Positions 1 through 64,000 of a DNA stretch of 64,000 nt are shown piece by piece. Under the pieces are notes generated by a model. That model was not told where the DNA came from, ran no database searches, and worked only from the letters and a program-made list of their open reading frames with translations. Within the stretch, counting starts at the first letter, position 1. Each line of letters begins with the position of its first letter. Source of the stretch: Ruditapes philippinarum (taxonomy: Eukaryota); contig NW_026851615.1 in NCBI RefSeq assembly GCF_026571515.1, positions 310,001-374,000 on the forward strand, read 5' to 3'. The translations under genes and the position numbers were made by a program.

Positions 1-1098
1 ACTTAGAGTTTAGCTAATGCGTTTTACCAGGTAAATAAACGTGCTACGTACAAATAAAATACCCCGCATAAAACAATTGTGACATGTATCTTGTTTCAAG
101 TCACACCACGTGTATTAAATTTCCCATTCTCTTTACACACTAGAATATTCAGGAAGCAATTAAGCTGTCATTTTCAAATTAAGGAAATTTTAACTTATTT
201 TCTTCCTTCTATTTCATCTTTCATAAATCATCCAAATATGAGGAGAAATTAGATAATTCATAAAGTAGGAATATAAAGTCAAACCTGTAAAAAAGACCAG
301 TGTAAGGAAATTCGGAATAGAGGCCTTTGTAGCCAGGTTATGACTTGGAAGAGATATTCTTGCTTTTCAAATAATTGATGTTGAACTGAAAATGTTTTGT
401 TTCCAATTTTTATACAGATTTTCTGATGGTCTATATTCGGAGACGGTTTTTGTTTGGAGAAAGTTTTTGTTTTGAGATTGATGGACTTTTAGGACAAGTT
501 TGACCGTATGGAGCGGAACATAAACTTCAAAACTAGAAAGACCGCACTTAACAATGTAATGTTTCATTGACATAAAAATTGGTTAAATATATAAGACTTG
601 AAAAATGTTGGTTTAATTTTAAGAGAAAACAGTCGAAAATACATTGAAATATTTCAGTAGAATAATAATTAAGATTATCATGAACCAAAAGAATGTATAC
701 TCAACATGCACATAAAGTTGAATGGTACATGTCATTTCATTAGAGCAATTAGCTACAATAAGCCTAACTTAATTTGTATGTCCATACACCCATGACAATG
801 ATTGAAATATTTTCATGGCTTATATTCTTGTATATTTTAAAAAAAGTACAAAGACACTTACAATTAAATGATTAGCCCCCGTTTTCTATGTATATGGAAA
901 ATGAGACGTATTTATTTCAATCTTTATCGTGCTAAATATCTTGTCTTTCATTCTTGACAAAGTCATTCATCATTTTTAGAAAGGTAAGTACTGATTTAAT
1001 AGCGAACAGTGCAGACCATGATCAGATGGCAAGGATTTTCCGGCTGATCTTAGTCTGCACTGTTAGCATGGGTAATATTAGTTGCCGCCAGCAGACTA

Positions 1099-1332
1099 TA
1101 AAGCCGCGTCAAAACAAAACCAACATAGTGCGTTGGCGACCAGCATTGATCCAGACCAGCCTGCGCATCCGCACAGTCTAATCAGGATCCATGCTGTCAG
1201 TCACTCTACTTGTAATAGGGTTGGTAAGCGAACAGCATGGATCCTGATCAGACTGCGCGGATGCGCAGGCTGGTCTGGATCCATGCTGGTCGCAAACGCA
1301 TTACGTTGGTTTTGTCGTGACGCGGCTCATAT
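1099..1332. mobile_element. Palindromic MITE (long TIRs, TA-flanked), copy 1
   Basis: Arms AGCCGCGTCA.AACAAAACCAACATAGTG... and ...GTTGGTTTTGTCGTGACGCGGCT are reverse complements over ~95 bp. The same element recurs at 39114, 39581 and 46454. Confidence 0.85.
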
Positions 1333-2021
1333 TTGTTTTTCGAAATCCTTACGCAAATAGAAACTAGTTAATTTGTTTGGTTAATCGTTACGTCATTTGT
1401 ATCAATATTGTTCTTTCTTTCTAACATAAGTTTCATGTACTAAAAATCCTTCTGCTAACATGGGGATAGAAAAATAAAAGAATACAATATATCAGTACGC
1501 AATAACTTTAACACTGCAACACATATAACTATAGGTCAATATATTAATTAACAACGAACTTAAAAAGTCAACAAAAATTACAATAAAATGTTAATATTAC
1601 TATATAACAGTATGTAAACAAAAATCTATACATTCATGAAAGACATTAAGGGTTAAATCGTCCGTAAATAAATATACGATTAAGCATTTGTAAAACCACT
1701 TTGTCTATGAAGGTCGTGCCAAAACTTGTAACGATTTCAAATTATACATTGGACACGAATTGTATCATAAAATATGTTAATAATAATAATATGTTAATAT
1801 CATTTCCAAATTTAAAATGACAATTTCTGTTATCAATTAATACATGCTACTGCAGGCTTCCAGAATGATAACAATGATTTGACCTGCTACAAAGATATGC
1901 GTGATCACGCGAAAAAGAGTACCGTGTGTGTGTGTGAACTGAATTTAACTGTTAACACAATTCAATTATACGTCTTTAAGGCCCCGAAGCGTAGGGATAC
2001 TACAGTAAATCCTTTGGCACA

Positions 2022-2492
2022 TCAGTCCCTAAAATGTAGTCCTTCATCTAGATGCACGGCGATGTCGTTAATGATTAAATCATCGTCATAATTTATACAA
2101 TGTGACAAGATAACGGAAGCTTTCACTGTTATGTCACCAAAAACAGCCTGTGATTGTTTCATCAGTCCGTCTTTTAGGTATCTTTTCGCCTCTTCTGCTT
2201 CGTCTTCGTACATTGGCACTGAGATGAAAGTATGTAACTTGGTTCCACCTTCAATGTATCGCCAACGTATACTCTCCAACTGGTCCCGTGCCATTAAGCC
2301 GGGTCCCAAAGGAATGCCATTAAGTATTCGCGGTAACTTTTTCAAACACGTATTTGGAATCGGGGTATCGCTATAAACTGACTGGAATGACACTTGTAAC
2401 AGAAAGCAAACTTTCTCATCTTCACGTTTCCGTTGGTTTTTCACTAATTTAGAAGCGTCACTGGAACTGATTGTAAACAGAGATGACGACAT
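2022..2492 (-). CDS. Intronless hypothetical protein, 156 aa from first ATG (MSSSLFTISS...LDEGLHFRD)
   Basis: 600-bp open frame, higher GC than the flanks, ATG at 2492, natural-looking amino acid composition, and promoter-like motifs upstream. No domain recognised. Confidence 0.6.
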   Translation of the reverse strand: MSSSLFTISSSDASKLVKNQRKREDEKVCFLLQVSFQSVYSDTPIPNTCLKKLPRILNGIPLGPGLMARDQLESIRWRYIEGGTKLHTFISVPMYEDEAEEAKRYLKDGLMKQSQAVFGDITVKASVILSHCINYDDDLIINDIAVHLDEGLHFRD

Positions 2493-2660
2493 CCTTGAAG
2501 TATTTTCAACCAATGTCACAGGCTCGAGTACACTAACGGTCCGTAACAAGGGCAATTGGAAGTTGCAAAACTGGCCCTGATTAATTTCCGACCACGCAGC
2601 CAGTTTGATTGTTAAATCCAGCACATTATTTTCCTATTTCACGGCAAGCTATCCGCTCTT

Positions 2661-2758
2661 CATTTATTATAATCCGTTGTAAAGTATAATTGTAATTTGT
2701 CCTGCGATAAAATTACGACTGAAAATAATCGTATCTTTCTACCTTCTTATTGACGTCA
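2661..2758 (-). promoter_or_regulatory. Putative promoter of the orphan ORF: perfect CRE (TGACGTCA 2751-2758) and TATA-like TATAATAAA (~2663-2671)
   Basis: Motifs seen directly, in the expected order upstream of the minus-strand ORF. Function is inferred. Confidence 0.4.
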
Positions 2759-3661
2759 GATTACCATTGAGGAAATGCCAACATTTTCAGTAAATGACAT
2801 TGCAGCATTTCAAAACTAAATTCGTGAAGGTCAACTTTAAAATCGATATACTCCACTGTTCTAATAACCTATTTATTAGTCATTTATATAGTTTACATAC
2901 AAGTTTTAAAACACGTGTACATAAAACGTTTTATCGAGCTATCAACTGCGAAATGTATATACACTAAATACTTCGTATAAACCGTACCATTATAATAAGT
3001 TCCTTAGTGCTACCAGTGTTTCGCCAACATATTGTTTCAATATGAAAAGAACATGCGGAATATATATATAAATATAGGTAAGAGAGAAATGCGTCAATGT
3101 TACACTACAAAATAAACACAGGCAAGATTATGTATAGACGCAAACCTCGACCGATTTATGTATAAGTTTACCTATACAACATGCGCCAAAAGACTTATCT
3201 GTAATGTCTTATCACAAAATGCAATATGTATTCAATAATATATTGACATAACAGATAATAGAGCAAATCCGCTCCGGGAGGGTTATAGTATTCACTGGAG
3301 AATACTAGCTGGGGCATGATCATTTTATTTTGTATACAGGAATAGTTCCATTTACATATCTATTTCATAAACTATATATAATAATTATAATCGTTTCAGG
3401 CTTACGTCACTGTTAACTACGTGTATACAATGTCTCTTCTGGTTTTCACAAATTATAAACTGTATAAACATGTATTTTCTGAACAATATATATGTACCAT
3501 AATATCATACACTGAACAATAAAAAGAAATTTCTCCTGTGTTTAAACGGAGATATATAGTGTTATTTAAAAAAATCAAAACGTCAAATGAGCTACATATA
3601 TTCGGGCGAACGATTATGTGTCCGATAAAACAAATTTTAACTCGATTACGGAAGAGCATCA

Positions 3662-4823
3662 GTGGCAGGTGTGTGTTTTATAAACTCGAAATTTCGACTT
3701 ACTAACTTGAAATTGCGACTAAGTATATCTTAATCTCGACTTAGTAACTCGAAATTTAGACTAAGAAACGTTACTAGAATGGCCAAAAAGTTATGAGTTA
3801 TCAAGAGTTTAGATAATATAAGATATAGTAGGGAATGCGATTGTACGATGGAGATGGAGAGCCGGGTGCCTGGACAAACTATTGAAGTAAACCTTAAAGT
3901 GCGGTCAACTTTGACAATGGCATGTACACGCCCGACCTCAAAAACACAAGGCTTCCTTTAATTTGTACGTTCGTGCGTTGTATTGTATCCCATCTGTTCG
4001 AACATATCTTTTCACTAATCCCTGTGAATAAAACGATCCTATAGTGTGGGACATCTGAGGAAGTACCGCGGTGTGGCCAAAATAGGGCGTGCTGAGGCCT
4101 TTGTCAAATTTGTTGGGCTGACTATGTTTCTTGTAAAATCGGATGCTTTAATATCATTGCCAGCATGTATCCACTTTTATCAACTTTATCAACACAATAT
4201 GGATCAAATTCCGAGTAAATAAAAGTATATATAATTCATTGTATTGACAAATATCTTTTAAACACGAGCTGTCGGTAGGACAACAACGCTCGACTATTCT
4301 TAGTGCTTGAGCCTTGATAATGTAAAATTTTCTTAGTTGACAAAAGGGTAATTTTTTTCTTTTAATCCATGTTACAGTTATAGGCCTTGGAGAGAGTCCT
4401 ATTATGCTCTCAAAGAAGAGTATAAAATTTTAACTTGTTTCAAAGCCAGATGTCAATAGAATATGAAAATGTCTGAGGTGGTATGTAAACTTAAATGCAA
4501 ATTCAAAGTTTAAAAAGGGGCATTATTCTGCCAAATGATTCATCCTGTCACATCCTGTCTACAGGTTGGGGTCATGATGGTGAACAAGTGTGCAAAGTTT
4601 CAAAGCCATATGTCAATGGACTTTGAAAATATTTGAGGTGTTACAAAAGCTTTAACGAAAATTTTAAGTCGGAAAAGGGGTATAATTCTGTCAAAATGCT
4701 TGATACAGTTACCTCATCCTGTTTACAGGTTGAGGTAATGATGGTGAACAAGTGTGCAAAGTTTCAAAGCCAAAATTTCGAGTAAGTCGAAATTTCGAGT
4801 TAGTAACACACACACCTGGCACC
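3662..4823. mobile_element. Non-autonomous TIR element with subterminal CTCGAAATTTCGACTT repeats; contains a nested satellite/HINE-like fragment (~4261-4772)
   Basis: 3662-3703 (CAGGTGTGTG..AACTCGAAATTTCGACTTACT) is the reverse complement of 4780-4823. Inside is a ~165-bp tandem repeat (..TCATGATGGTGAACAAGTGTGCAAAGTTTCAAAGCC). Confidence 0.6.
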
Positions 4824-4982
4824 AATGCTCTTCCGTACATTTTGCAGAGAAACCCGTTAAACGTGCATGCACGGACCAGTAGATTCGTGCATATTTTATG
4901 GAACCTTTCAGTGCAATATAATGGACTTTCAAGTCAATAAGAAAAAGACCTTGATTTTTGTTCAGTTTTCTTTATCTTTAAA

Positions 4983-5309
4983 ATGCCTAGAACTTCCGCA
5001 ACATTTAGGCGACCGTGGCATTGGCATGCTTAATGCTGGTATGACGATGAATGCCGTCGCTATAGAAACTCTTGCTATTCGACACCTTAGGCAACGTTTT
5101 TAAGCAACATGGCGTACAGAAAATCGACCACGTAGAGGACGTCCACCCGTCACGACGCAAGCCCAAGACCGCTATATTCGGAACACTCATATATTTGAAA
5201 GACCCTGAGCTAAGACAAGCCTTAATTTAGAAATGGAACAACATTCCACAAGCCGAAGCGCCAACGATGCCAGGCAGTCTTTCATGCTGAATATGGTCAT
5301 ACCTGATAT
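4983..5309 (+). pseudogene. Internally deleted Tc1/mariner-type transposase remnant
   Basis: N-terminal HTH motifs (MPR..GIGMLNAG..LRQRF*AT..NRPRRGRPPVTTQAQDRYIR) are joined to C-terminal motifs (ELRQALI*KWNNIPQ; RQRCQAVFHAEYGHT*Y). The DDE core is missing and stops are present. Confidence 0.8.
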
Positions 5310-5319
5310 ACGTGTAGTC

Positions 5320-5391
5320 TCTGGTGTGGTCTAGTGGTTAGGATTCCTGGTTTTCACCTAGGCGGCCCGAGTTCGATTCCCGGCAACGGAA
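5320..5391 (+). pseudogene. tRNA-Glu(TTC), degenerate copy
   Basis: 72-nt match to the intact copies, with substitutions in the acceptor, anticodon and T stems. Confidence 0.8.
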
Positions 5392-6534
5392 AACACTTTT
5401 GTTCTCAAGTTTTTTTTCGTCTTCATTTTAATCGATCTGTACTCTGGTTTAAAAAAAATAGTATCAAGTGAACAACGCACTATTGCCGGGCTACATGTTT
5501 ATCGACAGTAGAAAAATAGAACGTAAACAGAATGGCATCTATTAATGCACAATGAAACCGCCAAAATCTGGCGCGGAAAAAATTGTTTATAGATGCTTAA
5601 TTCGTAATTATCTCGTATCTTGTTCATTTAAGTACATAAGTATATATTTATTGTGAATATATGTAGCAGAGAGACAAAGTCGTGTTAGTTTTGTACTGAA
5701 AGTGTACGGAAGGTGAAAAAAGAAGGTCAAATGTGGAATGGGAATAGTTCAATTGGATAACCCATTACCTCCGGACCTCCCAACAATGTACAGAACTCAA
5801 TGACTATATATACTGTATTGTAAAGTTTGTAGCTTTTAACCAACTTTTAATTTACATAAATGTTCTTGTAATTTTATCCTGCAAAAAAAGTCAATGCATC
5901 TATAGCATTTCATAAATGCATACGTTCACATGGATAATCGACTGCAAAGTAATTGGTCAATTTTACAATTGTGCCGAGCTCAATCTCATACTTTTAATGC
6001 AGTTCTATAAATATAGAATATAAATATAGACATACAACATACAGATCTAGTACACTACGGGAAAGCATGCATGCATGTATTCGTCACTGGCCGTTTTGAC
6101 AGAAATAACGGCTTTTTTTTTAAGAATCAGCTTCTTTCTTAAGATTTATATTTTTACCGTAAAATAAGTCCTACGGGTCCTACGTGTGTATAATATATAA
6201 AAAAATATTAGAAAATGTGGACAAACATCGATGAGAGCTCTGGTACTAAATGAACAAAATACTGTGACAATTATCTATAAACATAGATCAATCTTTCAGC
6301 CAGCCCATATTCTTTTTCATGTCAACGGAATCTATTGAGAAAAACAACCGGACACTTTTAGCAACGACTTTTTGTTTGATTTCCATGCTGTTTATGTACA
6401 AAGAAATAAACAAATGACATGTATCTATAATATTATCAGCTGCGTACATATACATCGTTTTCCACATCAAATAGCTCATCCCGCTCCGTTTATCCTCATT
6501 ATACACAATTTCCCGATAGGAATGACGTGTTGTC

Positions 6535-6606
6535 TCCGGTGTAGTCTAGTGGTTAGGATTCCTGGTTTTCACCCAGGCGGCCCAGGTTCGATTCCCGGCA
6601 CCGGAA
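6535..6606 (+). tRNA. trnE: tRNA-Glu(TTC), variant copy (T-stem mismatch)
   Basis: Cloverleaf with CCTGG-TT-TTC-AC-CCAGG anticodon arm. Two substitutions relative to the 12612 copy. TTTT terminator downstream. Confidence 0.85.
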
Positions 6607-6762
6607 CACACTTTTGTTCTCAAGTTTGTTTTCGTCTTCATTTTAATCGATCTGTATAGTATAGTTAAAAATAAGTTTCAAGTGAACAACGCACTATTGC
6701 GACCGGCTCCACATTTTCGTAAAACTGACGAACATTTCCTTTTATAACTTCGAAAAATGTAA

Positions 6763-6827
6763 CGCCCAATGTGGGGCCCGAACCCACGACCCCGAGATTA
6801 AGAGTCTCGTGCTCTACCGACTGCGCT
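6763..6827 (-). pseudogene. tRNA-Lys(CTT) 3' portion, split by the Dada-like insertion (5' end lies at 11350-11362)
   Basis: Matches the intact copy at 12843-12915 up to the A box. The remaining GCCCGGCTAGC and upstream spacer resume at 11350-11362. Confidence 0.93.
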
Positions 6828-8847
6828 TGAAGATCATCTTTGTCCCAGGCAAAGATACAGCTGCTTAGCCTCCGCATGAACAATCCGCTTGCCGTACCAC
6901 AGCAGTCACGGTCAACATAGATGACCTCTGGTGGTGGATGTCCTGCATCACTAAACCTCTTCATCAGACCCTGCAATGAATACCCATTTTATGTTGTTGT
7001 ATCTTTTTTCTTTTTTTTAAATATATTTGACAGTAATTGGCATATTATTTGGCATGACTTGCAAATCGTTATAGTCTTCGGACTAAATACTTACAAATCT
7101 CTAAAAGATATGTCTTTTTGAAACATCTAGGACCGAGAGCTAGAGACCTTTTATGGTATGAGGATTTTATGTTATATGCTTCAAAAATAATCAGAGCATA
7201 ACTGTAATATCATACCTTTGCCATCCTCATGAGCCCAAATCGACCTTCACCAGCAGTCAAAACTGACATCAGTACTTGGCCGTACTCATTACCCACATTG
7301 GTCGCCCATTCTGCTGTGCCCGTTGTTGGTCCTGATAATTTTTTAGTGATCTTTTTTGTTGAATCAACTTTGAGAATACGACCAAACACTGATGTTATGT
7401 TCGCCTTCACCTCTTGAAGTCTCTGCAGGACATCCTGAATGTAGACCTGCATCAGCCATCTGTATTCAGGTACACTTGCCATGACTGGTGGCTCGATAAA
7501 ATGTGGTGCCTCAACCAGCCCTGATGATGCAGCTCCTGCTACAGTCTTGCATGCTGACAGGTACTGTATGGTCTTCTGGTACCACTCTGTGCTATGTTGT
7601 TCTTGAAGCTTTTTGTGGATCTGGGATGCACTATTTCCCAAACCACATTGCCTCTTTTTCCATTCGTTCTGCTGCAGCCAACAGTTCTTGGTCATATGTG
7701 CTGGACAGAACCTCTGTAGTTGCTGAAATAGATAATAGTCATATTAAATTATACTATTAGTGTGTTTTTCATCTGAGTTATTTTCTATTAATGTTCTTAT
7801 TATAATTTTTCTATGATGAAAGTACAACAAAACAACACAAAATTTAAAAAGTTTTCTTTCCAGCACATTTCTAAATATAAAAGCAACATGTGGCTGTGAG
7901 ATCCTTGTTAACCCCTAAGCCCCTTATACTAGGATTGTCATTGAATATGGCAATATTGAAATGTCATCGATATTTACCATTCAATGCAATATCTATACAC
8001 AATATATGTACACTCACACAATTATTGAATTTTTTTCAAGACATTGCATTTTTTATAGAGATATTGGTATAAATATGTGAGGCAGATATAAACTGACTCA
8101 TTTATAAAAAGGTAAGGTATTGGATGCAATTAATAGCACTTTAGTAAAATTAAGAATGTAGTAAAAAAATACCTTGTACTTTGACAGTTGGCTTTTTCCT
8201 GTTTTCTTTTTCTGTACTGCCTCAACTCCCTCTGGGAACAGTTTTAAATAGTTCCTGAGTGCCATCTTGTTTAAATAATTTGCTGAAGATGAAGTGGGCT
8301 CTTTTTTCTGAATCAGCAGCAAGGTACGCAGCATAGCCCAATGCATTTGAGGCAAGCCACTGGAAGGTTTCACCCCTATATATAGTGTTAAAGTAACAGT
8401 TTAATAATTCAATCATATAACATATATTTATACACATTGCATTATAATAATAATAATAATCAGAGCACTAAAATATATATTTTATCTATGATAAAAAAGA
8501 TTAAAAAAAAGCTATTTCTATCTGCTATTGATAACCTTTATTAAGTTAAGACCCCATCCCCCCCCCCCCCACCCCCCAAAAAAGGAAATAGTTTCAGTTA
8601 TTCTTGCCTGAATATCCCAAACTGAATTCGGAACTGCCCCAGCAAATGTTTTTTATTCGAAACATCACCACCAACACGCCGTACAGAAACCTCGGCCTCG
8701 GCCCGCACTTTGATAGCAGACATTGGTGGCACTAGCCTGGGATGGCACATAAACACGCTGTCGCTGTTCAAGCCTAACTCTCTTGGCATTGTCTGTATCT
8801 GCCAAACTGGGGCCTGCCTGTGTCTGCTTAAATACCGGTTCCAACAT
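6828..8847 (-). pseudogene. Dada-like DDE transposase pseudogene; exons ~8848-8608, 8375-8173, 7722-7216, 6970-6828
   Basis: LLGQFRIQFGIFR|GETFQWLASNALGY (in-frame GC-AG splice); GLGNSASQIHKKLQEQH; ILKVDSTKKITKKLSG; WATNVGNEYGQVLMSVLTAGEG; MAK|GLMKRF (phase-0 GT-AG splice); PPPEVIYVDRDCCG; FMRRLSSCIFAWD. Frameshifts near 8790, 8305 and 7650. The C-terminus is lost. Confidence 0.85.
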
Positions 8848-10362
8848 CCTGAAGTAAAACCAGTCTCACTTGAAATATTATCAAATGTTTGTATTCATTA
8901 GAAAAAAAAAGAATGCCAAAAGTACTAGGGGGGAGTATATTTGGGTTAAGTTATATTGTATAGATGATATCTAATTAGTGTAGATTTAATACCAAATTTA
9001 TTGAACAAGTTGAATAAAAGCAAAGTAAGCAAGCCTCTGGCAAATTAAATTGTTAAAAATCAATAAGTTCAATAAATTTAGTATTGATTCTATACAAATA
9101 TTACATTCTATTTATCACATATCAAATATAACAATTGTTTACAGTTTATTTAAATATATTAAAATGTGACCTTTTCGAAAACCTAGCTAAACACCGTTTT
9201 CCGGTACGTTAGGGATTTAGCTCTGGGGAATTATACCAAATAAAGTACATAACACAGTTACATGACATTTCTATCATTATTTTACCGTTTAAGGTGAAAG
9301 AAATTGATAATGATTTACTTAAACGAATTACCATCATAACATATTATTATAAATTATCACGATTAAAATTAGGTTTGAAAAGTTTTGAGTACGAATCATT
9401 ACATTATTTTGCTTATTTAGTGAAAATATATCTTTAATTTTAATCATTTGGTCTACTGTTATAAAAGGAATCATTGACAAACTAATGAAAGTTTTCTTCA
9501 AGAGCTTCATTCATAATCATTGCTATTTACTTATCAAAATAACAATTTGACAACATAATTATTATCTTTATAAACAATCAATTGTAATATATTGTACTTA
9601 CCAGAGAAATGGGTATAAAACGACTAAATATTTACTTAAAAGTTTTAAATTTTAAGGCTCTATACAAGTGACAGAAATGAAGCCTTAAATAACAAAGTTC
9701 TGTAAAGAAATATGTGTTGCATAACTATAAGTTAAACATAATACATAATCTTAACCGAGTTTTATGTCACAGTCATATGGTGACTTACAGCTTAACTGGT
9801 TGAAGACATCAGGTGCCCCTATGTGCATTATTTCTGGGAACAGGCACCATAGGCATAATAGTACAGCGATTTTTTTCTCTGAATTGTGAATGGGCCCGGT
9901 ACCATAAAAATTGTAAAAAAAAGCGACATTTCTTAACAAATTGTGAACTCATGGAAGAAATCATGGTTGGCTAAACACATTTTAAGATAAACAAAGCACA
10001 ACAGGCAAAATTTACCAGCATTATTATGTCTAAACCGCCCTATTGAAGATTGTGTCTACCATGTTTAGACCCATACTAGGTAGAAAAGAGGCGAGTGAAT
10101 TGGTGTTTGTATGTGAGGAACATTGTAGGGGTGTGTGACGAACATTGTAGAACTATACATTGAACATTGTATAAGTATGCATTGGACATTGTAAAAACAG
10201 TAAATTATGCATGTGTTGCTTGTTTGTTAATATTGAAAGTTTTTATATAAAATAAATAATAAAAAATATCATCGTTAAACTTTTGTTGTTGTTTTTGTTG
10301 TAAATTTTTTTTTATTTCTTGAAAAGTGTTAACATTTTAAAGCAAAATAAATAATAAAAAAA

Positions 10363-10469
10363 TGGGGCCGGGTTGACCAGAAATAACATTGATTTGGGGC
10401 CGGGTTGACCAATTTGGGGTCGGGCTAACTTGGGGCCGGGTTGACTTGGGGCCGGGTTGACTTGTACCG
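10363..10469. repeat. Five GGGGCCGGGTTGAC-type repeats ending TTGTACCG; probable subterminal repeats of a nested DNA-transposon fragment
   Basis: Repeats seen directly in the first intron region of the Dada-like element. The matching other end was not established. Confidence 0.55.
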
Positions 10470-11199
10470 CTTAATTATACATAATAACATTATTAATGGC
10501 TTAAATAATCAAAATTGTGAAATTTCATCAGAATTGTGAACGGGTCCGTCGGACCCAGTCTGAAAATTGTGAAGGTCCTTTTGTGATTGTGAAAGGGTCC
10601 CTTATTGGGTACCACTTATATAGGGAAAAAATCGCTGTACTAGTAGAACCATAGACATTCCATGATAAGCTTGCTACATGTATATTGCTTCCTCCTATTA
10701 AGGAATCCAAACTTCTTGGTGGAAGTTGAACCTACAGCAGTTAGGGAAAATATTGGTAACAAAGTGAAGTTCATCCAAGCAATCTCCAAGAAAGAACCCA
10801 TACATGTATGTCTATTTTCCAATTATTTTCATACAATATATTAAAGAATATACTAGAAAATTGAAATATGAAATTAATCTACGGTACATATTCTATTTTT
10901 ATGGGGGTATGGGTGGTGGTCTGAAAGATACCATGGCCTTAAACTATAAATGTATTTGCTAGTATAAAACAGATCAAATTCGTTTGTCTCACTTCATCCG
11001 AATAAGTTTATCCGAAATGTATCATGGTCAGTTTTTCTTACAATCTCCGTAATATCGTAAATAATATAAACTTGGACACTATTATAGAGTGGAATCTTAC
11101 CTATTATTTCCAAAAAAAGGTTAAACACCAGCTATAAAATTAGATACGTAGAGTAAACGAAAGTAAAAATTAAAAGTCTGCTGATACTATAGTACATAT

Positions 11200-11322
11200 C
11201 CGCCATTTTCTGATTCTCGGTAATCTCTTGTTCACTGATTGGTTAATTTTCGGTAATTTTCGGTCATATTCGGTAGGGCTTAACCAATGAGATGATGGGA
11301 TTCTACCGAAAATCTACCGAAA
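11200..11322 (-). promoter_or_regulatory. Putative promoter/subterminal region of the Dada-like element (YY1-like AAAATGGCGG, inverted CCAAT boxes, TCGGTA repeats)
   Basis: CCGCCATTTT at 11200. ATTGGTTAA/TTAACCAAT inverted pair at 11238-11246 and 11280-11288. Splice donor AG|GTAAG at 11100 on the minus strand. Confidence 0.5.
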
Positions 11323-24779: not shown

Positions 24780-24854
24780 TCCGGGGTGGTCTAGTGGTTA
24801 GGATTCCCGGTTTTTTTACCCAGGGGCCCCGGGGTTTGATTCCGGGACCGGGAA
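24780..24854 (+). tRNA. tRNA-Glu copy within the low-quality sequence (true status unknown)
   Basis: Recognisable GTGGTCTAGTGGTTAGGATTC at the expected array position, but with homopolymer-type errors. Confidence 0.6.
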
Positions 24855-25006
24855 AACACTTTTTTCTTTAAGTTTGTAAAATTTCGTCTTCATTTTAAAA
24901 CGATCTGGTTCCCGGTTTAAAAAAAATAGTATCAAATTTGGGGAAAGGTCCACCCTTTTCCCTCAAACTTGGGCCCAACATTTCCTTTTATAGGGAGAAA
25001 AAGTAA

Positions 25007-25057
25007 AGCCAAGGGGGGCTCAAACCCACGCCCCCAGTTTAAAATCTCGTGCCGGGC
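25007..25057 (-). pseudogene. tRNA-Lys pseudogene with the same 18-nt deletion as the 14432 copy
   Basis: Junction TCTCGTGCCGGGC is identical to that at 14474-14486. The rest is degraded. Confidence 0.8.
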
Positions 25058-26381
25058 TACATGTTTATCGACAGTAGAAAAATAGAACGTAAACAGAATG
25101 GCATCTATTAATGCACAATGAAACCGCCAAAAATTCTGGCGCGGAAAAAAAATTGTTAATAGATGCTTAATTCGTAGTTATCTCGTATCTTGTTCATTTA
25201 AGTACATGTATACATTTATTGCGAGAAATGTAGCAGAGAGACAAAGCCGTGTTAGTTTTGTACTGAGATTGTACGGGAAGGTGAAAAAAAGAAGGTCGGG
25301 AATGTTAGAATGGGAATAGTTCAATTGGATAACCCATTACCTCCGGACCTCCCAACAATGTACAGAACACAATGACTATATATACGGTATTGTAAAGTTA
25401 AGTAGGTTTTAACCAACTTTTTAATTTACATAAATGTTCTTGTAAATTTATCTTGCAAAAAAAAGTCCATGCGTCTATGATAAACCATTTTCTCTTGTGT
25501 TTACAGATGAGAAACTGATATCTGCTTATTTTTCCCGTCACATCAGAATCGTACACTTTCACATGGATTGTATTTATATGTTAAATCATTTCCAAAAATT
25601 TTTAATGAGCAGCTTCAATCTATTATTATAAATGCTGGTTTCCCACCGCTTTGAAAACATTCTTTCGATTTACATAGACTTAGAATCTAAAACTGAACAA
25701 GCGTTGGAATGGCATTTCATGAATGCATACGTTCACATGGATAATCAACTGCAAAGTAAATGGTCACTTTTACAATTGTGCCGAGCTCAATCTCATACTT
25801 TTAATGCAGTTCTATAAATATAGAATATATTAAATATAGACATACAACATACAGATCTAGTAGACTACGGGAATGCATGCATGCATGCATGTATTCGTCA
25901 CTGCATGCCGTTTTGACAGAAATAACGGCTTATATTAAGAATCAGCTTCTTTCTTAAGATTTATATATTTACCGTAAAATAACGTTATTAAGTAAATACA
26001 AACAGAGGGTCCTACATGTGTATAATATATCAAAAAATGTTTTAGAAAATGTGGACATACAACCATAGATCGATGAGAGATCTGGTACTAAATGAACAAA
26101 ATACTGTGACAATTATCTATAAACATATTTCAATCTTTCAGCCAGCCCATATTCTTTTTTCATGTCAACGGAATCTATTGAGAAAAACAACCGGACACTT
26201 TTAGCAACGACTTTTTGTTTGATTTCCATGCTGTTTATGTACAAAGAAATAAACAAATGACATACATGTATCTATAATATTATCAGCTGCGTACATATAC
26301 ATCGTTTTCCACATCAAATAGCTCATCCCGCTCCGTTTATCCTCATTATACACAATTTCCCGATAGGAATGACGTGTAGTC

Positions 26382-26453
26382 TCCGGTGTGGTCTAGTGGT
26401 TAGGATTCCTGGTTTTCACCCAGGCGGCCCGGGTTCGATTCCCGGCACCGGAA
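26382..26453 (+). tRNA. trnE: tRNA-Glu(TTC)
   Basis: Identical to the 12612 copy. Confidence 0.97.
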
Positions 26454-26601
26454 CACACTTTTGTTCTCAAGTTTGTACAATTTCGTCTTCATTTTAATCG
26501 ATCTGTACTCTGGTTTCAAAAAATATAGTATCAAGTTGCGACCGGCTCCACATTTTCGTCAAACTGCCGAACATTTCCTTTTATAACGTAGAAAAATGTA
26601 A

Positions 26602-26661
26602 CGCCCAACGTGGGGCTCGAACCCACGACCCCGAGATTAAGAGTCTCGTGCTCTACCGACT
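26602..26661 (-). pseudogene. tRNA-Lys(CTT) lacking its 5' 13 nt; right end of the array
   Basis: Matches nt 14-73 of the intact copy. GCCCGGCTAGCTC is replaced by unrelated sequence. Confidence 0.93.
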
Positions 26662-27559
26662 TGTTGATACTATTTATAGTTTTATGGGCAGTTCTGTAGT
26701 TATCAGTCGCCCAAAACACTAATCCAGTACACAATTGAACCAGTGACTGAGCATTATTCTAATTTATATGAAATACATTGTTTTCATTGTCCTTAATATG
26801 AAGACTGTTAGCAATTGATATTTAACACGAGCTACCTAAAAATCGCTCTTGAAATATGATAGTTTCAGATTTATTGGCATATCGACATACGAAATACCTT
26901 TAACCATTAGAGATATTTAAATGATGGCAACGATATCACAAATACATATACAGAATAGCATTTTGGCTTGAAATAAAGAATGATAATATAGAATAACATC
27001 CGTAATATAACAATATGGGCTATATTTATGAATATGCATGGCACTTCAGAATGTTTCCTATTACTTTTAGGTCCCATATTACTTTTAGATGATAAGTAAC
27101 TTACAGTGCAATCAATGGAATTTTTGAAATTGTATCATTCGTTTAGATGTAAAAAATTATTCAAAGTTCCTTACTTGTTTGGCGTCATCTGTCAATGCTT
27201 GATTTTTAACTTTCTTACCTCCATATGGAGAGTCAGAATTATACATACAAAGCTACCAAAATATTTAGTTTAATATATACATTTAACATACTACTCATTT
27301 CCTACTCACAAACAAAAACAGAATTACATTGACAGAGAAATATGAAAAGTTTCCAATATCTTAAAAGTTCTATGTCTGTACTACTAATAAATTTCACCGG
27401 GGCCATAGTTCGAATATGTCCCCTGCCACTGATCTTTGCGACAGTTACGTCATGCGTTTAAGGTCTAGATGACTTCCGGTAAAATGGCAGCGACCATGCT
27501 GTAAATTTCTAATACAAAATATTCAATTTCTACATATTCCACAACTTCAATCAACAACT

Positions 27560-28204
27560 ATGAGTGGAAAAAAAGGAAACAAATTATCCAAAGAAGAAAT
27601 ATCTGTGCTTGCGGACTCTGTTTATGAACTTCTTAGTGAGAAATTTGACAAATTACAAGCGAGTATCGACAAATGTGCTTCCGAGGAAACCATCAATCAT
27701 AATTATTAAGGCCAACGTCCGTATAGGAAAATACGAGCTAGACCGCTTAGAGCAGTACACAAGACGGGAAAACGTAAGAATCCACAATTTCAAGTACGAT
27801 GAAAAGGCACCTCTTCTCCCTCAAACCGTGGAACTTTTTAACAAATTAAAATCTCTTGACCAGTCTGACCCTGATGATTATACATTCACAGTGGATGATA
27901 TTAGTGCTTGCCACCCTACAAAGTCAAAGCAACAGATTATTGTGCGTTTTGTGTCGCGGGCAAAACTCCATAAACTATTCTCGTCTACAAGAACGTGTTT
28001 ATCACCGAGGATATGACACAGTTACGTGTAAGACTTCTTCACATAGTCAAGAAGTGTGATGATACATCCAATGTATACACTCGTGATGGGAACATTCATT
28101 GTACTTACCAGAGTAAACACAATATTATCTCTTCCCCGGATGACCTGTTTAACACTGGTATCGAGGCAGATCTCAAGGAACTAGGACTCGAGCACCTCAT
28201 CTAG
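27560..28204 (+). pseudogene. LINE ORF1 (frameshifted)
   Basis: LDRLEQYTRRENVRI, DISACHP, QIIVRFVSR, FITEDMTQLR, VYTRDGNI are typical LINE ORF1 motifs. Confidence 0.85.
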
Positions 28205-29084
28205 GATGCGTCGGAGGATGAGACCATTCCCTCTTTGACAGACTCTTATACTAGTCAAAATAACTTTGATATTTCTGTTTCTGTTGAAAATTGTTCCGAT
28301 GTTGACAGTTCATTTATCTCTGCTGAACATGTTGTGATTGACAAAGTTACGGACAAGTGCAGTTCTACTTGTAATCAATATAATATTTCAAACAACGAGA
28401 ATGATGTGTTTGATATAAATAACAATAAAAATGTAGATGTAAAATATAAAGTTAATCATGACCACTTCTATTGCATTCCATTTGAATCTCAAATAGTTAA
28501 ATTCTACTTTCTGAATGTTTGTGGTTTGGTCTCCAAGTTACTGATACCAGACTTTATTGATTTTATTAAGGACTTTGATATTTTTTGTATAGTTGAAACT
28601 AAACTAGACCAATTTGATAATGTTAATGTTGAGGGTTATACATTTAGATCTATAAATAGAGATAATTGTAAACGTGGATCTGGAGGTGTTGGGGTTTTTA
28701 TAAAAAATTCTCTGATAAAAAATGTAGTATTTTCTTGATCACGCACTGAAAACTGTTTATGGTTTAAATTTAAAGACAGATCCAGCATATTTGGAGTAGT
28801 GTATATTCCTCCAGAAAGTTCTAAAATATAGTTCACTAGATTTGTTTGTTGAATTGGAAAATAGTATTTTTAATTTCAACACTGTTTTATGATGACTGTG
28901 ATTTTTGTATATTTGGAGATTTTAATGCAAAAAGTGGTAGACTTGCTGACTTTACAGACTTAAATAAGTACATTGCTGATAGGTTTTTTGATAACAGTAC
29001 AAAACAATTGATTGGACAAAGTCGTCTTATTGAATTAGGATTTCCTGTCGATCGTTACTCACGTGATATGCATAACTGTAACAA

Positions 29085-30860
29085 CAAGATATGTTTGTAA
29101 AACAAGTATGCCCCCTATCAGCAGCCAATTAGTCATGTGAAAAGGTTATTATGCATGACTTCTGACCCAGTGATCAAACAATTAATAAGGGTTATCAAGT
29201 ATCTACTGGTCATGACCTTAACCTTTGACCCAAAACTCAATAGGGGTCATCTGCTGGTCACGACCAATCATCATACAAAGTTTGAAGTTCCTAGGCCTAA
29301 GTGTTTTTAGTTAATTGATCGGAAACCGTTTTAACATACAAGGTCAATGTGACCTTGACCTTTGACCCCTTGACCCCAAAATCAATAGGTCATCTGCTGG
29401 TCATGACCAATCACCATACCATGTTTGAAGTTCCTAGGCCAAAGGGTTCTTAAGTTATTGATTTGAAAGCATTTTACCTACAAGGTCAATGTGACCTTGC
29501 CCTTTGACCCCTTAACCCCAATATCAATAGGGGTCATCTACTGGTCATGACCAATCACCATACCAAGTTTGTAGTTCCTAGGCCTAAGGGTTCTTCAGTT
29601 ATTGATCGGAAACCGTTTTTACCTAAGAGGTAAATGTGACCTTGACCTTTGACCCCTTGACCCCAAAATCAATAGGGGTCATCTACTGATCATGACCAAT
29701 CACCATATCAAGTTTGAAGTCCTTAGGCCTAAGGGTTCTTTCGTTATTGATCGGAAACCGTTTTTACCTTCAAAGTCAATGTGACCTTGACCTTTGACCC
29801 CTTAACCCCAAAATCAATAGGGGTCATCTGCTGGTCATGACCAATCACCATACCAAGTTTGAAGTTCCTAGGCCTAAGGTTTCTTTCATTATTGATCGGA
29901 AATCGTTTTTACCTACAAGGTCAATGTGACCTTGACCTTTGATCCCTTAACCCCAAAATCAATAGGGGTCATCTGCTGATCATGACCAATCACCATACCA
30001 AGTTTGAAGTTCCTATGCCAAAGGGTTCTTTTGTTAATGATCAGAAACCGTTTTTACCCAAGAGGTCAATGTGACCTTGACCTTTGACCCCTTGACCCCA
30101 AAATCAATAGGGGTCATCTACTGATCATGACCAATCACCATACCAAGTTTGAAGTTCCTAGGCCTTAAAGTTCTTTAGTTATTGATCAGAAACCGTTATT
30201 GCTTACAAGGTCAATGTGACCTTGACCTTTGACCCCTTGACCCCAAAATCAATAGGGGTCATCTACTGATCATGACCAATCACCATACCAAGTTTGAAGT
30301 TCCTAGGCCTAAAAGTTCTTTAGTTATTGATTGGAAACCGTTTTCATTTACAAGGTCAATGTGACCTTGACCTTTGACCCCTTGACCCCAAAATCAATAG
30401 GGATCATCTACTGATAATGACCAATCACCATACCAAGTTTGAAGTTCCTAGGCCTTAAAGTTCTTTAGTTATTGATCGGAAACCGTTTTTGTTTACAAGG
30501 TCAATGTGACCTTGACCTTTGACCCTTTGATCCCAAAATCAATAGGGGTCATCTACTGGTCATGACCAATCATCATACCAAATTTGAAGTTCCTAAGCCT
30601 TAAGGTTCTTTAGTTATTGATCGGAAACCGTTTTTGCTTACAAGGTCAATGTGACCTTGACCTTTGACCCCTTGACCCCAAAATCAATAGGGGTCATCTA
30701 CTGGTCATGACCAATCACCATACCAAGTTTGAAGTTCCTAGGCCTAAGGGTTCTTTAGTTATCACTCGGAAACCATTTGGTCTACGGACCGACGGACCGA
30801 CGGACCGACGGACCGACAAGTGCAAAGCAATATACCCCCTTTTTTTCGAAATGGGGGCAT
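29085..30860. mobile_element. HINE-like (Helentron-associated, pearl/DTC84-type) non-autonomous element with ~11 x 145-bp core repeats
   Basis: Removing it restores LINE codons HNCN|NYGNRLL. Inserted at AA/TT. Subterminal inverted repeats TATGCCCCC (29107) and GGGGGCATA (30853), a terminal hairpin, and a GACG/GACC microsatellite at 30786-30818. Confidence 0.85.
29200..30776. repeat. Tandem array, 145-bp unit
   Basis: AGGTCAATGTGACCTTGACCTTTGACC recurs at 29482, 29627, 29772, 29917, 30062, 30207, 30352, 30497 and 30642. Confidence 0.97.
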
Positions 30861-33800
30861 AATTATGGAAATAGACTTCTTCAGGTTTGTAAATTTACAG
30901 ATGTCCATATTGCTAATGGTCGATGTGGTGCTGATGCCTATATAGGAAAATGCACAACTACAAATACTAGTCTGATTGATTATGTTTTATTGTCTGCTAT
31001 TAACTTTCCCAAAGTAACCCACTTTGATGTGACAGATTTTAATCCACTATTTTCTGATGTTCATTGTGGTATAGAATTATGTTTTAATATTATTGGAGAG
31101 GATCTTACTTGTAATGTAGATAATTCGGTTTCGCAAAACGATAACAATGAGGCCATTATTAAATCAACATGGGATAAAAATCTGAAGGATGATTATATAA
31201 ATCAGTTTGATAATATCGATACAAATAATATTACAGAAGAATTGATTAAAATATTAAATGATAAGAATTATAACGATGAATGTATTAATTCCTTGACTGA
31301 AAAACTGTCAAGTATCATAACTAACGCTGCTAAAAGGTGTAATTTAATACAAGAAAAAAATATTTCACAGAAAGAAAAAATGCAAAATTGACCAAAAATG
31401 GTTCGACAAAGATTGCTCGAAATTTAGAAAGGAATATTACCTAAGCAGAAATACCTATAGGAAAAATAAAACCGAAGGTTATAAAAACCTTATGATGATA
31501 AACAGTAAAAGATATAAAAAAGAATTAAATAAAAAGTTTAACAGTTTCAATGACAATGTCATAAAAAAACTGAGAGGACTAAAGCATAGTGATCCTAAAT
31601 CTTATTGGAGTTTATTAAATAAATATTCTTCTGATAAAAAAGTGAATAAATAAAATAACTAATGAGGTTTTCCATGAGCATTCCAGTAATTTGAATGCAG
31701 ATATTTTAAGAAATGAAAATGACGTAGATAATTTAATGTTAACAACTTACCAATGTTTAATGGGGGCACTGAATTCGCAATTTACTGAGCAAGAAATAGA
31801 TAAGGCTATAAAGGCGCTTAAGAATAATAAAAGATCCATCTATATTTGATAATATTATTTAATGAGTATCTCAAAAATGCTCCTGATAATCTGCTGCCTG
31901 TACTTAAGCTATTTTTTAACATTATATTAGACTCTGGTATCTTTCCGGATGTGTGGAGCAAGGGAGTTATCTTACCATTGTATAAATGATCCGGATAATT
32001 ACAGGGGCATAACAATACTCAGTTGCTTTGGAAAACTTTTCACTTCGGTACTTAATAACAGATTAAATGACTTCTTGGAATCAAACAACATTCTATGTGA
32101 AGAACAAGCAGGTTTCAGGAAGCATTATAGTACTGTTGATCACATATTTTTCATTAAAACTTCTAGTGGGACGTATATCTAGCACATTGCAAAAAAATTG
32201 TATTGTGCATTTGTAGATTATCGCAAGGCCTTTGATTCTGTAAATCGCACTGCCATGTGGCATAAATTATTAAGTTACAATATTGATGGGAAATGCTTTA
32301 AAATAATACACAATATGTATGACAAAGCTAAGTCATGTGTTAGTTCGAATAATACAATTTCAGATTTTTTCACTAGTCATACTGGAGTAAGACAAGGTGA
32401 AAACTTATCTCCAATATTGTTTTCTCTTTTCTTGAATGATCTAACTAATTTTATGTCTAATATGAAGGTTTGCAGTTTCTAAAAAAACATATAAATGATA
32501 TGTTAAGTGATGATGAAATGGAAGTTTATCTTAAACTGTATTTACTATTGTATGCAGATGACACTGTAATATTGTCAGAGAGCTCTCAGCAGCTTCAGTT
32601 AGCATTAAACGCTATGTCTGACTACTGCAAGCTTTGGAATCTTGAAGTAAATACAAATAAAACCAAAGTTATTATATTTTGGAAAACCAAGAGAGGTTTG
32701 CGTAATATGCCCTAACTTTTCACTATGAGGGGACTGTCCTTGAAATTGTTGAGCATTTTCTCATATTTAGGTGTACAATTTTTCATTTAATGGTAACTTC
32801 AGCAGAAACTAAAACATTCCTTATTGATCAAGCCCGTAAAGCCATGTTTTCTGTAAAATTAGGAAAATCTAGGATACTTAATTTACCAATAGATATGCAA
32901 TTTACACTTGTTTGATACAATGATAGCACCCATTTTGTTGTATGGGTGTGAAGTTTGGGGTGTTGAAGATGCGAGTGTTGTGGATAAATTTTCAATTAAA
33001 ATACCTAAAGATAATTCTACAGTTGAAACAGAGTACTCCAAATTGTTATGATTTATGGGGAGTTGGTATTACCCCACTTTCAACACAAATTAAAAGTAGA
33101 GTTCTTAATTACTGGGGTAAAATAGTTAATTCTAAACATGATAAGATAATCAGATTCTATATAGAACAATTCATAATTTATATACTCTGAATAATATTAA
33201 ATCAGATTGGGTCTGTTTTGTTCGAAATAATTTAAATGATCTTGGATTGTCGCATTTCTGGATAAATCAAAATGTGGAATCTCCTGCTTCATTCAAGAAT
33301 ACTGTCAACTTAAGACTGCGTGATCATTTTATGCAAAATTGGAGATGTACAATTAATAATTCCAGTAAATGTCTAAATTACAGGATTTATAAACAGGAGT
33401 TTTGTTTTGAGCCATACCTCAGCAAGTTACCTATGAATTTAGCTTTAATTCTCTTTAAATTTAGAAGTATGAATCACAAACTTCCTATTGAAAAAGGAAG
33501 GTTTGATGATATTCCAAGAGAACTTAGAACTTGTAATCTATGTACCAGTAACTCTTTAGGCGACGAATTCCATTATCTTTTTGAATGTTCACATTTAGTT
33601 AATGAAAAAAAAATTTAAAAAAAAAACAAAAACGGTTTGATCTTCAATTGTACTCTTCTTTTACAAACTATTCTGACATTTTCTGCACATCTTTTCTCGT
33701 CTTAAAAACAAATTTATAAGCATGCATTATAATACTAATTGTATTACATTTGTTTGCTGGAAATATAGCAATTATACTACATTTATTAAGGTTTGACAAC

Positions 33801-33888
33801 ATTTTCAAATTCATTAGAAATAAATAAAACAAACGCAGGCATAAAAGTTAAAAAGCTTTCTTTTTTAATTATGTTATTAGAATTTTAT

Positions 33889-35844
33889 TCAAATGTAAAG
33901 GAATCTGATATCTAACGCTTTGACTTGTTGACACAACAAAACACCCTTTTTTAACAAACTACAAAAACGCCCATCTCGTTTCTCCTCCTTTTCTGATGTA
34001 ATGCAAATATTTGTATCGGAGATTCCTTTAACTGGAATGAAATTGTTCGAGATGTTGTGTTTAACTGTGTCGTCTGCGAGAAAACACGTATGACGGCTAT
34101 CAGTGTCTACATCGCCTGAAACTGCATCCACGCCGTTTACGAAGCTTTCGAAAATCATGCTTTGGCTTCTTACGGCATCGTTGGACCAAAAGTTATCGTC
34201 GTCTGCGTGCGATGGTAATTTTACTGGTAAAGATTCGCTGCTTTCTGATAATCTTGAAACAATTTGGTGGGATGAATTAACATCTTGATAAGATATTGTT
34301 GGGATAGAAATATGTTGAGAATTGTCCACGAGTTGCTCAAAATCTAATGACTTTATTTCAGAAACGTATTCTGTTTTTTTAGGGTACTGGACCTTTGGAG
34401 GTTGAAGAGTTTGTCTGCACCAGATGTCACCTTGTTCTGACATGTAAACCTCGCGTATAGTTGAGGTAAAGTTGTCCCAGACTTCGGCTTGGTTCGCACT
34501 TGTACACATCTGGTATACCTGAGTGGATTTGAATTGACTTCTTACCTGGAAAAATAATACACGTAATGAAATACAGTTAACCAATACTTTTGATTATAAG
34601 AATGAGCAGAATAATTTCTGGTAAAAGTAAACATTTAAAACTCTTATGTGAATTTACTATTTATTCTCTAGTTTGAATTCTAATATAATACATGTAGAAA
34701 AACCACTTCATTTGCCTAATCACAAAGGTATAGTTACACGTATATTAGTCAGGTGTCATAAAAGAATGTAATATTTATAATTAATTATTACAACAACAAC
34801 TCTTAAGTCTCGCTGAGGAATCTCTAGTTAGTACAAGGATTTCATACAAAGTGTGACTGTGACATTTGACCTTAAAATTAATATGGGCTATGGCTCGTGA
34901 TCCAAGTTCCTCAAAATAAATAGGGGTTAGCTACTTGCTATGGGCAGCAATGTCCCATAAACATTTCAAACGTAGGACGAATATTTCTCAATTTCTCTAT
35001 TGACCGGACGAGATATTAAACAGAGTTTCTTAGTGGCCTTGACCTTTGACCTAATGATCTCAAAATCAATAAGGGTCATATACTGTCCATTGGCTATATA
35101 TTCCTACAAAGTTACATAAATCTGGACTTATATCATCTCAAGCTATTGATGGGACAATGGTAAGAGGACGTATGTGCGTACGGACGGATGTGTCGAACAC
35201 CTCATTACAGAATGACTTCCTCATTTCAAAAGATGTCATAAGATCTACATCGTTAAATGGCGATTAAACTTAAACAGTCCTCTTTTTAAAAAAAAAATAA
35301 TTGCTAATACGATTATTTTTTTAGTTTTAAACGTCGGGTCATTAAATTGTCGATCTTAAAATGCTTACACTATACAAGGCACTGACATGCTGAAATATAG
35401 AGAAATAAAACAACAACAACAACGACGACGACGACGACGACAACAACATGAAATATGAACAATGAATGGAGAATCAAGATTATACTTCGGGACGAATCAA
35501 ATCATTCTCAGAACGCAGTGTACAACTATAAATGAACTAAATTGCTTACTTAACTCGTACACTTCTCGCTTTTATAAGTAAATTTTGTTTACCTTTATTT
35601 TTTTTGCTAAGTTCTGGTAAGATAGGGACAGCATCCTCAAAGGTAGGAGAGACAACAACTCGTAATCCATGACGTCACCACTGAGAACCACTCTTGCTAT
35701 TGTGAGGCACTGGATCCCGAGGCCCAGGCAGAGTAGGTTAGTGGCGTGATCTCCGATCAGCCCCACAAATCTTCCCTCAGCTAGGAGTCTTTCGTCAATG
35801 TTGTACTTCTCACGCAATATCTTTTGTAACGTAGGTTCTTCCAT
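33889..35844 (-). CDS. Hypothetical protein, ~302 aa, two coding exons (35844-35593, 34545-33889)
   Basis: ATG at 35844. A phase-0 donor AAG|GTAAAC and acceptor TTTTTCCAG| join two long ORFs in frame (..AKKIK|VRSQFK..). A possible upstream non-coding exon ends at ~37403. Confidence 0.7.
34850..35200. repeat. Degenerate HINE-like fragment related to the 145-bp family, intronic
   Basis: CCTTGACCTTTGACC, CAAAATCAATAAGGGTCAT and GGACGGA motifs. Confidence 0.55.
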
Positions 35845-36386
35845 TTTTTTTCTATAATAGGAAAGGTATGTAACATGTATTTTGTAATAGATAATCACGT
35901 TAATTGTTTTGAACTACCCAGCTAAAAGAAAACTGACTCATTTCAAGTGACATTATTCTCTTTCTTTTTTTCATTGTCAAGTGGAGCTGATTTCAAAAGA
36001 TTGACGGTCATAATGGCGATTAACCAACAGTTCATATTGGAAAATGACACTTAAGATAGGTTTTATTTAATATTAAAAATATATTTGAAAATACTTGTGT
36101 ATGTTGACAAAGCTGGTGTGTTCAGACTCAAACGGACTCGCTTTTGTTCATCATTTGCAAGCAACAATAAAACAAAATAGTTACGCATTTGTTTGAGAAA
36201 TGGTGTACCTTAATATTGTCTGTATTTAAACGTCAAAAGTAAATTAAGAAATTGTTATTATCAATATTTTCTGAATTTATCGATGGATTGGTCTACCATT
36301 GGCCCATTGTTCATAAGATTTCAAATATTGATAAAACAAAAGACGCAGTATAAATATTTATTATATACATGTATGCACTTTTAGAT

Positions 36387-36645
36387 GAAATATTGATGAA
36401 ATAAAATGCATAATTTCATTTTCCGTATTTTCATTGTATTTTTTTACACTGTAGTGAAACTTTTTTTCGTAGTTTCACTGGTATCTTGCCAGACTACTTT
36501 CTTCTAAATTAAGCCAATACACAAAATTTAAGGGAAAATTTATTCAGTCTTAAGGTCAAAATAGAGAAGAAGTATATGATAAACAGAAAATTCAAGTTTT
36601 TTTTCTATAAATACGAGATTTATAGTAAAACTTGGATATTCTCTT
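36387..36645. repeat. Dispersed repeat; second copy at ~40681-40920
   Basis: GAAATATTGATGAAATAAAATGC...AAATTCAAGTTTTTTTCTATAAATAC is shared by both loci. Confidence 0.8.
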
Positions 36646-37479
36646 TTTATTTCATGAGTAATAACATATTGTTCTAGATAATTTTATCATCTGACATATA
36701 AAATATATCTTATCAGATGATATATCTAATACTTACTTACAACATTCATACATTATTAGTTCCTGGTTTGTAGTCATGTATGTACGGAAACGTTTACTTA
36801 ATACAATCATAATTATTTATGGTATTAAAGACCTTCCGCTATGCACTTATTCACTTTAATTGATGTACGAATTAAAACACTAATGAAACTACTGTAAATT
36901 TATCAAAAATAAATATTTTTTAAAATGTACATCCCAATAAAAAAAGTTTGCTCTACACGTTATGTGCGAAGAAAATGGTATACTTTTCATTTCTTCTTTC
37001 TCCAAACATTTCAGCTGATTACTTATCAACTGCATAAAAATGTGTCTGAAGAAAGTTTTCAAAATATATTTAAGTTTAAATGCAATAGTCGATCCTTGAT
37101 TGACTTTTTTTCTTTGATATATGGACAGGTAAATTCAAATACCAATACGTTTCCCTTTTTTTTGAAGAAGAAAAAAAAAAAAAAAAAAAGATTTTTTAAA
37201 TAAAATCAATCTACGAAATCGTAATCTGATCAATTCTGATTATATTATAATAAAATCACAGCAACTCTTTAACACACATTTTGTGTGCGTATATTAGGAA
37301 ATAGATTTCAGTTTGTTTTTGGTGCCACGGGAAAAATATGAAGTACGTTTTCATCACTAAAATTGAACCATCATTTACAAAAAAAAATATGAAAAAGTTT
37401 ACCTTGTCTCAGTTTTTATTGTGGTTTTCTTTATGAAACTCAGTAAATCGCTCTTAATGTACTATGCTGGCTTTTCGTC

Positions 37480-37533
37480 GTGTCATAGAAACAACGTTAC
37501 GTTATCAACGTCACTCATGCAGAAATGACGTCA
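37480..37533 (-). promoter_or_regulatory. Putative promoter: RFX X-box-like GTGTCATAGAAAC and CRE TGACGTCA
   Basis: Motifs seen ~80-130 bp upstream of a minus-strand donor AAG|GTAAA (37402). Confidence 0.4.
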
Positions 37534-37935
37534 AAATGACGTTGAATATTCAACATTTGGTTTTCTTATACTTATATTATCGTTATTGATAGTGAACATT
37601 TTTTTGAATGTATAATACATTGCCTTCCTTGCTGCTTAACATAAACAGAAAATTTATATGATGTGCAAAGAGAATCTTGATCTGATTTTATTTTGTTGAA
37701 AAAAATTCTCTTGGCACAGAAACAAAAAGTAAATGCGTGTCCAATACAAGAAATAAACAAAAGTGCTATTACTGATTAATTTGTTAATTGATAAATAAAG
37801 TAGTATGCACTTTAAATGTGAAAAGGAAATAAAAGTGAAAATCAATCTTTTTTATTTAAATTTTAAGTACAATTTGAGTTAGAACGTTAAACGAGTAAAG
37901 TTTATATTCATTATATCAAGTACATGTCAACTTAA

Positions 37936-37952
37936 ATTATTATTATTATTAT

Positions 37953-37991
<39 letters not shown>

Positions 37992-38206
37992 GGGGGGTAA
38001 TCGAATAGGTCATTTGTCGATTTGTCTACTTTCCAGCTTTACCTCATTATTTCAGACTCGAACAACCACCGACGTTCCGTTATTTAGCAAGCTAGTTGGA
38101 TTGCTTCTTCACATGAAAGAATCCAAAGTCCTTGTCGGGATTTGAATCCACAGCAGGATAAGTGGTTTGAAGTCAACGACCTTTAACCATTCGGCCATGG
38201 ATGCCC
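37936..38206 (-). mobile_element. tRNA-derived SINE (MetaSINE-like) with (TAA)n tail
   Basis: Minus strand: A box TGGCCGAATGG, B-box-like GGATTCAAATCC, central GGATTCTTTCATGTGAAGAAGC..ACGGAACGTCGGTGGTT, then (TAA)n at 37936-37990. Confidence 0.75.
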
Positions 38207-39113
38207 TCTAAATTAAGTAAATATATAGATATACATATTAAAAACATTGTTTATATGATAACTATTAATTGTTCACCTCTTGACGATTTCGGACTCGGTT
38301 ATAACTGGTACATAATGAACATTCTGTTTGTCAGATTATTTTCAATCAACATTCTACCGAAATTAACTTTATTTTCCGTTAGATGTAAAAAAGATAAATT
38401 CGTCACTCATTATCTCTGTTTTTGTTTATATCTGGTTCCCTGTTCAGTAACGAAAGATCAGGATCAGAATCATGTGATCTTGATTTTATTTTCATTGTTT
38501 TATTAAACTAAAACTGATATTATTTTCCTAGAATTAAATGACACATAAACAAAATGTAAATGAATTCTTATTTGCACAGAAACGGCACTATTTCGGGATG
38601 AACTCGACAAAAAACAAAACAATTACAAAAATAATCGGATCAAAATAAGGACCTACATCAAATGGAACACAAAATTGAATTTTTTCCAGACCCTTCAAGA
38701 AGAAAAAAAAACAGTGGAGTAGTTACTTTCCCGTTCAATTAGTGTTTCTTTTTTTTCCCCTTTTTCATGTTGGCAAAATGTAAATTTGCCGTTTCATAGA
38801 AAATTCCCGAATGAGAACCTAAAAGTATTCATCATTATTCGAAATCATCTTCTATCAGTACTTTGATAAACTTATTTTATTATTGCTTGCTGGCAAAAAG
38901 TAAATTTACAGGAGGAAATGTAAAGAAATGCAATAAAATCGATTGACAACATTTTATAATGATTTGCCCAGAAGAAGTTCTAAGTATTAGTAATTTAACA
39001 TTGACAGTTGCGAAATATTATGAGCGAATTTGTCATAGTTTTCTGCCTGAGTTAGCATATACAGACATTGCCTACATTAAAATTGTAAATTTCCTTCCAG
39101 CTGTTATCAATAA

Positions 39114-39335
39114 TTTAGCCGCGTCACGACAAAACCAACATAGTGGGTTTGCAACCAGCATGGATCCAGACCAGTCTGATCAGGATCTATGCTGTTCGCT
39201 ATCAGTTTCTCTACTTGTTATAGGGTTGGTAAGCGAACAGCATGGATCCTGATCAGACTGCGCGGATGCGCAGGCTGGTCTGGATCCATGCTGATCGCAA
39301 ACCCACTATGTTGGTTTTGTCGTGACGCGGCTTAT
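39114..39335. mobile_element. Palindromic MITE, copy 2 (upstream of Kazal gene 1)
   Basis: Same TIRs as 1099-1332. Confidence 0.85.
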
Positions 39336-39461
39336 ATCTCAATAAAATGAGCAATAAAATCTCGATTGTCATGTTTTACAGCAAATTCGTCTTTGTCGTT
39401 TTCTCAGCAAAGTAAAACTCTATTCATTTACAAGGAACTTAAATTTAAAGAGGGTGACAAA

Positions 39462-42400
39462 ATGTTGATTAAAGTCAGCATTTGTTTTATTCTGTTTAGT
39501 TGTAAGTGAGGAAACTAGGATCGGATTATGAAATTCTATTACTATTTTTTCTTTCTTTCTTGAAAACGTGTATTCTTATCTATGAGCCGCTTCACGACAA
39601 AACCAACATATTGCATCCGCGCAGACGGATCAGAATCCATGCTGTTCGCTTACAAACCCTCTTACAAGTAGAGAAACTGATAGCGAACAGCATGGATCCT
39701 GATCAGACTGTGCGGATGCGCAGGCTGGTCTGGATCCATGCTGGTCGCAAACGCACTATGTTGGTTTTGTCGTGACGCAGCTCATAGATTGAGATGAGAC
39801 GAGTGATTACTGAATTGAGGTTTAATTAATAAATAGAGGATGTATAATAAGTATAGGGTCAATACTGTATTAACTGAACGAGTTGAATTAAAGTATAATA
39901 TGAGAGTCTCAGATGAGCATATTATAGGGCCCGTAAGTCTCGTTTACTTTCACTTTCGATTTACCACTTCCGGGTACATCGGCAGACTTATTTACCGTTA
40001 CGCATATAGGTAACCCGAAGAACTCGAGGGATATAAAAGTTAAATTTGTTTCGGTCCTCTTCAGATTTGAAGGAATGGATAGCACGGGTCAAAAAATGCA
40101 GGTAGGTCAATTATCTGACGGAAAAACGAAGGATTTATAGAGTTTAATAAAACTAGTTTATTTTCGGATAGTGACAATTGTTTCGGATGTTTTGTCAAGG
40201 TAGTGAATTCTAGTTGTTTAGCTTTTAGTATTGTTTTAAAACTACTGATGTGAGAAATTAATTCAAACCATTTTAACTTATTGAAATAAACAATGGAGAG
40301 ACACTTTAATTTTAGTGTATATTAAAGTTATACAAAATTCGGACAGTGCACAGTAATTCGGATATTTTTTCCCTTCCATTTTATTCTTGTTCCTTTTTCA
40401 ATTATATATACATGTTAATATGGTACCTATCAAATTATGATTGAATTAAAAAATATAATATTTGATTAAACCATTTCAGATGTATAGACAAGGAGGTATA
40501 TGACAAGTATAGAATATACAGTTGTTCAATATGGACCATTAATCAACTGTTTGCATTGCCTATGATCCTGAAATATCTATACATCAAAGGTAAATACATG
40601 TAAAATAATTGATTAATTTTTGAGATCGGAAAGATAAACAATTATCAAAATTTATTATATACTTATAAATTAAATATTGAGAAATATTGATGAAATAAAA
40701 TGCGTATTTTCATTTTCCGTATTTTCACTGTAAAAATTTATTTTTCACTGCAGTGAAACATATTTTCCGTATTTTCACTGGTGTCTTGCCGGACTACTTT
40801 CTTTTTAATTCTACCAGTACACAAAATTTAAGGGAAAGTTTTTCAAATTTTATCGCAAAAAAGAGAAAAATGTACATAATAAACAGAAAATTCAAGTTTT
40901 TTTCTATAAATACATGATTTATTTTCATCTTGTGGCATGAAAATTACCATATTTCACTCGTGGCTACCGCCACTCATGAAATATTTATTTTCATACCACT
41001 CAATGAAAATAAATCATGTATTTATAGAAAAAACTTGAATATCCTCTATATATTAATAACTTTTGGATTTCACTGCATGATAATTGATAAGTAAATAAAA
41101 CATTAAAAATAGTCATGTTTCACATTCAAGAAGATCAATATTTTTTACTGTTATATATTATGTGTTGTTGTTTATCTTTAATGTTTATTTACTTCAAATA
41201 TGAAATTTTTCTGTCAATCATGACCAGCTTATTAAATGTAATGTAAATATCATTTCTAGTGTCTTACACTTGTAACAACATATTTATTGATTTTTCATTC
41301 TGCAGATAAAAAGGGAAAAGATGAGGAGGATTTGTCCATGAAGACCTTTATTGCAACTACCATCTTCCAGTTCCTTAATTTGAGAATGATATCAGAGAAC
41401 ACAAAGTTACAGTGAAATATTAGTTTAATATAAGCCACTGAGAATAGTCAAATGTACTTTCCTGAAGAAGATGAATGACATCCAGCACAAAAATATTAAT
41501 GTATAAAGAGTATGATTTTATGGTGTTTGACACTATGATCTTGTTAACATGTTAATGTCACAATGATAGAAACAGAGTAAAATATCCACATTTAATTGCA
41601 GTTTTAAGTATTAAAACTAGATACTCTATATATACCAAAGCTGATAACACACCAGAGATAAGGTTTTTCATGGAATCACAGTATAGTCATATGACATTAT
41701 GGACATAAAATGACTATGAAGTAAAGATTAGCAAAAATATTATATATCATCTACTACTAAGTACTAATATTGTGAGGTAATCATTGATAAGCTCACAAAT
41801 TTGCATTCAAAGCTTTGATATCAAGCTGAACATTTTTCAATTAGAATATGATTTATAACTCTATGATAATTTGTTCATGTTAATTTTCAAAGTCTTTACA
41901 TTTGTAAAAGGAAATATTCTTATTTTTGTATCAGTAGACATTCACAGTGTAAATTTACATTGTCCAAATAACTAATAATAATTCCAAGTGCTTTCCTGAA
42001 GTTTTTCTTCCACTGGAAAATCAGTGTGATATATAATTATGCTAAGCAGTGCACTATAAATTGTGTAAAAATAAAAGTTTATTAAACTTATGAACTGTTT
42101 TTTGTTTCTACTATTTGGCATATATTTATAGCAGTGCTTAATCATAAAAGTTCATCTGCAAAATAAGTGTCACTGTGTACTTTAATTCTCTAACAGCAAT
42201 GGCTAGATTGCTTGAATATGCAAGCATTGACTATATTAAATACTATGCATGTCATTTGAATTTTGTCTGTCCTGAAATCGAAACAGACACTATCTAAATA
42301 ATATTGATGAAAAGTTCTTGACAGCTCTTCAATGACTACATTTACACATATGTACATGGACAGAAGTTAAAAGCATTGTGTGGTGTTTTTGTTGTTGTTT

Positions 42401-45400
42401 TTTTTTAAACATTGACAATTTTGAAACAGTTCCAATGGGTATATTAATGTATCAGTGATGTAATTGTTTTGTATCAAGTGCAAACCCTAAGTTTTGCATG
42501 TATTGTATAGATAATTCACTTTTGGTCAAATGTCAACAGGTTCAATACATTATAAAACAGGTAATTTGAAATCCAAAGAAGTATATGGTATGTAATAACT
42601 ACCCCTCTGATACTAAAATCTTCAAGGAATGCAGAATTGCAAGTCTTCTCCAATTAAGAGAGAGACTTGGGCTTACAAGGGCTAGCAAGCTAGTGTTTTG
42701 CTACAGAATACTCAACACAGATGAATTGCATTAATATTGTTTACTCTGGTATTACTACCTGCCATGTACAATGCAAATCATGGCTTTTCTAAGAGCAGTG
42801 AAAGGCTATAACTGGAAGAAATTTTACACATCTTGTCTCAGAAACAAGTTTTTCTTTGAGATGATTTTTATGATATTAAAATAATGGTTAAAGATTACAT
42901 TACTTTTACAATTGCAGTGATCGTGGTGATAATATGAAATGAAACTCAATCAAGATAGAAACATTTTAATGCTGAACATTAATCTTTTTACCATTCCTGT
43001 TACTTTACAAGTCTATTTATAACAAATTTATCTTAACTGTTTTGAAACTACATGATGCCTGGTTGAAACTGTTTTGGGCAGCCATTTGCAGAAGATAAAT
43101 TATCTTTGAATAATTAAGTTAATACAAAGTTACAAATGAAAGGTTATTTATTTCTAACAAAGACAGGTTATTTATTTCTTACAAAGACAGATATTTTGTT
43201 TAACATTTTTACACTGACATATATCTTTGAAGTGTCTTCAACCTTAGTTTTTATTAGAATACAAACATTCAGTCAGACAGTTTACACAAGACATGGAGCT
43301 TTAAGAAGCTTTAATTCAGTCAAAATCTGTAATGGACTGCCATGTCTCTACCACTATGTACTCCAAGACTGTGTATGGACATTTCCTTTCAACTATGCCT
43401 GGTGGTATCACTATTTGATTTCTAATCTGATGGTGAACACTCCAAAATAAATCAAGAGCCATGACAAGTACTCAAGATCCAACCATGAAATCACATACCT
43501 GTATATAAAGAAAATTTATCATGAGTTGAAAGCAATAATAATTGGTCAGCTATAAATTTCAATCATTTTCATATTGTCATGAATAGAAAATAATGTTGAA
43601 AAGGAAGAAACACTTCTTGGTGTCCTAGTTTTTGTAGATTTGCTTTGACAACTGATCTTTAAAAAATGTGATAGTGACTAAGTTCTTTTAACATTTAACA
43701 TTTTAACTGAACATGATTTAACTAAAAAATATGATCCACTTACTTGAGAAAAATACTTTAAACAGTATTTAACATGAATTAACTACATATGCCATACTGT
43801 TTGTTTATTTAGCTACACTGTAATTATTTACAAAAACGAGAACATTATATGTTATACAATAATATTTATTTTTCATTAATGTAGTTTAAGTAGCTTTAAG
43901 TATATATTTCTTACCAAAACAATTTGACAGCAGAACATGCATGTGTATTTACATCGGATACCAGTTGACGTCTTTCATCTCACCACTTATCTACAGGAGC
44001 AAAATATTTCATTGAATTTTATGACAATTTAAATTGGTTATATACAGCTTGACTGTTTGTGCTTTATAAAGATAATAATTATAAATAAATGATATTTTCA
44101 GTTGGAAGAAAATATATTCAACTAAAACACACTGATAATCATATTGAAACGTTTATCCGAAATATGCGCTGTCCGAAATTTCTAAACATTATATACTTCT
44201 GAGAGATAATCAGGTAGCACTATAGAAAATTGATAAAATCAAATTCACCAGTCTGGTGTCAGATGCGAATGATGTTGTATCAAAAAACAAATTTATTAGA
44301 TTTACATGGAAATGAAAATATTTCAACATTTATCGGGATAAACTGAATTTGAAATGACACACCCACCTGAAGATTATACGAAGTTGTCTTTCATTGATAC
44401 TTGTTCACAAGATGAGACCATTTGCATTTCGTTACAAAACAAAAATCTCTGCCAATTTCCACATATCATTTGCTTTTCCATGTAAGTTTTACTTTCCCAC
44501 CGGCATACAAGTATTACCCAATATAGATAAGCAATGTTGTTGATATTTGTTTGTACCCGGAAGTGCAAAATATCGTGAAATCTCGCAAGTCACATGACGA
44601 GACTTACATACCCTATTACTTTATTCAACGATTTAAATACATTTAGTTATGCAGATACAACAAGAACATAATATTCTGTTTATCACGTACTAGTACCCAA
44701 AAAATAAGAACTGTTTTCCTAAAAAGATAGAAATATATTAATTGGAGCGCAACTTCATGCAGTATTTGTTAACACAAATGATGATTTATAAACGATTTTT
44801 TAAAACAATATTAAGCTCGCCAAAGGCTCACAGAATATGATTTTATTCAAAACGTTCAATAAATTTAGTATTGAACTTACATTAATTCAATATTCTATAT
44901 GTACATGTATTATATTATAGGTATGGTGTTAAATGGTAAGGCTGATACAGGCCACCACGATCCAGTTGATCTTAAATGTTTGTTTTCCTGTAGAGGTACT
45001 GGAGTGGACCTAGTATGTGGAACAGATGGACGAACTTACAGTAAATGTTCTTTTTTTATATTCAAAATGATTAAAAAATTACCAAAAACGATACATTATT
45101 CAAATTGCAATATTTTGGCAACACCAGTTGAAGTTCAGTTGTTGGCTGGTGATGTCATTGGAACAATTGGTTCACAATTAGTTCCAATTATAATTATTAT
45201 CTTACTTATGGCAATACTGATATGATAACGTCCGTCGGGACTAAATTGCCAACCTGTAGCATCAATGGTTATTGATGTTACCTTTGGTATTCTAGTATTG
45301 GTGCCATTTAAAATAATTTAATATAAACTGTTACAGTTTATAAATCGCTCAGGTATCAAACTTATAGGGACCAGCGCTGACCAACATCATCCGCCACAGT

Positions 45401-46043
45401 CATTTGTGCCGTTTGATCATGATCTGCACTGTTCGCTATTCATTCAGTATTTATTTGATTATTTTTCTATATATGTAAAGCAAAGATGGACAAGTCCATC
45501 AAAAATATATATAGTAGATATCATGTATATTAAATATACATTTGATTTTGAGACGAATTTTTATTTCATGTTATAGCCTACTCTATTCCTATACATCGGT
45601 TGTTCTATGTGATATTTTATCCTGTGCGTATTTTATTTCATGCCATATGATATGTTTTGAGTGCTGGTTTTTTTTTGTAATTAATAATTTCATGATTTAT
45701 AAAATTCTATTTTATGTCATTTCGTATTCTTCGTGTTTTTTAAAAAAATGTTTTATGCTATGCCCATGCAATCAGATTTTGCTTGCGTTTGTAATTCCAT
45801 GCTATACGAGTACTATGCAAGAGTTTTAAGACTTTATTTCCAATACTAGTATACACCTGGACATTATGCCCATGCGTACATTGTACGTACGATACGTGAT
45901 AATTATAATGCTCATATATCATTTTAATAGGTATTTTATGTCATTTAATATGTTATTCTATTGCAGTAAACATGTGCGAGTTTAAGAGAGGAGTATGTCG
46001 AAATGAATCATTGAGGGTAGCATACAAAGGACCATGTGTTTAA
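39462..46043 (+). CDS. Secreted single-domain Kazal-type serine protease inhibitor 1 (subtype A); exons 39462-39501, 44921-45040, 45967-46043
   Basis: GT-AG phase-1 splices give MLIKVSICFILFSCMVLNGKADTGHHDPVDLKCLFSCRGTGVDLVCGTDGRTYINMCEFKRGVCRNESLRVAYKGPCV. Six-Cys Kazal pattern, AATAAA at 46058. Confidence 0.88.
39581..39786. mobile_element. Palindromic MITE, copy 3 (Kazal gene 1 intron 1, opposite orientation to copy 2)
   Basis: TATGAGCCGC...GC.GCTCATA termini, TA-flanked. Confidence 0.85.
39924..44615. mobile_element. ~4.7-kb non-coding element with imperfect terminal inverted repeats in Kazal gene 1 intron 1
   Basis: TAGGG..GTAAGTCTCGT...CACTTCCGGGTACA (39924-39977) pairs with TGTACCCGGAAGTG...ACGAGACTTAC..CCCTA (44552-44615). 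The paralogous introns are only ~130 bp. Confidence 0.7.
40888..41048. repeat. ~160-bp palindrome belonging to a nested dispersed repeat
   Basis: ATTCAAGTTTTTTTCTATAAATACATGATTTATTTTCAT pairs with ATGAAAATAAATCATGTATTTATAGAAAAAACTTGAAT. Confidence 0.8.
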
Positions 46044-46453
46044 AATATTTGAAAACTAATAAAGCAAATAAATGTATCTGTAAAAATGAAGATGTGCTTA
46101 TTTTCTATATTTCTATTCAAAGTTTTAAAAGTGTTTCATCTTATTATGGTAAAGTAGATCAAATTACAGATTTATATGTAAAAATGGACCCTTCATTAAC
46201 TTTGGACTGTTTATATATACTCAAAGAGCAAACATTCAAATTGAGATGGACACTGGTATGTTATACAATGTATGTTTTATATGTATACGTTATATACCTA
46301 GATGATACAGAAATTATTCACTACCAAGTTACCATATAGTGTTAAAATGTATCTGATAGATTTTTTTTTGTTATTTCATTAAGTGCGAATTTTGTTCCAT
46401 GAGAACATACTTTTCAATCTCCCGAGATATTTGTATAAATGAAGTTCAACTGA

Positions 46454-46610
46454 ATATGAGCCGTGTCACGACAAAACCAACATAGTGGGTTTGCGACCAG
46501 CATGGATCCAGACACGCCTGCGCATCCGCGCAGTCTGGATGCGCAGGCTGGTCTGGATCCATGCTGGTCGCAAACCCATTATGTTGGTTTTGTCGTGACG
46601 CGGCTCATAT
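46454..46610. mobile_element. Palindromic MITE, copy 4 (internally deleted)
   Basis: ATATGAGCCG...CGGCTCATAT termini. Confidence 0.85.
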
Positions 46611-48864
46611 ATGTAGACGAAGAAGATATCATATATACGTGCGCTTTATATAGGAATTACTTTGGTATTGCATGGCCTGGATTTGTGTCAAAGTGAGTTT
46701 TAATTAGTTTATATCAAGCCGGGAACCGGACACTTATTCTGTTAGGGTATCTTTGTAACTGTTGAATTTTTAAGGTATAAAGAGTTTTATCGTTTTGGGC
46801 TGTTGTACATTTTAACTTGGGAATGTAAACGTACATGTTCATATTTAGTGTTTGCAAACTTGTGTTTATGCTTGGTATTATAGCAAACAAGTACACGATT
46901 GTCATCTGATACAGTGTTTAATATTCAATTATCAGTCATTTTGCGTCATGATTGGTTTGGAAAGGTAGGTACAAAATTTTGTCAATTAAAATATATCTAA
47001 TACTCATTAATATTTGACACAGCTGAAAATGCATGTGGCAATAATCAATTCAGAATAAGGATTTTTGTACTTTTAAACTTAGATACGGAAGTAAAGAATC
47101 GTTAGAACAGATACACTTCTGTATTTGATAATGAAACTGCTGCACATATAGAAGATTACATAAATCGTTAGTCTAGTAAAATTTACCATTCGACTGTTGT
47201 TATTCCTCCATTTTCATATAAGTTAATCCTTGACTTGAAGATTGATACCAATCTTTATTTACATTGTAAATCAGCAATTTTTACAAGGCATAATTAAGAT
47301 AGTAAACAAAAACCGGTTATCTTTTTATGTCTGTTTATAGTATGGGCAATGTCAAAGTTTGTAACGACAGTAATGGTACACACAACTTAGAGGTCAAGCA
47401 GCGCCAGACAAAAATCAGAACTGCAGAAAAGCTGTGTGTCCGAAGAATACCTCCTCGAATCTAGGAACAAATTGAGGGAAAAAATGCTGTAGCTACAAAA
47501 ACCAAGTATACAGCAAGACGGACAACCAAACATTTAACAACTGCTTCAGATCCAGTTTATTTGGCTTCAAGAACACCTGCTATCAAGCCAGATCAATGGT
47601 TTCTGAGGCCAAAAGGTTGGATGATGTCAACTGAGCTGGTGTGGACAGAAGGTTTACCAACCAATCGACCAGTAAACACATGATGCACAAAATACGGGAC
47701 AGTGGCACAGCACACACTGATTTCATGCAAATTTCTTGGCACAAGAATGTTCAAAAGCATCTTGAACTCTTCAGATATGTCTCTTATAGATCAAAAAGCT
47801 TGTTCAAACATTTTTTTCTACCAATAACACAAGCCTCCCCCTTCCAGCCCATATCAGCCTTGCCTGATAACTTTGATGTCAAAAGACAATAGCCTGTTAT
47901 TCTCATTTTATTGGACTCCATATGACATTTTATTTTCTTTTATGCTTAGTCTTTTCACGATCCTCTGTAATTAATAATTGATTTTGTAAACATAAGTTCA
48001 AGGTAATATCTCATTTTAAAATGGATAGACTTGTAGATGACAACCAACCTTTTTGCAAAGTTTATAGTATATTTGGAATCATTCCGGACACACTCTGCAA
48101 CACGTTTTTCAACTTGTCACTAGTCTCCGAGAGTCTCAAATATGCTATTTCTTTAGAATTAACACACCTCGTAAAGCAATGGTCAGCGAAAACTAAAAGC
48201 AGCAAGCATTTATTACCGGTTTATTGACAAATACTTACAGATTATTTACTTAAATAATGAAGAAATTATTCAGTACCAAGAAGTGTAAAACTACCTCTCA
48301 TCCGTATATAAAATCGCAGTAAACATCATATTGACATGTCCTTTATAGAGGAAATACTGTGTTATGGCTTGAACTGATATCAGCAGAAACTGCATACATA
48401 TTGAATGATAAGATTATATTTTCTAAGTTGTCCTAATATTACTAGACAGATGTATAGAATTTATTACTCACACTACGTCAAAGACTTTAAAATACTTGAA
48501 CTCTCTATACATTTCCTTTTATAATATGTTGATAAGGTTTAATAAATGTTGGTATAACTCTGATGCAGATGTATAATGTTGTACCGAAAGAGAGTTCTCA
48601 TATTTCAATACGTTAAAATTATTTATCTTTACCTTGACATTTTCGAAAAACTCTGTATTATGAATAGATAAATCAAAATTTACCGTCTAAATTAGCATAT
48701 TTGACAGTGTCTACTTTGAATATTTGAATTTCTTTGCAAATGCTATTTAGATTTCAATCAAATTAGCAATTGTTATGTTTGACAGGAAGTAATCTTTTGT
48801 CATTTTCCGAGCCAATAGATGATTATTTCTTTGTAAGCAACTTCAAGTAAAGGAGGGTGACAAA

Positions 48865-50360
48865 ATGTTGCTAAAAGTCAGCTTTTGTTTTCTTCTGTTT
48901 AGTTGTAAGAGACGAAACATAGATTGGATTATTTCATGCATTTTGTTTTCGTTTTTTTAGAACCCATGAATTCAAATTCGAGTCTATATTTAAAGAGATG
49001 AGTTCGCACTGAATTGATATTTACTTATATTTTAGGTATGATATTGAAAGGTAAAACTGATACGGATCATCCAGACCCAGTCGATCCTGAATGTTTGTTT
49101 GGCTGCACTGGTCTTTGGGAACCAGTTTGTGGAACAGACGGGCAGACTTACAGTAAATGTTCTATGAATTTCTATAAATATTACTTATTAATGCATTTAA
49201 TATAGATATCTTACGCGTTTGTTTTCTTTTTTTACTTTTTTTTTTCTATAAAGTCATGATATCTTTTGTAAATTAAATCATTATTAATGCGTGTTTATAA
49301 TAATGCGTTTGTTACTTCATGTCATATACAATACAATCTACCTGTTATTTAATGTTCTCTTCTACATCATGCGGGTAGTACACTGTGCCAATTTTATTTT
49401 GTATCATAAAATATTCCATGCGTTTGTTACATACAAGATGTTAAATGTTATTTTAATAAAAAACAATATTGAACGAATTAAAAAAGAATTATATTATGGG
49501 AGCCTGTGGTGAGTTCAATAATCTAAGTATTAAATCTACACGAATGTTTTAATTTATATATTTATCACATATCCAAAATAAGAACGGTAATGTTATTTTC
49601 ATGGACACGACCGTAATACTTACAAGAGCGCTTTTACGTTGTTGATAACCAAGCAAATACTGTTATGAATACAGTATTTTGAAGCCTATGATCTGCTTAT
49701 TGTCAAATCCGCCAATAGTCCGTCTGTATTTACTAGCAGGCGCATTAATTTTTCACCCTTCTAAGGAACAGAAAAATGTTTCCGAGGCGTTCACAAATAA
49801 CAATGTACTTCTACATCCTAGATGGTTACATGCGTGTGCGCATATTTTTTTATTGTGTTTTATTCTTTATAGCCTATTTCTCGATTCGATTGCAATTACT
49901 TAAAAAATAGTTAAACGTTATGACATTACATATTTGAAATACTTTTAATTGCACTGCCATTGAACGTCTGACGTCATCTGTTTGCGTGTGTCTACAGTCT
50001 GAAGTTGCTGGGTCTTCTTATAACTTTTCGTCAATTATAAATTCGTTTAACAAGTTGCTGACGGGATATATGGGAGAATGTAGCATTGCTGACATAAAAA
50101 TAACTCTAGTCTCAGGTCTGATTCGTGCTGTAGGCTTATCTTCTCGTTTATCCCATCAGCAAACAATGTGTTGCTCTGTTGCAGGTAATCGGTGCATACG
50201 GAAAGCACCGAGAGTCATATTTATCTTCTCCCGTGCATCCCGTCATCAACTTGTGTAATTAATAATATGTTGCTCTATTGCAGGTAATTGGTGCTTGCTT
50301 ATGAACGAAAAATGTCGAAATGAATCATTGCGGGTAGCATACAATGGACCATGTGTTTAA
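48865..50360 (+). CDS. Kazal-type serine protease inhibitor 2 (subtype A); exons 48865-48904, 49036-49152, 50284-50360
   Basis: MLLKVSFCFLLFSCMILKGKTDTDHPDPVDPECLFGCTGLWEPVCGTDGQTYSNWCLLMNEKCRNESLRVAYNGPCV; AATAAA at 50384. Confidence 0.92.
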
Positions 50361-51750
50361 AATATTTGAAAACTAATTAAGTAAATAAATGTAAAGAATA
50401 AAAATGTCTTGATGTTCTTTTGACCATTCATATAAGATCTAAAACAATTTTTATCTTTTTGTTGTAAACTAGTTAAGTTACACATTTAGATGGTAAAACA
50501 AGGTCTTACATTTCTTACATTTAATTAAGAACGCGTAAGTTTATATAAACGCGAAAGCATTATATTGTACATAAAAAAGAAATTAGATAGGTTATTTACT
50601 TTACTAATGAAGAAATTATTCAATACCAAAGTAGTGTAAAACCGCCTCTGAAAGATTATTTTCGCTTAGTATGAACAAACTTTCAATGGTCCAATCGTAT
50701 GTATATCAACAGCAGACATTATATTTACATGTCCTTTACATAGAATATACTTTAGTGTTGTATGAGTTGATGTCAGACGAAACAGAAACTGCATACATAC
50801 TATATGACACAATTATATATCCCAAGTCCTAACATTTTCATGATATATTGAATTTATTACCAACACTTGATTCTACACACTAATACTTGAACTTTTGTTT
50901 TTTCCATACTATCCATTACCTCTTTCAATATCATCAAGTGAGTTTTAGTTGTTGTTTTTCAAGCCGGAAACATCAAATAAATACTGTTTAGAGACAAATA
51001 TCCAGATGTATCTATGCCACAGATGAATATTTAGGGTGTTAAGGTTTTAATCGTTTTTGCGTTGTTTTACTTTGACAATCATACATTGTACTTGGCAAAC
51101 ATCGATGGCGATACTTACATCATTTTTCTAATGTTTAGTGTTTCGAACTAGATAGGCTACTGATATTATTAGCAATAAATGCACGATGGTCATCAAATAA
51201 AATTTTGCCAAATACAACTAAAACTGACGTATTATCAATTGTCAGCGATTTAGTGTCGTGATTGTTTTAAAATGGTAATTAAAAAGTATGCTATAAAAAA
51301 GTCATTATTTGGGGATCACAATACGATTTGATCATTAAATTGAAATATTCCTTATGATTTGATCGTTAAATAGGAATATTTCATTATTTGGTCTTCAAAT
51401 TAGAATATTTTTCGCACACAAATGTACAGTTTCATTAATCTATCCGGATAAGATGTTAAGTTAAAGCATATTTTATTCTTTGATATGCCAAAATGTTTCC
51501 TGTAAAACTAGGTTAAATTATAATAAATTTTAAACAGCTGAAAAAAGAACGTGGCAATAATCAATTCGGAATGAAATATTGCTGTCAAAATATTCATTAA
51601 TTTTGTACTTCTTAACTTAAATACGACAGTAAAGACATGTAAGAACAATTATTCTTTTATATAAATAGATAATGAAAATGTTGTATATATATATATAGAA
51701 CTTTTGATACATCATCAGTCTAGAAAGATTTAGATCTGAAGGTTGTCGAA

Positions 51751-54019
51751 ATGTTTTTTTCAAATCTTCATTTTCATTTTAATGACTTTAGGTAAGTTAT
51801 CATTTTTATTTTGTTTATTGATAAATTAGAGATTTCATCCAATTAACTTTCAATTATTTTTCTTCGCATTTAAAAAAGATATATATGTTTGTAGGACAAG
51901 ACAAGACATTTCTTATTTATTTATTTTATAGGTGTAAATGGATTTGCAAGTGATCCAGATACTATAGCAGAAATTTGTCCTACAGGTTGTTCGTTTTTAT
52001 TGGACCCTGTTTGTGGTTCCGATGGAATAACATATGGTAAGTTATTACATATTTAACAGCCATATTCTGATGTAAAATTAAACCTTTTCATTTGATAAAA
52101 TGCAGATAATAATAACAAACATTCTCCTGCAAAACGTGTTTATATTATTAGTTATAAACATTTTTGACAGGTTATATGGCCCGATAAAGGTCGCTTTTCA
52201 TTGGATAATCGTGACATTTATATTATATGTTATTTTAGTTTTGGAGTGATATATGTGGATATATTACCTGTCAAGATTTTATATCACCCGAACCGTTAGG
52301 CGAGGGTGATATTTTATCTTGGCAGGTAATATATCCACATATATCACTCCAAAACCAAAATAATAATTTTATAACCCTTCCTCTGCCGAGTTAAGACGAT
52401 TTTAAAATAAATCATTGCAACTTCAAATGAAACGTAGAAATAAGATTCCCTTTAGGGTACCCCTTCATCAATACATGACGTCACATAAATACATATTTTC
52501 TTTCGAACCTAACGAATGTAAACAAGAGAAAAGGAGAAGTCTGTTGAACGCACTTTTTTTGGATTTAATATCAAGCTTTCACAAGGTCATATTTGTTTTC
52601 AATACTGATGAGAATATGTATGATTACTCTCTTTTGGTAAATATTTATCATTTGACACTAAAAAAGTGTTTGTAAATCGGAATTTACATCGCGTAAAATT
52701 AAACCGTACGCGCATCGCCACAGCGCATGTTGTTTAGAACGTGAGGTACCCAACGGGGAAATTTAGTGTGTATATTACCCGTCTGGCTCGGTAATATCAA
52801 TTTCTTTCGGGTGATCAATATCCAATCAAAAAGGCGGAAAAAATCTGTAAGGGTAAAAATATATGTTATTTTGGTTTTGGAGTGATATATGTGGATATAT
52901 TACCTATCAAGATTTTATATCACCCGAGCCGTTAGGCGAGGGTGATATTTTATCTTGGCAGGTAATATATCCACATAATTATATCACTCCAAAACCAAAA
53001 TAATAATTGTATTACCCTTCCCCTGCCGAGTTAAGACGATTTTAAAATAAATCATTGCTATTTCAAATGAAACGTCGAAATAAGATTCCCTTTAGGGTAC
53101 CCCTTCACCACAACATGACGTCACATAAATACATGACGTATTTTTTTCGAACCTAACGAATGTAAACAAGAGAAAATGAGTAGTCTGTTGAATGCACTTT
53201 TTGGAATTAATATCAAGCTTTCACAAGATCATATTTGTTTTCAATACTGATGAGAATATGTAACATTACTCTATTTTGGTAAATATTTATCATTTGACAG
53301 TTAGAAAAAAAGCTTGTAAATCGGAATTAACATCGCGTAAAATCAAACCGTACGCACATCGCCACAGCGCATGTTGTTGACCCAACGGGAAATTTAGTGT
53401 GTATATTACCCGTCTGGCTCGGTAATATCAAAATGTCAAAAAGGCGGAAAAAGTCTTGAAGGGTAATAAAGTTTTATATAAACGTCACGATTATCCAATG
53501 AAAAGCGACGTTACGAATTTGCAGTATTATAAAACGTGAAATAAGTATTGGTAACATTACTATGACGTTATTAAATGTGCGTGTCTGTGTTCAGAAACAT
53601 TTTAAGTATCTTTTAAATGCATGTAATTTGTTTAATCTTTTTACATTTTTATATTTTTAGCAGTTCAAGTGTACTGAAAAAAATAGTTATGAAATATTAG
53701 TTAGTAATTCATTACAAAAGAATTCATCTACATGTTTAAACAGAACAATAATATAATTCAACATGTCATATTTTATCTGAAGGTTTAAGTTATTTTGATA
53801 CATCTTTGTGCATGTAATATATGTAAAGTAACAAAATTTTCTTTACAATTAACATTATTGACACCATCGAATGTTGAGTATTGTAGGAATTATGTCTACA
53901 GTAATTGAATATTGAGAAAATTCTTTTTTTCCCTTTCAGATAACCGATGTTTATTCAAAATGGCATACTGCAAAGATGATGATTTATTTATCGCCTATGA
54001 TGGACCCTGCAAAACGTAG
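51751..54019 (+). CDS. Kazal-type serine protease inhibitor 3 (subtype B); exons 51751-51791 (one extra T), 51932-52036, 53940-54019
   Basis: With T7 read as T6: MFFQIFIFILMTLGVNGFASDPDTIAEICPTGCSFLLDPVCGSDGITYDNRCLFKMAYCKDDDFIIAYDGPCKT. As written, exon 1 is frameshifted. Confidence 0.82.
52190..53509. mobile_element. Non-autonomous element: 33-bp outer inverted repeats enclosing a head-to-tail dimer (636-bp period), each unit beginning with a ~135-bp palindrome
   Basis: 52190-52222 and 53477-53509 are reverse complements (32/33). Units start at 52226 and 52862. Confidence 0.8.
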
Positions 54020-54267
54020 ATTCGTTGTATATAGCATAGCTGATTAAAATAATAGTAAACAGAACATATTGTTATCTTTTCTGCTAAATCTTATCATGTT
54101 CCTCTGTAACTTTTAATGAATTACATCAAAATTCGAGGTTATATGATAGAACTTAGGTTTGTAGATGTCCACCAACGTGTCTTTTAATTTGGAATCTTTC
54201 CGGCCTTACGCTGTGGCACACACTTGTCGATGGGAGAGTCTGAAATATTCCTTTTTTCAGCACTAAA

Positions 54268-54943
54268 GGCCTCAACAGACGGTAGGATTTTAAAGTACAA
54301 CACCAATTAAAACTAAGATGTACAGACAAATCTTAATGTGTGAAGGCTACTATTTCTTGATTTCGGAAACCTTAAGTCTAGATGTAAGGGATATGACATG
54401 TTCTATTTTGAAAATCTTGTCGTACCGATTTTTTAAGACCTCCCACAATGACAAGTAACAGATTACCAAATTATCTCCTGATAATGGGTGTAATGAATGA
54501 AATTCCAGAACAATTAGACCCAAAGTTGTGTTAAAATATGTTCGAATCCCAAATTATTCCGAAAATGATTATGTCACGGTATTGAATTGTTCTCTAATTA
54601 GGGGAGGGGAGGTAGTTTGTAGGCGGCCAGATAGCTTAGTCAGTTGAGTCGCAGTACGGTATTCCGAGGGTCCCAGGTTTGAGTCTCGGTCATGCCTCAC
54701 ATTAAAAAAAAATATATATATTTTTTTAATGGAGGTGTTTCAATCATTACTCATGGCGAAAAAAGTATTTAGTGAGTAAAGTATGTAAAGGATCAATGTA
54801 AAGGGATCCTTTTTAGGGAAAACCTCAGATGATTCTTACAGTGTAGAATTACCGTCTGAATGCAAGTGTTGTATAGCTTTGAAAATTGTACATCTTATCT
54901 CTAATTAGTGCTGTACAGCTAAATCCTACCGTCTGTTGAGGCC
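54268..54943. mobile_element. Kolobok-like non-autonomous DNA transposon
   Basis: Perfect TIR GGCCTCAACAGACGGTAGGATTT, GG...CC termini, TAAA/TTAA flanks. Contains a degenerate tRNA-like (SINE head) segment at ~54622-54697. Confidence 0.7.
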
Positions 54944-57116
54944 TTAAGACACCGTGTAGCGTTGTGGTCAGCCGAAACTGAAGTAGTAAGCATTCAATAG
55001 CAGTTTATATGTAATTTGTCACACAAAAGCAAATGCTTACTCACTGCGTACACACTTATCAAGCATATCAAATAATATGCATTACGTGTTCAATATTTGT
55101 CAATGATATTGTTGGCGTACGGTACGTAGTGTCAAAACTTGAGAAAGTGAGATTGCGGGCACTAAAGAAAATATGTTTTACAACGAGAAAACGAGTTTCT
55201 AAGGCTAAAGAGCTTTTGTCCCCACATTGTCCCCACATTTATTTTATGGCGAATTCAGTGGTATCATTCCTGTAACAATCTAATAATCTGGAAACAAAGT
55301 GATCCCTCGGAAGAATTAATCACAGCAAAATTACATGAAAAATTGCAGACTCTGTTTGATTGAGTCTGTACATGAGTGACAATGAATACGCGCAACATCC
55401 CTTACGCCCCCTAGCACCGGCTTGAGCGGTACTCAATTCTCAACACTTAATAGTGCTGGCATCAATGATTCCGAAGGACCGAAAATATAACAACACGGAA
55501 GTCAAGTACGGGGCAACTTTTTACAGCTGCCCCACGGCACTTGACACCTGTTGTTGTGAAGTATAAAAATCTGGAAACAAAGTGATCCCTCGGAATCATT
55601 AATCACGAAAACCAAGTTTTTATAAATTGATCAAAAATATTAACTTGACGCTTGTTGTTAAACAAGATTACCGCGACCTATTTTGTGTTTTCTAGCACAG
55701 AGTGCAACATGAAATATGTTTGTTATCCCCGGCCCGAAGGCGCGGAGGGATATAGATTTGGCGTTGTCTCCTTCCTTCTGTCTGTCTTTCTGTACTCACA
55801 TACTTAAATGGCTATAGGGACAATAGATAAGACAAAATATAACTGCTTGAGAATATTCTTTATTTGAAGTCATATTCGAACGGTTATTACGGCAAATTTT
55901 CGAACGTCTACACTGTCGCTTAGCCTACACTGTCGATGAACATTGAGCCAATAAGAACTGTCAGAAATAAGATATTGTCACGCAAAGGTAAGCGTAAACC
56001 CTCAGTGACTAAATGTACATTTTTGCAAAAAAAAATTGTATAAAATAATCGTCAATGCAAGAATCTATTAATTTCCATTCCTATTCGAACTGACAAAAGA
56101 CCAATACTACATTATGCAGACGCGACATGTAAACAAAAAGGCCGTCCAACCTCTACAAACACCAGAGTTAATAGTTATTCTGAAAAAATTAGTTCATATT
56201 ACTTCTTTTTATTTAGGGACTTTTAGAAAAAAAACATTCTCTTTTTCGGTCTCTGGCCTGCTTGAATGACACATGGCTGCACTAAGACATAAAAAATATT
56301 CTGATATATGATCATTTTCTTCTAAACATATCATACTCAGTATTTTTTTTAAAAAAAGACAAAGGGTGACCTGATGAAAAATATGATATATTTTCTAGAT
56401 ATGACCTAATTCAGTTCTAGAATAAACTTTGTATAGTAAGTATAATTGTATAAAGGATCCTTGTTATGATTATCTTACTGACGGACGGACGCATGGAGCG
56501 ACGAACCAAAGTGCCAAAATTTGGGGTTTATGTGCTTTTTCTTTAATCTTTATATGTGGCATTTTTTTCGTCACATAAACCAGTAAAATAACCACATAAA
56601 CCAGTCCATAAACCCACTTGTTTATGTGATTTTCTTCTTGATTTTTTACCAAGATTATGGACGAAATGAAGGTCACAAACAAATGATTGTTTGCCCGGAC
56701 TGACTGACTGATTCACTGACTGTAAATGCATACAATGTCAAAACCTTAATTTTCCCATTTCTTCTGTTAAATGATTATTATTTTTTTCATGTTGGCAGAA
56801 AATAAAACAGAAATGAATCCAAAGAAAGGGAATAAGATTAAATGATATTTGATATAAGTTTAAAATGTTAACTCTTAATATGCTATTTGCATAAAATGAT
56901 TTATTAAAATTTATAAAATTTATTACAATTTTCTGCCTTGATAAGCATACACAAACAACGTTTATTTCTTTCCCTTTGTTGTTTATAATGTAATTGAGTA
57001 AGCAATAAAATTTCGTACATCTTACTTGACAAGTACATTTCTTATAAATACCACTCCCTCAGCCGAACAAAACGTATTTCTTTTTAAAGCATCTTCAAGA
57101 GAAGGGGTGTGACAAA

Positions 57117-59677
57117 ATGTTGTTTAAATTCGGCATTTATTTTCTTCTGTTTAGTTGTAAGTGAGGGATCTAAGATTGGATTTTTTTTTAAATTATTATC
57201 ATTTAATTATCTTTTTTCTTTGGAATGTTTATTTGAATTTACATATAGAGAAAAAATTGAGTTGATGTTATCTTATATTGTAGGTATAATGTTGAAAGGT
57301 AAGACCGAGGGTCGTCATGTAGGCACAGCCGATCATAGATGTTGTTTTTTCTGTCTTGCGGTGTGGAATCCGGTATGTGGAACAGATGGGAAAACCTATG
57401 GTAAATGTTTAAAAAATCTTTTACATTTTTAGTGTAAATAGTGTAAAAATATCCTAAAACTATGGATTTTCTATGTTTTATTCGACCTAAAGTGATAAGA
57501 CGGTTTTAAGCTTTGAACAAAAATGATTTTTACATATACGGAGTTGCAAAAAAAGTGTTTCCTTGGTAACAAAGAAATTTTGTATTTTTATATCAACAAA
57601 TATTGACGTGTAACAGTTTTCATGTAATTGAATTTTGATTATTGTGACGATTAAAAAGCTGAACAGTGAGAAGTAAAACTTTCGAGGTTTTTTTTTTTTT
57701 GTAAATGTTTTTTTACCTTTGGATACTTTAATCTTTTGATGGAATATCAATCAAGTCTCGAAATTTATTATTGATCCATACACGAAGCACGAAGACAAAA
57801 TTCTAATAGTTATCAAATTTCAAAACAAAGTGAACAATTTTGTGGTCAATACATTTCTGCAAATTTTATTACCATTTGACACTATTTTGGTCATGTAGGT
57901 ATAAAGAATTTACAAGTTGTTTTCCTTTGCAACTGAGTATATTTCATCAAAAATTCCAAACGTGGTATTATAAATATGCATACAGCTGATTTTGTTCATT
58001 AGTGCAACTTTTAAAGACTATTATATAAAGGATATTGAATAAGTGTATGGTCAGTACTGAATTTATTCAACAATAGGTTATACGAATGTACGCCTTAATG
58101 GTCAATTGCTAAGCATCAAAATTCAAAAGCGGTGTTTTATAGTCGATGAACACAGTCCTAACTGCTTTTATTTCATCATATTATAGACTATGCGTTTCTT
58201 ATTTTGTATAATTTTACGTTATATATATTCCATATATACCTTTCAAGTCATATTAAATTTTAATTCATCTCGCATGATATGTTACTTTTCTTTTTCATAT
58301 GACATTTTTGCGTGTCTGTTGTTTTATATAGTATGTCACATTATGCATCTATCATTTCAAATGATTTGTAGACGCCGCGTTGTTGTTTTAACAAAGTTAC
58401 ACCGTTTTTAGATTCTTTAATAAAAGTAGCTTTTATGATGTACAACATGTCACTGAGCTTAACGGAATTAAAATAAACGTTTAATTTAAGTGATTGTGCC
58501 ATGTTTGAATATCATATTCTTTTTGTTTTTATCCTTTTTTATTTACCTAAAAATAACGTGTCAATGAGCCAGTTTATATTTTAATGTCGGGAACCAAATT
58601 TGGACAAGGAATCAGGGGTTGACTAAAATACCATCGGATATTTTTTGGGCGCAACGGGCGCTGCGGACAAATTTTTTTTAGCAGAACAGGCACAACATAT
58701 GCTTATTCATGAAAATAATTAACATTTAAGTCACAAAACAACCGAGTAAAACAGTTTGTTTTCAAATGTTTCACGAGTATTTGTAATAGGTTGTTTTGAA
58801 GGATTTTAAGCTGACAAAATGTCGAAATGGACATATTCTTGGTGCAACGGAGATAATTTTTTATAAAGGGAATAATGTATGGTTATAAAATATAACAATT
58901 ATCAAACTAAAATACATAATATATATCTATATATATTAAATGCAGTATCAACGAAAAAGTGTGTTGTAAATTTTAATACGAAATATTTTTGTAATATCTT
59001 TTGGAAGGTTATACATGCCTATGAAATGGACTTCATTGTGATCTCAGCGCAAAGGAGATAATTTTGTATAAAGAGCACAATGAATCTTTATAAAGTATAC
59101 TTATCGAACTAAAATTTATTCTACATATTGATTTTAATCTTTTTTAAAATTCAATAGGACTATCGTTTTTATTTTTAATCTTTTGAAGGATATGCCGGCA
59201 AAATGGATACATTCTCGGCGCAACGATGATATTTTTCTCTACCTCTGTATTTGTCTTGAATTTACTTTAAGTATACCAATCATTTCATTTTTTTTTTGTT
59301 ATCCAATTTATTTTGCTTCGATCAGACCTTCCAATCTTTGTCGCAACAGACAAACATTTCAGAATTTCAGACATGACATTACTTTGTGACTTTATGCATA
59401 TGGTTAAAATTTTGCAACTTATTAAACAACGAGCACGTGCCAAGTAAATTCATAAGTGTTTCGGATGTGTAATAGAGAACAATTGTCAAGGCTGATTTTG
59501 TATATTACCAGCGACTATTCACGTCATTTGGCGGCGTCTTTGATGTGCAGCATCAACATTTAACTCGTCTTATCTTATTATATATGTTACTCTGTTGCAG
59601 GTAATAGGTGCGAGTTTAGGAGAGGAAAATGCCTGAATGAAAAATTGAGGATTGCATACCCTGGAGAATGTGTTTAA
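57117..59677 (+). CDS. Kazal-type serine protease inhibitor 4 (subtype A); exons 57117-57156, 57284-57400, 59601-59677
   Basis: MLFKFGIYFLLFSCIMLKGKTEGRHVGTADHRCCFFCLAVWNPVCGTDGKTYGNRCEFRRGKCLNEKLRIAYPGECV; TATAAATA at 57043, AATAAA at 59701. Confidence 0.92.
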
Positions 59678-59887
59678 AATGCTTGAAAACTGGTGAAGCA
59701 AATAAATGTTCCAAAAGGAAAATGTTTTAAATGCTCTTTTTACCATTCATTTAAGTTAGAAAAGTGATTTGCCTTTTTATGATTACACGTTTCTTGACCT
59801 ACTGAAATAATATCAAGTTTTATTGATTTTGAGAATCATCACAAAGAAGATTGTCTTTTATAGTAATAATAAATTGTCATTTAAATA

Positions 59888-60231
59888 AACTACCTAATAA
59901 ATTGGGTGGATATGGTGGCTGATTTGTTACATTTTTGCGCGTCGCATTGTCGCTGACGACAACACGATAAAGCGCAAAACTACGCGTAATCGCCTTGTCA
60001 TCCTGTCGCTAGCAAAACACGCCAAGCGGCTTATTGATGCTCGTGACAAAGAGTCATGCGACAGCACAATAAGAAGCCAGTCCTTCGATATAAGCCAATG
60101 GCGCCATGGCGATAACGCGCCTCACGATAACGCGATAAGTCGAAATATTGGTTGTGTTGTCGCTAGCGACAACGCATCGCGCAAAAGTGTAACAAATCAG
60201 CCACCATATCCACTCAATTTATGAAGTAGTT
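59888..60231. mobile_element. MITE with ~50-bp TIRs
   Basis: ATAAATTG.GTGGATATGGTGGCTGATTTGTTACA.TTTTGCG and its reverse complement at 60180-60222. Confidence 0.8.
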
Positions 60232-62632
60232 CAGAAACTGGACCGTTTTGATTTGTCCGTGACCTAAATTGTTATTTGTTAATATGAAATTCTGTTTTAA
60301 TTTATTCAAAATGTCAAAATTCTGAAATTTAACGAAAAGATTTTATGATTTTAAATAATTCATAACGTTGCTTGAATGTTACACGTTTTATTGTCCTGGA
60401 AAAAAAACACGTTTTAGACGTCTTTAAAACAGTCTAGCCATTACTCTGTATTATGAAACTAATTCTCACAGTCAGTATTATAAAATGTCTGTCTTATTTG
60501 GGCATTAATGAAGTAAAGGTGAAACAATCTTTACTGAATTTATGTTAATGTTAACCTTTGCGCACGATTTCGAAAATGTTGAAACAAATCGACATGACAT
60601 TTGTTTCCTTGTCTGTGTTTGGCTGAGTTGTTTGTTTTACAGAATGTCCATGTTCAGTTTTGATAGGCTTATTTAAGCCTCTCAAAATTAATCGGCCACT
60701 ATAAACTAATTAATTTTCGAAACAAAACTTATCCTGAAGTATGCTTGCTGCTACTGTATACTTAAAGCCTAATGAGTTTAATCGTCTTGTGTTTTTTTTA
60801 CATTTCCAATTTAATTGTGTAATGGGTGATGTTTACATAATTAGACAATGTTGATAGTAAGTTTTTAAGGTACTTGGGTTAATGCCAGTAATTGAAAGCA
60901 CCAAAAACATGATTTTTACCTGATAAAAGTTTACCAAACGCAACTGACGTATTTACAATTGCCTGTGACTTAAGTTAGTAATTGTTTCAAATGGTAAGTA
61001 AATAAGTTAAAATACTTATAACTAAAACTCATTATTTTGGAATTTCTATATAAAACAAAACGTTATTAACAAAAATACATGAGTAACTGTACACACAAGT
61101 TAGTAAACACAAATAGTTTAACGCTTAACTTTTTCCTGATATGATTTATGACACTTTTCTTATACTTGAGAAAAAAAATCCTGTCAAAACAAAGGAAATT
61201 GAACTTAAAATGCTGAATAGTGTGACAATGATCAATTTAGAATGAAATATTTTTGTTGTCCTATATTTATACTTGTACTTTTGATTTACATAATTATGAA
61301 ATCTATGAACAAATACTCTTTTGTTTTGATGATGCATAAACTTAAATAGAACATTAAATTTACATCGGTCTGGAAAGATTTACACATTGGATCTGTTGAA
61401 AGTGTTTGCACAAATCTGCAAGATTATAATTTATATTATATATCTGGGGGTTTAATAAATTGTTCACCATCCTATTATAAGTATTATCAGAGTATAATAG
61501 TTCATTATACATTCTCTTTTAAAACAAAGACAATTTTGTTTCTCAAGATAATCGATTTTTATTCACCATGGCGTATTGTTTAGTTGATGACTTCATGTAC
61601 AGACTCAATCAAACCGAGTCTACAATTCTTATGTTATTTTGTTGTGATCATTGCTTCCGAGGGATCACTTTGTTCCCAGAATTTTATACACAGGCTAAGA
61701 CGGACCCTACATAACGTAGGTTTGTTCGATTAGATGAATAAAAGGATTGAACATGTTGATATTTTGTTTTCTTCACCACACTCCAAACAAGAAATGTTTA
61801 TGTAAGTTCAAATAATAGTTCATGAAAATATCAGTAAACTTTAACCACAATAAATACAAGAAAGATATATAGAAAATGTTCATTTTGTTTCCATTTCACA
61901 TCTTTATGACGTAGCCTTGCGGTACACCATGGTCTCTTGCTATACATTTGTATATGCAAAAAAACGTAAAGTATTCCCTTTCCTCAGCGATAAGAAACCC
62001 GCTTTACTTATTCAAATATAGAAAGCGGATCAGTGATTAATGATATATCGGAGAGTTTCCTTTTTATTTAATCGTCGGTAAGTTGCATTTTACAGCTTCA
62101 TTCTTTTTATTTGACAATTACATGAAATGATTTATCAAAAAATAACATATTTAACTTTGAAAATCCTGAAGGTCGCATTGATATATTAAAAGGACTAAAA
62201 TATCTTTAGCAATATTTTAATTATATAAATGTAGGCAAAGCGATGAATTGCATATACATTGTAATAAATTAAATGATTTATTTTGCACTGTCAGGTCTTA
62301 AATTTACATGCATCCCGGTATAAATTTGAGCAGTTTTAAACAATTGAAACATATAATTATTAGAAGTGCGTTTTAAGCATTTCATTTGATTACCAGTAAA
62401 AAGTTGTTTTTATACTTGAAATATCTTGAAAGTTTCTGTATTATTTTCTCATATTTTGAAACAATAGAAGCAGGTTTTTGAACCTTTAGATTCGGCAATT
62501 ATTATGACAATGCCTACAATGGGTAATAAATCAGTAATAAAATCAGCAAAATTATATTCACTATTATTGCACGATTATCATATATATAATGCGACAATCT
62601 AGGCGGAAAGTTTGCACGCTAAATCTTTGACA

Positions 62633-63942
62633 ATGTTGGCTTATATATTTCTTTGTTGTCTAGCTGTTCAAAGTAAGTACTTTTCCTTTTTAGTAGATTA
62701 TTCTTTCACATGAACTTGTAGTTTGATTTATAAAGTTATCGTTTGCGTACATAATTTATCCTTTGGGGTTATTGATTTCAATGCGTTTAGTGCTTAAGCC
62801 GGTGCTAGGGAGAGTGTGAAATCTTTCTATTATATCTCATGAACAGACTCAATTAAGTCTGCAATTTTTGTTGTTTTCATTTTTCTCGATCTATTAATTC
62901 ATCTATTCCCAATTTCTGAAATAATTATTATTTGCAAGTCTTGTGAGCAGAAAAAAATCCTTTAAGAAAAGAAGCTACCATGTTATATCATTTAAACCAG
63001 ATTATTATCTTAAATAGAAAATATTTAAACTTTTTCAACATAACATACGTTAAAACTGAATTTGTGACCGTGATATTTTAGGTGCATATGGAGAGTTAAA
63101 TGGATTTGAGTTATTTGATAGTGACTGTGGCGAGATTTGTCCCGAAGTATGGGAACCCGTGTGTGGATCTGACGGTATAACATACGGTTAGTGTTTTAAC
63201 ATTCATGCATTCAGATATTCTGAAAGTGACCTTTAAAAACTCTTACAAATTTCAAATGTTGATATAAATTTCATGAAATGAGTTTGATGTTCCTTGAAAC
63301 ATGAAGTCTTCAAATACATGTTTTAACATAATTTACTATATCAATGTATGTGCATGCATCAGCATGCATACGAAATATTAGAATCTCGTACAGAACACAG
63401 ATTTCTCGTTATAAAGTAATTATTCATTTAAAATGAAACATTTAACGTCCTAGCAATTTATTACAGTGCTTATGTGTCAAATATAAATGACTGGATTTAT
63501 TTTACATTTTATTGCTTTACAATGCAAAGTACGTTCATATCAACATGTCAAAACAGATTGATTAATTATTAAGAATTGACATAAACTGGAGTAGAATTTT
63601 CTAGGTCTATATACTTTAAAATAATTCGTATTTATAAAGGTCTTGGTATCCTTAAAAAATAATTTAAATAATGTGAACCAAATAAACATTTTTTTAACCG
63701 AATCTATCCCAAATAATGAAATATTGTCATGACAGATCTTCCACGAAACTTTCTGACTGAAGAATTAATTTCGCATATATTTTTAGGATCTCTAATCATT
63801 TGTAATGTATGTAGAGAGTAATAAGATAAATCTAACTTTTAAACGTATCATTTATTTTTTAGGTAATGCTTGTGTATTCAACATTGCACAGTGCCGAAAC
63901 GAAGAACTAACACTAGCTGCTCCTGGACCTTGCCTCGTCTAG
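62633..63942 (+). CDS. Kazal-type serine protease inhibitor 5 (subtype B); exons 62633-62672, 63082-63186, 63863-63942
   Basis: MLAYIFLCCLAVQSAYGELNGFELFDSDCGEICPEVWEPVCGSDGITYGNACVFNIAQCRNEELTLAAPGPCLV; AATAAA at 63957. Confidence 0.92.
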
Positions 63943-64000
63943 ATAAATGGATCAACAATAAAGATGAAGTCGGCAGTTCTGTTTATATAATTTAAAACTT

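Follow-up and report, generated by a model that had tools for sequence, protein, structure and literature searches.

A decayed Dada transposon in a tRNA-Lys gene of Ruditapes philippinarum and the family-specific subterminal boxes of its relatives

The elements closest to the one described here are the tRNA-targeting Dada transposons of fish (Kojima 2022, PMC8869645). According to the text of that paper, Dada-tK, -tY, -tN, -tR and -tS insert at tRNA nt 8-13 (the A box) with 6-bp hexamers, and Dada-tY has the same orientation as the tRNA; in the tRNA-targeting families the hexamer is replaced on insertion, terminal inverted repeats are absent and the 5′ end is CCAAT-rich. That the ends share a motif with the target is, in its core, an idea published in 2013 for the inverted repeats that lie sub-terminally in Dada-U6 and Dada-U1 (Kojima and Jurka, PMC3706591), and the texts of both papers ascribe site finding to ‘primary sequence recognition’. 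An insert in the 1.4-Gb genome of the clam Ruditapes philippinarum resembles the fish tRNA-targeting elements in the features named for them. It differs from the fish Dada-tK entries, as displayed, which have no TCGGTAGA repeats and have other terminal sequences; the replaced hexamer of the clam element is TAGCGC. Neither TCGGTAGA nor TCTACCGA occurs in the three fish Dada-tK entries of the sequence file, where six matches lie elsewhere and line breaks may hide about 1 in 10.

The window, i.e. the whole stretch of 64,000 nucleotides that was analysed, carries an array of tRNA-Glu and tRNA-Lys(CTT) units. In one of the Lys genes a 4.5-kb insert (6829-11349, on the strand of the tRNA) interrupts the sequence at nt 8-13; the features of the locus are:

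6763..6822, minus strand: 3′ part (nt 14-73) of tRNA-Lys(CTT), with D-loop TCGGTAGA at 6813-6820, compared with the intact copy at 12843-12915
6823..6828, minus strand: deletion junction AAGCGC, where the hexamer on the target side meets an internal coding site
6829..11349, minus strand: decayed 3′-truncated Dada DNA transposon, family A, target tRNA-Lys
6829..6985, minus strand: transposase coding piece with the second catalytic D (YVDRD)
7222..7653, minus strand: transposase coding piece that matches Pfam DUF6729, has the first catalytic D and shares 68% identity with full-length family B
8152..8805, minus strand: two N-terminal coding exons, frameshifted, kept in four other Dada families
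10008..10481, no strand assigned: unrelated high-copy repeat within the element (40 scored of 4267 candidates)
11329..11339, minus strand: box 1, a single in-register look-alike of the target, +11..+21 counted from the junction, identical to tRNA-Lys at 7-8 of 12 positions
11350..11355, minus strand: junction hexamer TAGCGC at tRNA nt 8-13, in place of the target's TAGCTC
11356..11362, minus strand: 5′ acceptor strand (nt 1-7) of the interrupted tRNA-Lys

Undeleted copies (contig C8160) read AAGCTC at the left junction site and then coding sequence, and contigs from four studies run on in coding sequence at 6825; the left hexamer is therefore a deletion junction. We considered it as a true target site duplication (TSD) and rejected this; the true 3′ end of the element is lost. 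The 111 bases that include DxxH are absent at 6886/6887, and the window copy is a dead element. The exons at 8152..8805 make up a candidate DNA-binding region. A second family A 5′ end in the genome sits in tRNA-Lys(TTT). The 3′ end of family A was found neither with three sequence patterns nor around the C8160 copy; one of these patterns gave 19 matches, of which four were Dada 3′ junctions (one B, one eMet and two iMet, families described below) and the rest were SINE-like or chance, and a further pattern search gave six, two of them non-Dada. The one 2.5-kb locus from a metagenome scan, with coding sequence only, was left out of the analysis.

Other parts of the window are also disturbed. 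The Lys units at 5484, 14481, 25051 and 26661 are broken, with one breakpoint at the edge of the Dada target hexamer; the breaks are three distinct lesions (14481 and 25051 have the same one), and the pattern suggests scars of transposase cutting or excision. A tandem array of 10.7 copies of a 145-bp unit occupies 29225-30778, and homopolymer-rich stretches at 16450-17500 and 24600-25050, which include a garbled array unit, probably represent low-quality assembly.

The features that define Dada elements in the texts of PMC3706591 and PMC8869645 fit the insert. As to a DDE transposase with DxxH after the second D, both D motifs remain in the window copy, DxxH is deleted and the E is truncated; all four motifs (D, D, DxxH and E) stand in one 542-aa frame of family B, to which identity is 66-68%. 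CCCC (N-terminal) and CCHC (C-terminal) zinc-finger motifs were seen by eye in the family B frames and are not retained in the window copy. The insertion site is fixed within a multicopy small RNA gene, with tRNA-Lys nt 8-13 at both window junctions. The TSD of 6-7 bp, sometimes replaced, is seen as TAGCGC at either side of the full-length family B element and as TGGCGC at either side of the iMet element. The lack of terminal inverted repeats shows in the first 10 bases, which differ between the two ends of B, the iMet element and the U6 family. These features, together with a U6-inserted relative at 54% identity, assign the insert to the Dada superfamily as a decayed DNA transposon. Its use of tRNA-Lys as target may be independent of that by fish Dada-tK.

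Close to the 5′ junction the element carries a cluster of short repeats, below called box 2, interleaved with CCAAT boxes. With + positions counted inward from the junction hexamer, the order is:

11200..11209, minus strand: YY1-like motif AAAATGGCGG (+142), at the same position in the iMet family and reversed in the B and U6 families
11217..11223, plus strand: box 2, inverted copy (+127)
11238..11246, minus strand: CCAAT box (+108), at the same position in family B
11250..11276, plus strand: box 2, three inverted copies with 10-bp spacing (+94, +84 and +74; the +84 position is taken from the window sequence itself)
11280..11288, plus strand: CCAAT box facing the first (+62), with the same position and flanks in the U6 family
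11302..11320, minus strand: box 2, two direct copies TCGGTAGA (+41 and +30)

The label YY1 for AAAATGGCGG and the label NF-Y for the CCAAT boxes are presumptive. An earlier note on this DNA, made from the sequence alone, had reported these repeats and proposed that one transposase specificity recognizes both the element end and the target. All its repeat coordinates are right by direct read-out of the window: the 8-mer TCTACCGA occurs at 11302-11309 and 11313-11320, TCGGT starts at 11217, 11250, 11260 and 11270, and the 9-bp inverted pair is ATTGGTTAA (11238-11246) and TTAACCAAT (11280-11288). The 8-mer is complete, however, in the two direct copies alone (11302 and 11313); in the four inverted ones 5-7 of 8 positions match. 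The 8-mer also adjoins the insertion site in the interrupted tRNA-Lys, at 6813, and recurs in two further Lys genes (12893 and 26652). The six TCGGT/ACCGA copies in 106 bp compare with 0.07 expected from the window's own density (Poisson P ∼2e-10, or ∼1e-7 once any 5-mer is allowed for). The 9-bp pair was rejected as a terminal or hairpin feature, as it is explained by the two facing CCAAT boxes, and the 6-bp direct repeat at the 5′ junction is TAGCGC (+ strand 11350-11355), not the target's TAGCTC. In two raw RNA runs, of each of which 4-5% was scanned, no reads fell on 10900-11336, a result that has no bearing on the promoter.

Relatives in the same genome made it possible to follow the repeats beyond one copy. 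Lys family B has a full-length copy (C1731) and a second 5′ end (C15353); the initiator-Met (iMet) family a full-length copy (C15800) and a second 3′ end (C9757); the elongator-Met (eMet) family a 3′ end (C6701); and the U6 family copies C8989 and C8414. Motif counts leave out the C8414 U6 3′ junction (short deletion) as well as C9810, C11374, C4517, C12876, C12270, C12402, C13422 and C4315 (ends not found). In a transposase tree, a rough projection of broken copies used for grouping only, the Lys families form one lineage and the Met families another.

The box 2 layout is common to families B, iMet and U6, which carry the variants TCGATAG, GTGGTAG and TTGGAAC, respectively, and the 5′ ends share the positions of boxes, CCAAT and YY1-like motifs across families. 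Conservation among copies, which the earlier note had put forward as a check, was confirmed: two family A copies are identical at +15..+88, and at the +127 site of another individual's family A copy a 10-bp insertion adds a box 2 unit. Presence of the motif at the 3′ end is borne out in relatives, on which this test rests since the 3′ end of family A itself was not found: in each of the four families for which a 3′ end was found, a single family-specific box 2 copy lies at exactly +29, with no CCAAT found beside it. TCGGTAGA matches in the U6 family were rejected as end boxes, being internal. The same variant is present at both ends in 3/3 families with both ends; in the two full-length copies the ends are 21 and 35 kb apart. 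Such concerted, family-specific change points to a protein of the element itself as the reader of box 2; a host factor is disfavoured because it would not change specificity family by family in one genome.

The same relatives hold other features of note. A tRNA-like sequence is present on the transposase strand in the 3′ region of three Dada families, U6, iMet and eMet (L049:2888-2957, L052:4915-4984, L036:5967-6040 on the minus strand, and L082:1021-1098; Rfam tRNA, 28-49 bits). Its acceptor and T stems are paired and its anticodon arm is odd; in three copies it lies 400-700 bp before the element end. There were no unrelated matches in 0.9 Mb of examined DNA and none was seen in family B; ARAGORN at lowered thresholds gave only noise. 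No such element-internal sequence is described in the texts of PMC3706591 and PMC8869645; it may be a Pol III gene carried by the element. In the eMet family a Twister-P1 ribozyme-like match (32.8 bits, E 8e-4, below the gathering score) precedes it by about 200 bp, at L082:763-827. Locus L040 (C9810:30300-37300) contains several tandem, partly broken iMet-type transposase cores.

The earlier note had missed box 1, the in-register copy of the target at 11329-11339. In terms of the 2013 definition of a sub-terminal target motif, the box 2 repeats fall short, the direct copies lying at +30 and +41 as against +3 in the target, and it is box 1, at +11..+21, that fits. Compared in register with its own target over +11..+22, box 1 of the window has 7/12 and 8/12 identities to two Lys genes; the values are 8/12 and 12/12 for the 5′ and 3′ ends of B, 7/12 for each of the iMet and eMet 3′ ends, and 8/12 and 7/12 for the U6 family ends against U6, while the iMet 5′ end is without box 1 (1/12). 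The match thus holds in 11 of 12 ends (7-12 of 12 positions) and in seven of eight distinct family ends (P from 0.01 to 3e-8 each), for a scoring interval picked after the first ends had been seen. Read by eye, the displayed 5′ ends of fish Dada-tY and -tS likewise have this box in register, and that of tN is off by one base; tracking of the target is not strict, because the displayed fish tK, tL, tN and tR share one common 3′ box whatever the target.

For box 1 of the window copy, tRNA-Met(e) and tRNA-Lys are equally good matches (8/12 each). All four Lys 5′ junctions read TAGCGC (window 11350-11355; L133, L136 and L137; a Lys-family junction is also at L074:1504-1509). Intact Lys genes have TAGCTC, and TAGCGC is the native hexamer of the elongator tRNA-Met gene, which hints that an ancestor of the Lys families targeted Met.

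How far box 2 reads the target can be judged from the five families. Own target is the best match in four of them (A 7/7, B 6/7, iMet 6/7 and U6 7/7, with a 5/7 tie for eMet), with null probabilities of 0.003-0.006, 0.09-0.14, 0.07, 0.012 and 0.84, respectively, and a combined Fisher P of 0.013 without the discovery lineage and 7e-4 with it; copy numbers are small and the families related, the Lys and the Met families each being one lineage, so that independent events are few. The match to U6 is at +28, one base off the +29 register, and in the fish Dada-U6 5′ ends displayed at least three exact GTTCCA were counted by eye in 7 of 22, the others having drifted. This gives modest support to the end-target idea of the earlier note, and a specificity for TCGGTAGA that reads both repeats and D-loop, determining the target jointly with box 1, is a possibility that we rate at somewhat less than even. 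Where the target is a tRNA, the match falls outside the register (+2/+3) and is opposite in orientation to the 3′-end box; family B, with the same target, reads TCGATAGA, i.e. A at one D-loop G, in every near-full copy; and the three fish Dada-tK entries, as displayed, have no such motif.

Natural decoys tell against the prediction that the motif marks the targetable tRNAs. TSD plus TCGGTAGAG, with A at position 30, occurs at 979 sites of the genome, 68 of them Lys-type; the first 100 listed are mostly one SINE-like repeat. None of the five Lys-family 5′ ends found by element sequence is in the ∼910 perfect non-Lys sites: four are in tRNA-Lys and one in a spacer 850 bp from a Lys gene. Box 2 is therefore insufficient to predict targets, although decoys may be avoided for chromatin reasons. 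Box 1 does set Lys genes apart, that of the Lys-family ends having only 3-4 of 12 identities to the SINE-type decoy. In ∼900 copies the tRNA-derived SINE-like repeat itself has the Dada-tK hexamer and D-loop in perfect form, and the copies often follow one another in tandem at 250-bp intervals. The spacer end, a third Lys-type 5′ end (L144, C14854:111395-111617), is 73% identical to family B and has a non-tRNA flank with an intact tRNA-Lys 850 bp away.

Repeats interleaved with CCAAT at a fixed 9-nt spacing in A and B and with 10-bp periodicity, like the tandem motif-plus-CCAAT units of the fish Dada 5′ ends displayed, would also be expected of host transcription-factor sites in the transposase promoter that resemble the D-loop by chance. 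We regard this as unlikely, as a box 2 copy stands at +29 of 3′ ends where no CCAAT was found, and the motif varies by family inside one genome. Still less probable is that the ends are leftovers of target DNA once captured and then multiplied by slippage, without a binding role at present. The 3′ end of B does resemble an inverted tRNA-Lys, combining its 12/12 box 1 with an inverted B-box-like stretch (seen 60-250 bp inside the 3′ end, at L074:1420-1500 in B, and in many fish Dada families as displayed), so that part of the end-target likeness may be captured DNA; over 19 bases the 5′ end of the U6 family almost duplicates U6, and junction hexamers are carried unchanged, as is TAGCGC. Yet box 2 keeps an exact position while changing in concert at both ends, and other individuals have 12 substitutions in 10978-11181 and none listed in 11204-11349 (the listing omits differences near contig ends).

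Element anatomy, conservation across families and box-target matches were observed directly. On these grounds we favour, as a somewhat better than even proposition, the reading that the TCGGTA-type repeats are family-specific subterminal boxes that bind the transposase within a predicted CCAAT promoter, the choice of target being set mainly by box 1. Both ends would present box 1 at +11..+21 in the geometry of the target, each end mimicking the downstream half of the target there; as the geometry is the same, one transposase surface could read ends and target alike. The downstream target bases are the conserved ones in the published account, as its text has it, which fits such mimicry. Box 2 arrays would load extra transposase subunits and, set among promoter motifs as they are, might act to repress transcription of the element itself; that the match of box 2 to the D-loop is an auxiliary contact, and not a determinant of target range, has about even odds. 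More tentatively, and with the balance leaning against it, Dada ends may carry a target code of two boxes, one in register at +11..+21 and one repeated through the promoter, that co-evolve with the DNA-binding surfaces of the transposase and with the target gene. If so, one could tell the target of any Dada family by reading its ends, and alter that target through exchange of the matching domains.

Among other transposons, hAT and P elements have several short subterminal transposase-binding repeats that are asymmetric between the ends and overlap the promoter, and in this they are like box 2. We know of no case in which such hAT or P repeats match a fixed insertion target. For Dada-U6 and Dada-U1 the text of PMC3706591 reports a single motif of 7-9 bp at each end, for families that target snRNA genes, and has neither tRNA-targeting counterparts nor a second, repeated, family-specific box; a search of sources other than Repbase Reports and subscription journals found no further literature on Dada ends. 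Relative to the texts of these papers, whose figures and supplements may show the boxes, what is new is the anatomy of two boxes, its presence in families that target tRNA genes, and the control offered by natural decoys. With two defined boxes, their natural variants in five families of a single genome and ∼900 decoys, binding and swap experiments become feasible, with a bearing on the use of Dada for site-specific gene insertion.
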